The notes beneath the pieces were generated by a model. That model did not search any database, had not been told where the DNA came from, and saw only the letters and a list, made by a program, of their open reading frames with translations. 64,000 nucleotides of DNA from an uncultured archaeon. Its GTDB lineage: Archaea; Asgardarchaeota; Thorarchaeia; Thorarchaeales; Thorarchaeaceae. The stretch's first letter is position 1. Every line of letters starts with the position of its first letter. Location of the stretch: assembly GCA_964473825.1 (NCBI GenBank), contig CAYYQL010000003.1:42627-106626 (forward strand), written 5' to 3'. Below are positions 1-64,000 of the stretch, piece after piece. The position numbers and the translations under genes were made by a program.

Positions 1-85
1 CCGCTCCTGCTTGAACAATTCTCTCGACAAAGTCTGGGTCAATAGACTTGTTCTCTATCGTTTCTCTTGAGATGGAGTCATTCAT
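1..85 (-). CDS. 5' end of a probable heterodisulfide reductase subunit C (runs off window)
   Basis: Hand translation from ATG at 85: MNDSISRETIENKSIDPDFVERIVQAGA; resembles the pre-cluster segment (D-x-E/D-F ... GG) of the two HdrC proteins in this window; Cys motifs lie outside the window. Confidence 0.5.
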   Translation of the reverse strand, partial: MNDSISRETIENKSIDPDFVERIVQAGA

Positions 86-175
86 GGGGGAGTCCTCAAA
101 GCTACGGCTGTATGACGACATCTGGCAGGATTCGAAGGATATAAGGATTCAGTCACTGGCGGCGCACTTTTGTTT

Positions 176-1273
176 TCAATCTGTAAGATAATCTGCAGCT
201 GAAAGCAGTCCGCGATTGCCGATACGCACATTCTTCAGCCCCACCTCTTTTGCAATGCTCCTGGCTCGCTCGGCATGTTCTTGACTGGTTCTTGGCAAGT
301 CTCTCATCCAGTGGTGGGGTTGGAATCCTAGGAGCGCAGTGGGGATTGCATCGTCACAACTAGCTATGAATTCACAGATCTTCTTCACCTCTCTAGTTCC
401 GACGTACCCAGGTATCAATAAGATGCTGGCAACTAGACCCCCTCCATCGCGATTCAGCCCTCTCTCGGCCAAGAGCCTGAAGTTTTGAAGAACAGTGGTA
501 TTTGAGATGCCCGTCAGAGCTGTGTATACCTCCTTGCTCACAGCCTTCAAGTCAAACTTGATAGTACCTCCATAGTTCTGCACGACATCTGCAATGGGCT
601 GAAGCCACTTCCGAGAGATATTTCCGTTTGTCTCATAGCAGATGGTTACTCTTGCCCTTTCGTTGGCTATACGCGATGTCTTGATAGTGTGTTCAGCATT
701 GCAGGACGGGTCCCCTCCGAAATAGCAGACACATGCTGTAGTTTCGTTCACCATGGAGGCTAACTGTTCAGGAGTCATCAGCGGATGCCCATCTCGCATC
801 ATGTCTTTGTAGTTCGAGTTCTGACAGAACAGACAATCAGAGTTGCAGGACCCGTAGAACACTGCAAGATTATGTCTTCTCTTTCCGTTTGGTGCATATC
901 GCTGTTCACTGACAGGACAGACCCAGTCCGCGACGCAGTTCGTCGGGAGGGGATCGCGATACCAGGATACGATTGCAGAGTCCTGGTATATCTCGACGAC
1001 GGTTTCCTCTTTCGCAGTACGTAATCCACAGAAGCCAGTCTCGCCATCCTTGAGTCTGCAGTGGTTTCCACATTCAGTACATGTAGTATTTCCGTCTGAT
1101 GGCACCGCTGGCACAAGCTCCATCTTCTTTCTTAGAGCTTCATGCGATAGTGAGGCCATTCGGAGTAGCCCGGGATTATCGATGAGGCACTCTCCGCAAT
1201 AGCCCACGGTCTTGGAGGCAACACGTTTTTCCTCTGAGTGATTCGGGCAGTTCATCAAGAGGAAGACATCCAT
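176..1273 (-). CDS. Radical SAM protein, PflA-like / AmmeMemoRadiSam-type with N-terminal Cys-rich region
   Basis: CxxxCxxC motif (CNSDCLFCQN), YFGGDPS, ETNG, FDLKA motifs; N-terminal CxxCxxxC...FCG. Confidence 0.85.
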   Translation of the reverse strand: MDVFLLMNCPNHSEEKRVASKTVGYCGECLIDNPGLLRMASLSHEALRKKMELVPAVPSDGNTTCTECGNHCRLKDGETGFCGLRTAKEETVVEIYQDSAIVSWYRDPLPTNCVADWVCPVSEQRYAPNGKRRHNLAVFYGSCNSDCLFCQNSNYKDMMRDGHPLMTPEQLASMVNETTACVCYFGGDPSCNAEHTIKTSRIANERARVTICYETNGNISRKWLQPIADVVQNYGGTIKFDLKAVSKEVYTALTGISNTTVLQNFRLLAERGLNRDGGGLVASILLIPGYVGTREVKKICEFIASCDDAIPTALLGFQPHHWMRDLPRTSQEHAERARSIAKEVGLKNVRIGNRGLLSAADYLTD

Positions 1274-1376
1274 CTTACTCGGATGAATCTTTGGACTCCT
1301 CTGTCATCTTCTCACTCACGAAAGACGTCATTCGATACTGCCTTAGACAAATGGATTTAAGGCCGCATTCAACGCT

Positions 1377-1952
1377 ATGACGAGAAGTCGGTGGACAAAC
1401 TTGACCAGTGCTGAGGAAAAGGCCCCCATTGTTCTTGATGAGCCCGACACTGAGTTCGTCGAGATGATCAAAAGGACCGGCGGGCCTAATATCCAGAGTT
1501 GCTATCAATGTGGGACATGCAGCGGTAGCTGTCCTGCTGGTGCCAGAACCAATTACCTTGTGAGAGGCATCATCCGGAAGGCCTTACTTGGCCTGAAAGA
1601 GGACTGCATCTCTGCTCCGGAGCTATGGTACTGCACCACCTGCTACACCTGTACAGATCGGTGCCCTCAGGATGTCAAGCCTACAGATGTTATTAAGGCA
1701 ATCCGCAACATTGCTGTTCAGGAGGGCTATATGCTGGAGCCTCATCAGAAAGTTGCTCAGAAGGTGCTTGAGGCTGGACATGCAGTTCCTCTTGACAAGG
1801 AATCTTGGCAGAAGTTACGAGAGAAGGTGGGACTTGAACCAATACCCCCCAACGCCAGTCGATTTCCCGAGGCTATCGCAGATGTGGTCAAGATTGCGAA
1901 GAAGACCCATTTCGACAAACTCGTTGAAGAAAAAGAGAAGGATGAGGAGTGA
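1377..1952 (+). CDS. hdrC: Heterodisulfide reductase subunit C
   Basis: CYQCGTCSGSCP and WYCTTCYTCTDRCP; directly upstream of hdrB. Confidence 0.95.
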   Translation: MTRSRWTNLTSAEEKAPIVLDEPDTEFVEMIKRTGGPNIQSCYQCGTCSGSCPAGARTNYLVRGIIRKALLGLKEDCISAPELWYCTTCYTCTDRCPQDVKPTDVIKAIRNIAVQEGYMLEPHQKVAQKVLEAGHAVPLDKESWQKLREKVGLEPIPPNASRFPEAIADVVKIAKKTHFDKLVEEKEKDEE

Positions 1953-1958
1953 TTTGAT

Positions 1959-2876
1959 TTGCCCAAGAGACCTGCTTTCTATCATTTCCTAGGATGCATC
2001 ATTCCGCATAGATACCCCAGTATTGAGAAGGCAACCCGACTGGTCTTCGAAGACCTTGATATGGACCTTCTGGACATGGAAGGTGCGACTTGTTGCCCGG
2101 CACCCGGCGTATTCGGATCATTTGACCGGATAACTTGGGCAACCATTGCTGCACGGAATCTCACCATTGCAGAGGAGACAGGTGATCCGATTACAACGGG
2201 ATGTAACGGTTGTTTTGCCAGCCTCTGGGATGCCAACCACGAACTGAAGCATGATGAAGAACTCCGCGAGGCTGTGAATGCAGGCCTGAAAGAAATCGGT
2301 CGTGAGTTCAAGGGCACCATCGAAGTTACTCACTATGTGGATGCTCTCTATAACACCGCGGGTCTGGAGAAGATACGAAAGCGCGTCGTTCGCCCCATGA
2401 AGGGCGTGAGAATGGCCTTACATCCCGGCTGCCACTGGATGCGTCCGAAGCTGCTGAAACAGAAGGACGACTCTGAGCGTCCCCACATTTTCCGTGAAGT
2501 CTGTGAGGTCAGCGGTGCTGAATACGTCCCGTATAAGGACGAACTCATGTGTTGCGGTGCCGGCGGAGCTGTTCGAACGGCCGATATCAAGGTCGCTCTT
2601 GACTTCACCAAACAGAAGTTTGACAGCATCATCGAGGCAGGTGGTGCTGATATGATTGTGACGCCCTGCCCGTTCTGTGAGTTACAGCTTGACCTTGGAC
2701 AGGTGGAGATACAGAAACACTTCGATGCCGAATATGTCTTCGACGTACTTCATGTCACCGAGTTGCTTGCACTTGCATTTGGCCATGACCCTGACGAGTT
2801 CGGTCTGAATACGCATCTTCAATATATGCAGAGAAAGAGTCAGCCCAACTGGCAAGTCCTTGGACTCAAGGCCTAG
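1959..2876 (+). CDS. hdrB: Heterodisulfide reductase subunit B
   Basis: Two CCG domains: FLGC, CCPAPG, CNGC, HPGCH, CCGAGG, CPFC. Confidence 0.95.
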   Translation: MPKRPAFYHFLGCIIPHRYPSIEKATRLVFEDLDMDLLDMEGATCCPAPGVFGSFDRITWATIAARNLTIAEETGDPITTGCNGCFASLWDANHELKHDEELREAVNAGLKEIGREFKGTIEVTHYVDALYNTAGLEKIRKRVVRPMKGVRMALHPGCHWMRPKLLKQKDDSERPHIFREVCEVSGAEYVPYKDELMCCGAGGAVRTADIKVALDFTKQKFDSIIEAGGADMIVTPCPFCELQLDLGQVEIQKHFDAEYVFDVLHVTELLALAFGHDPDEFGLNTHLQYMQRKSQPNWQVLGLKA

Positions 2877-3022
2877 AAGACCTGTTTCTTCACTATTCAT
2901 CCTGCGATAGGTCCTGCCCTCAATCAGGCATTCTCTTGAGCAGTTAATTAGCCATCCGTCCCATGACTTGAGAAAGAAGTTTAAGGTGCGTTTCCACTCA
3001 GCTTGTACCGAGGTTGCATTGA

Positions 3023-3739
3023 ATGCGTCGTCGCCATTTGTTGATAGGTCTTGTCTTTCTTTTGGTGTTGTTTTCTCTTCCGAGTGCAAGGGCTCAATTT
3101 GGAGCTAGACTCTATCCGAACGAAACCCGAAGCCTTGAACACCTATGGGGGAACAGAAGAGGATACTATTTCGCGAATCTCACCGCAGGGAGTTGGACTG
3201 TGGTTGTCAAGAGTGACGCTTTCTGGGGAATGACTTTTGCTCTCACAGTATCAGATGCGAATACCTCGGAGGTGCTTGCAGAAACTGAAGGCCCCAGCAA
3301 GACAAGTGCTTCTCTGCAGTTCGCACTTGAAGAAGACACACTTGTCAACATCCTAGTCGATGAGGAGGCTGGTGAGGCTGGGTATTTCGATATTGGTGTA
3401 TACGATGATTTCAGTGCTTTGTACGCCGCCCACGGTGTCTTGCTGATTATCGCCCCCGTGCTTCTCGTTGGCTTGCTGGTCGCTATTGCATACGGGGTGA
3501 AATCCAGAGGACGTCGTTCTACCGATCAAGGCATGCAAATAGAAGCTCCTGCGTTCGTGATTCCCAAGAGCTATCGTCAGAAGCCTGAAGCTGCTGACAT
3601 TCGAACAGTCCGTCTCCCGACCAAGTGTCCTTCGTGTGGTGCGTCGCTATCGCAGGAGGGCATTGACTGGACCGGACCACTTGAGGCGAAGTGCAACTAC
3701 TGTGGTAGCGTAGTCAGGGCACGGCTGGAAAGGCTCTGA
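3023..3739 (+). CDS. Single-pass membrane protein: signal peptide, extracellular beta domain, TM helix, cytoplasmic zinc ribbon
   Basis: MRRRHLLIGLVFLL..ARA signal, hydrophobic helix near aa 140-160, C-terminal CPSC...CNYC. Confidence 0.75.
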   Translation: MRRRHLLIGLVFLLVLFSLPSARAQFGARLYPNETRSLEHLWGNRRGYYFANLTAGSWTVVVKSDAFWGMTFALTVSDANTSEVLAETEGPSKTSASLQFALEEDTLVNILVDEEAGEAGYFDIGVYDDFSALYAAHGVLLIIAPVLLVGLLVAIAYGVKSRGRRSTDQGMQIEAPAFVIPKSYRQKPEAADIRTVRLPTKCPSCGASLSQEGIDWTGPLEAKCNYCGSVVRARLERL

Positions 3740-4151
3740 AGTGTGACGTGCAATCAAGTGTAGTTCAAACGGACATTTGGAAAGGCTCAGACGCTCGACG
3801 CAACCACTTAGAAGTTAGGACAATTGTAATCTCAAGTGGCTTGTTTGGGTGTAGAAACCACGATTTCCATGTTGGCTATCTCTTCGTACGTATCCACATC
3901 GTTCTTGGAATGTGAGTGGTTTCTAGAAATATATGCACGGGTGTACAATCTTGTGGCCTTCATCTGCGTCCCACCAAAGTATTATCCCTGTAATATTAAT
4001 GCTCATCGGTGAATGGGCGCCGGTGAAACATCAGCGATGTATTTCGCGCCAATCGGCTCGTGGTACGTTCCCGCCTTGTTAACGTCACACAACTAAGCTT
4101 TTATCATCGGTTTCAGACCAACGCGATAACGCCAACGGAGTGAACACGGTA

Positions 4152-7100
4152 ATGGCAGGAAAGCCAATCGTAATCATCGGTGCAGGTATTGCAGGCATCC
4201 GCGCATCCCTAGATCTAGCAGATATGGGTGTCAAGGTATTCTTGGTGGAGCGTGAACCCTCCATAGGAGGCCATATGGCTCAGCTAGACAAGACCTTTCC
4301 AACGTTGGACTGTTCCATGTGTATTATGGGGCCATGGATGGTTGATGCAAGCCGTCATCCTAACATCGAGATATTGTCCTATTCCGAGGTCAGCGAAGTC
4401 ACCGGTGATAAGGGCGATTTCACAGTGAAAGTGTTGAAGCATACCCGCCGAGTTGACCCGGAGAAGTGTACTGGGTGTGGTGACTGCCAGCGTGTATGTC
4501 CCATCGAAATACCGAATGAATATGATGTGGGCCTGAAGATGCGCAAGGCTTCGTATATTCCGTTTCCACAGGCAGTACCCAATGTCGCAACCATAGATAT
4601 CGAGAACTGTATTCAGTGCATGACTTGTGTGAACAGCTGCAAGGCAGAAGCAATTGATTTCTCGATTCCAGATGAAACCCTTGAGATCAATGCGGGTGCA
4701 ATCATTCTTGCTACAGGCTATCAGCTTCTTGACCCATCTGAGGTCAAAGAGTATGGTTATGGTCGATATCCCAATGTGGTCAGCGCTCTTGAATACGAGA
4801 GGATGGTTTCAGCCAGTGGTCCAACCGGCGGGGTCATCATGCGCCCCTCGGATGGCATTGAACCCCACCGGATTGCCTTTATCCAGTGTGTAGGCAGTCG
4901 CGATGTGAATCATTGTGCTTATTGTTCAAAGATATGTTGTACCTATGCCACGAAAGAAGCAATAATCACCAAGGAGCACACACCAGAGGTACATATCGAT
5001 CTGCTCTATAATGATATGCGTGCCTTTGGCAAGGGATTTGAGGAGTTTCTTGTACGGGGCGAAAACGACTATGGAATCAATTACGTGAAGGGTCTTCCCA
5101 GTGAGATCATCGAGGACCCAAAGACGCGAGGACTGATTGTTCGACACAGCGATGCGAAAGGCCATGAAGTCTTGGATGACCATTATGACCTAGTGGTTCT
5201 CTGTCCAGCCATGGTACCAAACGAAAATGCAGAACTGCATGAGACTCTGGGAATCGATGTGGATCAATACGGCTTTGTGCATGGGCCTGCTGGACACATC
5301 GAGAGTGTGATGACCACGGTTCCAGGGATCTACATGTGTGGCTCAGTGAATCAACCCAAAGATATCCCTGATTCTGTGGCTCAAGGTAGCGCCGCTGCTG
5401 CATTAGCGATACAGGACATCGACCTTCCTGAACGGCGCGAAACTGAGGAGCTGACAGAGGCTGACCTTGATATGATGACGGCTGAACCCCGTGTCGGCGT
5501 TTTCGTCTGCTCTTGTGGTATCAATATTGCAGGAACAGTTGATGTTGATGAAGTGAGAAACTATGCAGATAGTCTTCCGGGCGTGGTCTATACCGAGAAC
5601 CTACTCTATTCCTGTTCCTCTGACGCTCAAGTTGTGATTAAGGATGCTATCAAGGAACACGACCTCAACCGTGTCGTAGTTGCATCTTGCACACCCCGTA
5701 CGCATGAACCGCTGTTTCGGTCAACTATCGAGGAGGCAGGACTAAACAAGTACCTCTTTGAAATGGCGAATATCAGAGAACACTGCTCGTGGATTCATCA
5801 GGGCGCAAAGGATGAGGCGACATCAAAGGCGATGGATCTTGTCAGAATGGCTGTGGCGAAATCTAGGCTACTGGAGCCGCAGGAAGAGGCTGTCACTGAT
5901 ATCGAGCCGAGTGCTCTTGTCATCGGTGCTGGCGTGGCGGGGATGTCTGCTGCGAAGGCAATTGCCGAGAAGGGCTTCAAGGTCTATATTGTCGAGAAGG
6001 AAGATGAAGTCGGTGGATATCTGAACAATCTTGTCAGTGTCAACTTCGATTTCAGGTCGGCCTCCGATGTTGTTAAGGAGCTTCGAGATGAGATATCTAG
6101 TATCGAAACCATCGACTTGATGCTCGAATCGGAGGTTGTCGACGCTAGGGGCTCTATTGGCGACTTCGAGGTGACCATCAAGACTGGCAAGAAGAAGACA
6201 GACCTCAAAGTGGGGGTTGTAATCGTTGCAACCGGAGCACATGCATTGGAGGAAGAGGGTCTGTATGGATTCAAGAAGATTCCCGAGGTTATTACTGAGG
6301 AAGAATTCAACCATAGGATCAATGAAGATGCTCTTCCTGCCGATGCGACCTATGCTGTGATTCATTGCGCTGGCTCCCGCGAGGATGAGTCCCTTGAGGG
6401 CGCTCGAACTTGGTGTTCAGGGATATGTTGTACAGTGGCTCTTGAACATACACTAGAGCTCTTGGAAAAACACCCCGGATCCCGAGTCTTCCATCTCTAT
6501 CGCGACCTGAGGGTCCACTATGCGGGTGAAGACAAATATCGGGAGGCCCGAAAGAAGGGAGTGGTATTCATCCGATTCGACAAGGATAGCCCTCCTGAGG
6601 TGAAGAAGGGTCATTCTGCTGCGATACGTGTTGAGGTATTGGACCAGATTCTCGGCGCGAAGCTCAACTTGGACGTTGATTATGTTGTTCTGGCAACCGC
6701 AATGATTCCTCCTGAAACAAACAAGCATTTGGGTGAGATTTTCAAGATTCCAACGAACATGTCGGGATTCTTCATGGAGGCACATCCAAAGCTCAGGCCC
6801 GTTGACTTCCAGACTGATGGTATCTATGTGGCTGGGACTGCAACTGCTCCAAAGCCCATTGATGAAGCCATTGCACAGGGTCGAGGTGCGGCCGCTCGTG
6901 CTCTCATACCTCTTGTTAGTGGCATAAGGAAGGCTGAGGCGATTGTATCAGTGGTTGACCCCGAGGTCTGCGTTGGCTGTGGTACCTGCGAAATCAACTG
7001 CTCGTACAATGCCATTGAGGTGATTCCCGGCGACGGTGGTCATGACTATGCCATGTCAAATCCTGTACTCTGTCAAGGATGTGGGAAGTGTGCTGCTGGT

Positions 7101-7592
7101 TGTCCCGCCGGTGCCATCACAATGAAACACTTCACAGATGACCAGATTCTGGCCCAAATCCGCGCAGCTCTCTCTGACATGCCTGCGAACCAACCGCGAA
7201 TCCTTACAATAGTCTGCAACTGGTGCTCGTATGCCGGGGCGGATAGCGCTGGTGTATCGAGGTTTCAGCAGCCCCCTACCGTCCGCGACATCCGTGTGAT
7301 GTGTACCGGGAGAGTAAGCGTCACCCACATATTGGAGGCATTTCGACAGGGAGCTGATATGGTCTGGATATCGGGTTGTCACTTCGGCGACTGTCACTAC
7401 GTTGATGGAGTTTCCGCATTTGAACGTAGATATCTCATAGCAAAGAAGATCATTGAGAAAGCGGGATTGGAGCCGGAGCGATTACAGTTCACTCATATTA
7501 GCGCAAGTGAGGGTGCTATCTGGGCGGAGAAGGTCAAGGAACTCTCTGAACTGGTTGAACGACTGGGGCTCACCCCCCTGAGAAAGAGGTAG
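4152..7592 (+). CDS. hdrA: Double-module heterodisulfide reductase subunit A fused to C-terminal MvhD domain
   Basis: Two GxGxxG FAD motifs, LDKTFPTLDCSMC, inserted 2x[4Fe-4S], VGVFVCSCG, EAHPKLRPV, C-terminal ferredoxin, then CNWCSYAGAD / RVMCTGRV / GCHFGDCHY of MvhD; ATG 4152 follows GGAGTGA. Confidence 0.95.
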   Translation: MAGKPIVIIGAGIAGIRASLDLADMGVKVFLVEREPSIGGHMAQLDKTFPTLDCSMCIMGPWMVDASRHPNIEILSYSEVSEVTGDKGDFTVKVLKHTRRVDPEKCTGCGDCQRVCPIEIPNEYDVGLKMRKASYIPFPQAVPNVATIDIENCIQCMTCVNSCKAEAIDFSIPDETLEINAGAIILATGYQLLDPSEVKEYGYGRYPNVVSALEYERMVSASGPTGGVIMRPSDGIEPHRIAFIQCVGSRDVNHCAYCSKICCTYATKEAIITKEHTPEVHIDLLYNDMRAFGKGFEEFLVRGENDYGINYVKGLPSEIIEDPKTRGLIVRHSDAKGHEVLDDHYDLVVLCPAMVPNENAELHETLGIDVDQYGFVHGPAGHIESVMTTVPGIYMCGSVNQPKDIPDSVAQGSAAAALAIQDIDLPERRETEELTEADLDMMTAEPRVGVFVCSCGINIAGTVDVDEVRNYADSLPGVVYTENLLYSCSSDAQVVIKDAIKEHDLNRVVVASCTPRTHEPLFRSTIEEAGLNKYLFEMANIREHCSWIHQGAKDEATSKAMDLVRMAVAKSRLLEPQEEAVTDIEPSALVIGAGVAGMSAAKAIAEKGFKVYIVEKEDEVGGYLNNLVSVNFDFRSASDVVKELRDEISSIETIDLMLESEVVDARGSIGDFEVTIKTGKKKTDLKVGVVIVATGAHALEEEGLYGFKKIPEVITEEEFNHRINEDALPADATYAVIHCAGSREDESLEGARTWCSGICCTVALEHTLELLEKHPGSRVFHLYRDLRVHYAGEDKYREARKKGVVFIRFDKDSPPEVKKGHSAAIRVEVLDQILGAKLNLDVDYVVLATAMIPPETNKHLGEIFKIPTNMSGFFMEAHPKLRPVDFQTDGIYVAGTATAPKPIDEAIAQGRGAAARALIPLVSGIRKAEAIVSVVDPEVCVGCGTCEINCSYNAIEVIPGDGGHDYAMSNPVLCQGCGKCAAGCPAGAITMKHFTDDQILAQIRAALSDMPANQPRILTIVCNWCSYAGADSAGVSRFQQPPTVRDIRVMCTGRVSVTHILEAFRQGADMVWISGCHFGDCHYVDGVSAFERRYLIAKKIIEKAGLEPERLQFTHISASEGAIWAEKVKELSELVERLGLTPLRKR
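7416..7592 (+). repeat. Copy 1 of diverged 177-nt direct repeat (3' end of hdrA-mvhD)
   Basis: Encodes AFERRY...PLRKR*; 50/58 aa identical to 12879-13055 by hand alignment. Confidence 0.9.
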
Positions 7593-7795
7593 AATGAGGC
7601 CATTTCTGGCACCAACCTATCTTGAGCCAATTCCCTGGCATACTCGTGAAATAGGAAGTATAGGAGTACTGCCACCGCAGATTATTCCTTGCGAATGCTA
7701 ATGAGCCTTTCTGATGCTGTTCCATGTAGTACAGGTTCATGCATAACATGAACGATTTTGAAAGAGTATAATAGAGACTGCCGAAACTGAATCGT

Positions 7796-8332
7796 ATGTT
7801 TCCGGGGGTATCAGTCAAGGCACAGGGCGGTACAGTTTCTTCTTCAAGACTCGAAGAGCGGCGAAACCGCAGAGCATGGCACACGTACGAAGTCATCCCC
7901 ATCCGACGCACGGGGACCATCAAGACCGAGAAGTCCCCCTACTGCAAGGAGTACGGCCGGCGACACATCACCAAGGGCGGCAACCTGGTCGATGTGGTAC
8001 GGGGCTGTCGTGGTGGAGTTCTGTACGGTAACAGAGGGCACTTCGGGGACTGTTATGCGAAAGAGGCCTCTCGGCGATTCCCAGTCCTCTTCAATCAGCC
8101 CCAGCGCATGGAGTTCAAGGAAGACCTGCTGGCAAAGGATGTGGACCGGCTCGATGAGGAGGGTGTCCGGATGGGCATGGCATTGTACGAGTACGTGGAA
8201 TTCCCCATGCTTCCCTTGGACACGAGACCCCCTACAGAGCTATACCTGACGCCCAGGAGGAAACAGGAGTTAAAGGGAGGTGTCCCAGATGTTGTGAAAC
8301 AGTGTCTTGTATCTCCTCCGATTTCACACTAG
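7796..8332 (+). pseudogene. Degenerate radical SAM (SPL/DUF5131-like) fragment
   Basis: DVVRGC-x10-GHFGDCYA resembles an extended radical SAM Cys motif with the middle Cys lost; far too short for a barrel; G/C-ending codons suggest coding origin. Confidence 0.45.
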
Positions 8333-8404
8333 AGCCCAACCAATGGAAATGTTTAAGAAAGAGCTATTCTATTCCATGCTTGGTTGACTGGTGGGTTGAA
8401 GGAA

Positions 8405-8572
8405 ATGGCAAGATACACTGCAATTCTGTTATTGATATCCCTGTTTCTATCACCTGCTTTGACCCCAGCGGTTACGGCTACAAGACCTGAGCTACAACCC
8501 GCCGAGGTTCCGGTGAAGGTCGAAGATACTGGAGATCCAGCTAGCTTTGGCAATTCGGGCCCTGTAAAATAA
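8405..8572 (+). CDS. Short ORF with signal peptide, possibly the detached 5' end of the downstream secreted protein
   Basis: MARYTAILLLISLFLSPALTPAVTA signal-like sequence; stops after 55 aa in an A-rich tract. Confidence 0.45.
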   Translation: MARYTAILLLISLFLSPALTPAVTATRPELQPAEVPVKVEDTGDPASFGNSGPVK

Positions 8573-8715
8573 ATCGAGTTCACATGGCTTAGATAAAGGA
8601 AAACTTGTATGGAGCAACTCAAAACTATCAGAAGAGACCCATTTCGTTGTTCACAGAATTCATTTCGTGAACAATATGAGAGTTATTTTACAGAGCCGGC
8701 AATTCGGCAACAGAT

Positions 8716-10152
8716 TTGTTCATGAAGACAGATTGGCAAACTGAAGTACCTACATACTCAGAGATTGTCAGGAATAATGGAACTCTCGGAACACAGGAGA
8801 AGAAAGAATCTCTGATGACTTCACCTTTTAGGAAAGCACCAAGTATTGAGAACGATTCGATTTCTCTCTTATCTTCAACAGAGTGCGAGAGTTCGTCAAC
8901 CATGGGTTTCTCTGGTCATACATGGTCTTGGGAACTCGGAACAGATGACCGACATGTTGAGGCCGCAGAAGTGACTCGGCCAATGGAGGGAAATTGGTTT
9001 CCGAAGGAATCATACGCAAGAATAGTATACCAGGAGAGACTGACTTGGGATGACGAGTTCTATTACTACATTGAACGAGGAGCAGATACCTATGCTCGAT
9101 ATTTCAGGCTGTATCTCGCGGGTTATCTGCTAGAGGAGAAGGTCATATACGGCTCATCTTGTTCTGGTTTTGTTGAAGTCCCTGATTGGATTCGGACAGA
9201 TTATTACTTCATCACGCTTGAAATCACCTACGGCGGATACGTAGAGCATGGCTGGAAACTAAGATATTGGACTCTCATGGATCCCGATTCGGAAGGTTAC
9301 TTTCAACCTGTTCGGACTCCGTATCAACAGTTTCGCAAAAAAGGGTACTCAGAATTGGAGTTCAGGGTTCCAATGGGGCCCATTACTAAACTCAATATTG
9401 AAACCCTCAACTGCCATGATTACTATACCCGCCATTTGTACGTCTATGTTGATGGAGTACTTAAGGACACATTGTACTCACCGGGATCATATGAAGTAAC
9501 CATCGCAAACTTCGCCAACCCAGGAATGCATGATTTAAAACTTGTATTGCACTGGGGAGATAAATTCACTGGTTCGTATCCGAAATCCATTAAACAGCTC
9601 TACGTTTCGCATAAGTACAGAACGGTGGAGGCGGATTCCATGGAGGGGCATTCACAACCTCAAGATGTGTTTGACTATATCGAGGCCTATTATAGAACAC
9701 ACGATTACAGACGAGTTCATTTTGTCCCTGATGACTTACACATTCCACATCAAGATGTGATAGATGAGCATGAATGGGATTCGCTGTATAACACCTATGC
9801 AAGCGGCGAATGCAAGACCAATCCAAGGTGGACTTGGGGACTTTATTGCCACGAATTATACTGGACAGTGGCCGACTCGTATCCGTGGGGGTTGGGTGAA
9901 GTTGGAGGAAAGAAGTATGTTGTGGCTGACCACCTTAGCTATGATCCTTGGCCGCCACATATGCTGGAGAAACAAACCTGGATTACAATGCACGAATACG
10001 GCCACACAGAGGCTATGACCGATCACACCGGATATAAGACGGACTGTTATGCTGAGAAACAATACGGATTTGACTACATGGATTGGGCGACTCCGCATTA
10101 CGCGTCGAGTAGTTGGACAAGTCACCTTTCTTGGGTCTGTGGTTGGTGGTAA
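8716..10152 (+). CDS. Putative extracellular zincin-like metallopeptidase with two repeated beta-sandwich domains
   Basis: C-terminal MHEYGHTEAMTDH (HExxH + third His); internal repeat (YARYFRLYLAGYL / YTRHLYVYVDGVL); Tyr/Trp rich. Confidence 0.65.
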   Translation: MFMKTDWQTEVPTYSEIVRNNGTLGTQEKKESLMTSPFRKAPSIENDSISLLSSTECESSSTMGFSGHTWSWELGTDDRHVEAAEVTRPMEGNWFPKESYARIVYQERLTWDDEFYYYIERGADTYARYFRLYLAGYLLEEKVIYGSSCSGFVEVPDWIRTDYYFITLEITYGGYVEHGWKLRYWTLMDPDSEGYFQPVRTPYQQFRKKGYSELEFRVPMGPITKLNIETLNCHDYYTRHLYVYVDGVLKDTLYSPGSYEVTIANFANPGMHDLKLVLHWGDKFTGSYPKSIKQLYVSHKYRTVEADSMEGHSQPQDVFDYIEAYYRTHDYRRVHFVPDDLHIPHQDVIDEHEWDSLYNTYASGECKTNPRWTWGLYCHELYWTVADSYPWGLGEVGGKKYVVADHLSYDPWPPHMLEKQTWITMHEYGHTEAMTDHTGYKTDCYAEKQYGFDYMDWATPHYASSSWTSHLSWVCGWW

Positions 10153-10307
10153 TTGGGCATCGTTGAAACCAAATCTCATTCCATAGAATGGGGTTATTCC
10201 ATTATGACACTTGTAGATTGTGTAAATCCTAGATGGGGGCTTATTATCCCCTCAGGATTATTTGGTTATGAACTGATGCTAAACTAGACTTCTGTCTAGG
10301 TGCAAGA

Positions 10308-10895
10308 CTACCTGTTCTTCAAGATTCTTCTGACAACAATAGCAATTACAAGTACTACAGGCACCAGCGTCATCCAGAAGAGTGGATTCAGCAAGATAGA
10401 CTGTATAGGGGAAGGCATCCCGCCACCGGAGAAGCTATAGAAATATACAGATGAGGAGTTCCAGTTATCTAGCGTATCATTGGCGTAGAACTTGAAGTAG
10501 AACACTACCCCCCAGTTTCCGGGCCCCAGGGTGTAGTTCATCACAAAGGTGGAATACAGATTGGGATATTCTTCCCTTGGCGTGTAAGAGAGCGTCTTGT
10601 TGAGCCATTCCGTTTCTTCATCCAACCGATAACTGCCAATGACAGTATCTACATCGTCAGGGTCTGTGACTTCTACTCGTAATGTGAGAGAGATATTCAC
10701 GGGGCCGGATTCAGGGGGATAATCGACAGACAAATTTCCGAATGGTACATCAAATTCGGGTCCATTGGTATCTGCAATCGATTGCTGTGCTTCTCCTATT
10801 ACAGGAAGAGAGATGCTTACCTTTCCCGGAACTAGTAAGAATCCAGCCACGAGAAGAGAGAGCACCATGAAATTGAGAACTTGCTTTCGACTCAA
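10308..10895 (-). CDS. Surface protein with N-terminal signal, Ig-like domain and C-terminal TM anchor
   Basis: Hydrophobic N- and C-termini, VTDPDDVDTV and YANDTLDNW motifs, several NxS/T sequons, basic C-terminal tail. Confidence 0.75.
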   Translation of the reverse strand: MSRKQVLNFMVLSLLVAGFLLVPGKVSISLPVIGEAQQSIADTNGPEFDVPFGNLSVDYPPESGPVNISLTLRVEVTDPDDVDTVIGSYRLDEETEWLNKTLSYTPREEYPNLYSTFVMNYTLGPGNWGVVFYFKFYANDTLDNWNSSSVYFYSFSGGGMPSPIQSILLNPLFWMTLVPVVLVIAIVVRRILKNR

Positions 10896-11135
10896 TACAA
10901 TCCCGCCCAGTCATCATTAGATGAAACCACTTTACTCTTAAATTTTGCTGCACCTAGTGCAATTTGAATAAGTGAACGAGAATTGCATCATCATAGCGTA
11001 GCAATGGTTGATTCACTCTGCCTAGACAGACAATACATAGCCGCACATATTAGTTAAAACACTGCGTGAAGTATATCAGAGCAATCCGACTTTAGATAAA
11101 ACCTTTCTATGGCTGGTACTAAGCCAAGGGCGCTT

Positions 11136-11336
11136 TCACTCCAGCAGGGTTTCTATGGGATATCCATCAATTGTGTCCATTAGATAGTCATCTCCCATCC
11201 CTTCTGGCAATTCATCAAAGAGAGGAATCAAGAACTGTGAGTTAAGCATTACCTCAAAGTCATCGAATCCGTGATGTGCCTGCAGTCTTGCTCAGATTGC
11301 ATCAAAGTCAAGACCGTGAGTTGTACAGAACGCCTT
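11136..11336 (-). pseudogene. DUF2695-like gene remnant with in-frame TGA
   Basis: Hand translation KAFCTTHGLDFDAI*ARLQAHHGFDDFEVMLNSQFLIPLFDELPEGMGDDYLMDTIDGYPIETLLE*; no start codon; TGA at 11292-11294. Confidence 0.4.
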
Positions 11337-11451
11337 GGGAGGTGTGGAGTTCGAGGGGATACCGGTCTTTGTGGGAGATCATATCAATGTGCTCTAGGGT
11401 TCGGGCAGCTGAGCTTATATCGGGAGAGGAGAAAGAGAGGTATGTGGTGCT

Positions 11452-12198
11452 ATGATGAGGTCTCTATCAAGGAAGCAGCGGGGCTTGGTTGTGATTGCCA
11501 TGGTTGTGGTTGCAGGTGGAGGGTTCTTCTGGTATTATGATTCAACCCGTACCACCTTCCATTTCGAGGAGAGATACCCAGAATCCAACAGGCCAATTCT
11601 AGTACCTCTGCGCCGTCTGAGAGATACCAACCTCTCCATCTCCTTTGTGAACGACACCTCGCTGATGTGTCGTGTGGACGTAGAGCTCTACGACTCGCAG
11701 TCCGGGTCAGTGACCTGGTACCGTGGTCCGAACAACAACGTTGCGCTTGAGGCGACCGGCCGCCAGAAACGAGTGGATGTTGTCCTAGGAACCGGCGCGA
11801 GTTACCACCTGTACATCTTGCTCGGCGAGAACCTGAACACCACAATCCGGTTCGGGAACGGTGCTGTTCTGAATGACACATCTCTTGAGGCATACCAGAC
11901 CGGTATCATCAGAATCGCCGTGGACGAGGATGATGGTCTTACCACCCATGGTGGCATGGGCATCAGTGCATGGATTCCCGAGGGAATCAATGGGCCTCTA
12001 CACGTCCTTCTGAACATCGACCTTCCCACCGGCTATCTCGGCAAGCTATGGACAAATGGAGCACCCATTTCTTTCGTGGAACGGGTGGGCTGGGGCTACT
12101 ATGGTGATGGGGTCTATGCCACGGTTGGCATGATGGAAGAACCCTGGATCGGGATTGGATGCGTCTGCACATCCATCATTGCCCGCCTCATCGACTGA
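11452..12198 (+). CDS. Membrane-anchored extracellular hypothetical protein
   Basis: N-terminal TM helix, beta-rich remainder, NxT/S sequons; GAGG upstream. Confidence 0.7.
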   Translation: MMRSLSRKQRGLVVIAMVVVAGGGFFWYYDSTRTTFHFEERYPESNRPILVPLRRLRDTNLSISFVNDTSLMCRVDVELYDSQSGSVTWYRGPNNNVALEATGRQKRVDVVLGTGASYHLYILLGENLNTTIRFGNGAVLNDTSLEAYQTGIIRIAVDEDDGLTTHGGMGISAWIPEGINGPLHVLLNIDLPTGYLGKLWTNGAPISFVERVGWGYYGDGVYATVGMMEEPWIGIGCVCTSIIARLID

Positions 12199-12262
12199 TT
12201 ACCTAACCGACCCTCATCGAGTACATACGGGCATGGATTGCCGACACGACACAAGACAGCAC

Positions 12263-12727
12263 ATGAGGCATGTATCGTTACTCAAGAAGCACGGTTTCAG
12301 CCCGACTGACACACAGCGGGCGGTCTCCCGCATCGCCCACTTGGAAGATGTGACGGAGAGGGGCGACTTGGCGGTCTTTCTCTATCAGGAACAGGTCATC
12401 GCACAGCACTGCGACAGATGGTACTCAGTGAGCACAGACGAGCCCCGCAGGGTCTTTCTCAATCTGAGCCATGACTTGAACCCCAAGAGCAGGGAGGGTC
12501 TTGTCCCGCCCAGACAGGTGATCGACTCCCTCAAGCACTGGTATGACTGGGTCTACATGAAATATGACAGGCTGTTTCCGATTAAGGAGGGTGAATTCGT
12601 CGTAACAGCTGACTTCAGGAACCTGACCGTTGTGCATCTCCCCGGTGACTATGCTAACTTTTTTTTGCGGCTCGGCCCACGGAAACCTATCTGGCAATTG
12701 GACAGACTGCTGACCACAGGATACTGA
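12263..12727 (+). CDS. Hypothetical protein
   Basis: Globular-looking ORF (MRHVSLLKKHGF...); ORF is open from 12155, start uncertain. Confidence 0.6.
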   Translation: MRHVSLLKKHGFSPTDTQRAVSRIAHLEDVTERGDLAVFLYQEQVIAQHCDRWYSVSTDEPRRVFLNLSHDLNPKSREGLVPPRQVIDSLKHWYDWVYMKYDRLFPIKEGEFVVTADFRNLTVVHLPGDYANFFLRLGPRKPIWQLDRLLTTGY

Positions 12728-12878
12728 GATTTGAACGGAGCTCTTCACGCCTACGGTTCCTCAGTGTGTTGCCGCACAGGAGAAGACAGGGAATCTTCCT
12801 TGAGTAGTGGGCGCATACCATTCGAAGAATCAAGGAGGTCTACGGACCTGAGTAGTGGAGATAGATACCAGTTTCATC

Positions 12879-13055
12879 GCCTTTGAGAGAAGATATGCAA
12901 TAGCCAAGAAGATAGTTGAAAAGGCTGGCTTGGAACCAGAGCGTCTGCAATTCACACAGATTAGTGCCAGTGAAGGCCCCATCTGGGCTGAGAAGGTCAA
13001 GGAACTCTCCGAGCTCGTTGAGAAACTCGGACCGAGCCCGCTTAGAAATAGGTAG
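12879..13055 (+). pseudogene. Orphan 3' end of hdrA-mvhD (copy 2 of diverged direct repeat)
   Basis: AFERRYAIAKKIVEKAGLEPERLQFTQISASEGPIWAEKVKELSELVEKLGPSPLRNR*; lacks all MvhD Cys ligands. Confidence 0.85.
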
Positions 13056-13128
13056 AGAAATCGGCCAGCCTTCACTGGCCTTTATGCTCCAAGTATTAGC
13101 AGATCAATGGAAAAAACCAGAGGTGTCG

Positions 13129-13191
13129 TTATTTCTTTGGTTTCTTCTTCTTCTCGTCGGTGGTCTTCTTTCCCTTCTTGTCCTTTGCCAT
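13129..13191 (-). CDS. 20-aa Lys-rich micropeptide, copy 1 (MAKDKKGKKTTDEKKKKPKK)
   Basis: ATG, TAA, SD GAGGTGA 8 nt upstream; conserved in copy 2 with synonymous changes. Confidence 0.75.
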   Translation of the reverse strand: MAKDKKGKKTTDEKKKKPKK

Positions 13192-13634
13192 TATTATTGT
13201 CACCTCTGTGGCAGTCGTGTTGCCCCTAGTAGCGTGCTGCAGTTCCCCAATCCCTTGAAGAGATTGTGGACACAGTCTGCTTGCGAGCAACGTAACAGAA
13301 ACACTGCGAATCGTATACGCTGTCGTCCCTCAATTTACGCACCCAATAATGCTCAAGCAACTCACTATAGACTGCATATTGTTGTATTCTAGGTCTTCAG
13401 CAGAATCCTCTATTGTAGGTTCAGAATCACACTAATCATATCTGATATTGACTCAATCAGAGCAATACTATGCCAGTCAATCTGTCACTAAGAATAGCAG
13501 ACTGGGTGGAGAATGACCATTCTATTCTATCGCTGAACCGCCCTCTATGGATGTTAGATAGAGAGATTGGCCAGTTCATGCCGGCCTCCCTCCTCTATGT
13601 TGTTCTGAGTGATGTGAGAACATCGCATCTGCCG

Positions 13635-13697
13635 TTACTTCTTCGGTCTCTGCTTTTTCTCGTCGGTGGTCTTCTTTGCCTTGTTGTCCTTTGCCAT
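13635..13697 (-). CDS. 20-aa Lys-rich micropeptide, copy 2 (MAKDNKAKKTTDEKKQRPKK)
   Basis: ATG, TAA, SD GAGGTGA at identical spacing; 16/20 aa identical to copy 1. Confidence 0.75.
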   Translation of the reverse strand: MAKDNKAKKTTDEKKQRPKK

Positions 13698-14083
13698 TGT
13701 CAGTGTCACCTCTCTGGCAGTCGTGCTGCCCTGATTCGCCTCCAGATCACTAATTCAGCTGTTTGAAATCCTATGACAGGTCGCGTCAGAGCAATCTTCT
13801 TGAGAAATGCGATTCCTATACGCCATTTCCCCAAGATTACAAGGGTCCATTGAGTCACGTTGACTTTGAGAAGGTACGAAATCTCTGTAGTGTGTCATTC
13901 TAAGAGAATCATCACGAATCAGAACTGGACGAGTTCAATGTTGACAACGGAATGGAGCATCGAGAGAATGCCCGCTCGCGGATTCTGTCACCTATGAGCT
14001 AACTGCATCTGCCTCCGACGCTATTGATATAAGCGGAGCAAGAAACGAGACCTGAGTGTCAGCAGACCCAAGAAGTGATATGC

Positions 14084-14608
14084 ATGACAGAGACATGGGG
14101 TCAGTTCAAGAGTTTCGAAGGCAAGGAGTTCTCTACTCTAGACAAAGAGTTTACCCGGGAGACCGCGAAACTACTGGGCGGGCAAGATTTGACTACCTGT
14201 TTTCAATGCGCGAAATGCAGTGCTGGGTGTCCAGTCAGCGACAAAGTTAACGTTCAGGTCCATGAGCTCATGAGGATGCTCGTATTTGGACTGAAGGAAG
14301 TCCTCGAGACCGATATGGTCTGGCTCTGCACTACCTGTTATACATGCCAAGAGCGTTGTCCTCAGGGAATCGACATAACTGACATCATTTTTGGTCTCAA
14401 GAATATGGCATTCAAGAGGGGCATTGTTCCCCATGGGTATGTTGTATCTCGAAAAGGTCTCTATGACACTGGGAAGCTCTATGAACCAACGGACTGGGAA
14501 CGGGAGGATTTAGGGCTCGAAGACGTTCCTGCACTGAACACTGAGGACACTCAGAAGATCTTCGAAGAAACGGGTCTCATGAAACTGAAGGAGGATGATG
14601 AAGAATGA
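14084..14608 (+). CDS. hdrC: Heterodisulfide reductase subunit C
   Basis: CFQCAKCSAGCP and WLCTTCYTCQERCP; overlaps hdrB start (ATGA). Confidence 0.93.
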   Translation: MTETWGQFKSFEGKEFSTLDKEFTRETAKLLGGQDLTTCFQCAKCSAGCPVSDKVNVQVHELMRMLVFGLKEVLETDMVWLCTTCYTCQERCPQGIDITDIIFGLKNMAFKRGIVPHGYVVSRKGLYDTGKLYEPTDWEREDLGLEDVPALNTEDTQKIFEETGLMKLKEDDEE

Positions 14609-15480
14609 CCCAGAGCTATGAAGTCTTCTTGGGATGTGCAATTCCTAATCGTTTCAATAACTATGAGAGTTCCATGAGGGCCGTTGCTAAAGCCCTTGAC
14701 ATCAAGTTGATTGACTTTGATGGGGCCTCTTGCTGTGGCACTGTGGTCTTGAAGTCTATTGATGAACGAAGCTGGTTGGCTCTCTCAGGGCGCAACATTG
14801 CGCTTGCAGGGAGTCGTGGCCATGACATCGTTACTCCATGCAATGGATGCTTCGGTTCTCTCAGGGATGTAGACCATGTTCTACACAATCACGAAGAACA
14901 GAAACAACAGGTGAATACGGCACTTGAGACACTAGGTCTGAAATACTCGGGCGATGTGAAAATCAGACACTTCGTAGATGTTCTTTACGATCTCAGGGAT
15001 CAGATAAGAGATAGCATTGTGCACCCCCTTGATGGTCTAAAGATAGCATTCCATCCGGGATGCCACCTGATACGGCCATCGCAAGTGGCTGCGTTTGATG
15101 ATCCAGAACTACCACGCAAGGTGGACGAGTTACTGGAGATTACAGGAGCGAGAAGTGTTTCTTGGGGGCTGAAGCTCAGATGTTGTGGTTCTCCCCTGCT
15201 CATTTCTAGTGAAGAGGTGGCCACGAGCATATTAAGAGAGAAGATGCTGTCTGCAAGAGAAGCAGATGCAGACTGTGTTGTTACCAACTGCCCTGCCTGT
15301 CACACGCAGTTTGATGTGCAAGTCCTAGGCATGGAGGATGACAAAGGTGAGTCGCTTGAACTCCCGGCACTCTTCGTTACTCAGATTCTGGGTGCTGCTA
15401 TGGGACTAGACGCAGAGGCTCTTGGATTTGAACTCAACCGTGTCTCTCTAGATCCTGTGGCGGAGAAGCTCGGAATATAG
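14605..15480 (+). CDS. hdrB: Heterodisulfide reductase subunit B
   Basis: FLGC, CCG, PCNGC, HPGCH, CCGSP, CPAC. Confidence 0.93.
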   Translation: MTQSYEVFLGCAIPNRFNNYESSMRAVAKALDIKLIDFDGASCCGTVVLKSIDERSWLALSGRNIALAGSRGHDIVTPCNGCFGSLRDVDHVLHNHEEQKQQVNTALETLGLKYSGDVKIRHFVDVLYDLRDQIRDSIVHPLDGLKIAFHPGCHLIRPSQVAAFDDPELPRKVDELLEITGARSVSWGLKLRCCGSPLLISSEEVATSILREKMLSAREADADCVVTNCPACHTQFDVQVLGMEDDKGESLELPALFVTQILGAAMGLDAEALGFELNRVSLDPVAEKLGI

Positions 15481-15528
15481 CAGCTACTGTACGAGTAGTG
15501 ATGTATCTCGGCAATACGAGTCAGATTG

Positions 15529-16104
15529 CTAGTTTTTGATTTGGTTCTTCCCGTAGAACGTTTCTCCGAGTAGTATCATTGCTCTTCTGACACAGTCTTT
15601 CTTTCCGCTCACTTGCAGGTGGCGTTCGCCATCCAGTGAGATGAGTACATTGCAGTGCTCAGCAATCTCGGAGACTACCTCAACAGGAATCCCCTCTGGC
15701 AGTCTCATTCTGAAGAAACTGACTTCCTTCTCTCTGGGAAGATCACTGATAGGCACAGGAGTTTCCGTTTCAGGAAGGTCAATCTCCTCTCTCAGGCCGC
15801 TTCGTATCTCCTCTTCCCATTTCTTGCGATACTCAACGCCAATCTCGGCTTCCGCCCAAGAGAGCAGTGTTTCACGGAGTCGGAGTATTTTGTCTTCCAT
15901 ATCAACTCTCAGCTTCTCATCTGCGTTGTCAGAGGCACGAAGGTCTTCTTCTAGCGATCGGAGATACTCAAGGAGCATCTTGCTATTTCGGAAGTCTGTG
16001 TATGTCAAATCGGGGATATGCACTCCCTTCTCTCGCAGGTCGCCCAACAAGTCATTAAGAACCATCCATGCGGAATACAGTCCGTCGAGTGTAACCATCT
16101 GCAT
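15529..16104 (-). CDS. DUF2096-like protein, co-transcribed with hdrA
   Basis: WMVLNDLLGDLREKGVHIP N-terminal motif recalled for DUF2096; starts 1 nt after the hdrA stop. Confidence 0.7.
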   Translation of the reverse strand: MQMVTLDGLYSAWMVLNDLLGDLREKGVHIPDLTYTDFRNSKMLLEYLRSLEEDLRASDNADEKLRVDMEDKILRLRETLLSWAEAEIGVEYRKKWEEEIRSGLREEIDLPETETPVPISDLPREKEVSFFRMRLPEGIPVEVVSEIAEHCNVLISLDGERHLQVSGKKDCVRRAMILLGETFYGKNQIKN

Positions 16105-16105
16105 C

Positions 16106-19100
16106 CTACTCCCGGAGCATCTCTTCTATCTGATCCAAAAAGCTGTTCTCCCGCCACCATCGCAGGTCCCTTGCACCAGTTGGACATATCGCACAGCATG
16201 CACCACACCCCTCACATCGCATCTCATCGGTGACGCTCTTCTTAACCCCGGGTGACACCTCAACCATTGATACAGCATCGTATGGGCAAATCTCAGAATA
16301 ATGGCAGAGGTCACAGCCGACACAGAGGTCTTGGTCCACTTCTGCAACCAGTAGCTCGATCTCCACGGTGCCCATATTCAGGGGTGCAGTGGCTTCGCTG
16401 GCCGCTCCCCGTGCTTGATTGATGGAGTCACTGACATTCTTTGCGTAGGTTACACCGAGGAACACTCCTGGAACCGTAGTTTCTACAGGTCTGAATTTCA
16501 TGTGCATCTCTGCCAGGAAACCGTCTTGGCTCCTGTTGATTCCAAGTGCTTTCACAAGCTCGTTCACATCGTGTGGCGCCTCAAGTCCTACAGCAAGAAT
16601 GACCATGTCTGATTTTATCTTGAAGGTTTCCTGAGAGAGGGTATCATAAACGGTGACTATTGCCTCATCCGAATCTTCGGCTTTCTCCACTATCACAGGT
16701 CTCTCCCTGACCCATCGCAGGTAGGTGACCCCCTTCTGCCGATTTTCTCTCCACATCTCTTCCATGCCATTGGCAAAGGGACGGATGTGTTCTTTGTATG
16801 CGGAGAAGATCTTGATGTCTGGAAACATCTCGTTAAGCTCGTTTTGCATGGCTATCACAGCCGAGCAGCAAACACGGGAGCAGTACCGATTGCCCTCTCC
16901 AGGACTCTGTCTTGAACCAACACAATGGATGAAGACCGGGTTCTTTGGTGGTTTCTTCAGCTCGCCATTCTTCATCATTCTTTCAAGGTCAAGTGTGGTT
17001 ATGACATTGTCAAGCTTGCCCCATCCATATTCTCCCTCTTCGGGTTCATATGTGTCCGTTCCGACCGTAATCACCATTGTACCTATATTGTATGGCTTTC
17101 TCTCTCCAGTTTCCACATTCTCAATCATGATCTCGTAGCTTCCATACGCTCCATCGCGATCTACCACTTTGGAGTTAAGAAGTACGGTGATCAGATCCTC
17201 CTCATTCACCCTCTCGATAAGGTCGTCCACTATCTCCTGAGCGGATTGCATGTCGGGGAATATACTATAGAGCTCGTTCAGTCGTCCGCCGAGGCAGTTC
17301 GTCTTCTCCACGAGTATCACCTTGAAACCCTTTCTGGCTATATCCAGAGATGCAGTCATCCCGGAAACTCCTCCCCCGACGACCATGACGGTTCTTACCA
17401 CATCTACTGACTTCACGGGCACCTCTTCATTGTTTATCGCCTTGGCAACACCACTTCGAATCATATCCTGAGCCTTTTCCTGTCGCTCATCAGGTGGTGC
17501 ATTCTTGTTGACCAGTGTGAGCTGCTCGCGGAGGCCGACGGGGCCAACTAAATAGTACCCTGACAGACCTGCCCTTTCAAGCGCTCCTCTAAAGGTCCCC
17601 TCATGTTGGAGGGGTGAACAGGAGCCGACAACTACACGGTTCAAGTTGTGCTCTTTGATGGCCTCGGTGATGAGTTCCTGGCCGGGGTCGCTACACATGA
17701 AGATGTAGTCAGTGCTGTATGCAACATTTGGAAGGTCCTTCGCCCATTCAGCCAGAGCTGGAGAATCAATGACATCTCCAATGATTCCGCCGCAGTGACA
17801 GATGAATACCCCAACACGTGGTTCATCGCCTACTTCAATCGGGGTTATCTCTTCCTCCTGCTTTGGTTCAGGCAAGGGCAGAATCGAATGCGCCGCCATT
17901 GCTGCACCTTTCCCTTCGTTAACAGTATCTGTACCGTCCTTGGGACCATGAATGCATCCAGCCATGAATATGCCCGGCCGGCTCGTTTCCAGTGCTGCAG
18001 AGTTTGCCTGTTTCTCCTTCACCCAACCAGTGGCTTCGTCCAAGTCAATGTTCAGTTTCTTCATCAACTCCACATGGCCATCATTCGGTCTGAAACTACC
18101 GTTGAGAACCACCATTGAAACCCCCTCGAGTTCCTGAATCTCACCGGTGTCCGTATCTTCAATTTTGACAAAGAGGTCGTTTGTGCTTGGATCCTCCGAT
18201 ATCTCGGCCACTCGTCCGCGAATGAAGTTTATCCCCTGATTGTGTTGTGAGTCCCAGAGGAACTCTTCTAGAGCCTTTCCCGCGGTGCGGAGATCCATGT
18301 AGGTGTAGATTATTTCACAGTGCTCCTCGGGATAGTGCATCCTCGTGACCTGTGCAAGTTTGAGGCCAAAAGAACAGCAGACCTTGTTGCAGTGGTCGCT
18401 GTACCCCTGAATATTCTCGCGAACATCACGGCTTCCCACACAGTTGACAAATAGGATTCTCTCGGGCTCTCGTCCATCAGAGGGTCTTACCATATGGGCA
18501 TCTGTGGGTCCAGTTGGATGGGTCTGCCTGTCGTATTCTAAGGATGTCACTACATTAGGAAACACACCATACCCGTATTCACTGTAGTCATAGGGTTTGT
18601 ATTCTTGGAACCCGGATGCGACTATGATGGAACCAACATGGAGGTCATAGAGCTCGTCTTCATCCTCATAGTTGATGCAATCCTGAGGACATACTCCTGC
18701 GCATGTTCCACATCCAATGCAGGCCTCCTTATCGATTGTCGCCACAAGCGGAATCTGCTGAGCGAAATTCATGTAGATGGCCTTTCTCAAAGATTGTCCG
18801 AAGTCATACTCATTCGGCACCTCGACCGGACAAGCTTGGATACAGGTCTGACAACCAGTGCAGGTTTCTTCGTTGACATATCTCGCCCTTTTTCTAATTG
18901 TGACTGTGAAATCACCAGCCCTGCCTCTGACTTCTTCAATTTCGGACAGTGCATGGATCGTGATGTTTGGATGCCGCCCCACGAATGAGGTCAACGGCGT
19001 CATAACACAGGCTGAGCATTCAAGTGCTGGAAAAATCTTGTAAATCGCAACATAGTTACCTCCTATGTTGACGGTTCTCTCAATCAAATGGGCTTGGTGT

Positions 19101-19213
19101 CCTCCGGCGGCCAAGTCAAGAGCCGCACTGATTCCAGCCATTCCTGCACCTATGATGAGCACGTCTGTTGGTTTGCTATCGGAAGTTGACTTCTTTGCTG
19201 GTTTATTGACCAT
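16106..19213 (-). CDS. hdrA: Double-module heterodisulfide reductase subunit A (no MvhD)
   Basis: Two FAD-binding motifs, KIFPALECSAC, inserted ferredoxin, VGVFICHCG, EMHMKFRPVE, C-terminal 2x[4Fe-4S]. Confidence 0.95.
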   Translation of the reverse strand: MVNKPAKKSTSDSKPTDVLIIGAGMAGISAALDLAAGGHQAHLIERTVNIGGNYVAIYKIFPALECSACVMTPLTSFVGRHPNITIHALSEIEEVRGRAGDFTVTIRKRARYVNEETCTGCQTCIQACPVEVPNEYDFGQSLRKAIYMNFAQQIPLVATIDKEACIGCGTCAGVCPQDCINYEDEDELYDLHVGSIIVASGFQEYKPYDYSEYGYGVFPNVVTSLEYDRQTHPTGPTDAHMVRPSDGREPERILFVNCVGSRDVRENIQGYSDHCNKVCCSFGLKLAQVTRMHYPEEHCEIIYTYMDLRTAGKALEEFLWDSQHNQGINFIRGRVAEISEDPSTNDLFVKIEDTDTGEIQELEGVSMVVLNGSFRPNDGHVELMKKLNIDLDEATGWVKEKQANSAALETSRPGIFMAGCIHGPKDGTDTVNEGKGAAMAAHSILPLPEPKQEEEITPIEVGDEPRVGVFICHCGGIIGDVIDSPALAEWAKDLPNVAYSTDYIFMCSDPGQELITEAIKEHNLNRVVVGSCSPLQHEGTFRGALERAGLSGYYLVGPVGLREQLTLVNKNAPPDERQEKAQDMIRSGVAKAINNEEVPVKSVDVVRTVMVVGGGVSGMTASLDIARKGFKVILVEKTNCLGGRLNELYSIFPDMQSAQEIVDDLIERVNEEDLITVLLNSKVVDRDGAYGSYEIMIENVETGERKPYNIGTMVITVGTDTYEPEEGEYGWGKLDNVITTLDLERMMKNGELKKPPKNPVFIHCVGSRQSPGEGNRYCSRVCCSAVIAMQNELNEMFPDIKIFSAYKEHIRPFANGMEEMWRENRQKGVTYLRWVRERPVIVEKAEDSDEAIVTVYDTLSQETFKIKSDMVILAVGLEAPHDVNELVKALGINRSQDGFLAEMHMKFRPVETTVPGVFLGVTYAKNVSDSINQARGAASEATAPLNMGTVEIELLVAEVDQDLCVGCDLCHYSEICPYDAVSMVEVSPGVKKSVTDEMRCEGCGACCAICPTGARDLRWWRENSFLDQIEEMLRE

Positions 19214-19237
19214 GGGGCCTAATCTCCGACTTGGTGC

Positions 19238-19270
19238 TATATCGAGGGGGAGAGCCTAGCAGGCGATATA
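19238..19270. promoter_or_regulatory. Inverted repeat TATATCG-N19-CGATATA overlapping probable TATA box of hdrA
   Basis: Perfect 7-bp arms 25-57 nt upstream of the hdrA start. Confidence 0.4.
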
Positions 19271-19759
19271 ATACTTGTGTCATGTCCATGAATCAGAAAT
19301 CGACTGTGAATCCCATTCGTCGCTCGTCTAGAGGCAACAGATAGAAGATTTGCTGCCCGTTCATTCCTAGTTCAACTGACAGAAATATCACGTTATCGAT
19401 ACAGGTGTACTGGCAATGACGCTTGTGACATCTGACAGGATGCTTAATACCGAGTGCGGTAATCCAATTGAATCAGATTGCCGACAAGTGCCCGAGTTAG
19501 CCCTCAACTGTTCACTGCCGGTTGGACCGCAGAATATGCCCGTCCAGAGATGGCACTGGTGCAACTCTGTGGAACCATGATATCTACCAGTTCACCCCTA
19601 GTCTTATGCTTTCAGATGGAGCGATAAGGATCTTGTCAGTCTTCTTAGAGAGCTAGCCGCGTACTACCCAGCTTTACCCCAGTTCAAGGCAGCTATCCCA
19701 TACCCTCGATTTTATTACCAAAGTAACTATCCCTTAGCCATCAACCGATACTTGACGAG

Positions 19760-20800
19760 GTGCTAGGACATTTGAGATATGTCAAGATTTCCAAGGCAAA
19801 CACATACAAGTTCCTTGATTGTTTGAAAACAAAAGGGACTCTCTATGCCCCAACAAGAATATCGGAGAGATTCTATGACTTCTGTGAGGTTGACGATGTC
19901 AAAGATGTTGAGTTCCATTACGACCGAACGATACGTCCTCCTCGTCGTTTTTTTTATCCAGCTAAAGAAACAATGTTCACCTTCGACACTACAGAGGTAC
20001 AGCTCTATGAGAATGTTCCAAAAGACACAAAGACAATTCTTTTTGGAGTACACTCCTGCGACATCGTCGGACTCCGCATCGTGGACTCCGAGTTCATAGA
20101 CGAGAATCCCGATCCATACTATAAAAAGCGACGCGAGAATGGCATCATAATCGGCCTCTCATGTCTGCCGGATGAGTACTGTTTCTGCAATGTTCGACGT
20201 GTGGACCTTGTCGACGCGGGCTTTGACCTGTTTTTCCATGAACTGCCTGATGGCTTCTTGGTTCGGGTGGGAACCGTGACGGGCCACAAACTTATCGATC
20301 CCAACATGGAGATGTTTGATGAGGTTACAAAGGAAGACGTTGACTACTTGAGTGCCTTCAGTGAGAAGAGGACCAAGATGTTTCCCATCCAAGGGAACTG
20401 GGATGACCTCAGGTACTTCCTTGAGCTTCGCCGTGATCATCCCATGTATGATCGCGAGAGTGAGGAGTGTCTTGGTTGTGGAAACTGCACTCTCACTTGT
20501 CCCACATGTCGTTGCTATGATGTGACGGATATACCAAGCATTGATGGAATGACTGGAGAACGGGTGCGAATCTGGGATTCTTGTCAATTTCGATCCCATG
20601 GGCTTGTCGCTGGCCCGCACAATTTCAGACCCACTAAGAAATCGCGCTTTGTGAACCGGTATATGTGTAAGAACGCGTACAACAAAGACACGACTACGGC
20701 CTATTGCGTGGGGTGTGGACGTTGTACCTATTTTTGTCCTGCAGATATCAATTTCAGAAAGAATCTGATGGAGATAGGTGGCTACAAGGAGGCGGTTTAG
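19760..20800 (+). CDS. hydB: Group 3b [NiFe] sulfhydrogenase beta subunit
   Basis: FGVHSCDI, CFC, CLGCGNCTLTCPTCRC, WDSC, CVGCGRCTYFCP. Confidence 0.9.
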   Translation: MLGHLRYVKISKANTYKFLDCLKTKGTLYAPTRISERFYDFCEVDDVKDVEFHYDRTIRPPRRFFYPAKETMFTFDTTEVQLYENVPKDTKTILFGVHSCDIVGLRIVDSEFIDENPDPYYKKRRENGIIIGLSCLPDEYCFCNVRRVDLVDAGFDLFFHELPDGFLVRVGTVTGHKLIDPNMEMFDEVTKEDVDYLSAFSEKRTKMFPIQGNWDDLRYFLELRRDHPMYDRESEECLGCGNCTLTCPTCRCYDVTDIPSIDGMTGERVRIWDSCQFRSHGLVAGPHNFRPTKKSRFVNRYMCKNAYNKDTTTAYCVGCGRCTYFCPADINFRKNLMEIGGYKEAV

Positions 20801-20801
20801 T

Positions 20802-21659
20802 ATGAGAACGACTGAGAAATCTGTGTATGATACTCACAAATGCAGACTACTGAGGAAGTACAGTCTCACTGATTTGGAGACTCTGTTTCTCTTTCGTTTT
20901 GAGGACTCGGAAGTTGCACAGAACTGGCGTTTCAAACCGGGCCAGTTTGTGGAGGTATCTCTTCTGGGTCTTGGTGAGGTTCCGATATCGATCTGTTCGT
21001 CCGCGCGGCGGATGGGCTTCTTCGAATTATGTATCAGAAATGCGGGGCGTGTCACCTCTGCAATCCACAAGCTGGCGCCAGGTACCTTAGTAGGTATCAG
21101 GGGGCCTTATGGAAACGGTTTTCCCATGGAGGAGTTTCACGGTCGTGATTTGCTCTGTGTTGCAGCTGGACTCGGTATGGCTCCACTACGATCGGTCTTT
21201 CTGTATGCCATCGACAACAGATGGCAGTTCGGAAACATCACCATCATCAATACCGCGAAGTATGGCAAGGAACTTCTCTTCGAGAAAGAACTCGAGGCAA
21301 TGAAAGATATCGCCACTGCTGAAAACATCGCCATAGTTCAAAGTGTCACTCGTGACCCAGACTATCCGGGCCTTCACGGTCGCTCAACCGAACACATGGA
21401 TAAGGCAAATGTTGACCCGGAGAACTGCGCTGTTGCAATGTGCGGTCCTCCTGCAATGTACCGAGGTATGTTTGATTATCTTGTTGAGAAGGGATACGAC
21501 CCGCGCTACATCTTCGTCACCCTTGAGAGACGGATGAAGTGTGGAGTAGGAAAATGCGGTCACTGCAACATAGGAACCGCAACGTCGTGGAAATATGCCT
21601 GTAAGGATGGGCCAGTCTTCGACTATTACGCTATTACTTCCATTCCGGGGTTGATCTAA
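20802..21659 (+). CDS. hydG: Sulfhydrogenase gamma subunit (FAD/NAD(P)-binding, 2Fe-2S)
   Basis: PGQF, IRGPYGNGF, GLGMAPLRS, CGPP, ERRMKCGVGKCGHC, CKDGPVF. Confidence 0.92.
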   Translation: MRTTEKSVYDTHKCRLLRKYSLTDLETLFLFRFEDSEVAQNWRFKPGQFVEVSLLGLGEVPISICSSARRMGFFELCIRNAGRVTSAIHKLAPGTLVGIRGPYGNGFPMEEFHGRDLLCVAAGLGMAPLRSVFLYAIDNRWQFGNITIINTAKYGKELLFEKELEAMKDIATAENIAIVQSVTRDPDYPGLHGRSTEHMDKANVDPENCAVAMCGPPAMYRGMFDYLVEKGYDPRYIFVTLERRMKCGVGKCGHCNIGTATSWKYACKDGPVFDYYAITSIPGLI

Positions 21660-22475
21660 ATGGCTATCATCGAAGAGTGTGGGGATATCTGCAGGCCAAA
21701 GATGGCGGTCTATGCTCTGACTTCCTGTTATGGTTGCCAGCTTAAGCTTGCTACGGTTCAAAAGATAGTAGAGATCGTACAGGCAGTGGAGATCGAGAGC
21801 TTCTACATGATATCAAGCGCCAGCCAGATGGGCTCTGATGTTGATGTAGCCTTTGTTGAGGGTTCTGTTTCCACTGAGAAGGACCTCGAGGAACTCAAGG
21901 AGATTCGGAGGCATTCACGGATTCTCGTGGCTCTTGGGGCCTGTGCTGTCAACGGAGGTGTCCAGAGTTGGGCTGAGGGTGACAAAGACTACGATGAACT
22001 CTATGCAGAAGTGTATGGTGAGAACAGAATAGACATGCAGGGGCTTCAGGCCACTCCTGTCTCTGACCACGTCAAGGTGGACTACTTCCTCCCTGGCTGC
22101 CCTCCTGAGGAGGACGAACTTCTATATTTCATTTCGGCCTTCCTTTTTGGTACTTTTCCAGAACCCAAGGACTACCCGGTATGTGCAGAATGCAGGCTCG
22201 CAGGGAACTCCTGTATTCTGATCGAGAAGGGAGAACCTTGTCTTGGTCCCGTGACTACCGCCGGGTGTAAGGCACGATGCTTAAGCTATAATGTACCTTG
22301 TATAGGATGCAGGGGGCCAGTCCCACATGAGACTGCTTGGTTCGATTCCCTTGCAAAGCTGTTCAAGAAGAAGGGTTTTGATGAGGAGTACATACGTAAT
22401 CGAATGAAGATATTCGGAGCGCATGATGAAAATCTGGAGCCGATGCTTGAGAAGATTTTTGGAGGGAAGAAGTAA
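21660..22475 (+). CDS. hydD: Sulfhydrogenase delta (small) subunit
   Basis: TSCYGC, VEGSV, GACA, PGCPP, VCAEC, CLGPVT.AGC, CIGCRG. Confidence 0.92.
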   Translation: MAIIEECGDICRPKMAVYALTSCYGCQLKLATVQKIVEIVQAVEIESFYMISSASQMGSDVDVAFVEGSVSTEKDLEELKEIRRHSRILVALGACAVNGGVQSWAEGDKDYDELYAEVYGENRIDMQGLQATPVSDHVKVDYFLPGCPPEEDELLYFISAFLFGTFPEPKDYPVCAECRLAGNSCILIEKGEPCLGPVTTAGCKARCLSYNVPCIGCRGPVPHETAWFDSLAKLFKKKGFDEEYIRNRMKIFGAHDENLEPMLEKIFGGKK

Positions 22476-23809
22476 TGGCCAAGACTAAGAGCAAGAAGAG
22501 ATCGGTAAAGCATCCAATATCCATAGACCACATTGCAAGAATAGAGGGAAAGGCTGGAATCGAGGTATCCTATACAGGTAAGGGAGTAGATGTCGTCCAG
22601 TTCAACGTATTCGAAGGCCCACGCTTCTTCGAGTCAATAACTATTGGCAAGCCAATTGATGAGGCAGTTGCCGTATATCCCCGTGTATGTTCCTTCTGCG
22701 CAGCAGCGCACAAGATTACTGGCGTGCAAGCCGCCGAGAATGCCATTGGGCTCAACTCCACTGGGCAGACAAAGCGTCTTCGTGAGATTCTCTATATTGG
22801 GGACTATATCGAGAGTCATGCGCTTCACCTGTTCCTACTCGCGCTACCCGATTTTCTTGGTTACCATGACGCCTTCACCCTCGGAGAAGAACACCCTGAT
22901 ATCCTCAGGGCTGGTATTGCATTGAAGGATATAGGTGCCGATATTCAGACGGTCTTAGGTTCTCGTTATATCCACCAAGAGAATGTCCTCATAGGAGGAT
23001 TCGGGCGGCTACCAACAAAGACTCAGCTGGAGAAGATAGCCCAACGGCTCAGAGATCTTAGAAATGATGCTGAAGAGGCACTGGAGAATCTGGTGAGCTA
23101 CAGGAACTGGCCCGAAGTAGATGCAGAGCGGGTGCATCTGGCTCTGAAACCTCATGATGGTACTTATTCGATGCTCGGCGACACTGTGCAGGGTACTGAC
23201 GGTAGTGCCTTCCGTGCAGATGCATACAAAATGAGAATCAACGAATCGGTGGTACCACACTCTTTTGCAAAACACAGTCACTACAACAGTGAGCCGTTCA
23301 TGACCTCAGCTCTATCAAGGTTTACGCTCTTCGGAGGTGGGTTGGATGGCAGAGCAAAGGAGCTTGCCGAGATGTATTCAGCACATCTCGACCCCAGTAA
23401 CCCAATGTCAAACAACTTTGCCCAGGCTGTTGAGCTGATCTATTATGTGGATCGGGCCGAGAGGATGTCTCGAGAGTTGGCAGGTGAGTTGAAGCCTTAC
23501 GAACGGCGGATTAAGCCCAAGATCGAGAAGGGCGGTACCGGTGTATCGCTTTCGGAGGCCCCCCGTGGCCTGCTAGCTTACACTATAAAGATCAACAAGG
23601 CAGGCAGGGTCACCGCAGCAGACATTGTGACTCCAACCGCGATGTTCTTACCAATGCTTGAGACTGACCTTCGACGTCTTGCTGAAGCTCTGGCGGAACA
23701 GGGAGTCAAGGACCCTAAGATTATTGGCTCAAAGCTGGAAACTGTTGTCCGCGCCTATGACCCCTGTGTTTCATGTAGCGTCCATGTTGCAGACGTGAAA
23801 CAAGCCTGA
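22475..23809 (+). CDS. hydA: Group 3b [NiFe] hydrogenase large (alpha) subunit
   Basis: RIEG, L1 RVCSFC, EAPRG, L2 DPCVSCSVH followed by a 7-aa cleavable tail. Confidence 0.95.
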   Translation: MAKTKSKKRSVKHPISIDHIARIEGKAGIEVSYTGKGVDVVQFNVFEGPRFFESITIGKPIDEAVAVYPRVCSFCAAAHKITGVQAAENAIGLNSTGQTKRLREILYIGDYIESHALHLFLLALPDFLGYHDAFTLGEEHPDILRAGIALKDIGADIQTVLGSRYIHQENVLIGGFGRLPTKTQLEKIAQRLRDLRNDAEEALENLVSYRNWPEVDAERVHLALKPHDGTYSMLGDTVQGTDGSAFRADAYKMRINESVVPHSFAKHSHYNSEPFMTSALSRFTLFGGGLDGRAKELAEMYSAHLDPSNPMSNNFAQAVELIYYVDRAERMSRELAGELKPYERRIKPKIEKGGTGVSLSEAPRGLLAYTIKINKAGRVTAADIVTPTAMFLPMLETDLRRLAEALAEQGVKDPKIIGSKLETVVRAYDPCVSCSVHVADVKQA

Positions 23810-23818
23810 AACCGTACA

Positions 23819-23853
23819 GCCCTCTACCGTCAGTGTAGTATCACAGAGAGGGC
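23819..23853 (+). terminator. Possible stem-loop after hydA
   Basis: GCCCTCT...AGAGGGC inverted repeat. Confidence 0.3.
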
Positions 23854-23879
23854 ATTCACTTGTTGGCAGGCAACGCTTC

Positions 23880-25748
23880 GTGCTCACAGGTGCTATCGTT
23901 CATAAGAGTGAGGCATGCACAGATTCCCTAGGAGCTGAATGTTACTTGACACTGTCTGGCTACGCAGGAGGCATACTTCATGTCAATCTGACAAATAACA
24001 CAGTCAAGCGTGTCCCTCTCGAAAAGACTTGGATTAACGATTTCATTGGCGGGAGCGGTTACGCTTCAAGAATGCTCTATGAAATGGTCAACTTTGAAGC
24101 CATTCCTCTTGCCTCCATGAATCCGCTGCTCTTTATGACAGGGCCATTGACCAATACTTTGGCACCGTGCAGCGGAAGAGGTGTCTTCTGCGCGAGGTCC
24201 CCTCTTACCGGGTTCTGGGGAGAGTCCAATATTGGGGGTCACTTTGGAGCTGAACTCAAGTCTGCAGGTTTTGACGGAATCATCATTGTCGGCCATTCTG
24301 ACTCTCCCTGTGTTCTAACGCTTTTTGATGGGTATGCCGAAATCATCTCCGGAAGTGACGTCTGGGGACTGAAGACGGAAGATGTCCAGACGGAGTTGAA
24401 AAAGCAGTTCGGCCATTGCGAGATCGCGTGCATAGGACCTGCAGGAGAGAATCTTGTTCGTTTTTCAAGCATCGTGCACAGAGAGAGAGTCGCGGCCAGA
24501 TGTGGACTTGGTGCCATGATGGGTCAAAAAAAACTGAAGGCGATTGTAGTACGTGGGAACAAACCCATCGAGCTTCACAATCCGAAGGGTTTCCTGAAGC
24601 TGACCAGAACCGAGTCCAAGCATCTGCAAGCAGAGAACGAGATATTGAGCAACGAGGGCACCCCCATGTATGTAGATCGTGCTATGTTGCATAATGATAT
24701 GCCGGTCAAGTACTTTCAGTTACCCGAGTTCGATGTGTCATATCTGAACGCCACAGCTCTCGGATCATTCGTTACGGGAAGTACTGCATGTCACTCTTGT
24801 CCTATCGGGTGTGGGAAACGGATTACAGTTCCAAGTGAGGGAGAGAAGGACTATGGCGCGCCAGAGTTTCAGACCATTGCAGCATTTGGACCGAATCTTC
24901 TACTCTCCGATATCCGTGAGGTATCTCTCCTCGGTCGCCTCTGTAACCAGCTTGGAATGGACACGATAAGCACTGGTTCAATAATTGCTTTTGCCACCCA
25001 TCTCTCTGAACAGGGTCTCGTCGACTATGACTTGGAATGGGGCGACTTTGACAAGATACAGCAGGCCATAAGGGCTATTGCATATAGAACAGGATTTGGT
25101 TCAGACCTTGCAGATGGATCACAAGCATTAGGAGAGAAATATGGCTGTGAGAGCGAGGTTCTTCATGTCAAAGGGCTGGAGGTTCCAAATCATGATCCTC
25201 GTGCTTTTGCAGCGATGGCTGTCGTCTACGCAGTATCATCTAGAGGCGCAAGTCATACGGAGGCGGACGCTTATGCTGTAGACATGGGTGTTGAGTTTCC
25301 CGACCTGGGAGTGGTTGCTGGCAATCGATTGAGTGACTCGGGGAGAGGTGTGCTGTCGGCAAGAATACAGGATATTCGAGCATTCTACGATTCATTGATT
25401 CTATGCCACTTTGCCACATTCCCATCCAATACTCTGACAAAGATGCTGGAATATGCGACCGGGATTGCGTTGCGTCCCCTTCAGGTACTTGAGTACGGAT
25501 CGCGTGCAGTCACGATGAAACGCCTGTTCAATCTTAGTTGTGGCCTCACACCGGATGCCGACAGGCTTCCCCCAAATTTGCTCCGTCCTCTCAAAGGTGC
25601 AATAATTGATGGGCATGCGCCTGATCTGCGCCGTCAACTGCACGAATACTATGAATACAGAGGATGGGATGCTGTTTCAGGATGGCCCACTAACAACACA
25701 CTCAAGAATCTACGTCTGGATGCGCTCAAGAATAGCACCCACCGTTAA
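23880..25748 (+). CDS. aor: Tungsten-dependent aldehyde:ferredoxin oxidoreductase family protein
   Basis: RSPLTG, IGPAGENLV, ARCGLGAMMG.KKLKAI, CHSCPIGC, GMDTIS, DPR, RGASH; real start probably near 23947. Confidence 0.92.
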   Translation: MLTGAIVHKSEACTDSLGAECYLTLSGYAGGILHVNLTNNTVKRVPLEKTWINDFIGGSGYASRMLYEMVNFEAIPLASMNPLLFMTGPLTNTLAPCSGRGVFCARSPLTGFWGESNIGGHFGAELKSAGFDGIIIVGHSDSPCVLTLFDGYAEIISGSDVWGLKTEDVQTELKKQFGHCEIACIGPAGENLVRFSSIVHRERVAARCGLGAMMGQKKLKAIVVRGNKPIELHNPKGFLKLTRTESKHLQAENEILSNEGTPMYVDRAMLHNDMPVKYFQLPEFDVSYLNATALGSFVTGSTACHSCPIGCGKRITVPSEGEKDYGAPEFQTIAAFGPNLLLSDIREVSLLGRLCNQLGMDTISTGSIIAFATHLSEQGLVDYDLEWGDFDKIQQAIRAIAYRTGFGSDLADGSQALGEKYGCESEVLHVKGLEVPNHDPRAFAAMAVVYAVSSRGASHTEADAYAVDMGVEFPDLGVVAGNRLSDSGRGVLSARIQDIRAFYDSLILCHFATFPSNTLTKMLEYATGIALRPLQVLEYGSRAVTMKRLFNLSCGLTPDADRLPPNLLRPLKGAIIDGHAPDLRRQLHEYYEYRGWDAVSGWPTNNTLKNLRLDALKNSTHR

Positions 25749-25791
25749 CTTCTTTCGTGGTGGTACTATCGTCGCACCCGGAGAAAACAAG

Positions 25792-26724
25792 ATGCAGCCC
25801 TGGTTTGACCTCCTTTCGCAACTGGCTCTCTTCTATCTACTTATCCTCTTAGGGTTTCTCATATCTCGTCACTACAGAAGAGCCCCTCGTATCAACGAGC
25901 TGGTCACGGGTCTGCTCATCAATATTTTACTCCCGATTCTCATAATGTATACCTTTCTCGGTGCAACTGCAACCGCTCTTTCGGAGCTACCGCTAGTGGT
26001 CTTCGTCACAGTATTCATTCATCTCTCAGGTCTTGTGATGATACTCGTCTTCAGGAGGTCCAGCACCATTGAGAGGAGACGACTCGGGGCAGAGGCCCTT
26101 TCTGTGACTTTCAATAACGGCATATTCCTTCCAGTTCCCCTGATACTGATGTTTATTGGACCGGAGGGCATTCCAATAGTCGCACTCTATTCCATTACCC
26201 AGATGACGCTCTTTTCGACGGGTGGTGCACTTATTGGTTCAGCATACAGTGAGAGTCATGCCAGTCTACGAAAGACAGTCAAGAAGGCGGTTCTATTTCC
26301 TCCATTCATCGCGGCAATCATTGGCATTATTCTTCTCTTGTTCTCTTTCTCTTTGCCAGTACAGCTAGAACCTGTATTCGCTCTCAACGGAACAATGACC
26401 AGCTACCTCTCATTGTTTGTAGTGGGCCTGGGTCTAGGAGAACGATTCAGGTTGGCAAGCTTACGCGAAAACCTGCCGCCTCTCTCTATACGACAACTCC
26501 TTGTCCCAACGGCTACATTCTTGCTACTGACTATTGCGCCTCTCTCACCGGTTGCCAAGAGTGTCCTTTTGCTTGAGGCCATGATGCCTCCTGCTGTCAT
26601 CACTGTCATCTATTCCTCGAACTTTGGGCTGGAGTCCGAAACGGCTGCAGCACTGGTGACTGTGGGAACAGTCCTTCTGTTACCGGTTGTTCCTCTCATG
26701 CCGCTGATGCTGGGTATATGGTGA
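25792..26724 (+). CDS. AEC (auxin efflux carrier) family permease
   Basis: About 10 TM helices, NILLP, FNNGIFLPVP, MMPPA motifs. Confidence 0.85.
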   Translation: MQPWFDLLSQLALFYLLILLGFLISRHYRRAPRINELVTGLLINILLPILIMYTFLGATATALSELPLVVFVTVFIHLSGLVMILVFRRSSTIERRRLGAEALSVTFNNGIFLPVPLILMFIGPEGIPIVALYSITQMTLFSTGGALIGSAYSESHASLRKTVKKAVLFPPFIAAIIGIILLLFSFSLPVQLEPVFALNGTMTSYLSLFVVGLGLGERFRLASLRENLPPLSIRQLLVPTATFLLLTIAPLSPVAKSVLLLEAMMPPAVITVIYSSNFGLESETAAALVTVGTVLLLPVVPLMPLMLGIW

Positions 26725-26784
26725 TTTCACTCCATTAACTATCGAATCTCAATGCATATATCACTTCTAGCAGCAACCGTGTAA

Positions 26785-27123
26785 TTGGTGTCCATATTGA
26801 ATGAGAACGAGTCAGAGAGCGAAAAGACCCCAGAGGAGATTCGCAAATCCCTCAATGATATGGTGAGGAGGTTGGACCAAGTATCTGAGTCTAGTGAAAG
26901 TTGGCGAGCCTCTGTGGACCAGAACAAGACACGGTGGGAGGAACTCAAGACCAAGATACATACTCGGCAGAAGGCACTCAAGCGGCTGGTCATGGATAAG
27001 AAGGCCGGTCTGATCGGCTCTGAGGAGTTTGACCGCAAGTATCGGGAGATTCAAGACGAACTGACTGGTCTGGAATTTGAAGTGTACAATCTCCGCCTTG
27101 GAACATCGGCGAAGTCTGAGTGA
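26785..27123 (+). CDS. Coiled-coil hypothetical protein
   Basis: Heptad-rich 112 aa ORF with SHOCT-like GLIGSEEF motif. Confidence 0.75.
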   Translation: MVSILNENESESEKTPEEIRKSLNDMVRRLDQVSESSESWRASVDQNKTRWEELKTKIHTRQKALKRLVMDKKAGLIGSEEFDRKYREIQDELTGLEFEVYNLRLGTSAKSE

Positions 27124-27135
27124 CTAGGTTACCGT

Positions 27136-28227
27136 CTATTCCTCTCTTGCTCTTCTGTAGATTACCACACCCTCTAGCACTGCTATCAGGCCAAAGACAC
27201 CAGCTAAGCCTCCGAAGAGGATTGGAAATACAGAATCTGTACCTGCTCTTTCTCTGAATTCAAGTGCAGATGTAAGCGCACCAAGATTGTATGTCATCAC
27301 CGCCAAGTAGTCCGCCAAGCCTTCAAAGAAGACCGCTCTCCACCATACTAAGGTCCCTCCATAGTCCTCCACCATTTGCAACGCAAACTCTCCAGCAGCC
27401 TGCAGACGAGCAACATCGGAACCTAGGATCAACGAGATCGACCCATTCCTTAGAGCGTCCTGTACCTGAAGAAGTTCTTTTCCAGAGATCTGGATGTTTC
27501 CTTCTTGCAGATAGGCCACAGCCTCTATACCAAATGCTTCCGCCACGTAGGCCTCCGCTGGAAATACAGTGATGGCTTTCATGCTTGCGAATCCGTAGTC
27601 GCCATTGGTGGTTTCAACGAGGTTCTCGAAGGCTGTGACATCCTCCACAAAGCTCTCGAAGTTGTTATCAAAGAACCCTGATAGGCTGTCATCTATTGCC
27701 GATAACGCAACTCTCGTCGCATTGGCAATGGCTAGTGCATTTGTCGGAAGCAACCAGTACCCATGTGGATTCCCCTCGAGTTCGTGTTCTTCATGATCAT
27801 GCTCTTCATCTTCGTGGACCAATTCGAGGTCTCCCGGAAGAGGTGATAGTCTTGCACCGTAGTCGGTATAATTCTCAATTGCATCGGCATTTTGAAGGCT
27901 TATGAAGGGGTTTTCAGTCTGCTCGGACAGACTATCCTCCCATGGAAAATGTCCAGTGAAGACAAGTAGGTCGGCATTCTGAGCAGCGGCTACAGCCTCA
28001 GTTGGAAGCTGAGACGCATGAGGCTCCACCCCTTCTGGCAGAATGATGACAGTCTCGACAGAACCACCGCCTACTCTCTTGACAATGCCTCCAAGTGGGG
28101 CTATGGAGACCGCCACAGAATACGTGGGATCTTCTTGTGCTTCCACTCCCGATAGCAGGCCCAGCGGTCCTAGTGTTACCAGTATCATGATTAGTATGAC
28201 AGATCTTCGCTTTCTCATGAAGGACAC
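27136..28227 (-). CDS. Metal ABC transporter substrate-binding protein (ZnuA/cluster A-I) with C-terminal TM anchor
   Basis: GVEPH, His/acidic loop HEDEEHDHEEHE, NPHGYWL. Confidence 0.9.
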   Translation of the reverse strand: MSFMRKRRSVILIMILVTLGPLGLLSGVEAQEDPTYSVAVSIAPLGGIVKRVGGGSVETVIILPEGVEPHASQLPTEAVAAAQNADLLVFTGHFPWEDSLSEQTENPFISLQNADAIENYTDYGARLSPLPGDLELVHEDEEHDHEEHELEGNPHGYWLLPTNALAIANATRVALSAIDDSLSGFFDNNFESFVEDVTAFENLVETTNGDYGFASMKAITVFPAEAYVAEAFGIEAVAYLQEGNIQISGKELLQVQDALRNGSISLILGSDVARLQAAGEFALQMVEDYGGTLVWWRAVFFEGLADYLAVMTYNLGALTSALEFRERAGTDSVFPILFGGLAGVFGLIAVLEGVVIYRRAREE

Positions 28228-28233
28228 TCCATT

Positions 28234-28261
28234 TTATTAACTTCTCTGCATTGGTTAATAA
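28234..28261. promoter_or_regulatory. Putative NikR operator 1 (TTATTAAC-N12-GTTAATAA)
   Basis: Perfect 8-bp inverted repeat, 28 bp total, in the divergent promoter. Confidence 0.7.
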
Positions 28262-28283
28262 CACTGTGTCATGGATGCGCAGG

Positions 28284-28311
28284 TTATTAAGTGTTACGTC
28301 ATAGTTAATAA
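28284..28311. promoter_or_regulatory. Putative NikR operator 2 (TTATTAAG-N12-GTTAATAA)
   Basis: Same half-sites and spacing, 50 bp from operator 1. Confidence 0.7.
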
Positions 28312-28366
28312 TCACGGGATTGCACTTTGCAAGTCAACGCTAGTAGAAATTGAGGTTGTGAGATAG

Positions 28367-28759
28367 TTGCCTATAGTAGCAGTATCAATGTCTGATGCTG
28401 ATTTGGAAGACCTAGAAGACCTTCAGTCAGAAGGAGGATTCTCCAGCAGGTCTGATGTTGTTCGGCATGGGATAAGGTCTCTCTTGGCAGAGCATAGGGA
28501 CCTTGAGGAACTGAGGGGTGAGATTAGCATAGTAATGACAGTGAGCTATGCATCGCAGGGCAAGGATGCTGTATGCAATCGCGTGCAACATGCCTATAGC
28601 AATCTCATCACTGCACTGATGCATTCTCATGCGTCAGACGGCCGTTGTGTCGACGTCTTGATGACCAAGGGGTCTGCTGAGAAGGTCAGAGAGTTTGTCA
28701 AGAACCTTCGTAGCCAGAGGCATGTAAACCAGATACAGATCACAGTCCTTGGGAGCTGA
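28367..28759 (+). CDS. nikR: NikR family ribbon-helix-helix metalloregulator
   Basis: N-terminal RHH (VAVSM...SRSDVVR), C-terminal QH...HSH.....C ligand set. Confidence 0.85.
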   Translation: MPIVAVSMSDADLEDLEDLQSEGGFSSRSDVVRHGIRSLLAEHRDLEELRGEISIVMTVSYASQGKDAVCNRVQHAYSNLITALMHSHASDGRCVDVLMTKGSAEKVREFVKNLRSQRHVNQIQITVLGS

Positions 28760-28765
28760 CAATAG

Positions 28766-29572
28766 TTGCGTGAGAATCATGTTCTCTTCGAGTCAGAGAA
28801 CCTCTGGGTCAAATACCCAAATGGCGAAGTTGCCCTTCACGATGTCACATTTCAAATCCAAGAACCAAGCTTTGTTGCAGTCATCGGCCCCAATGGATCC
28901 GGGAAGAGTACGCTGGTAAAGACAGCTCTTGGCCTGCTCAATCCATTTCGTGGGCGCATCGGATTATTTGGATATGACTCTGTGGAACAACCTGGCGAAA
29001 TTCGGAAAAGAGTTCGCTACTTACCCCAAAGAGATCGCATCGATGTTAACATCCCGATGAAAGTCATTGATATAGTCTTGATGGGCCGACTTCTGAAGAA
29101 GCGCCCCCCTCGCATAGCTTCTTCGACAGACAAGAAGATCTCAATGAGAGCACTGGAGAAGGTGAATATGGAGAAGCTCTGGGAGAGGCCATTTCCCGAG
29201 CTCTCCGGAGGGCAACGGCAGCGTGTCCTTGTTGCCAGAGCTCTTGCCAGCGAAGGCAAACTCCTACTGCTTGATGAGCCTCTCGCGGGGACTGACGTGG
29301 AGAGCCAGAATATGATTGTGGAAGCTCTCAAGGCTTACCATGAGGAGAACGACGTTAGCGTTATCATGGTGACCCACGACCTGAATCCGATACATACCTT
29401 GGTGCAAGATGTTCTATTGCTACAGAACACTGTGATAGGGGTTGGCACTCCATGTTCGATCATGGATCCGGAGCTTCTTCAGAAGGTGTATGGTCCAGAT
29501 GCGCGAGTTGTGGAATATGCGGGCCATCGCTATTGTGTGACGAGAGACTCGGGAGTTGACAGACATGCTTGA
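28766..29572 (+). CDS. Metal ABC transporter ATP-binding protein (ZnuC-like)
   Basis: GPNGSGKS, LSGGQRQR, LLLDEP, VTHD. Confidence 0.92.
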   Translation: MRENHVLFESENLWVKYPNGEVALHDVTFQIQEPSFVAVIGPNGSGKSTLVKTALGLLNPFRGRIGLFGYDSVEQPGEIRKRVRYLPQRDRIDVNIPMKVIDIVLMGRLLKKRPPRIASSTDKKISMRALEKVNMEKLWERPFPELSGGQRQRVLVARALASEGKLLLLDEPLAGTDVESQNMIVEALKAYHEENDVSVIMVTHDLNPIHTLVQDVLLLQNTVIGVGTPCSIMDPELLQKVYGPDARVVEYAGHRYCVTRDSGVDRHA

Positions 29573-30524
29573 GATAATTGAAATCATATTGACTACACCC
29601 TTCTTGCAGCGGGCTCTGATTGGTGCTGTTCTAGTTGCCCTAGTGGCATCGGCTAGTGGGACGTTTCTTGTATTCAGAGGTCTCTCCTTTATGACGGCGG
29701 GAGTTGCACATGCAGCATTGGGGGGAGCTGCGCTGGGTCTTTTCCTTCAAGAGAGCGGACTCGTCCCATGGTTTGATCCGATTCTGGGCGCTCTGTCTTT
29801 CGCAGTGTTTGTCGCTCTTGTCACTGGTCATGCTGGAGAATCAGGTATTGCACAGAAGATGGAGGTTGCCGTGGGTGTATCATTCGCCCTCTCTATGAGC
29901 ATCGCGGTCTTCTTGATGTACTATATCCCCCCAACCCAGGTTCCTCAAATCTGGGGCTATCTTATCGGCGATATTCTGCTGCTCAATAACTTTGACGTAG
30001 TTATGCTCGCTCTCACGGCACTGATTCTAGTTGTCATCACGGCGGTCTTCAACAAAGAGTTCATCTATGTCAGTGTGGATATGGAGGGTTCGTTGGCCCA
30101 CGGGATGAATGCGCGGGCGTATCACTATCTCATGCTGATTACATCTGCTCTGGCAATTGCACTTGCCACAAAGGCGGTTGGGGCGATTCTTGTCTATGCG
30201 ATTCTTGTTGCTCCGGCGGCAGCAGCAAATGAGCTTCTTAATTCGGTTAGGGGTGTTGTGCTCGGAGTCTTCACAGTAGCTCTTCTCTCGGAGCTAGTCG
30301 GGATTGTTTCCTCGTTTGCATTCAGAGCATCACCAAGTGCGATTGCCGGGATTCTAGCCGCAATGTCATATGTTGTTGCCATGCAGGTGAAACGCCATCG
30401 GGAGAAGGTCCGCGTATCTAGAGAAACAAAGATGAAGCATCCCATGATAGATAGATTCCTTTCGGAACGCAATGAAGTCACGGCTACAGGCTCGTTTCAC
30501 GACGATAAGACGACTAGCAGTTGA
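29565..30524 (+). CDS. Metal ABC transporter permease (ZnuB-like)
   Basis: GVAHAALGG, YLIGDIL, VGAILV motifs; multiple TM helices. Confidence 0.92.
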   Translation: MLEIIEIILTTPFLQRALIGAVLVALVASASGTFLVFRGLSFMTAGVAHAALGGAALGLFLQESGLVPWFDPILGALSFAVFVALVTGHAGESGIAQKMEVAVGVSFALSMSIAVFLMYYIPPTQVPQIWGYLIGDILLLNNFDVVMLALTALILVVITAVFNKEFIYVSVDMEGSLAHGMNARAYHYLMLITSALAIALATKAVGAILVYAILVAPAAAANELLNSVRGVVLGVFTVALLSELVGIVSSFAFRASPSAIAGILAAMSYVVAMQVKRHREKVRVSRETKMKHPMIDRFLSERNEVTATGSFHDDKTTSS

Positions 30525-30898
30525 CCGTTTCGTCATACAACTGCTTGTTCTATACTGCATATGGGCCTCTCTTGATACAGTGGATACATGGATGTCCCCT
30601 GTATTGATATCCGATCCCTATTCCAGTTCCCAGTGCGCAAGTTGGATGGGCTGGTCATAGTCTGTGAAGGGTATCGTTTTGTTTCTGGGCCCAATACTGA
30701 CGGGTTGTATGGTAATGCTTGGTGCGTCTGTTCCATTTTACTTCAAGACAGGGGAGAATCTAGTTTTGTTGCTGTTAATACTGAAGCTACCTAATCCTAG
30801 TGCGGAGGTGGCCTCCGAGGTCTGATACGCGAGTCGGTCTGTCGGTATCTTTAAGTAAGGTACGTAGATTTGCCGACTTACGTTCGGTGAGAGCGATA

Positions 30899-31297
30899 AT
30901 GAGTGACAGAATACCCGAGAGAAGCGAGATTGTACGCTCTAGTGTTATCACCATCATCTTTGCGGTGGTGCCTCTCATTTTGGCTATTGCCTTCTGGGCT
31001 TGGTCGTCACCAGATATCATTAATCAGACGATTGTGGGAACGATAAACAACATCAACCCGTATATCACCTATGTCCTTGAGATTGTCTTCATGGCTTTCT
31101 TCTTCTTCTTCACGACGGTCACCATAGTCAATCTCAGGCTCTTCGTGACAACAGTAAGATCGGGTTGGGCAGAGGTCCTGCTCATGCTCATCGTCACTGG
31201 CGTGCTGTCATATGCAATGTTTGGAGCCGGGGTAATGGGAGCAACAATTGTGTTCTGTCTTGCTTTCATAGTGTACCTCTATCTACTACAAGAGTAG
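30899..31297 (+). CDS. Small integral membrane protein
   Basis: Four hydrophobic helices; GGTGA upstream of ATG 30899. Confidence 0.75.
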   Translation: MSDRIPERSEIVRSSVITIIFAVVPLILAIAFWAWSSPDIINQTIVGTINNINPYITYVLEIVFMAFFFFFTTVTIVNLRLFVTTVRSGWAEVLLMLIVTGVLSYAMFGAGVMGATIVFCLAFIVYLYLLQE

Positions 31298-31516
31298 ATT
31301 ATAGAGAGTTCTTCCCGCTATGTCCGATAAATTTTCATCAATACCAGAAGCTTTATGTGGCTACTGCAGAGCTTACCGAATTGAGCTTGGTCAGCCAAAG
31401 AGCTGCAGGCACAAATACCAATACCGGTCTATATCGTCATTCCTGAATTGACAGATTAGTTCAATAACCAATCTTCTGTCTTCCGGACTGTCACAAGAGA
31501 CCTTGGAGGAACGACT

Positions 31517-32242
31517 ATGTTTGGAATTTCGGGCGGCCAGGGATATGATATGTCAACTAGCATCTTCAGCCCTGAAGGACGCATATTCGCCGCAGAATAC
31601 GCAAAGAAAGCTGTAGAGCAGGGGGCCACATCTATAGGCGTCCTTGTTGATGAGGGTATCGTCTTGCTTGCAGAGAAGCGAGTCATGCCTCTTCAAGAAC
31701 CGGACAGTGTAGAGAAGATTTCCAAGATTGATGATCACATCGGTGTGGCGACCTCGGGGTTCATGGCTGATGCAAGGCGTCTCCTTCAGGAGGCCCGTGT
31801 CAAGGCTCAGTCGTACTGGCTCACTTACGAGGAGGAGATCCCTGCAGAGGCTCTAGCAGATCATATCTGTGACATAAAGGCGAAGTTCACCCAGGGTGGT
31901 GGTGCACGACCCTACGGTGTAGCCATGATAATTGGCTCAGTTGACTCTGATGATTCTCCACGACTGTTCGTCACTGACCCTGTGGGCACCTCTTGGGGAT
32001 ATCTAGCTGCGGTCATCGGACGAGGCAGTTCAGCAGCAGGTGAGTATCTAGAGAAGAACTACAAACGTAAGACTCCAATAGATAAAGCAATCCAGCTGGC
32101 GCTCAATGCATTGAAAGCGGCAAGTGACTCGGAGCTCACAGCAGATAATGTCGAGATTGTTGTCATTCCTGTTGAGAATCGTGAGTTTCGAAAACTTGAC
32201 AACAAGGAAATCGAGGACATACTAGAATCGGAGTCTGAATAG
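31517..32242 (+). CDS. psmA: Proteasome alpha subunit
   Basis: GYD..IFSPEGR, EYAKKAV, DAR, RPYG, DP.G motifs; superoperon position; GGAGG SD. Confidence 0.93.
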   Translation: MFGISGGQGYDMSTSIFSPEGRIFAAEYAKKAVEQGATSIGVLVDEGIVLLAEKRVMPLQEPDSVEKISKIDDHIGVATSGFMADARRLLQEARVKAQSYWLTYEEEIPAEALADHICDIKAKFTQGGGARPYGVAMIIGSVDSDDSPRLFVTDPVGTSWGYLAAVIGRGSSAAGEYLEKNYKRKTPIDKAIQLALNALKAASDSELTADNVEIVVIPVENREFRKLDNKEIEDILESESE

Positions 32243-32267
32243 ATACTCAAGGAGTTGAGCTGGAACT

Positions 32268-32993
32268 ATGATGGGATCAGGTAAGAAAACAGGCGAGAAA
32301 TGGCTTGATCTGGATGCTGTTGTTGTAGGCATTCAGAAGGGACACCTCCGATTCGAGTTGTTCGTTGATGCGGATCTTGCTTTCAGCTATAGACGTGGTG
32401 AAGACGTTTCTCTCGAATCCATTCTCAAGAGCTATGATATCTATGAGGATGCAAGACGAGGTGAACATGCCTCGGCGGATTTGGTCGAAGACACGTTTGG
32501 TACTACCGAGGTGTTTGAGATTGCACCTGAAATCATCAAATATGGAGAGTTCAAGCTAACTCACGAGCAGAGAAAACAACTCATTGAGGAGAAGACTGAG
32601 GAGATTATTGAGAGTATTTCCAAACGTGCGATGAATCCTCAGACTGGGCATCCCCACCCCCCTGACCGTATTCGTCAGGCTATGGAGGAGGCCAAGGTGA
32701 GTGTCAACGCGTGGGTGAGTGCGGAGGAACAGGCTCCACAGGTTGTGAAAGCGATACGTGTGGTCATTCCGATCTCCTTTGAGAGCGTCAAGCTGCGAAT
32801 CCAGTTACCGGCGGCCTATACCGGAAAGGGATACAACATGGTCGCAAATACAGGTGTTATCAAGTCTGAGGAATGGAATCCCGACGGTTCTTGGACTGGA
32901 CTTGTTGAGATACCCGCCGCACAAAGACAAGAATTGTATGACAACCTCAACAAGCTGACAAAGGGTCAGATACGCATCGAGGTCGTTCGATAA
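32268..32993 (+). CDS. Ribosome maturation factor SBDS/SDO1
   Basis: RFE, FGT, NPQT..PHPP.RI..AM.EA motifs. Confidence 0.95.
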   Translation: MMGSGKKTGEKWLDLDAVVVGIQKGHLRFELFVDADLAFSYRRGEDVSLESILKSYDIYEDARRGEHASADLVEDTFGTTEVFEIAPEIIKYGEFKLTHEQRKQLIEEKTEEIIESISKRAMNPQTGHPHPPDRIRQAMEEAKVSVNAWVSAEEQAPQVVKAIRVVIPISFESVKLRIQLPAAYTGKGYNMVANTGVIKSEEWNPDGSWTGLVEIPAAQRQELYDNLNKLTKGQIRIEVVR

Positions 32994-33055
32994 AACCACA
33001 GCGCACACAGGCTGTACACATTAGGATCACAAATTCAAATAACGAGGCAATACAT

Positions 33056-33814
33056 TTGGCAGGAATTTTATTTCAGAAAAGGGAAGTAGTGGTGCCAGGT
33101 CAACTCTTGGCAGAAGGCAGATACAGGCCTTCAGTCGGGACCTACGATAGAGAGGGCAAGATCTATTCAGCCCTTGTGGGTCTCGCAGAGTTACGAGGCA
33201 ACACAGTGAAGGTTGTACCTCTTGAGGGAGTCTATATCCCCCGCGAGGGCGACCTAGTTATCGGTGTAATCGAGATAGTAGCCGGTAACAACTGGAAGGT
33301 CAACATAGGCGGGCCGTATCAGGCATCAATACATGCAAATAATGCATTACGACGGCCGTACGACGACGACATCTCGAAGTATATGGACATAGGTGATGTT
33401 ATCGTTGCAGAGGTATCCGCCTTTGACAGAGTGACAGGACCGTTCCTTACTATGAAGGGGAGAGGTCTAAGAAAACTGGACGACGGCATGATAGTGCGAG
33501 TTAGTCCAGCTAAGATACCAAGGATGATCGGTAGACGAGGGTCTATGATCAACATGATCAAGGACAAATTGAATCTACAGACAGTAGTGGGCCAGAACGG
33601 GAGGATTTGGGTAAACGCTCCCGATATTGAACGTTCACGGCTGGCAGTTAAGGCATTCAAGATGATTGAGGAACAGTCTCACACATCTAAGCTTACTGAT
33701 CGTGTCGATGCCATGCTCAAAGACGAGCTTGCGAAACTAAGATCTAAGGATACTGAGAACGAAGAAGATGAGGATACCGAGAAAGATGAAAAATCGGAGG
33801 ATGAGATAGAATAA
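33056..33814 (+). CDS. rrp4: Exosome RNA-binding subunit Rrp4
   Basis: VVPGQLL, YIPREGDLVIG, KH motif PRMIGRRGSM, GQNGRIW. Confidence 0.95.
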   Translation: MAGILFQKREVVVPGQLLAEGRYRPSVGTYDREGKIYSALVGLAELRGNTVKVVPLEGVYIPREGDLVIGVIEIVAGNNWKVNIGGPYQASIHANNALRRPYDDDISKYMDIGDVIVAEVSAFDRVTGPFLTMKGRGLRKLDDGMIVRVSPAKIPRMIGRRGSMINMIKDKLNLQTVVGQNGRIWVNAPDIERSRLAVKAFKMIEEQSHTSKLTDRVDAMLKDELAKLRSKDTENEEDEDTEKDEKSEDEIE

Positions 33815-34629
33815 TGAGTCCTGAAACGAAGCCGGACTTTTTGATCAACCCTGAAGGTCTGCGACTAGATGGTCGACGGCCCGATGAGATCAGGCCTACA
33901 GAGCTTGAGGTTGGTATACTGAAAAAGGCTGATGGTTCGGCTATGATTAAGCAGGGGAACACGCACATATTAGCAGCTGTATACGGTCCCCGTGAACTAC
34001 ACCCGAGACACTTGACATTGAATGACAGAGCATACTTACGATGCGAATACAGAATGGCGACATTTTCTGTTCCGGATAGGAAGCGTCCTGCGCCTTCTCG
34101 ACGCGAACGCGAGATTTCGATGGTCATTGCAAACGCACTGGAACCTGCGTTGTTCTTAGAGGAGTTTCCGAAGGCCGTTGTTGATGTCTACATACAGGTG
34201 ATTCAAGCCGATGGTGGTACACGCTGTGCCTCTATCAATGCAGCATCACTTGCGCTTGCGGATGCTGGGATTCCAATGAGGAGTCTTGTACCATCTGTGG
34301 CAGTTGGCAAAGCTGACGACGTGCTGGTAGTTGACCTGGGTGATATGGAAGACAAGTATGGTGGTGGCGACATTCCGATGGCGATAATCCCTCGCACTGA
34401 AGAAATCACACTGCTTCAGCAAGATGGTTCCTTCAAGAAGGAGGAGCTCATTGAGGCGATACGCATGGGAGTCAACTCCTGTAAGTACCTTCACGAACTC
34501 CAGAAAGAGGCGCTCAAGCGAGCATACGCCAAGCGGGCTCCTCTGGATGATGACGAAGACGACGAAGAATACGAGGACGACCTTGAGACGGATCTTGGGG
34601 AGTCTGACCTTCCTGAGGAGGAGGATTAG
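33814..34629 (+). CDS. rrp41: Exosome catalytic subunit Rrp41
   Basis: RLDGRRPDEIR, ADGSA, VYGPRE, QADGGTR, EDKYG; acidic tail. Confidence 0.96.
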   Translation: MSPETKPDFLINPEGLRLDGRRPDEIRPTELEVGILKKADGSAMIKQGNTHILAAVYGPRELHPRHLTLNDRAYLRCEYRMATFSVPDRKRPAPSRREREISMVIANALEPALFLEEFPKAVVDVYIQVIQADGGTRCASINAASLALADAGIPMRSLVPSVAVGKADDVLVVDLGDMEDKYGGGDIPMAIIPRTEEITLLQQDGSFKKEELIEAIRMGVNSCKYLHELQKEALKRAYAKRAPLDDDEDDEEYEDDLETDLGESDLPEEED

Positions 34630-34631
34630 TA

Positions 34632-35459
34632 ATGGGAGATTTTAGTTCAGAAACAATAAGCCACATTGACCGGCACTATATCAAGACTCTTCTAGATAAT
34701 GGAGAGCGGATTGATAATCGGGCCTTTGACGAATATCGTGATATCGAAATTGAAATCGGTCCAGTCGCGGCCAAGGCGGAGGGTTCAGCAATTGCCAGAT
34801 TGGGCGGCACGAGCGTCATTGCAGGAGTCAAGGTCCTTACAGGCCAGCCTTATCCAGACACGGCAGATGAAGGTGTCATTATGGTGACAGCAGAGCTTGC
34901 CCCGATAGCCTCTCCTATGTTCGAGAGTGGTCCTCCCCGCGAGGACGCCATCGAGCTAGCAAGAGTGGTTGACAGAGGCGTCAGAGAATCTGGAACAGTT
35001 GATACAAAGCAGCTGTGCATAGAAGAGGGCAAGCATGTGTACTTGATCTTCTGCGATTTGTATACGCTGGAATACGACGGCAATCTGATTGACGCATCGT
35101 CTCTGGCTGCAAATGCTGCACTCCTCGACACTCGATTCCCTGAGCTCAAGCTTGAGGATGACGAACTCGTTGAGACCGGCAAGATGATGAAGGTGCCTCT
35201 GAAGAACATGGCAATCGAATGCACCGCCTCAAAGATTGGGAATCACATGGTGATTGACCCGCACATCCGCGAGGAGATGGTGCAAGACTGCCGTCTTACG
35301 ATGGCAATCGATGATGACGACAACTTCACGGCTCTGCAGAAGGGCGGTGGCATCGGTCCTATCTCGGTGGACAAGATTGAAGAGGCCATGGACATGGGCC
35401 TTGCACGTGCAAAGGATCTTCGAAAGTTAGTCATTGAGGCAACTAAGCGGAAGGACTAG
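34632..35459 (+). CDS. rrp42: Exosome subunit Rrp42
   Basis: RIDNR, AEGSA, FESGPP, ELARVVDRG, DGNLIDA. Confidence 0.96.
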   Translation: MGDFSSETISHIDRHYIKTLLDNGERIDNRAFDEYRDIEIEIGPVAAKAEGSAIARLGGTSVIAGVKVLTGQPYPDTADEGVIMVTAELAPIASPMFESGPPREDAIELARVVDRGVRESGTVDTKQLCIEEGKHVYLIFCDLYTLEYDGNLIDASSLAANAALLDTRFPELKLEDDELVETGKMMKVPLKNMAIECTASKIGNHMVIDPHIREEMVQDCRLTMAIDDDDNFTALQKGGGIGPISVDKIEEAMDMGLARAKDLRKLVIEATKRKD

Positions 35460-35622
35460 TCTAGTTGAGGACTGATTCTTGGTCTAGTGCCGAGTTTCAG
35501 TCAATTCTCAACTCATCGATAGATAGCCTAATAAGCACAGTCGATGGGCGACAAATCGACTCCGATGGCCCATCAAAATCACTAACTGGAGTCGCATGAC
35601 CAACTACTGGATATTGATAACA

Positions 35623-36045
35623 ATGGGAAGGACGAAGAAAGTTGGAAGCACAGGACGCTTCGGAGCTAGGTACGGCGCCAAATTGCGTCGAAGAGTACTG
35701 GACTTGGACCTGAGGCGACGTGAGCCAAATCGTTGCCCGGCCTGTGCAACAAAGGCCCTGAAGCGAAAGGCGGCGGGTCTTTGGGCATGCAGAAAGTGCG
35801 GTCTTGTGTTTGCTGGTGGTGCATATGTTCCATTCACAGACGCTGGCAAGGCAGCCAAGCGAGCAATTGCTCAGAGAGTGTCTGATGATCTCCTTGCACT
35901 TCGAGATGAAGAGGGAGAGGAAGGTCTTCCCGAGTTCTTGCCCAATGTTGAAGATGAGCCAGTAATAGAGTCTGAACCAGAAGTCATCGAGGCTGAAGAC
36001 CTTATTCACAGCTTTGATGAGCCCTCAGAGGACGAGGAAGAATGA
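35623..36045 (+). CDS. rpl37ae: 50S ribosomal protein L37ae (eL43) with long acidic C-terminal extension
   Basis: KKVGSTGRFGARYG, CPAC...W.CRKC, FAGGAY. Confidence 0.95.
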   Translation: MGRTKKVGSTGRFGARYGAKLRRRVLDLDLRRREPNRCPACATKALKRKAAGLWACRKCGLVFAGGAYVPFTDAGKAAKRAIAQRVSDDLLALRDEEGEEGLPEFLPNVEDEPVIESEPEVIEAEDLIHSFDEPSEDEEE

Positions 36046-36064
36046 ATCCAAGGTTCGTACACAG

Positions 36065-36613
36065 TTGCTCCTGATAACCACCTCCCGTCGGACCTCCAAT
36101 CGTGTTAGGTCCTTTGTCAGGGACCTGTCGTTTGTGTTTCCTGGTAGTGAGCGGTTCAACCGTGGCAGTATGAGCATGGCTGAATTGAAGGCACGTTTCA
36201 AGCAATCGGATTCAGATGCGGCTTTGGTTGTGACAACGTATCGTGGCAATCCCGGGAGGCTAAGAATCTACTTCTCTGATGATGATACGGCCATAGTGCA
36301 GCTGTCTGGATGTGTCCTCCGGAGAGAGGTGCTGCCCGACTCCGACGTGCGTGTTAATAAGATAGTAAGACTCTCAGTAAGCTCAAAACCATCAGAACTC
36401 ACCAAGAACATGGCCGATCTCTTGAAGAGAATGACCGGCATGGACTGGGTAGAAGAGAGCGCAGTCTATCCCTTGGGTCCTGAGCATTCTAACAACACAA
36501 TTCTGCGTCTGCAAGACGCGGCATCGGGAATGACAGTATGGACTTACTATCACGCGCTTGATGCGGTAGAGATTGGTCCACGAATGACTGTGAGTGCATT
36601 AAGAGGGAAATAA
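36065..36613 (+). CDS. Brix domain ribosome biogenesis protein
   Basis: LITTSRR.S.RVRSFVRDL, NRG, GNPG, C-terminal IGPR; ORF open from 36014. Confidence 0.88.
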   Translation: MLLITTSRRTSNRVRSFVRDLSFVFPGSERFNRGSMSMAELKARFKQSDSDAALVVTTYRGNPGRLRIYFSDDDTAIVQLSGCVLRREVLPDSDVRVNKIVRLSVSSKPSELTKNMADLLKRMTGMDWVEESAVYPLGPEHSNNTILRLQDAASGMTVWTYYHALDAVEIGPRMTVSALRGK

Positions 36614-36615
36614 CA

Positions 36616-36885
36616 ATGGATGCTATCGTACTCGGGGGCGATGCTGTCATAGATATTGACATGGGATCAGAGGAGAGAGCAAGGATTATCCTGCAGGCCC
36701 TCGAACCTGAAACCAGCGCGATTACTGATCGGTCGACAACCCACATTGCGTTGTCCGGGTCGCAGCTGATATTGAAGATATCCGCAGACGACCTGACTGC
36801 TATGCGTGCGGCAATCAATTCCTTTCTCTCTTGGATATCTGCATGCGAACGAATGCTGGATTCTGTCATAGGCCAAAATCCTTAA
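36616..36885 (+). CDS. pcc1: KEOPS complex subunit Pcc1
   Basis: ALEPE, RS, I.A.DLTAMRAAINSFL.W. Confidence 0.9.
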   Translation: MDAIVLGGDAVIDIDMGSEERARIILQALEPETSAITDRSTTHIALSGSQLILKISADDLTAMRAAINSFLSWISACERMLDSVIGQNP

Positions 36886-36946
36886 GTTTCAACTTGGCTG
36901 GCGCAGTCTGAATATACCCCTTAACGAACGGGGGAGTATGATTATC

Positions 36947-37309
36947 ATGTCTCAACAGATACCTCCAGGACTTGAAGAGAAGATAAAACAGTACGAGAGT
37001 CTACGTCGTAGACACGAAGCACTCCAGGTGATGGTTCAAAGACAGCAGTCAGAACTCAATGAGCTTGAGGCCACTCTGGAAGAGCTTGGGAAGCAGCCAG
37101 ACGATGCGGTAACATACAAGACAGTTGGTCAAGTCATGTTTCGTGTTGAAAAGAAGAAGATGGTTGATGAGATGAATGGCCGAAAGGGCACAATCAAGGA
37201 GAGCCTTGACAACTACAACAGTCGACTAGAGTCAACAACCACCAAATTGCAGGAACTTCAGAGCAACATTCAGGTTGAGCTGGGAGCGCAGAACCTCAGG
37301 GTCCAGTGA
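36947..37309 (+). CDS. pfdB: Prefoldin beta subunit
   Basis: Coiled coils flanking YKTVGQVMF hairpin; conserved operon position. Confidence 0.92.
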   Translation: MSQQIPPGLEEKIKQYESLRRRHEALQVMVQRQQSELNELEATLEELGKQPDDAVTYKTVGQVMFRVEKKKMVDEMNGRKGTIKESLDNYNSRLESTTTKLQELQSNIQVELGAQNLRVQ

Positions 37310-37620
37310 CTGAGATGAACCCAGTACTGGAGATCGGCCTACCCACTCTTACAGAAGAGCATATCGAGGCACTTGCCCAAGATTGCGAGGCGGCTGTCAC
37401 TCAGAGGCTTTTCATGGTGGTACCGGAAAAGAGTATATCCGATCTATCAGTCTCCTGTACACTGGAACTCGGTCCAGACGGTCAGCTTGACCTCGATCTT
37501 GAGATCATTCTCGAGCAACAGTATGAAACTGGTCATGCTCTGGACGATATTGTGAGTCAAGCCACTGAGTATGGTTCGGCGTGGCTTGAGCAGAGGCTTC
37601 TGGAGATGAAGGCTGATTGA
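37306..37620 (+). CDS. DUF3194-like protein
   Basis: IGLP.LT.E.IE.LA motif; usual neighbour of pfdB. Confidence 0.75.
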   Translation: MTEMNPVLEIGLPTLTEEHIEALAQDCEAAVTQRLFMVVPEKSISDLSVSCTLELGPDGQLDLDLEIILEQQYETGHALDDIVSQATEYGSAWLEQRLLEMKAD

Positions 37621-38615
37621 AACTGAGAGTGCTTCTGGAGAAGTCAAATAACATCCTTATTCTGGGTCATCAGAATGCGGATCCAGACGCGGTTTCATCG
37701 ATGTATGCCTTGGCACAAGCATACCAGTATCTCAATCCTCAGGGTAGGTCTACGCTTGCATGTGATGATGTGAGCAAGCTTTCTGTTCAAGTTCTAGAGC
37801 ACTTTGACTGCCCTGTAGACATCATTGGAGATCCACATGGTGCTTTCGACTTGGTTGTGCTACTTGACACAAACAGTAGGTTGCAGCTCGGAGATGCCAT
37901 TGCTTCTTATGTCAACGATCCTTCTCGAACAGTAATCATTGATCATCACGAGCCAAATCCCGAGACCGAGCTCATCTCCGAGTTCATTATCTTAGATAGT
38001 GAGAAATCGTCCACATGCGAGATGATGGTAGATATCTTTCGAGAACTGGCCATGCCAATTGATGATAAAACCGCGAATCTCCTGCTTGCTGGGATGTTGT
38101 TCGACACGCGTCGTTTCTTCTATGCCAATCGAGCCACCCTGGAGGCTGCAGTCATGCTAATCGAGAGTGGCGCCGACTATGACGAATGCGTCAAATCATT
38201 GATTTCTCGTCCAGAGCGTTCGGAGCGAATTGCTAGACTAAAGGCTGCTGGGAGACTCAAACTACATCAAATCGACAAGTGGATTGTGGTGACTTCCAAG
38301 GTAGGGGCGTATGAGGCAAGCTCATGTCGGGCATTGATTGATGTAGGGGCAGATGTTGCAATTGTGGGTGGGCGCCCTGCGAAGAATGTTGTGCGTTTGA
38401 GCTCAAGGAGTACCAGAGAGTTTTCAAGGGATACTGGTATCAACTTGGGAAGGGATGTGATGGAACCCTTGGGCGAAATCATAGGTGGGACTGGTGGGGG
38501 TCATGCGAATGCTGCAGGCGCAAATGGTAATAGAAACTGTGGAAAAGCTTTGAAGCAGGCGGTAGAACTAATCCGTCAGGCTATCGCGTTGCAAGAAGAA
38601 GAAAACAGCTCATAG
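37617..38615 (+). CDS. DHH family phosphoesterase (NrnA-like)
   Basis: HQNADPDA, LLDT, IDHH, DT, GGGH. Confidence 0.93.
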   Translation: MKLRVLLEKSNNILILGHQNADPDAVSSMYALAQAYQYLNPQGRSTLACDDVSKLSVQVLEHFDCPVDIIGDPHGAFDLVVLLDTNSRLQLGDAIASYVNDPSRTVIIDHHEPNPETELISEFIILDSEKSSTCEMMVDIFRELAMPIDDKTANLLLAGMLFDTRRFFYANRATLEAAVMLIESGADYDECVKSLISRPERSERIARLKAAGRLKLHQIDKWIVVTSKVGAYEASSCRALIDVGADVAIVGGRPAKNVVRLSSRSTREFSRDTGINLGRDVMEPLGEIIGGTGGGHANAAGANGNRNCGKALKQAVELIRQAIALQEEENSS

Positions 38616-38629
38616 GAGGAGCTGCGGCA

Positions 38630-39481
38630 GTGGGACTGATAGAGTTCAATGATTTCAGCTTCAAATACGTCGGCTCAGACACCCTTGCTCTGAGAAAAGT
38701 GAACCTATCAGTAGAGCAAGGAGAATACGTCGTCGTAAGTGGCCCGTCCGGCTGTGGCAAGACTACTCTCTGCAGGGCAATGAACGGACTCGTGCCCCAA
38801 TTTCATAGAGGGTACATCGCAGGCAATGTCTTTGTTGACTCGAAGTCCACTCGTGACCATTCAGTGGCGGAGCTGGCCGGTACTGTGGGGCTGGTCTTCC
38901 AGAACCCATCTAATCAGCTTGTAACTTTGAATGTAGAGAAGGAGATCGCCTTTGGGCCTGAGAATCTGGGTGTTGACCCGCTGGAGATACGTGAGAGAGT
39001 TGAACATCTAATCGACATCCTAGGACTGGAACACCTTCGTGAGAAACATCCTCATGAGATGTCGGGTGGCGAACAACAGCGAGTTGCCATGGCTGCAACT
39101 CTGGCTCTCAAACCTAAGGTCCTTGTTGCAGACGAGCCAACATCAAGCCTTGACCCACGGAGTGCTGAGCTCATCCTTGAGCTGATTGCAGAACAAAACC
39201 GCCAGGGGATGACTGTTGTTCTGGTTGAACATCGTCTCGATGTGGTTGCGAAGGATGCATCGAGGCTGGTTTTGATGAACAACGGATCGGTAGTTGCTGA
39301 TGGAACCCCAAGAGAGGTCCTCCTCCTGGACATTTGTCAAGAGATAGGAATTGGCATACCGAAGGCCGTAGAGGTCTTCAAATGCCTCAGATCAAATGAG
39401 CTACACCTTTCTGAGGTACCTATGAGTGGGGCGGACTTGATACGAGTCTTTCGGGAGGTCATAGAATATGATTCAGCTTGA
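38630..39481 (+). CDS. ecfA: ECF transporter ATPase A1
   Basis: GPSGCGKT, FQNP, FGPENLG, SGGEQQR, DEPT, EH. Confidence 0.92.
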   Translation: MGLIEFNDFSFKYVGSDTLALRKVNLSVEQGEYVVVSGPSGCGKTTLCRAMNGLVPQFHRGYIAGNVFVDSKSTRDHSVAELAGTVGLVFQNPSNQLVTLNVEKEIAFGPENLGVDPLEIRERVEHLIDILGLEHLREKHPHEMSGGEQQRVAMAATLALKPKVLVADEPTSSLDPRSAELILELIAEQNRQGMTVVLVEHRLDVVAKDASRLVLMNNGSVVADGTPREVLLLDICQEIGIGIPKAVEVFKCLRSNELHLSEVPMSGADLIRVFREVIEYDSA

Positions 39482-40292
39482 AGGCGTTCATTATATCTAC
39501 GACGGCCTCTATCCCGCTTTGAATGGTGTTTCTCTTCAGATCGATGAAGGTGAATTGGTTGCCATAATGGGTTCAAACGGGGCTGGCAAGACAACACTCC
39601 TCAAGCATCTCAATGGACTGCTCCGTCCACAGAAGGGACATGTCTTCTTGGATGGTGAAGAAACGAGCAAGTATTCAGTGGCGCAACTCTCCCGCCAGAT
39701 AGGACTGGTGTGGCAGAACCCAGACCATCAGCTGTTTCTGGACTCGGTTCAGAAAGAGATAGTATTCGGACTCGAGAATCTCGGATATGATGACAATGAG
39801 ATTGTTCGGAGAAGCACTCGTACACTCGAGCAACTAGGGCTCTCACACCTGTCAGAACGTTCTCCCTTCTCGCTCTCAGGAGGGGAGAGAAAGAGGGTCG
39901 CTCTTGCATCCGTGCTAGCAATCGAGCCGCGTATATTGGCTCTCGATGAGCCCACTATTGGCCAAGACGCAAGACAAAAAGAACGACTGGCCGAGATACT
40001 CATCAAGCTGAAGGACGAAGGACGTACAATCATTGTTGTGACCCACGATATCGAGTTTGTGACTGAGCACTTCCCGCGCACGGTTGCCATGAGCGATGGT
40101 AGAATAGTGGCTGATGGGAATACCGCGTCGGTACTTAGCAATCGAGATATCATTGACAGATGCTCTCTGACTGTTCCCCAGATGACCGTAGTGGCTCAAG
40201 GCCTCCACGAGTTCTTTCCGGAGGTTTCGCTAAGGTTGGCTCATGTGAATGACATCGTTTCAGAGCTTCTCAGATTGGCAGGAGGGAACTAG
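39468..40292 (+). CDS. ecfA: ECF transporter ATPase A2
   Basis: GSNGAGKT, QNPDHQLF, LSGGERKR, DEPT. Confidence 0.92.
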   Translation: MIQLEGVHYIYDGLYPALNGVSLQIDEGELVAIMGSNGAGKTTLLKHLNGLLRPQKGHVFLDGEETSKYSVAQLSRQIGLVWQNPDHQLFLDSVQKEIVFGLENLGYDDNEIVRRSTRTLEQLGLSHLSERSPFSLSGGERKRVALASVLAIEPRILALDEPTIGQDARQKERLAEILIKLKDEGRTIIVVTHDIEFVTEHFPRTVAMSDGRIVADGNTASVLSNRDIIDRCSLTVPQMTVVAQGLHEFFPEVSLRLAHVNDIVSELLRLAGGN

Positions 40293-41063
40293 ATGTCTTT
40301 TCTTGAGGTGTTCCAATATACCCGACAGGACTCGGTTATTCATAGGCTTGATCCGCGATCGAAATTGGTGCTATCCACTGTTCTGGCCATGGCATCTCTT
40401 CTCTTCGTGAATATCCTTCCCTTGGTGATTCTCTTACTGGTTCTCATCCCTCTACTCGCCCTAGCCCGATCTCTACAACGCTGGATGAAGAGCATGAGAG
40501 GGCTCTCTGTCCTGATTCTCTTCATTGTCATCTTCAATACGTTGCTCTCCACGGTGGCAAACCCTTTCTCCTATTCGATTGCGCTCTCACTGCGTCTGAT
40601 TGCCCTGATGAGCTCCTTCTCTTTGTTCTTTTTAACAGTCCATCCGGATGAGTTGTCTCAGGCCCTCATTCAGATGCATGTGAAGTTCGAGTTTGCCTTC
40701 GCCATGAGTATGGCAATGCGCTATGTTCCCACTCTTGGGCAGGAGGCCTATGCGATCATGGACGCACAGAAGGCCAGAGGAGTGGAGCTGGACCGTGGGA
40801 ACCTATTGAAGAGAATCCGCAACATAGTTCCCATCATAGTACCACTCATCATCGTATCAATTCGGAGGGCTTTGTCGATAGCCGAGAGTATGGAGTCTAG
40901 AGGATTTGGTGCATGCGAGAATCGTACCTATCTCGAGCAACTTGAGTTTACAACTAGGGACTGGGCACTGGTCATTGTGTCTATCATCTCACTCTGTTTC
41001 TTAGTCTATGTTAGACTCTACGTTCCTCTTCCCCCATGGATGTCTTGGGAACTACCACTGTAG
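40293..41063 (+). CDS. ecfT: ECF transporter transmembrane component T
   Basis: HRLDPRSK, RYVP, AQKARG, MESRGF. Confidence 0.93.
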   Translation: MSFLEVFQYTRQDSVIHRLDPRSKLVLSTVLAMASLLFVNILPLVILLLVLIPLLALARSLQRWMKSMRGLSVLILFIVIFNTLLSTVANPFSYSIALSLRLIALMSSFSLFFLTVHPDELSQALIQMHVKFEFAFAMSMAMRYVPTLGQEAYAIMDAQKARGVELDRGNLLKRIRNIVPIIVPLIIVSIRRALSIAESMESRGFGACENRTYLEQLEFTTRDWALVIVSIISLCFLVYVRLYVPLPPWMSWELPL

Positions 41064-41143
41064 TGGGGGTTTTGGTTAACCCGAAACACAAAACGGAGAA
41101 TCAATAACCTAGTTCTCTCATCAAGGTCTGTGGAGATGTTTCT

Positions 41144-42487
41144 TTGCTCCATGAAGAACGGATAGCACTACTGAATGATCTGCAACCTGCTGATGGTGAC
41201 TACGTCCTGTACTGGATGCAGGCGTCCCAACGGTGTGAGTTCAACCATGCCTTGGAGTATGCCGTTCGGCGTGCAAACAAACTAGGTATGGGGCTCCTAG
41301 TCTTCTTCGGGCTCACTGATGATTTCCCTGAAGCAAACGCCAGGCATTACCGTTTCATGTTAGAGGGACTTTCAGAGACCGCATCCAGACTGGAAGAACT
41401 TGGCATCCGTTTTGTAGTTCAGAAGTGCTCACCGCCTGATGGGGTTGTGGATCTCTCCCAAGAGGCATCCCTTGTTGTTACCGACGCAGATTATCTTCAG
41501 CTTCAGAGAAGGTGGCAATCGGATGTCTCCTCCAGAATAGACGTACCCGTCTACCAAGTCGAAAGCAATGTTGTCGTACCTGTCGAGGTGGCATCTCAGA
41601 AGGAGGAATATGCCGCCTACACCTTCAGACCACGGATATCGAAGCACTTGGACAAGTATCTTGCGCCCTTAGAGATGTCACGAGTTAAGAAGTCGGCTCC
41701 AAGTCTAGAAACCGATTCACTTCCAATCCACGATGTCACGCAGGTTTTTGATGAGCTTAATTTGGATGAGAGTGTAACCCCGGGCTGTCTTCGTGGTGGA
41801 GCAAAAGAAGCCGAGCGACTTCTGGGCACCTTTCTCCAGGAGAAGATTGACAGGTTCCCGGATTTACGCAACGATCCTTCCAAGGACTATCTATCGCACC
41901 TGAGCCCTTACCTTCACTTTGGACAGATATCTCCACTCCAGATAGCACTTGAGGCGAAGTCCACTGAAAGCCCTGGATCTGACGTCTTCATCGAGGAACT
42001 AGTCATAAGAAGAGAGCTCAGCATGAACTTCGTATACTACAATACTCACTATAATGAACTGCAAGGACTACCAGACTGGGCCTTGACCACACTGGAGGAA
42101 CACCGATATGATGATAGAGAGTATGTCTATACTCTAAAGGAGTTCGAAGAGGCAGAGACTCACGATATCTACTGGAATGCGGCTCAGTCGGAAATGATGA
42201 AGACGGGAAAAATGCATGGTTACATGCGCATGTATTGGGGTAAGAAGATCCTAGAATGGTCTGAAACCCCCGAGGATGCTCACAGTACCGCCCTGTATCT
42301 GAACAACAAGTACGAGATTGACGGGCGCGACCCGAATGGGTACACGGGTGTTGCCTGGTGCTTTGGCAAACACGATCGGGCTTGGCAGGAACGACCCATA
42401 TTCGGTAAAGTGCGGTACATGAATGCCCGGGGACTAGAACGAAAGTTCGACATTGAAGAGTATGCCGAAAGGGTGGACTCCCTCTAG
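41144..42487 (+). CDS. phr: Class II CPD DNA photolyase
   Basis: VLYWM, LSPYLHFGQIS, EELVIRREL, THD.YWNAAQ, GKMHGYMRMYWGKKILEW, DGRDPNGY. Confidence 0.95.
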   Translation: MLHEERIALLNDLQPADGDYVLYWMQASQRCEFNHALEYAVRRANKLGMGLLVFFGLTDDFPEANARHYRFMLEGLSETASRLEELGIRFVVQKCSPPDGVVDLSQEASLVVTDADYLQLQRRWQSDVSSRIDVPVYQVESNVVVPVEVASQKEEYAAYTFRPRISKHLDKYLAPLEMSRVKKSAPSLETDSLPIHDVTQVFDELNLDESVTPGCLRGGAKEAERLLGTFLQEKIDRFPDLRNDPSKDYLSHLSPYLHFGQISPLQIALEAKSTESPGSDVFIEELVIRRELSMNFVYYNTHYNELQGLPDWALTTLEEHRYDDREYVYTLKEFEEAETHDIYWNAAQSEMMKTGKMHGYMRMYWGKKILEWSETPEDAHSTALYLNNKYEIDGRDPNGYTGVAWCFGKHDRAWQERPIFGKVRYMNARGLERKFDIEEYAERVDSL

Positions 42488-42534
42488 CCTCTCCCAACAT
42501 GATTTATCTTAGATGAACGTGATATCTACGCACC

Positions 42535-43116
42535 ATGAATCTTGATGAGATCAGTCTTCCAGAACGAGAATCATACATGGTCATGGACATACTGTCAGAC
42601 CTCAAGCTCATAGAGGCGACGCCCACAGTCACCTATCAGGTGGCCTGTGATATCTTCTACTACGAACTGAGGTGTTGCCGTGATGAGCTGGGCGATGATG
42701 CAACAATCTCTCAGGATCTCCAGCACATCATCGACTTCATGCAGAATGACTACGAACATATGTTGGTGACGGCAAAGCTTCATGAGGCTAGACACAAGCC
42801 GAAGGCAGCCATTGAGAATCTAGAGAACGGACTCTCCGATGAGACAAAGAACTACCAGCTCATCCACTCCTCAGATCAGGTATGGCGTGCGCTTCAGTCT
42901 GCACAAGAAGCTCGGATGAGGGAGATTAAGCAATACAAGATGATGGAGAAGGGGATTCGGAAACAGATTGAGGAAGAGCCCAAGGACCCCGATCTTTACA
43001 ACCAGCTCAGACTTCTACTCTGGATTCAAGGCAGATACAGAGCTGCAAAGAACGCGTACGTGAAAGCAACAAAATGGGGCTGGACACCCGAAACAAGCAA
43101 GCTGGTGGCTCTCTAA
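42535..43116 (+). CDS. Helical hypothetical protein with C-terminal TPR-like repeat
   Basis: EPKDPDLYNQL...QGRY..A..AY.KA TPR pattern. Confidence 0.75.
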   Translation: MNLDEISLPERESYMVMDILSDLKLIEATPTVTYQVACDIFYYELRCCRDELGDDATISQDLQHIIDFMQNDYEHMLVTAKLHEARHKPKAAIENLENGLSDETKNYQLIHSSDQVWRALQSAQEARMREIKQYKMMEKGIRKQIEEEPKDPDLYNQLRLLLWIQGRYRAAKNAYVKATKWGWTPETSKLVAL

Positions 43117-43258
43117 CCACAAACTCAGATGCTCGGGGTCTTTGTGGACCCAATCGACTCTCTCACGTGATAGTAGGACAACATATCCTAAAACAATACC
43201 AAAAAGGAGTGCCTGCGAAAAACAGGACAAAAGCGCCCTAACAAGAGTACTATGACTC

Positions 43259-43633
43259 TCAGCCCATGTGTCTCTCGTTGCCAGGTATTGGTGGTACAGC
43301 GTATGTGAAGTACTGGAATTCGAGATCCCGACCCTCCGGGTCCTTGGCAAAGAACTGATAGATGCCATATTTTTGATTCTCTCGTGGTTCACATTCTGCA
43401 ATCTCACTCAGAGACTCATACACCCTGCGGACTTTTTCTCTGGATGAGTAGTAGAGGGTGATCATGATGTCCGTCTGTGCACTCTCCCGTTCGCAGAAAC
43501 CCACCAGGAGATTGTCGTAACTCAGTATCTTGCAGTCGCCCTGGTCTAACCACATCTTCATGCCTATCCTACTCTGGTAGAACTCAACAATCTCATCAAG
43601 TATCTCTGTACGAAGAAAGACTATTCCCGGCAT
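43259..43633 (-). CDS. VOC/glyoxalase family protein
   Basis: FY...IGM, YQFFAKDPEGR.LEF. Confidence 0.85.
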   Translation of the reverse strand: MPGIVFLRTEILDEIVEFYQSRIGMKMWLDQGDCKILSYDNLLVGFCERESAQTDIMITLYYSSREKVRRVYESLSEIAECEPRENQKYGIYQFFAKDPEGRDLEFQYFTYAVPPIPGNERHMG

Positions 43634-43726
43634 CGATATCTCCACATGAAAGTATGATACTCTCATTCACTTGAGAGGGGACTGATAATCTATTTGGAAA
43701 CACACGTATTCCGCTATTACACACGA

Positions 43727-44221
43727 TCAGGTTTTGGCACCATAATAGGTGTACATATCGACAGGCTTGCCCGATATCTTGAGATACATCCATAGCTGCA
43801 TTTTGTGCATGGCAAGATGACTGGTCATCTCCTGAAGACATTCTGGCCATGTCTTGGTCCCTTCTCTCTGATAGAATGGTTTCATCTTTGCTTCAAGAAA
43901 GTCCTTCTCGCTCATATCCTGAAAGAACGCTTTCGCGTACTCGAGCCCGCTGTCGAAATTTTCGACCATTTCACTCACCGAGCTCCCGGTGAGCTCTTTC
44001 TCCAGTGCTTGCGCATCTTCAACCGTTGCGACTTCTCCCGAATATATTGCGGTATCAATTCGGGGAATCTGAGCTAGGTGATTCGCCAGCTCCTTCAGAG
44101 CCCTCAGATTATCCGATGGGGTGTAGAAGAGGTTCGTGCCCTCTGCCTTTGATAGCACAAATCGAGTCTGCCTTGCTTCTTCCAAAAACCCATCAAGAAT
44201 GATATTTTTCGTGCTTGACAT
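43727..44221 (-). CDS. DinB family protein
   Basis: R...ELANHLA, H..MHK.QL..YL. Confidence 0.85.
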   Translation of the reverse strand: MSSTKNIILDGFLEEARQTRFVLSKAEGTNLFYTPSDNLRALKELANHLAQIPRIDTAIYSGEVATVEDAQALEKELTGSSVSEMVENFDSGLEYAKAFFQDMSEKDFLEAKMKPFYQREGTKTWPECLQEMTSHLAMHKMQLWMYLKISGKPVDMYTYYGAKT

Positions 44222-44343
44222 TGCATGATCTCCATTCGCCCTTTGACCGGAATCCACTGGTAGGCCTCTCTATTTCATCCTATTCATTTGAGCGACCCAT
44301 CGCAACCGTCTGTCCATGTGATGCAGTCAGGGAATCAAACATC

Positions 44344-44724
44344 TCAGAAGAATGACTGTCCTAGCCCATCAGATTCGAACTGCACATCATCTGCGGTCAA
44401 TTTCTTCTCTTTGATACACTACCTGCAGATGAACTCGAAATCATTGGTCATATTATGGCAGTAAGTGCAGATTGGCCTATCACAGAACTCACACTCAAAG
44501 AAATCTGCGTCCGCACTCTCGTAGCCACAGCTTTGACATCGCCCTCTGCGGGTATTGTCAAGGTCCGCCATATCTCTTAGCACTTTGTGTGCTGCGTTTC
44601 TTTCATCGTCTGTCATTGACCCGCCTGTTTGTGTATTGAACTCAGTGACCTTGGCATAGAACGCTCCAATTATCTCTTCTGAGATAACAATATTCCCCGT
44701 CCCTGTGTCTATTCTTTCAGTCAA
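44344..44724 (-). CDS. 8-Cys double zinc-finger protein (FYVE/RING-like) interrupted by in-frame TAG at 44419-44421: readthrough gene or recent pseudogene
   Basis: C-x2-C-x11-C-x2-C-x4-C-x2-C-x10-C-R-[TAG]-C, then IKEKKLTADDVQFESDGLGQSFF to TGA at 44344-44346. Confidence 0.75.
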
Positions 44725-44759
44725 ACAATCTTAAATCGACTTGATTCTTATAGGGCGCC

Positions 44760-45428
44760 ATGGATTTGGTTGTTTATTGGATACCGTTCTGGCTCTTTGC
44801 ACTTACATTCATTGCCATTCGTATAAAGGGCAAGAGCGGAACGCCGTTGGCGACAATAATCAAGGCTGCACCTGCGTTATTGGCTGCCGCATTCGTACTG
44901 CTCTCTGATTCTTCCAACCCGTTCCACCAGCTGCTATCAGTATCTCTAATCTTTTGTGCATTTGGGGACATCGGGATGGAGTACAATATCCTACAGGGAC
45001 TTGTCTTGTTTCTTATCGCGCATGTCTGCTACGTGGCAGCATTTCTACTTCAGAGCGCTATCTTGGGACCTACATTCCTGCCGCTGGTTGGATTCCTATT
45101 CGGCCTTGGTGCGCTGCTTGTCTACGTTGTTCTCTATCATCGTTACCTACAGACATCGGAGAGCCCAACGCCCCTTATTCATGCAGTTGATCTCTATGCT
45201 GTCGTCATCTCATTAACTGCCAGTTCTTCGTTGCTTCTATGGCTAACATCCAGCAGACTAATGGGAATCTTACCGTTTCTCGGTGCCTGTTTCTTCATCA
45301 TTTCAGACTCTTTGATTGGCATCAAGGAGTTCCATCATCATTTCAATCGCGAGGAGCTGCTGGTTTTAGGAACCTACTATCTTGCTATCTTCCTCCTCTC
45401 CCTCTCTGCATCAATCAAAGCGTTTTGA
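44760..45428 (+). CDS. YhhN/TMEM86 (lysoplasmalogenase) family membrane protein
   Basis: K..P, GD, FLIAH.CY, FIISDSLIG, TYYLA motifs. Confidence 0.88.
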   Translation: MDLVVYWIPFWLFALTFIAIRIKGKSGTPLATIIKAAPALLAAAFVLLSDSSNPFHQLLSVSLIFCAFGDIGMEYNILQGLVLFLIAHVCYVAAFLLQSAILGPTFLPLVGFLFGLGALLVYVVLYHRYLQTSESPTPLIHAVDLYAVVISLTASSSLLLWLTSSRLMGILPFLGACFFIISDSLIGIKEFHHHFNREELLVLGTYYLAIFLLSLSASIKAF

Positions 45429-45447
45429 GACCCACGAGGTGGGTTTC
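45427..45447 (+). terminator. Stem-loop at the yhhN-like stop codon
   Basis: GAGACCCAC-GAG-GTGGGTTTC 9-bp stem with one G-U. Confidence 0.4.
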
Positions 45448-45570
45448 TGTAGGGAATACACGGTATCCATGACTAATGAGTATCGCCCTCCTAGGTGACA
45501 TCTCCGACCTTTGTGGAGAATGGGCTACAATTGAGTCATAATTCGGGAATGGAGGATGCCTTTTTAATGG

Positions 45571-46305
45571 GTGTTTGAAATGTCATACCGGGTGGATTCG
45601 TTGACACGATGGGCTGGAGTTTTGGAAAGACATAGGTATCTCCTCTCGTCTCTTCGACTGAGTGGGCTGGTCTTGTTTGTGGTGTGTTCCCTCTGCACTT
45701 GGATACCCCTGGTTGGCACTATCGTATGGACCGAGGAGATCAATGGAACGCCTCGGTTCATCTACTCCACATACCTCGACTATGGTTGGGCGGTCTTCTT
45801 TACTGGGCTCACTTCGCTGGCTTTCCTGCTACTGTTTCTTGGCTCGACTGGTGCCTGCATATCGGAATCCAAGCTGGAGGGCTTCCTACCTATTCTCTCT
45901 CTCGCGGGTTTCACAACCGGAGTTACGAATCTCCTATCACTTCGGTATGACTGGGGTCGACCAGACAGCAAGTTCTCGCTCGAGTATCTGGTCACATACG
46001 AGCTCCTCTGGCTCCTTACAACCATCCTTGTGGCCCTCTGGTTGACTGCCTTCGGGCTGGTCGTCTGGAGGAACTTGTCTTCGCATCTCGTCTACAAGAT
46101 TCTCAGCGTGATCATTGTCGCAGGCGTACTCCTCTCCCTGCTTGGGTTCGTCCAGTCTGTAGTTCAAGGAACAGGAGGGCAGAGTTTCGGTCTTGGTCTG
46201 ATGTATCCTATCTCTTTCTTGAGAGATTTCCTGATTGTTACACTGGCTACAGGCGCAATTTGCGAACTACTCAATCTTGTGAATGAAGTCCGGTTGAGTC
46301 GATAG
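45571..46305 (+). CDS. Hypothetical polytopic membrane protein
   Basis: About six hydrophobic segments. Confidence 0.65.
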   Translation: MFEMSYRVDSLTRWAGVLERHRYLLSSLRLSGLVLFVVCSLCTWIPLVGTIVWTEEINGTPRFIYSTYLDYGWAVFFTGLTSLAFLLLFLGSTGACISESKLEGFLPILSLAGFTTGVTNLLSLRYDWGRPDSKFSLEYLVTYELLWLLTTILVALWLTAFGLVVWRNLSSHLVYKILSVIIVAGVLLSLLGFVQSVVQGTGGQSFGLGLMYPISFLRDFLIVTLATGAICELLNLVNEVRLSR

Positions 46306-46359
46306 ATGAACCGGATCGAATAGATTGCTCTGCCGACCAGAGCAGTGTCTAATTTCTTT

Positions 46360-47715
46360 TCAGACCGAGAACTCTAAACCCTCTACCTTAAAGTATGGAA
46401 GCCGTATTGTGCTCTCTTGTGGTCCCATAAAGCTGCTTGTACTCATGATTCTCCTTTCTTTCGACATCATTGAAACATTCTTCAACATATCAAAGAACCT
46501 ACCAGTGACCTGAATCTCTTTGAGAGTATTCGTTATTGCTCCATTCTCTATTAGCTGACCTCCCTTGATGGGACCAGCAAATACACCTGAAACGGGATCT
46601 GGGAACGCACTTACACGGGGAATCAATATTCCCTTCTTGACATCAGCAATCATCTCTTCTAGGCTTGCATCGCCTGCTGAAACATCAATATTCGTTACCC
46701 CAATATGAGGGGCCTGTCGATATGAGCCAGAGGCATGGCCCGTTGAATCCAAGTTCTCCCTGTTAGCAGAAAATGCATCAAACAAAGCGCCCTTGAATAC
46801 GCCGCTTTCTACTATACTATGTCGCTGATGTGGGACTCCTTCTCTATCAAAAGGACTACTACCAGCCCTTGTTGGAAGAGTTCCGTCATCCACAACCGTG
46901 ATATCATCAACAGCTACTTGTTCCCCCAATCGGTCCGCCAGGAAACTAGAACCACTCTGTATCTGATTTGCACTTGCTGAGCGTTGGAGCACTACAAGCA
47001 GGTCTGACATGGCTTCAGGTGTTAGAATTGCAGGTCCAGAGAATCGTTTTCCCTTCTTTGCCCCGAGATTCTGCAGTACTCTTTCTGAAAAAAGATCTGT
47101 TGTGCCTTCAATGTCCGCATCAGAGAGATTGGTGACTGAGTAGTACATATAGTTGAAAGAACCTACATTATCATCGTCAACGGCCATCCCAAAAAGGAGC
47201 CATTGAAGAAGTGTCTTCTTGTATTCTGCTTCAATTCCTCTTGATGAAGCAATAGCCCTATCGGTTGATTTGGCAGTCAAGAAACTCATAGAACCGATGG
47301 TAACTCTCTCGTCAAAGCCCTTGGCAGTATCTATGATCCTATTTCCAATGTTAAGAATATCCTCTGTTGAAAGTGTATCGATTTCCTTATCACAAAGAGT
47401 GGGCATAGAGTTGATGGGCTTCGGTTCCGGGAGTAAGTAGTAATCAGCAGATGGCGTTGACTTTGCAATGGATAATGCATCCAGAAGCCCCTTCTCCACT
47501 CTCTTGGTATCGAAAGAATTTACGCTTACGAATCCCAGAGACTTGTCTTTGAGAATACGGATTCCAACTCCCTGCAGGACACTACCCACCACGCTCTTTA
47601 AAGCACTATTTTCGAGGTTGACAGTATGAGATCGAGCTTGTTCTGCAAATACCTCAACCTCGTCAGCGCCAAGTGTCAGAGCCCTCTTGACGAAGGGTCT
47701 GATGAAATCAACCAA
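46360..47715 (-). CDS. pmbA: PmbA/TldE family protein
   Basis: GADEVEVF, FDREGVP, STGHA, no HExxxH; downstream of tldD; start TTG 47715 chosen to avoid overlap. Confidence 0.9.
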   Translation of the reverse strand: MVDFIRPFVKRALTLGADEVEVFAEQARSHTVNLENSALKSVVGSVLQGVGIRILKDKSLGFVSVNSFDTKRVEKGLLDALSIAKSTPSADYYLLPEPKPINSMPTLCDKEIDTLSTEDILNIGNRIIDTAKGFDERVTIGSMSFLTAKSTDRAIASSRGIEAEYKKTLLQWLLFGMAVDDDNVGSFNYMYYSVTNLSDADIEGTTDLFSERVLQNLGAKKGKRFSGPAILTPEAMSDLLVVLQRSASANQIQSGSSFLADRLGEQVAVDDITVVDDGTLPTRAGSSPFDREGVPHQRHSIVESGVFKGALFDAFSANRENLDSTGHASGSYRQAPHIGVTNIDVSAGDASLEEMIADVKKGILIPRVSAFPDPVSGVFAGPIKGGQLIENGAITNTLKEIQVTGRFFDMLKNVSMMSKERRIMSTSSFMGPQESTIRLPYFKVEGLEFSV

Positions 47716-47728
47716 TCTCTCCCCTATT

Positions 47729-49108
47729 CTAGCCACCTCCACCTGAAACAAGGGTTCTAGCACGGGTCGTGCCTCCTCCACCATCTACTTTCGCGAGCTG
47801 CCCCTTCCCGCAGTGCCCACAGCCCATTCCGAGCTTCCAGTCTTTGCCAATTGCGTCAATTGACATGAGAACATCAAATGCATTACCAGTTAAGGCAAGG
47901 CTTCTCACCGGACTACCAATCTCGCCGTCCACAATCTCATAGGCTTGGGACATCTCAAACATAAATTCTGCACTGCTGTCTGCCTGTCCTCCCCCAGGCT
48001 CTACGCAAAGATATCCGAAATCGATTCCCTCAAGTATCTCTTCGTACGAGAAATCGCCGGCCTCAAGGTAGGTATTCCTCATTCTGATAAGGGGTTCGAC
48101 ATTGTATTCAAATGCCCGCTCATTTCCGGTTGGTTCGACTCCGAAGTGATGTGCAGAGTGACGACTGTGGAGGTATGACTTCATAACGCCCTTCTCAATA
48201 ATGACCGTACTCTCAGATTGCACACCGGCGTCATCAACAGCTAACCATCCTGCTGCAGCCATCTGATTTCCTGAATCAACCAGTGTCACCATTTCACTCG
48301 CAATTCTTTTCCCAATCTTCCCCTTTGCAGCACTACCAGCCATAACGAAGTCGCTCTCAACAGTGTGTCCAATGGCTTCATGACAAATGATGCCCACAAC
48401 CGAGGGATGCATCACAACAGTCTGCTCTCCTCCTTTGGGGAAAGGTGCTTTCAGCAGTTTGATAGCGTAATCAGCAGCCTGCTTTGCCATCTCAGTTGGA
48501 GACCTATCAAAAATCTCCCATCCCCCCGTTATCCCGTGAGCAGAATATGCTGGGACAATAGTACCTCCTTCTGACGCCACTGCTCTAAGAATGAAATCCG
48601 GTCTACTATCTAATATCTCGACATCAGTGCCATCCGAGTTCATGATTATTCGATGGTTTTGAGGCACTCTTAGCGATGTGAAGGAGCCACTAATCCTATT
48701 ATCGTAGTCGTTGACAGTTTTGTCCGCTTCTTTGAAGAGCTCTACCATTTCTTCAATTGAATGATTCTCAAACGGATCCTTTCCAAGGTTCGAGTAGGTA
48801 CCCTCTACAGGTTCAATTGGTGCAAGCTCTACTTTCTCTTTCTTGCTCTTTGAAACAGCTGTGGCTGCTGATATGGCATTGTCGAGTGTTTCGTCTACTG
48901 ACTTGAGATCAAGGATGCTCGTGCTTGCATAGCCCCAAGCGCCGTTTACTAGTACACGAATACCTATCCCTGCAAAGTCATCTACAGTAGCCGTCTTCAG
49001 TTCTCCTTTCTCAATTAGAATTTGCGTGTTCATCCGTGAATGATATCGCGCTTCGACATGAACTCCACTAGGGGCATTGTCAAGGCTTCGGCGCACAAGT
49101 TCCTTCAT
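47729..49108 (-). CDS. tldD: TldD family metalloprotease
   Basis: HEAIGH..E.D, TGNER, RMRNT, CGK.Q. Confidence 0.93.
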   Translation of the reverse strand: MKELVRRSLDNAPSGVHVEARYHSRMNTQILIEKGELKTATVDDFAGIGIRVLVNGAWGYASTSILDLKSVDETLDNAISAATAVSKSKKEKVELAPIEPVEGTYSNLGKDPFENHSIEEMVELFKEADKTVNDYDNRISGSFTSLRVPQNHRIIMNSDGTDVEILDSRPDFILRAVASEGGTIVPAYSAHGITGGWEIFDRSPTEMAKQAADYAIKLLKAPFPKGGEQTVVMHPSVVGIICHEAIGHTVESDFVMAGSAAKGKIGKRIASEMVTLVDSGNQMAAAGWLAVDDAGVQSESTVIIEKGVMKSYLHSRHSAHHFGVEPTGNERAFEYNVEPLIRMRNTYLEAGDFSYEEILEGIDFGYLCVEPGGGQADSSAEFMFEMSQAYEIVDGEIGSPVRSLALTGNAFDVLMSIDAIGKDWKLGMGCGHCGKGQLAKVDGGGGTTRARTLVSGGGG

Positions 49109-49396
49109 CCCTCAGTCTCCTGTCCGAGAATACTGACCAATACTAATGTGGAACTCCTTAATAAGCAGTTATGGTGGCCCTATCCATCGCCTTATCAGTT
49201 GACTTCTTATCCTCTCGATCACCCAGAGGATTAGGGGAATGCCTACCCCCTCCGGGATTCACACTGGTGAAGCCTCCTGCTGATTCATTGTCAGACTTAC
49301 CTCGCGTCGATGGCGACTTTGTGTGGGACTTCTGCAGTCGTCCCATTCCTTTATGAACAGGTAATTCCATAGCTCTCTGCAGAAGAGAGTGATTCT

Positions 49397-51412
49397 GTGA
49401 GATTTGATATATCAGACGCAATGACGGTCAGGCTCTCTAAGGAACTGCCTCCCTATCCCGATTTTGACCCGAAATACAGGCGGGCTCCTGACCGAGGGTA
49501 TGACCTCAACCGTGACGATACGGTAACAGCAGTAAAGAACGCCCTGCGATATGTTCCCACGGAGCTACATGCACAGCTCGCTCCAGAGTTCTTAGAGGAG
49601 CTTATGAAACGGGGCAGAATCTATGCGTACCGCTATCGCCCTCCAAGCGCAATTAGGGCACGACCGACAGATGCGTATAAGGGAATCCTCGAGGCGCGAG
49701 CCATTCAAGTCATGATAGACAACAACTTGGATTTTGATGTTGCATTGTATCCGTACGAGCTCGTGACGTACGGAGAGTCAGGACAGGTCATGCAGAATTG
49801 GCTGCAATACCGACTGGTCAAGAAGTACCTGGAGTCAATGGATGCAGAGCAGACTCTTGTTATGAGTTCAGGACACCCGCTTGGGCTATTTCCGTCGCGC
49901 CGAGAGGCTCCCAGGATGATTATCACAAATGGTCTAATGGTGGGTATGTTCGACACCCCTGAGGACTTCCACTGGGCGACACAGATGGGTGTGGTCAACT
50001 ATGGCCAAATGACGGCTGGGGGGCTCATGTATATCGGGCCACAAGGGATTGTGCACGGCACCTACATCACTCTTCTCAATGCGGGACGACAGTATCTGGA
50101 CATTCCTGAGGACGAGGATTTGGCGGGGCGGGTGTACTTGACCTCTGGGCTTGGGGGGATGAGTGGTGCACAGGCTAAGGCCATTGAGATTGCAGGAGGT
50201 ATTGGTGTCATTGCCGAGGTTGATAGGAGCCGTATAGAGACCCGCGGTAAACAGGGATGGCTCTCCAAATGGTCTGATGATTTAGAAGAGGTATTCGAAT
50301 GGGTAGAGACACACCGCAAGAGTAAGGAGGCTGTTTCGATTGGCTATTACGGAAACATAGTCGACCTGTGGAGGTACGTCGTTGATAACGAGGTTCCTAT
50401 TGAGCTTGCCTCGGACCAGACCTCCTGCCATGCTGTATACGAGGGCGGATATACCCCACAGGGGGTTGGGTTTGAAGAGGGCCGAGAACTATTGAAGAGA
50501 GACCGTAACAAGTTCAAGAAGCTCGTCGACGAATCACTTGAGAGACAATTCAAGCTCATCAAGACCATGGCCGAACGTGGGACGCACTTCTGGGACTACG
50601 GGAACAGCTTCATGAAGGCAGTATTCGATGCGGGGGTGAAAGAGATTGTCACGAACGGTTCGGACACGAAAGACGGCTTCATATTTCCCTCGTACGTCGA
50701 GGACATCATGGGCCCCATATGTTTTGACTATGGATATGGCCCATTTCGCTGGGTCTGTCTGAGTGGAAGACATGAGGATCTAGTGACCACCGACAAAGCA
50801 GCCATGTCCTGCATAGACCCAACGCGACGTGGCCAGGATCGAGACAACTATGTCTGGATTCGAGATGCTGACGAGAACAACCTTGTCGTGGGTTCACAGG
50901 CCCGAATCCTCTATGCAGATGCAGAGGGTCGGATAGAGATCGCCCTGAAGTTCAATCAGCTTGTCCGAGAGGGTAAGGTTCAGCCCATCATGCTTGGTCG
51001 CGACCATCATGATACAGGCGGAACAGACTCCCCGTATCGAGAAACGTCGAACATCTATGACGGAAGCAACATCACCAGTGACATGGCGCATCACTGTTGG
51101 GCAGGCAATGTCGCCCGGGGCATGACAATGTGCGTCCTATCTAACGGCGGCGGTGTAGGGACAGGCAAGGCCATCAACGGAGGGTTCGGTCTAGTCCTTG
51201 ATGGTAGTGAGAGAGTTGATTCCATCATCAAATCTGCCCTTGATTGGGATGTGAACTGCGGTGTCGCAAGGCGGGCATGGGCTCGAAATGACCATGCACT
51301 GGAAACTGCAATAAGATGGAACAAGAATCTCAAAGGCAGAGGGCAGATCACCGTGCCATTCATCCCAGAGGAAGGGCTTCTTGAAGAACTGGTGGACAAG
51401 AGATTAGACTAG
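49397..51412 (+). CDS. hutU: Urocanate hydratase (long form)
   Basis: NNLD, YGQMTAG, IGPQGIVHGT, GLGGMSGAQ, SDQTSCH, GPFRW, GRDHHD. Confidence 0.97.
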   Translation: MRFDISDAMTVRLSKELPPYPDFDPKYRRAPDRGYDLNRDDTVTAVKNALRYVPTELHAQLAPEFLEELMKRGRIYAYRYRPPSAIRARPTDAYKGILEARAIQVMIDNNLDFDVALYPYELVTYGESGQVMQNWLQYRLVKKYLESMDAEQTLVMSSGHPLGLFPSRREAPRMIITNGLMVGMFDTPEDFHWATQMGVVNYGQMTAGGLMYIGPQGIVHGTYITLLNAGRQYLDIPEDEDLAGRVYLTSGLGGMSGAQAKAIEIAGGIGVIAEVDRSRIETRGKQGWLSKWSDDLEEVFEWVETHRKSKEAVSIGYYGNIVDLWRYVVDNEVPIELASDQTSCHAVYEGGYTPQGVGFEEGRELLKRDRNKFKKLVDESLERQFKLIKTMAERGTHFWDYGNSFMKAVFDAGVKEIVTNGSDTKDGFIFPSYVEDIMGPICFDYGYGPFRWVCLSGRHEDLVTTDKAAMSCIDPTRRGQDRDNYVWIRDADENNLVVGSQARILYADAEGRIEIALKFNQLVREGKVQPIMLGRDHHDTGGTDSPYRETSNIYDGSNITSDMAHHCWAGNVARGMTMCVLSNGGGVGTGKAINGGFGLVLDGSERVDSIIKSALDWDVNCGVARRAWARNDHALETAIRWNKNLKGRGQITVPFIPEEGLLEELVDKRLD

Positions 51413-51417
51413 TCCCT

Positions 51418-52071
51418 TCAACATGTTCCTTCGCGGTTTGCCAAGAAGAGCCGTTTCTGTTTCTTGGAGCTTCTATCCGCAAGCCTTAGTGGTTCAGGGT
51501 AACCTTGCCGGGCGCATGCCCGTACGATCGAAACACAAGTCTGTAGAGCGACTCTATGGCCAACCGACACGTAGATTGGATTCTCTCTCTCCCCGAACCA
51601 CAGAGCCATTCCCACAACCTCCCCTCGGTGAACAATCTTTGCCTGATTATCATCTCTCTCTTCAATCTCGCCGAGAAGAAGACGCTTTGCAACTCCTATG
51701 GTCACAAGGTCTAACCTGACCCCAATATGGGATGCGAGACCAAATCTCCTCGGATGCAAGATTCCATTTCCGTCCACAAGAACTGGTCCCGTTGGGCGGT
51801 CTTTCAACAGCAACTGCTCTAGAACTGGCCCTTCCCTCAAGTAGAACTGCTCTGGCACATACTCTTCCACTTCAGTTACTACAATCCGGGTTTCGCGGAG
51901 TGGTTTGTTGTTTGCGATATCGAGAGTCACCGCAGCTCCAAAAGCAAGACTCTCTTGATAGGCAACATCAACGCCTGTCACATGATTCCTATTCAAGATG
52001 CTGTCATCTGTCCTGATGACGCTCTTACGGAGTCTATTCTGTTCTCCTTTGAGCCAACTTCTCATTGACAA
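51418..52071 (-). CDS. nfi: Endonuclease V
   Basis: GVDVAY, LRE, VDGNGILHPRRFGLASH, IGVAK, YVSVGH, PEPLRLAD. Confidence 0.93.
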   Translation of the reverse strand: MSMRSWLKGEQNRLRKSVIRTDDSILNRNHVTGVDVAYQESLAFGAAVTLDIANNKPLRETRIVVTEVEEYVPEQFYLREGPVLEQLLLKDRPTGPVLVDGNGILHPRRFGLASHIGVRLDLVTIGVAKRLLLGEIEERDDNQAKIVHRGEVVGMALWFGERENPIYVSVGHRVALQTCVSIVRACARQGYPEPLRLADRSSKKQKRLFLANREGTC

Positions 52072-52120
52072 ATCCCGCCTATTTCAACCCCCATAATTGA
52101 AGCGCGAAGATTTCCCTTGT

Positions 52121-52765
52121 CTACTTGAGATACTCCTCAATCACACCATGAGTTGCCTTCTTCCATTCCACTGACTTCTTGGCAAGTTCCATAGCTATGT
52201 CGCCAGGGAGTGATTCGTCTTTAGAGTATTCTTCCATCTTCGACAGCCATGCGCTTGTCGTCAGTGAAGTGGGCTGAACTTCCTCGCCCTCAGTGGCTTT
52301 GATTAGCATCTCTCTTCCGTGTGCGACCTGAATGTAGATTGAGCTGAGCGGTGCTTTGTTGAGGATCTCAAATACCAGTCGGTCCCAGCACATCTTTGCA
52401 GTCAACGCTCGTTTCAGTCTGCTTTGCTCGTCGTCGGGGAGTTCATTGTACTTCTGAACTGCGTCTTCGAAGCGTTCTGCGATTCCATCCACCATCGGTT
52501 TCAGTGCGGATTCATCCTCTCCCCATGCAGTGAATTCAACGGAGCGTTGAGCCTCTTCAACCCATATCCGTATCGTAACATCTCCATCATCCGACTTGAC
52601 CGAAAATATTGCCTTACCCTTGAAAATTTGACTCTCGGCCTCGCTATACTCATTCAGGATTACCCCTGGTTTGCCGGCGACAGTATACCAGGCCAACCTG
52701 AATATAACTGACGACTCAGGTCGGTCATAGCTTAGAGTCCGTGAGATCTTGGGGCGATCATCCAT
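52121..52765 (-). CDS. Hypothetical protein in the selB-spcS run
   Basis: Protein-like ORF (open from 52876; ATG 52765 avoids overlap); no motif recognised. Confidence 0.7.
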   Translation of the reverse strand: MDDRPKISRTLSYDRPESSVIFRLAWYTVAGKPGVILNEYSEAESQIFKGKAIFSVKSDDGDVTIRIWVEEAQRSVEFTAWGEDESALKPMVDGIAERFEDAVQKYNELPDDEQSRLKRALTAKMCWDRLVFEILNKAPLSSIYIQVAHGREMLIKATEGEEVQPTSLTTSAWLSKMEEYSKDESLPGDIAMELAKKSVEWKKATHGVIEEYLK

Positions 52766-52796
52766 CTCTTCCAAGCGAACACTCCCGATGATATCT

Positions 52797-54119
52797 CTAT
52801 GAAATTTTACCGAGTTCCTTATAGAGTTTGGCTGTCGCTCCCTCAACATCCTTTCTTCTTGCTCCAATTGCCGCATTCATCACGATGTAGCTATGAGGGT
52901 AGTTGTCTACAGATGACCCTCGTGCCCCTCTTTCTACTGCTCGGGGACCGGTCACTCTTCGCGTGTATAATCTCGCTCCCAGCTCATTGGCATCAATACC
53001 ATCAAGGGTCATGGCACAGGAAATGGGGTTCTCAACTCTCAGGACTCTTTGGCCCAACTCGTCTGCCATCTCTGATAGTCTGGACTCCAGAAGTCTGCGG
53101 TTTATCTTCTGTTCCTCCATCAGCTCACGATACCCATCGTGACCGAGAACTAGAAGAGCGGCCAATGTCTGCACAACTGGAGCCGCAGAGGCTCTTCCTG
53201 CATATGTTTCAGCAATACCCTCAATGCAAGCTTCATCGGGAGATACAACTACTGTTCCACCAACGGGTGTGAGAAAGTTCTTGTCATTGCTCTGAACAAC
53301 GGCATCTACTCTACCAGCATCAACTGCGGATCTGACAGCCTCCATGATGGACTCGGATTGGACACCATATGCATTGTTGATGACCATTGGTATATCTCTT
53401 TCTTGACAGACTCTTGCGATGGCCTTGATTGGATCTGACTCGCGGGGCGCGAAGAATGTGGTTGTTGCAAGTATTGCGCATTTGGTCTCTTGTGAAGCAG
53501 CTTTCTCCAAGCTATCTAGATCACACCTGACGGCATCTCCATCGATTTTCGTTTTGATGATGACCTCCTCGAGGCCGGCCATTGCTATGCCTCTTGTCGG
53601 AGACGTGTGGTCTATTCTAGGATAGAGGACGCGTCTGACACCGTATTTCATCCTCAGATACGAGAGTGTGAGGGAGATGGTCATGCCGGTAGACATCGGA
53701 AGGATCAGCCCGTCCCTAACATTTGGAAGCCCCAGCTTTCTTATGGCATCCAGCGCGATCTGATTGGCCAGCCTTTGCATGAGTGATGCCCCTGGGGCTT
53801 TTGGCTGCGGTGCGGTGATATGCCCGCTCCTTCCTATGCCATGGTTAAATCCTGCTGAGAGTTCTCCTATCAGGTTCGACGCTATTCTGCCCTCTCGCTC
53901 TCCCACTCGGGCTGCCTCAGGATCCTTATCCGAGTCCATTGATGAGAGAATCCTGAGCAACCACTCAACCTGAAGGTCCGTGAAACCTGTTGCAGGAAAC
54001 TGTCTTCGATTGAGAAGATCCTTGATGGGAGACATCAACGATTCGAAAGTAACGCCTGCTCTTCGGCGGATGCTATCCGGTAGAGTATCCATCAACCTAG
54101 TGATAATCTCGTCATTCAT
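52797..54119 (-). CDS. spcS: O-phosphoseryl-tRNA(Sec) selenium transferase (SepSecS)
   Basis: GEREGR, HGIGRSG, QPKA.G, RIDH, NNAYG, VQS.DKNF..PVGG, YAGRAS, AAIG. Confidence 0.95.
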   Translation of the reverse strand: MNDEIITRLMDTLPDSIRRRAGVTFESLMSPIKDLLNRRQFPATGFTDLQVEWLLRILSSMDSDKDPEAARVGEREGRIASNLIGELSAGFNHGIGRSGHITAPQPKAPGASLMQRLANQIALDAIRKLGLPNVRDGLILPMSTGMTISLTLSYLRMKYGVRRVLYPRIDHTSPTRGIAMAGLEEVIIKTKIDGDAVRCDLDSLEKAASQETKCAILATTTFFAPRESDPIKAIARVCQERDIPMVINNAYGVQSESIMEAVRSAVDAGRVDAVVQSNDKNFLTPVGGTVVVSPDEACIEGIAETYAGRASAAPVVQTLAALLVLGHDGYRELMEEQKINRRLLESRLSEMADELGQRVLRVENPISCAMTLDGIDANELGARLYTRRVTGPRAVERGARGSSVDNYPHSYIVMNAAIGARRKDVEGATAKLYKELGKIS

Positions 54120-55513
54120 AGTTCAATTGTCTCCTTTCGTAGAATATCGAGCCGAACCTCTTCTCCGATCTCGACAGCATCTTCGAATGTTGCCGAAACC
54201 AAACCTCTTGTTCCAAAGGCTTGGCCGATAGTCCCATTGATGCCTGAGTCAGTAGTCACATTTCGCCCTTTTAGCCTCTCGGCCCCCTTCTTACTCGTTG
54301 CGAGTCCGATGAGTAAAGTATCTCTCTCGCGAACTCTCTCGACTCTACCTACTCTGGTACGTTTCCTGAACACTACGCGGTCATCTGAGCCATCCTCTAT
54401 CTCTCCGGATCCGATGATTCTCATCTGATTAGCAGGAAAGTCTGTTCTCAGAAGTAGGACTTTCATACCTCTCTCCGCAACTACCTTCTCTCTGAGTTTG
54501 AGGATGGCCATGAATCGAGGATTTGTGACTTCGGGTTGTAAGACTCTTCTGTCTTCAACGCGTTCGAAGGGTATGATTTCGCCTGTTGTGCTGGGCATGC
54601 CGACTGCCACACTCACTGTCATTCTCTCAGTCACCCGGCCGAGATATAGGGGGTTGATTGTGATTCTTGCAGTGACCAGACTTGAAGGCCGAACGGAGTC
54701 TGGCTCCGCTAGGTAGTCCCCTCTCTCTATATCTTCATGGCCAACATCGGGAATATTGACTCCTATGCGATCCCCCGCTCTTGCTCGCTCTCGATCCTCT
54801 CCAAAGGTCTGTATTGTCCTGACTTTGGCATGCCATCCCTTGGGACAAACTTCTATGGTCGTGCCTTGTTCGAGTTCTCCTCTTACTATTGTGCCAGTGA
54901 CTACTGTGCCATGACCTCGAACCGGGAATGCATGGTCGATGGGCATGAGGAGCGGGCCCGATACGTTTCGTTCTTTGGGATGTACTATCCTCTTGAGGGC
55001 CTCTTTCAGTTCATCTATTCCCCTCGAAGACTTTGCGGAACACCGAACATACTCAACATCCCGAAATCTGGTTCCTGCCATCACTTCCCTCATGCGTTCT
55101 TCGGCCATATCGAGAGCAGACTCATCAACAAGGTCCGCTTTGGTTATTGCCACCACAATCGAGTCGATCTCCATTGCATCAAGAACAACCAGGTGCTCTC
55201 CGGTCTGTATCTTTGGCCCCTCGTCGGCAGCTACTGTCATGATTGCTGCATCAATGATGTTGGCTCCAGCCACAACACTTCTAATCAGATCTGCATGGCC
55301 AGGTGCATCTACCAGAGTCACAAGGTATGACTCTAGTCTGAACATAGTGAATCCCAAATCAATTGTGATTCCTCTCTCTTTGGATTGTGGATGCTTATCG
55401 AGACCTGCAGTTGATGTTTTCTCCGTGAGAGCCCTGGCAAGTTCTGTCTTTCCGTGGTCGATGTGTCCCATGAGGCCCACGTGTACAGGTACGAGTTCTT
55501 TCATCAGGAACAC
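54116..55513 (-). CDS. selB: Selenocysteine-specific elongation factor (archaeal/eukaryal type)
   Basis: GHIDHGKT, RGITIDLGF, DAPGHADLI, TKAD, DHAF...GHGTV, FGTRG; ATGA overlap with spcS. Confidence 0.95.
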   Translation of the reverse strand: MFLMKELVPVHVGLMGHIDHGKTELARALTEKTSTAGLDKHPQSKERGITIDLGFTMFRLESYLVTLVDAPGHADLIRSVVAGANIIDAAIMTVAADEGPKIQTGEHLVVLDAMEIDSIVVAITKADLVDESALDMAEERMREVMAGTRFRDVEYVRCSAKSSRGIDELKEALKRIVHPKERNVSGPLLMPIDHAFPVRGHGTVVTGTIVRGELEQGTTIEVCPKGWHAKVRTIQTFGEDRERARAGDRIGVNIPDVGHEDIERGDYLAEPDSVRPSSLVTARITINPLYLGRVTERMTVSVAVGMPSTTGEIIPFERVEDRRVLQPEVTNPRFMAILKLREKVVAERGMKVLLLRTDFPANQMRIIGSGEIEDGSDDRVVFRKRTRVGRVERVRERDTLLIGLATSKKGAERLKGRNVTTDSGINGTIGQAFGTRGLVSATFEDAVEIGEEVRLDILRKETIEL

Positions 55514-55624
55514 CTATTCTTCACAGAGATTTCTTGATTTTAACCTTGGCCACTCACTGTTGTTCTGAATCTGTCCCCAATGTATTACGAGGACTTTATT
55601 GGGGCATCCAATGAACACAGAATC

Positions 55625-56035
55625 ATGGTGTCTAGATCTCTTGAGAAGATGATTCTCATTGCCGTCGGTCTTACCACCGCCGTGATGATTGGTGTTCCCG
55701 TACTCCTCTTCGCCATCAATAATCTGAACAGTGCAACTGAGTATGAGCTGGCGCGGCTATTCTCAGAGAAGGTGCATGAAGGAGTCACAAGGGTGGATAA
55801 TGGCAGTTTGACACAGGTTCATTTTGATTTTACTGTTCCAGATGGAATTGAACTGATCTCAAACGGAAACACCCTTTCGATTTCTTATCGGAATGAGTAC
55901 GGGGTCTTGGGCATCTGGACTGAAGATTATTCACATGATATACTCGTTGAGTATCCACCTGAAACCGGCTACCAGTCTGTGACCATCAGGTTGGTTGATG
56001 ACACATTGGTCATATCGTTTGCACCCGCAACGTAG
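55625..56035 (+). CDS. Membrane-anchored hypothetical protein, possibly pilin-like
   Basis: MVSRSLEKMILIAVGL... N-terminal hydrophobic helix followed by beta-rich domain. Confidence 0.65.
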   Translation: MVSRSLEKMILIAVGLTTAVMIGVPVLLFAINNLNSATEYELARLFSEKVHEGVTRVDNGSLTQVHFDFTVPDGIELISNGNTLSISYRNEYGVLGIWTEDYSHDILVEYPPETGYQSVTIRLVDDTLVISFAPAT

Positions 56036-56135
56036 ATACTTCGCCATTTGCATCGTCATCATGTTTCAACACAACGTTTTTAATTATCTCTCAGGCTTTC
56101 GCCTTTCACAGTGCCTAAGGCGAGGACAGAGTGAC

Positions 56136-57191
56136 ATGGGCGAAAAAGCCGAAGAGTCCGAGACCATTGACGAAGAGAAACCCTCTGAAGCAACCGGAAT
56201 CAAGACCAAAGAAGAAGCCAAGGATAAGAAGCGCGAGCCTGTTCGCCGTAGACTAGCAGGGTCTTTGGGTCTGATTCTCAATGTACGCATGTTGCGAAGA
56301 GTGGTACAGATCATCTTCTTTCTGGGAATAAACGCTTACATCCTTACGGCATGGTTTGGTATGGAGCAAGTCACAGCATTCTGGACCGGTTTCAGGGATA
56401 TACTACCAACATTGCCAATCATCGCACCCCTTGAGGCTCCCTTTGCTGTTCTAGCCGGTTCCTTTGATACTATACAGCGCGTCTTCACATCCGGAGCGTT
56501 TCCCTTCTTTACACTTGGAGCAATGATAATCATCCTCACCGTTATTGGCCGTGCAGGATGTGCTTGGGTATGCCCTATCGGCACAATTCAAGACTTCATC
56601 ACACTTCCCAAGCGCACGAAGCTTAGACCCTCTCCTCAGACCGAAAAGGAGCTTCGTCGTATCAAGGCCTACGTCTTTATTATAGTCATGTTCTTCGCTG
56701 TATGGGTTGGAATCAGTGCATTGACGGGCACTGCGGATGTCCTCAGAACGGCACTGGGAATATTTGCAGACGCCGCTTTTGATCCTCTCAATCCTGCGTA
56801 TATCCTCTTTGTCTTTGCTCCCGAGCAGATATGGCCCGAGAGCTTGGAAACACTCTGGTATCTGTTGTCATGGGACTTTGTTGTATGGCTTCAGTTTGGA
56901 TTTGTTGTCGTCGTCTTCGTGATATCTTACTGGATTCCTAGATGGTTCTGCAGATGGCTATGTCCAGCTGGGTGGTTCTATGGTGTCTTCTCTCGGGACG
57001 CACTCATAGGCATTGGGCGAAACCCGGCTCGATGTACCCCGGACACATGCAACGTATGCGAGGAAGTATGTCCAATGAACATCCGAATACGCAAGTTTCC
57101 GTATCAACATATGTACAGTGCCGACTGCATTCTCTGCTTGGAATGTAAGAGTCACTGCCCCAACGGCGCTATCGAGCTCAGATTTTCCTAG
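56136..57191 (+). CDS. NapH/MauN-like membrane 4Fe-4S protein
   Basis: GRAGCAWVCPIG, RWFCRWLCPAG, CNVCEEVCPM, CILCLECKSHCP. Confidence 0.9.
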   Translation: MGEKAEESETIDEEKPSEATGIKTKEEAKDKKREPVRRRLAGSLGLILNVRMLRRVVQIIFFLGINAYILTAWFGMEQVTAFWTGFRDILPTLPIIAPLEAPFAVLAGSFDTIQRVFTSGAFPFFTLGAMIIILTVIGRAGCAWVCPIGTIQDFITLPKRTKLRPSPQTEKELRRIKAYVFIIVMFFAVWVGISALTGTADVLRTALGIFADAAFDPLNPAYILFVFAPEQIWPESLETLWYLLSWDFVVWLQFGFVVVVFVISYWIPRWFCRWLCPAGWFYGVFSRDALIGIGRNPARCTPDTCNVCEEVCPMNIRIRKFPYQHMYSADCILCLECKSHCPNGAIELRFS

Positions 57192-57202
57192 GAGTTTCTT
57201 GC

Positions 57203-57544
57203 TCAATCTCTCTCTGCTACCAGCTCGAATTCGTTTCGGTATTTGGCAAATCGTTCTAGCAGCTGATGACCAACCTCCGTGAGGTTCGCTCCACCACCAC
57301 CAACAGTTCCCCCTTTGTATGTCTCTAGGAGTCTGGTGTCGAGCTTCTTTTCGATTTTCCTGATGACCCCCCAAGCGTATCTGTATGACATTCCAAGCTT
57401 TCTTGCCCCCTCAGTAATTGTGCCTGTTTCCTTTATGGCTTGAAGAATGGCATAAGCCCCGGGGCCAAACACGTATTGCCCATCTTTCTCAAGCCAGAGC
57501 TTCCAGTTCGGAAGCAACTCACGAACGATGTCTTCTTCTTTCAA
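57203..57544 (-). CDS. ModE-type winged-helix regulator (DNA-binding domain only)
   Basis: FGPG..ILQAI.ETG.I...A..LGMSYRYAW, KGG..GGGA.LT. Confidence 0.9.
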   Translation of the reverse strand: MKEEDIVRELLPNWKLWLEKDGQYVFGPGAYAILQAIKETGTITEGARKLGMSYRYAWGVIRKIEKKLDTRLLETYKGGTVGGGGANLTEVGHQLLERFAKYRNEFELVAERD

Positions 57545-57598
57545 GAGATGGTTCTCCTAGACGGTACAGTGTAGTACCTGTCCGCCTTTCTAAGTAAC

Positions 57599-57826
57599 TC
57601 AAGGGCCCCAACGGAGTCGTTCAGCCTTGGTATCTTGCTTGTAAGTCTTCTTCACAGTCTTCCAGTGATCTCTGCAGAGGTAGGTTTTCCGTTCACGCGG
57701 ATCTTTGACTTTCAGACCCGCACCGTTTACACTCTTGCCGATTCGTGATGCTGAAAACGAGCGTTTGGCCGGCTTGTCACAACCTGCTATACTACAGACT
57801 TTCTTTGATCTGGCCAACTTGGTCAC
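57599..57826 (-). CDS. Small basic zinc-binding protein
   Basis: CSIAGC...YLCRDHW; Lys/Arg rich; GGTGA upstream. Confidence 0.75.
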   Translation of the reverse strand: MTKLARSKKVCSIAGCDKPAKRSFSASRIGKSVNGAGLKVKDPRERKTYLCRDHWKTVKKTYKQDTKAERLRWGP

Positions 57827-57868
57827 TTCACCATCAAGCCGAGGATGTACATTATAACTATGACGGCG

Positions 57869-58861
57869 TTAGACTTGGTTCCCTTTAGGTGTCAAAAGGG
57901 ACCCTTTGGAGAAATCAAACAGGACTTCCGTTTCAGAATCCAGTTTGAGCCGGACCAACTGGGTATCTTCAACATCACCTATGATCACTGCATCCATTTC
58001 GTGTTTCGCGACGATATCTCTCAGGGCTTTCGTGTTCTCAGGTGTGACTGCAACGAGAAATCCCAATGAAATATACATTCTCAGCCAATCTTCTAAGGCG
58101 ATTGCTGGGGGACACGATACCTCTATTGCATCCAAGTCAATCAGAGCCCCGACGCCAGAGTACTCCACCATCATGCCTGCAGTTCCTATGATCCCTGCGG
58201 TCGATATGTCCTTTGAGGCCGTAACGAGCTGCTTGGCCGCAATGCTTGTCATGACCGCCAGTCGCTTTACGGTTTCATCAGAATCACGTTCAGTGACACT
58301 ATCCCATCCAAGCCTGTAGTGTTCTCCTCTCTTGCCCTGTCTATCGTAGATCAAGACCAGTGTATCCCCTGGAGTCGCACCTCCTGCTGTCAAGAGGTTT
58401 GTCTTCGAAACAGTTCCTGTTGCTGATCCAACCACATATGTTGAGCTTGATGCAGGGTTAGTGTGTCCTCTCACAATTGGAACCTTGAATCTATGAGAGC
58501 CTTCAATGAGCCCCTCCAGCAATCTCTCTCCTATCTTCTTGTTGGAGTAGGAGAGCGCGACCGCAAATGATGTGGGGACTCCTCCTGCTGCATAGATATC
58601 CATCACACTTGCAAGAACAGCATTGAACCCGGCTGCCTTGGGATGGTTGAGGCAGAGATCTTCCACTATGGCATCGGTGGTCAGAAGAACAAAGTCGTCG
58701 CATGCAGTGCAAATGGCGGCTGAGTCTTCTCCCAGCGAATGAGGATACTCACCATCATATGACTCAGTTCGTAGTCGATGGATGATTCCTGGGAGTACAT
58801 ATTTGCGAGATATACCTTCAAACCCCTTCAGGAGTTTGACTATCTCATGTAGCCGACTCAA
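57869..58861 (-). CDS. AIR synthase (PurM-like) related protein, methanogenesis marker 2-like
   Basis: G..RK, GEDSAA, D.YA.GG.P, RGHT, KDIS.AG..GT. Confidence 0.85.
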   Translation of the reverse strand: MSRLHEIVKLLKGFEGISRKYVLPGIIHRLRTESYDGEYPHSLGEDSAAICTACDDFVLLTTDAIVEDLCLNHPKAAGFNAVLASVMDIYAAGGVPTSFAVALSYSNKKIGERLLEGLIEGSHRFKVPIVRGHTNPASSSTYVVGSATGTVSKTNLLTAGGATPGDTLVLIYDRQGKRGEHYRLGWDSVTERDSDETVKRLAVMTSIAAKQLVTASKDISTAGIIGTAGMMVEYSGVGALIDLDAIEVSCPPAIALEDWLRMYISLGFLVAVTPENTKALRDIVAKHEMDAVIIGDVEDTQLVRLKLDSETEVLFDFSKGSLLTPKGNQV

Positions 58862-58888
58862 CCGAGATCACTCATTTCAGCGTATTCA

Positions 58889-59011
58889 CTACGGACTGAG
58901 AAACTCAATGGCAAAAGATGCTTGGTTCAGGAGAATCCCGATTCCAAGAAGCGACATACCAATCATGAAAAAGATGAGCGCTCTAATCTCTGGACGGACC
59001 TCTTCGAACAC
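58889..59011 (-). CDS. 40-aa single-TM microprotein (MFEEVRPEIRALIFFMIGMSLLGIGILLNQASFAIEFLSP)
   Basis: GTG start 6 nt after GGTGA; fills the gap between co-directional genes. Confidence 0.65.
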   Translation of the reverse strand: MFEEVRPEIRALIFFMIGMSLLGIGILLNQASFAIEFLSP

Positions 59012-59080
59012 AATGAATCACCGTACGAGTCGCTCAGCCACCGCTGCTGCTTATAGGCATTACGGGATGACGACGCTATG

Positions 59081-59377
59081 CTAAAGTTTCTTTCGTATCT
59101 TCTTTACGTACTCCTTTGGAATCTCAGACGGATCCTGCCAGTCATCATCTTCATCAAGAAGAACTGGTTTCTCTGCCCTTCTGCACTTGCCTGTGTCAGT
59201 CATTTTGCGTTCTTTACACAGGCTGTACTGGCACCAGGGCCCGTCGCATTCATCATCAACCCATGTGCACCAATAGACCTTCTTTCCATGACGCTTAATC
59301 GTCTTCAATGCACTTGGTTTTCTCTCACACCGGAATCTCTCGCAGGCCGGTGTACAATCGGGAAGGTTCTCACTCAT
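59081..59377 (-). CDS. Cys-rich small hypothetical protein
   Basis: Eight Cys: CxxxCxxFxC...CxWxxDxC...CxYxxC...C. Confidence 0.75.
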   Translation of the reverse strand: MSENLPDCTPACERFRCERKPSALKTIKRHGKKVYWCTWVDDECDGPWCQYSLCKERKMTDTGKCRRAEKPVLLDEDDDWQDPSEIPKEYVKKIRKKL

Positions 59378-59409
59378 GCTGACAGTCTCCTCAGACTTGA
59401 GTCTTCTAG

Positions 59410-60195
59410 TTACGCTTCTTTAGCGGCCTCTATGATTTCTTCCAGACCTACTAATGCTCCATCAATGATACTTATTGTTCTTTCCAGTTCATACTTGGCT
59501 GAAGTGTATTCAGTATCCGATATATCCCCTATCTTGAATTTGGCATCAAGACGACTCACGTTTCGTTGGATCTCTTTCCGACGGGACGACATCTCCTTGA
59601 CCCACCCCTTCGACTCGTTAAGCTGCGACTTCAGCAGAGTCTTGAGTTGTTTTACTTCATCCACAAGTTCACGGCGCTGTTCTTCGTATACCACTGAGTC
59701 TAGTGTGTCCACAATCTCATCAAGCTTTGTGAGCTTTCCTTCGAAGAGTCTGAGATCTTGAGTGGTCTTCTCCAGAGGAACCATCCCCTTGACTTCAAGA
59801 AGGGCTCTTCTTCGTTCCTTCATCATCTCAAGAGACTTCCGGAGCTTCTCGGCTCTGGCCGTAAGAAGAGCTCGGTCGGCATGCTCCAGAGAGAGAGCTT
59901 GGCGTGTTGCCCTTGTCTGCTGGATAAGCCTGTCAAGCTCGCGATTGATGACGGCCAACTCCGCGTGGGCAAGCAATATGGCCAGTGTCTTCTTTTCGAC
60001 GCCTTGAATGTTGAAGTTGAACTCAGGTAGTGAATCTGTAAAGGAGGTATCAGAAGACATATCCTCCGCATCTTCAAACTTCCTGGGAAGATGTATTTCG
60101 GTTTCTGAGGGCAAAATCTCTCCGCAGAACTTGCAGTACACCCCGGGTGGCACATCCAAGCCGCATGCTGGGCACACAACAGATTTCTTAGGCAT
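59410..60195 (-). CDS. Zinc-ribbon + long coiled-coil protein (CdvA-like coiled coil)
   Basis: CPACG...YCKFCG, heptads, LDAKFKIGDISDTEY motif. Confidence 0.75.
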   Translation of the reverse strand: MPKKSVVCPACGLDVPPGVYCKFCGEILPSETEIHLPRKFEDAEDMSSDTSFTDSLPEFNFNIQGVEKKTLAILLAHAELAVINRELDRLIQQTRATRQALSLEHADRALLTARAEKLRKSLEMMKERRRALLEVKGMVPLEKTTQDLRLFEGKLTKLDEIVDTLDSVVYEEQRRELVDEVKQLKTLLKSQLNESKGWVKEMSSRRKEIQRNVSRLDAKFKIGDISDTEYTSAKYELERTISIIDGALVGLEEIIEAAKEA

Positions 60196-60265
60196 AGGGA
60201 CTCTCCGCCAATTTTATGAATATGCCAGGCTTAGGATGCCTGCTGCTGTTCGAACCTGGGCATTC

Positions 60266-60583
60266 TCACACTAGAGTCGCCAACTTGGCTGCAATCTGAT
60301 CCAACTTGGCTTTGGAGTTGACGATTGTTTCTGCACCATAGGTTGGCAGTACCTTGAGTTCTTCAATTAAGAGCGCAATTGCAACATTCGGTTCTATTTC
60401 CTTCTTATCAAACGAACCATCTGGGAATGTGATTGACGCTTCAATCCATTTCGTCTTCGTTTCATCGGCAGGAAACAGGCAATATGCATAGTCGTCGTTG
60501 CTGCAGATGAAAGATGGTCTTTTTTCCCATGCTTCTGCTAATAGTGCGCCAAACTTCTTCGCGTTTTCTGCCTTGTTTGCCAT
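60266..60583 (-). CDS. Hypothetical protein
   Basis: ATG with GGTGA SD; protein-like composition. Confidence 0.8.
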   Translation of the reverse strand: MANKAENAKKFGALLAEAWEKRPSFICSNDDYAYCLFPADETKTKWIEASITFPDGSFDKKEIEPNVAIALLIEELKVLPTYGAETIVNSKAKLDQIAAKLATLV

Positions 60584-60666
60584 TAAGGTTCACCATTGTA
60601 GTCTGGATGCAATCTAGCTGACCTCACAGCGACGCCTTATTTGTTTTGCTGGTTGTGCGAGTCCAG

Positions 60667-61233
60667 CTATGGTCTGTGCCAGACAAACGAATAATAGGCG
60701 ATGTCGCCAGATTCCTTGACTGTTGCGATGATGAACTTCTTCCGGACACTGGTCGCCAGTCTTCCTGCTCTGACAATATCGAGAGGAGCAACACCCCTCT
60801 TCTGTGGAATCACATGGACCAGAAATGGTGCATGGTCGATTCCGGGTCCCTTCTCATAAACTGCGAAGTCAGTTCCGAACTTCAGCCCGGGACGTATGAT
60901 GTAGCCCTTTTCTCTGAGCTGAGAGTATACAAGTAGTCTGTCTTTAAATTCGCCATCTTGGTCAAAACCAATCCGAACTAGGTCATTTTCCGACAAGAGC
61001 CGATCCTGAATTGGGTCATGCACACAGATACGGGCCTTTGCGACCAGAAAGGCACATTCAAGCAATGATAGCTCGAGTGGCTTATCGAATTCAGGTGATT
61101 TTGGCTTTCTAATTCCCACTGGCTGTCCGAAGTATCCCTCTGCATAGAGCGCTGAACCATGTTCTGGATTCCAGACTATTGCTCGATCCACCGTAAACTC
61201 GGCCGTGACTTCACTCTTGCACTCAGGTACCAA
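60667..61233 (-). CDS. endA: tRNA-splicing endonuclease (alpha4-size)
   Basis: LSLLE, GLKFGTDFAVY, DHAPF, RLATSVRKK: Tyr/His/Lys triad present. Confidence 0.95.
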   Translation of the reverse strand: MVPECKSEVTAEFTVDRAIVWNPEHGSALYAEGYFGQPVGIRKPKSPEFDKPLELSLLECAFLVAKARICVHDPIQDRLLSENDLVRIGFDQDGEFKDRLLVYSQLREKGYIIRPGLKFGTDFAVYEKGPGIDHAPFLVHVIPQKRGVAPLDIVRAGRLATSVRKKFIIATVKESGDIAYYSFVWHRP

Positions 61234-61251
61234 ATATGTTCACGCATCCGC

Positions 61252-61935
61252 CTATGTATTCAGGGTTAGTGAGAGAGCACGGATAGTATTAGCGGCATCC
61301 TCACTCAGATTAGCCATCTCTTCTATTGTGTTGATGAAGTCACGCGTCCTCAGAATCGTAGCAATTGGGATATCACTTGGATAGAGCTTGCTGACAACGT
61401 CTCTTACAAGAACGTCAATCTTTTTCTCTATCTTGCAGATATCGTCTGTCTTTGCAATGCTGTTCTCAATGTTCATAGACAGAAATCTTACGGCCTCTCT
61501 CTGGTTTGCAACAATGTCGTCAATCAGTTGAGCGAGCTGTTCAATACAGACCTTTAGTTTGCCACTTGGTGTCCATTCCGAGGCGACAGCTGCGAGATGA
61601 TAGCAGGCTATCTCAGCCCCGTCAATAAGCTTGTCATTGTAGTATACGAGGCGAAGCAAGTCCTCTCTCTGCATGAGCGAGTTGGCTGCTGCCAGTTGGT
61701 TCAGAATGGACCGCTTCAACTCATCACCCTTCTCTTCGTAACTGGTGATCTTCTGCAAGTCTTCTTTCTTTGCTGGTTCGCTCTTATCAAGCCATGTAGA
61801 TATCACACTTGAAAGTACCTTGTGTGCGGATAAGGCAACTCGAAAGTGCTCGTCCAGCATCTGAGTTACATTTGCGAGTTCTCCACTCATATAACGACCA
61901 TTATCCAACACCATCTTCGTGACGTCCCTGTACAA
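61252..61935 (-). CDS. DUF47 / PhoU-like phosphate transport regulator
   Basis: EEKGDELKR, REDLL.L....D, EKKID, EDAA. Confidence 0.85.
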   Translation of the reverse strand: MYRDVTKMVLDNGRYMSGELANVTQMLDEHFRVALSAHKVLSSVISTWLDKSEPAKKEDLQKITSYEEKGDELKRSILNQLAAANSLMQREDLLRLVYYNDKLIDGAEIACYHLAAVASEWTPSGKLKVCIEQLAQLIDDIVANQREAVRFLSMNIENSIAKTDDICKIEKKIDVLVRDVVSKLYPSDIPIATILRTRDFINTIEEMANLSEDAANTIRALSLTLNT

Positions 61936-62001
61936 GTTGCTGTCGGTTTAGGACCAGTTTTAAATCTTCTTGACCCCCTCTAACGTCGGGAAATGGTGTA
62001 G

Positions 62002-62796
62002 ATGGAACCTTGGCAGATAGTATTGGCGCTGATTCAGGGTCTTGTTGAATGGCTGCCTATTAGCAGCGAGGGGCAAGTAGTTCTGTTTGCCTACAACTTC
62101 GGCAATGTGCCTCAGGAATCCCTGATATCCCTTGCAGTATGGCTTCATCTTGGTACCGCTCTTGCTGTGGTGGCCCGTTATCCTCGAGATATTCTGCACA
62201 TACTCCTGTTACGAGACCGCAGTCTATTCAGACTGCTGCTCATTGCCACAGTTGGCACAGCCATGACTGCAATCCCCCTTTACTTCGCCTTTAAAGCTGC
62301 AATGACTACATTCCAAGGAGAAGTACTCAACGTCGCAGTTGGAATCTTACTACTGGTGACGGCCTTGGTGCTGTATTTGCCCTCTCGCAGCAGCAATATT
62401 ACATTAGATGAGAGCCATCGCGAACCAACCTCTCGTGAAGCACTGACAACTGGCCTCGTTCAAGGGTTCTCGGTCTTGCCTGGCCTGAGCCGATCAGGGC
62501 TCACAATCTCCGCCCTTCTCCTACAAAAGGTGGACAAGGAAAAGGCTCTTCGCTTCAGCTTTCTGATAAGTGTGCCAGCTGTGCTCGGAATTCTCGGCGT
62601 TGAACTCCTCACAGGAGTGTGGCCACTTGCAGTAGTATCGGCCATCGACCTGTTCCTGATGGAGATTATCGTTTTCGCGGCCGGTCTGTTATCGATGGAG
62701 GTATTGCTGAGAGTGGCCAAATCAATTAGCTTCTGGAAACTGTGCCTGGTCATCGGCACCATTGCAATCGTCTTTGGGCTCCCTGCGTTTTTCTAA
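62002..62796 (+). CDS. uppP: Undecaprenyl-diphosphate phosphatase (BacA family)
   Basis: QGLVEWLPISSEG, HLGT, PGLSRSGLT, FSFLISVP. Confidence 0.92.
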   Translation: MEPWQIVLALIQGLVEWLPISSEGQVVLFAYNFGNVPQESLISLAVWLHLGTALAVVARYPRDILHILLLRDRSLFRLLLIATVGTAMTAIPLYFAFKAAMTTFQGEVLNVAVGILLLVTALVLYLPSRSSNITLDESHREPTSREALTTGLVQGFSVLPGLSRSGLTISALLLQKVDKEKALRFSFLISVPAVLGILGVELLTGVWPLAVVSAIDLFLMEIIVFAAGLLSMEVLLRVAKSISFWKLCLVIGTIAIVFGLPAFF

Positions 62797-62800
62797 GTGT

Positions 62801-63616
62801 TCATGTTGAGCGTTTCTGAAACATGATGGCAATTGGAGAATTGGCCTTTCTCCATTCTGCCAGTTTTCCCTCATAGTCCAAGGGAATGGGGTGCCGTCCG
62901 TGATTTCCGATGATTACGAATAGGGTGTCCTTCCTGGCCTGTCGAAGAAGCACCTTGATCCAGTTATCGGTTCTTCTCACAATCTTCTCCAGCAATGTCT
63001 TGGGTGGTGTTCGATGACCGTACTGGGCGTAGAGGCTCTCAAAATCAAGAAAGTGCATGAGCAAAAGCTCACTCTTGTAGATGTGTTTCGTGGCTTCGAC
63101 ATAGGTGGACATATCGTCTCTAGTATTGACAGTATAGACTGGGTCGAACTGGAAAACTTTCATGTCTTCTTCTCGGCATATCACGCGAGTAAACTTTCCG
63201 TAGTCTTTCACATAATCGATGAGGTGAAACCCCTGACTGCTATGAAGTAAGTGGTTCATTAGCGGCACTGCATACGGATCATCGGTCTCGATAAGCGCCA
63301 GAGCCTCAAGTTCTCTGATCATTGCCTCAGGCTTGTACACTACTGCTTCGAAAAGGCCGAAGTTATCTATCACCACAACTACCATGGAAATCGGACTGAA
63401 TCTTCTTGTTAGATTTTCATTAGGCTGGGGAAGCTCATCTGGAATCTCAATACCCATAAGCCTGAGTATAGTCGAGGTAAACTCCTCTGCATAGGATCTG
63501 ACTTGGGGAAATGACATTGATTCGATGACACCACACGACGGATCATATCTCTCTTGAGTATTATCCGGCAGTATGCTGTAACACCTGTATCTACTAAAAG
63601 ACCTTTCTCGGCTCAT
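62801..63616 (-). CDS. Hypothetical protein with degenerate alkaline-phosphatase-like motifs
   Basis: VVVVIDNFG and IIGNHG resemble the AlkP-superfamily DG and SDHG motifs. Confidence 0.65.
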   Translation of the reverse strand: MSRERSFSRYRCYSILPDNTQERYDPSCGVIESMSFPQVRSYAEEFTSTILRLMGIEIPDELPQPNENLTRRFSPISMVVVVIDNFGLFEAVVYKPEAMIRELEALALIETDDPYAVPLMNHLLHSSQGFHLIDYVKDYGKFTRVICREEDMKVFQFDPVYTVNTRDDMSTYVEATKHIYKSELLLMHFLDFESLYAQYGHRTPPKTLLEKIVRRTDNWIKVLLRQARKDTLFVIIGNHGRHPIPLDYEGKLAEWRKANSPIAIMFQKRST

Positions 63617-63675
63617 CTGTACTGTTGCAGAAGGATTATTACACCACTGGATAGACTTCCTTTGAAGGCAGTGAA

Positions 63676-64000
63676 ATGACTCTCGAGAATATACTCTACA
63701 ATGACCACATCAAGTTTGTCCTTTCGGGAGGAAAGGGAGGCGTCGGAAAGACCAGCTGCGCCGGCGCAATGGCGCTCATATCTGCAAATCGGGGCTTGCG
63801 AACTCTGGTACTATCAACGGATCCTGCTCATAGTCTCAGCGACAGCTTCAATCAAGACCTTACTGGTGGCGAGATGATTCCTATCAAGGGAGTCGATAAC
63901 TTGTGGGGGATGGAACTAGACACTGAGAAGGGCATGAAGGAATTCCAAGAGAACCTCGGCTCATATGGTGCAGGCCCTGAAGTGGAGATGGCAACTCAAT
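63676..64000 (+). CDS. ArsA/GET3 (TRC40) family ATPase, partial
   Basis: Hand translation [29 protein letters not shown]...[10 protein letters not shown]. Confidence 0.93.

Follow-up and report, generated by a model that had tools for sequence, protein, structure and literature searches.

Two tandem 20-codon genes on the minus strand

Two open reading frames (ORFs) of 63 nt, each comprising 20 codons between an ATG start and a TAA stop, lie on the minus strand at positions 13129-13191 (copy A) and 13635-13697 (copy B) of the window, by which we mean the whole 64,000-nt stretch of Thorarchaeaceae DNA that was analyzed. The distance from start to start is 506 nt. The encoded peptides are MAKDKKGKKTTDEKKKKPKK (copy A) and MAKDNKAKKTTDEKKQRPKK (copy B), and lysine codons account for 11 of the 20 codons in copy A and for 8 of the 20 in copy B. 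The elements that make up the two units are as follows:

13129-13191, minus strand: micropeptide gene A, 20 codons plus TAA, 11 Lys, net charge of about +8 (read from the sequence)
13635-13697, minus strand: micropeptide gene B, 20 codons plus TAA (read from the sequence)
13200-13206, minus strand: Shine-Dalgarno (SD) sequence GAGGTGA of gene A, 8 nt before the ATG
13706-13712, minus strand: SD sequence GAGGTGA of gene B, 8 nt before the ATG
13313-13318, minus strand: TATA-like element (GCGTATAC box) of gene A, 127 nt before the ATG, conserved between the copies
13816-13821, minus strand: TATA-like element (GGCGTATAG box) of gene B, 124 nt before the ATG, conserved between the copies
13192-13292, minus strand: putative 5' leader of gene A, about 100 nt, fold z of -1.7; same architecture in the paralogue and in the sister species
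13285-13290 with 13219-13226, minus strand: predicted closing helix of the gene A leader, UUGCUC pairing with GGGGCAA
13209-13213 with 13186-13190, minus strand: predicted hairpin across the SD and start codon of gene A, UGCCA pairing with UGGCA
13698-13796, minus strand: putative 5' leader of gene B, fold z of -1.7
From 13794, with a segment that extends to 13725, minus strand: predicted closing helix of the gene B leader, UUGCUCUGA pairing with UCAGGGCAG
13715-13719 with 13692-13696, minus strand: predicted hairpin across the SD and start codon of gene B, UGCCA pairing with UGGCA
13111-13116, minus strand: T6 run 13 nt past the gene A stop (read from the sequence), a possible archaeal oligo-T terminator
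13063-13080, minus strand: 3' hairpin of unit A, GGCCAG-N6-CTGGCC, with a pyrimidine-rich tail
13569-13586, minus strand: 3' hairpin of unit B, GGCCGG-N6-CTGGCC, which a flanking AGAGGAGGGA/UCUCUCUAUCU helix lengthens and which aligns with the unit A hairpin; z of -2.8 for the 3' region

Both ORFs are contained in a 102-nt direct repeat with 87% identity. Seven codons differ between the copies, three by synonymous and four by non-synonymous changes. In their flanks A and B are far more diverged; only a GCGTATA box upstream and a GGCC.G...CTGGCC hairpin on the 3' side stand out as alike. An earlier, sequence-only reading of this DNA had described two tandem ORFs for 20-residue peptides, alike in length, in start and stop codons and in the spacing of GAGGTGA, with three synonymous changes among seven altered codons and with much more diverged flanks. 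All of this was borne out, with the box and the hairpin as exceptions to the divergence of the flanks.

No third copy was found in the 3.27-Mb genome, in which the next best match had an E value of 0.01. When the micro-ORFs of the genome that have an ATG start and a strong SD were ranked by their Lys/Arg content, A and B came first and third, and they were the only Lys-rich ones among them. AAG made up 82-88% of the lysine codons of genes A and B, as compared with 69% genome-wide, and this codon choice carries no information. An antisense ORF of 158 aa overlaps the locus; the long plus-strand ORFs that run over A and B are antisense readings of the lysine codons, and they are not conserved in the sister genome G002.

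The amino acid sequence is under selection

Five independent pairs of orthologues were compared (gene B in G000/G002, gene A in G000/G001, and one pair each from genera g9, g3 and g6, the last being G007/G073). Together, these pairs held 17 synonymous and 2 non-synonymous changes, where only about 17% (about one in six) of the changes would be expected to be synonymous (binomial P of about 1e-11). The amino acids encoded by gene A were identical in both sister species, with synonymous changes only, and gene B differed from its orthologue in G002 by three synonymous changes and no non-synonymous change. The ORF was more conserved than the 3' spacer in all seven pairs in which the two were compared, and was at least as conserved as the leader in six of seven, the leader being ahead by 2 points in the g3 pair. 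Moreover, the recurrence of the same ORF, in frame, in other genera puts it far beyond chance.

The sequence-only reading had seen the pattern of changes as compatible with selection on the peptide, which the counts above support, and had pointed to frameshifts and lost start or stop codons at homologous loci as a check; none was seen, and start, frame and stop were kept at every one of these loci. We are highly confident that A and B are genuine genes. At the level of genome comparison, the data show a protein-coding gene family under purifying selection in Thorarchaeota, with a tandem duplication in the window's genus and no fixed neighborhood.

A patchy family in Thorarchaeaceae

Related ORFs with an intact start codon, SD and stop codon were present in 21 of 86 Thorarchaeaceae genomes, in 7 of 16 genera, and also on metagenome contigs. 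Both copies, in the same tandem order, were found in two sister species, and six further genera of the same GTDB family have members. The members were located by DNA and pattern searches; a six-frame profile-HMM search with the peptide alignment was less sensitive than the DNA patterns and missed known members. A strict pattern, run on one genome per species across 185,579 prokaryotic species, matched at 22 places, and while all 16 Asgard matches were in-frame micro-ORFs, none of the six bacterial matches was. Patterns based on the leader motif and on the N-terminal motif added genus g7 and a second type in G024, and no further genera. The family was missing from several Thorarchaeaceae genomes of 97-99% completeness. 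Thus, being found in 21 of 86 genomes and missing from several nearly complete ones, it is patchy rather than universal and is not a core component.

A scan of metagenomes yielded further members of the Thor type. Two of them form another tandem pair, independent of the first, on contig L190 (Ga0307426_1004163). The two genes of this pair (L190:1734-1796 and L190:2118-2174) are 384 nt apart, with a separate TATA box, leader and hairpin for each; one leader is g15-like, whereas the other is of the g6/g3-like type.

The ORFs of the family have 17, 18, 19, 20, 21, 24, 25 or 26 codons, their size changing by whole codons only, and ATG, GTG and TTG are all seen as start codons. Frame, start, stop and SD were kept at more than 30 loci, and (G)AGGTGA preceded every member retrieved by searches that did not require the full motif. 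Members of the family begin with Met, then a small residue, which is Ala, Gly or Ser and in rare cases Val, and then Lys; a body rich in Lys, Pro and Gln follows and, in most members, a C-terminal KPKK. Inside genera the peptide sequence is strictly conserved, the residues other than Lys included; between genera its middle is replaced. The TTDEKK stretch is confined to the window's genus, and the middles are rich in Q, P and A in other genera. The sequence-only reading had proposed a conserved KKTTDEKK core as a site of modification. With the stretch found in a single genus, and with M-x-K and mostly KPKK as the shared elements, that proposal was not upheld. Its wider view, that of genuine, selected and unannotated genes for polycationic peptides, stood; a core conserved across the family and an eL41-like identity (see below) did not.

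A longer subtype of 24-26 codons is represented by L273 (G024:C91, about 16524-16620) and by L270 and L271 (in G047 and G048). Its peptides terminate with ...TGSSK or ...KPKTSTPR, and TTG serves as the start codon of one member; leader motifs are shared with the family, and a terminator hairpin is present. G024 carries both subtypes, at separate loci.

Promoter, leader and terminator

In every genus, the start codon of the units is preceded by a TATA element at a distance of about 118-137 nt; for two of the units, the regular expression matched first at a site further upstream. The element reads GTTTATAT in most genera and GCGTATA in the window's genus. From its position, a 5' leader of about 100 nt is predicted, the start of transcription being deduced from the same element. 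Past the stop codon, a spacer of 40-65 nt is followed by a GC-rich hairpin, the position of which is kept in all genera and the sequence of which is genus-specific. The hairpin of unit A scored as a terminator on both strands, and probably serves both the micro-gene and a convergent remnant of hdrA-mvhD that is described below. The best explanation of this layout is that each copy is a complete and free-standing micro-gene, with a TATA promoter, a leader of about 100 nt, a strong SD, the ORF and a terminator-type hairpin, from which transcription is predicted. The sequence-only reading had noted neither this completeness of the units, with their conserved leaders, nor the patchiness of the family. 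The 3' end of the 16S rRNA, which would carry the anti-SD sequence, was not found in the whole assembly G000.

The two leaders in the window have strongly diverged from one another, yet both are predicted to fold into a closed domain. In each, the 5' end is paired to a stretch located some 30 nt ahead of the SD, and this is followed by the 5-bp UGCCA/UGGCA hairpin. Leader identity inside genera was 66-98%, which is at least that of the 3' spacer and greater than that of the DNA upstream of the TATA box. The motifs GUACAG and CCAAGGCA are shared across genera, and leader motifs such as UUUUCUGUACAGAC and GUCCAAGGCA recur in g6, g3 and g7 and in part in g9 and g15. This long and conserved leader suggests translational control or an additional function at the RNA level.

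A helix at the same position, with a different sequence, can be drawn in other genera, and in 8 of 17 units the native strands of the closing helix outranked nearly all cross-genus combinations (at most 2 of 14-16 were as good). The energy of the leader duplex was no better than that of shuffled sequences, RNAalifold gave no consensus leader fold across genera, and covariation in the best leader alignment (g6-type) was seen at 1 of 26 predicted pairs. Because support for the helix is mixed, we regard the leader fold as putative.

A g3 gene for a membrane protein of at least 133 aa (L233, L235, L236 and L237) also has a conserved TATA box, followed by about 110 nt of leader and by GAGGTGA. Such leaders are therefore not unique to the micro-gene.

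Genomic neighborhood

In the window's genus and in g9, and in these two genera only, the unit lies between hdrC-hdrB, which is divergent, and hdrA-mvhD, which is convergent. In other genera the unit adjoins a UPF0047 gene, a DUF362 gene, or a racemase gene together with one that is flavodoxin-like. No such ORF was present in the gap next to hdrC in 27 further genomes of the family, so the hdr position is not ancestral, and since the neighbors differ between genera, the association with hdr is incidental. In five genera (g1, g9, g2, g6 and g3) the downstream gene is convergent, and nothing is therefore controlled in cis. No link of the neighborhood to ribosome or chromatin genes was seen.

Adjoining unit A, at positions 12879-13055 of the plus strand, is a start-less copy of the last 58 codons of hdrA-mvhD, which matches the C-terminus of FlpD/MvhD. 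Its intact counterpart is at 7416-7592, also on the plus strand, and 50 of the 58 residues are identical. About 5.3 kb of genes with no Pfam match separate the remnant from the end of the intact gene. In the sister genomes an intact hdrA-mvhD is convergent with the pair of micro-genes, so that the window's genome has an insertion.

Comparison with known proteins and RNAs

Searches with E values of up to 10 gave no family for either peptide in Pfam (hmmscan), none for the window peptides and their relatives in NCBIfam, including the models for the small ribosomal proteins bS22 and bL37, and no match among 177,635 distinct PDB chains (phmmer). With Rfam 15, three matches were listed for the window region at E up to 10, with E values of 2.2-7.1 and far below the gathering thresholds, and there was none for five related loci at E up to 1. 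Seven forms of the peptide were looked up by exact match among 15 billion proteins and none was present, and no account of a peptide of this kind from Asgard archaea turned up in full-text literature searches. The micropeptide family is undescribed in the literature and the databases that were searched, in agreement with the sequence-only reading, in which no known family had been recognized; its general kind, that of unannotated polybasic micro-proteins, is known.

Two small ribosomal proteins were considered as candidates. eL41, or eS32, is an Arg/Lys-rich helix with Trp, Leu and Met that packs between h27, h44 and h45. The sequence-only reading had suggested an eL41-like peptide; however, there was no match to PF05162, for which a genome-wide search returned only a noise hit in another ORF, and the composition is also wrong, with no hydrophobic or aromatic residue and with prolines near the C-terminus. 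Some members of the family start with MAKDKN, which we take to be close to the N-terminus of eL29. A six-frame search with PF01779 in five genomes that carry the micro-gene matched no micropeptide locus, and eL29 was also rejected.

Both eL41 and bS22 are 55-65% basic, bL37 is a further tiny basic ribosomal protein, and the class was found only by cryo-EM (PMC10085706); aS33 and aS34 are lineage-specific additions to archaeal ribosomes (PMC11698992). Like eL41 (eS32), bS22, bL37 and Thx, which have 24-33 residues, are often unannotated and lineage-restricted, and bind rRNA by charge, the micropeptide is tiny, polybasic and unannotated. In contrast to these proteins, which are Arg-rich and helical and have hydrophobic or aromatic residues, it is rich in Lys, Pro, Gln and Thr and has no hydrophobic residue. 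It also differs from them in its patchy occurrence within one family (21 of 86 genomes) and in the location of its genes away from ribosomal genes.

The DNA-binding motifs of histone H1 are of the S/T-P-K-K type, which the K-P-K-K and PKAKPK stretches of the micropeptide resemble. The tails of the Asgard histones HLoB/HMpB are 16-32 residues long, contain over 30% Lys and have a pI close to 10.5 (bioRxiv 10.64898/2026.07.02.735847). With these tails and with the C-terminal domain of H1, the micropeptide has in common a similar length, a Lys-rich composition and the character of a disordered polycation. H1 and the histone tails are, however, parts of proteins with a fold, whereas the micropeptide is free, has neither a histone fold nor a winged helix, and shows no sequence homology to them. 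Since it lacks a globular domain and its 17-26 residues contain only one or two KPKK/PKPK motifs, its resemblance to H1 is one of composition only.

Two reports describe the spRNAs of Methanosarcina mazei, for example sP26 (23 aa), as stand-alone short archaeal transcripts that encode peptides of less than 30 aa missed by annotation (bioRxiv 10.1101/2020.05.06.080432 and 10.1101/2025.10.28.685009). The micro-genes share this layout as far as it can be read from DNA, with a TATA element at a conserved distance, a hairpin past an ORF of less than 30 aa, and transcripts predicted to be monocistronic. sP26 is reported to act on glutamine synthetase, to which it binds. The micropeptide is unrelated to it in sequence, and its leader is long and conserved.

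Possible functions of the peptide

Lys makes up 45-60% of the peptide, the net charge of which is about +7 to +9. No hydrophobic residue is present, and a proline lies near the C-terminus; the peptide should therefore be a disordered polycation. The specificity of methionine aminopeptidase is such that a small residue at position 2 fits removal of Met. Since Ala, Gly or Ser occupies this position in nearly all members, the initiator Met is probably removed.

In the explanation that we favor overall, to which we assign a probability of about 0.5, A and B would be independent micro-genes for a polycationic peptide, with control mediated by the leader. Our best guess as to how the peptide acts, to which we give roughly even odds and which draws on its composition, the strong SD and the promoter, is that it binds nucleic acid by charge. 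The high expression proposed in the sequence-only reading is a prediction from these same features. A free polycation would bind polyanions in this manner, whether RNA and ribosomes or DNA and chromatin. Synthesis of the peptide would be set after transcription, via the leader, possibly through occlusion of the SD and start codon or through feedback of the peptide on its own RNA. Strict conservation inside genera together with a replaced middle between genera is the pattern expected for charge-based binding of polyanions. Precedents for such a role are the tiny basic ribosomal proteins and the lysine-rich tails of Asgard histones described above. The patchy distribution and the lack of a link to ribosomal genes argue against a core ribosomal role.

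It also seems possible, with a clearly smaller chance, that the RNA is the main effector. The unit would then specify a small regulatory RNA, about 230 nt in length and classed as a dual-function sRNA or 'spRNA', that recognizes its targets by base-pairing of the leader, and the peptide would be of secondary importance. For an ORF of 60 nt the leader is long, its conservation of 66-98% inside genera and its motifs shared across genera would suit such a role, and the unit has its own promoter and terminator; peptide-encoding spRNAs are, moreover, known from M. mazei. A functional peptide is compatible with an RNA of this type. However, the amino acid sequence is clearly under selection, in six of seven pairs the leader is no more conserved than the ORF, and neither an Rfam match nor a target was found.

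A similarly tentative alternative is that the peptide acts on a specific protein, either as a small regulator like sP26 or as a decoy or substrate for lysine-modifying enzymes. Strict conservation inside genera of residues other than Lys, such as the TTDE of the window's genus and the small residue at position 2, is in line with a protein partner. A 23-aa archaeal regulator serves as a precedent (bioRxiv 10.1101/2020.05.06.080432), and enzymes that modify lysine-rich tails exist in Asgard archaea (bioRxiv 10.64898/2026.07.02.735847). Against this, no conserved neighboring gene hints at a partner, the hdr context being found in two genera only, and replacement of the middle between genera is a better fit to charge-based binding than to a specific interface.

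Less likely again is a role of the peptide as a free, trans-acting 'histone tail' or linker-histone-like component of chromatin, which would be abundant, would neutralize and compact DNA and might be acetylated or methylated by the lysine-modifying enzymes of Asgard archaea. The only histone-fold gene found in the genome (G000:C4:144854-145036) is short and has no lysine-rich N-terminal tail, and a single tail-less histone leaves room for a chromatin role of the micropeptide. If the peptide did act in this way, it would represent an unfused alternative route to tail-based chromatin regulation near the origin of eukaryotes.

That the ORF is a lysine-sensing leader peptide or attenuator, the translation of which would decide termination at the downstream hairpin, appears improbable. 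With 9-12 Lys codons per 17-21 codons and a GC-rich hairpin 40-65 nt past the stop, the micro-gene does recall the bacterial his, phe and thr leaders (hisL, pheL and thrL), in which a short ORF crowded with the codons of one amino acid also precedes a hairpin. Unlike these, it has no downstream gene to control, as no gene on the same strand follows the hairpin and the next gene is convergent (g1, g9, g2, g6 and g3) and differs between genera; unlike these, too, it has a selected peptide sequence, the termini and the residues other than Lys included, and an archaeal host. No alternative antiterminator pairing was evident in a non-exhaustive search, and we know of no description of leader-peptide attenuation in archaea.

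Finally, the ORF might be suspected to have arisen by chance in purine-rich DNA or to belong to a conserved repeat that does not code for protein, given its shortness and low complexity, peptides absent from protein databases and an overlapping antisense ORF of 158 aa, but this is very hard to reconcile with frame, start, stop and SD kept at more than 30 loci, indels of whole codons only, an excess of synonymous changes (P of about 1e-11), no frameshifted or start-less orthologue and antisense ORFs that are not kept in G002.

Genes as short as A and B fall below the length limit of every gene caller, and a Lys-rich peptide is invisible to trypsin-based proteomics, so that a conserved component of Asgard cells can go unseen. 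The peptide is small enough for chemical synthesis, which makes its target directly testable. If the peptide binds ribosomes, the archaea closest to eukaryotes would have a further ribosomal element specific to their lineage; if it binds DNA, this would bear on the origin of lysine-rich chromatin proteins.

Similar micro-ORFs outside the family

A few further micro-ORFs were noted in the course of the searches. A 17-codon ORF of Jordarchaeum (L114:3730-3780), which adjoins a P-type ATPase, is a possible analogue; its leader is not shared with the family, and we do not claim homology. In L070 (G105, of another Asgard family), two K/R-rich micro-ORFs of 19 and 15 codons lie within 3 kb, at about 1511 on the plus strand and about 3005 on the minus strand. 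Both have strong SDs, their leader is not that of the Thor family, and they may also be analogues.

On metagenome contigs L176, L192, L197, L200, L213 and L216 we found an unrelated-looking family of 18-codon micro-ORFs that have a GTG start, are rich in Lys, Pro and Gly and end in QKPKK. An upstream TATAAT-like box and a strong hairpin past the stop accompany these ORFs, which are probably bacterial. Lastly, high-GC soil contigs (L178:87-158, L206 and L183:2601-2657) contain KKPKK-rich micro-ORFs of 19-24 codons that start with MAKGK. They gave no NCBIfam match, Lys codons are improbable by chance in DNA of such high GC content, and these ORFs may belong to a bacterial counterpart class.
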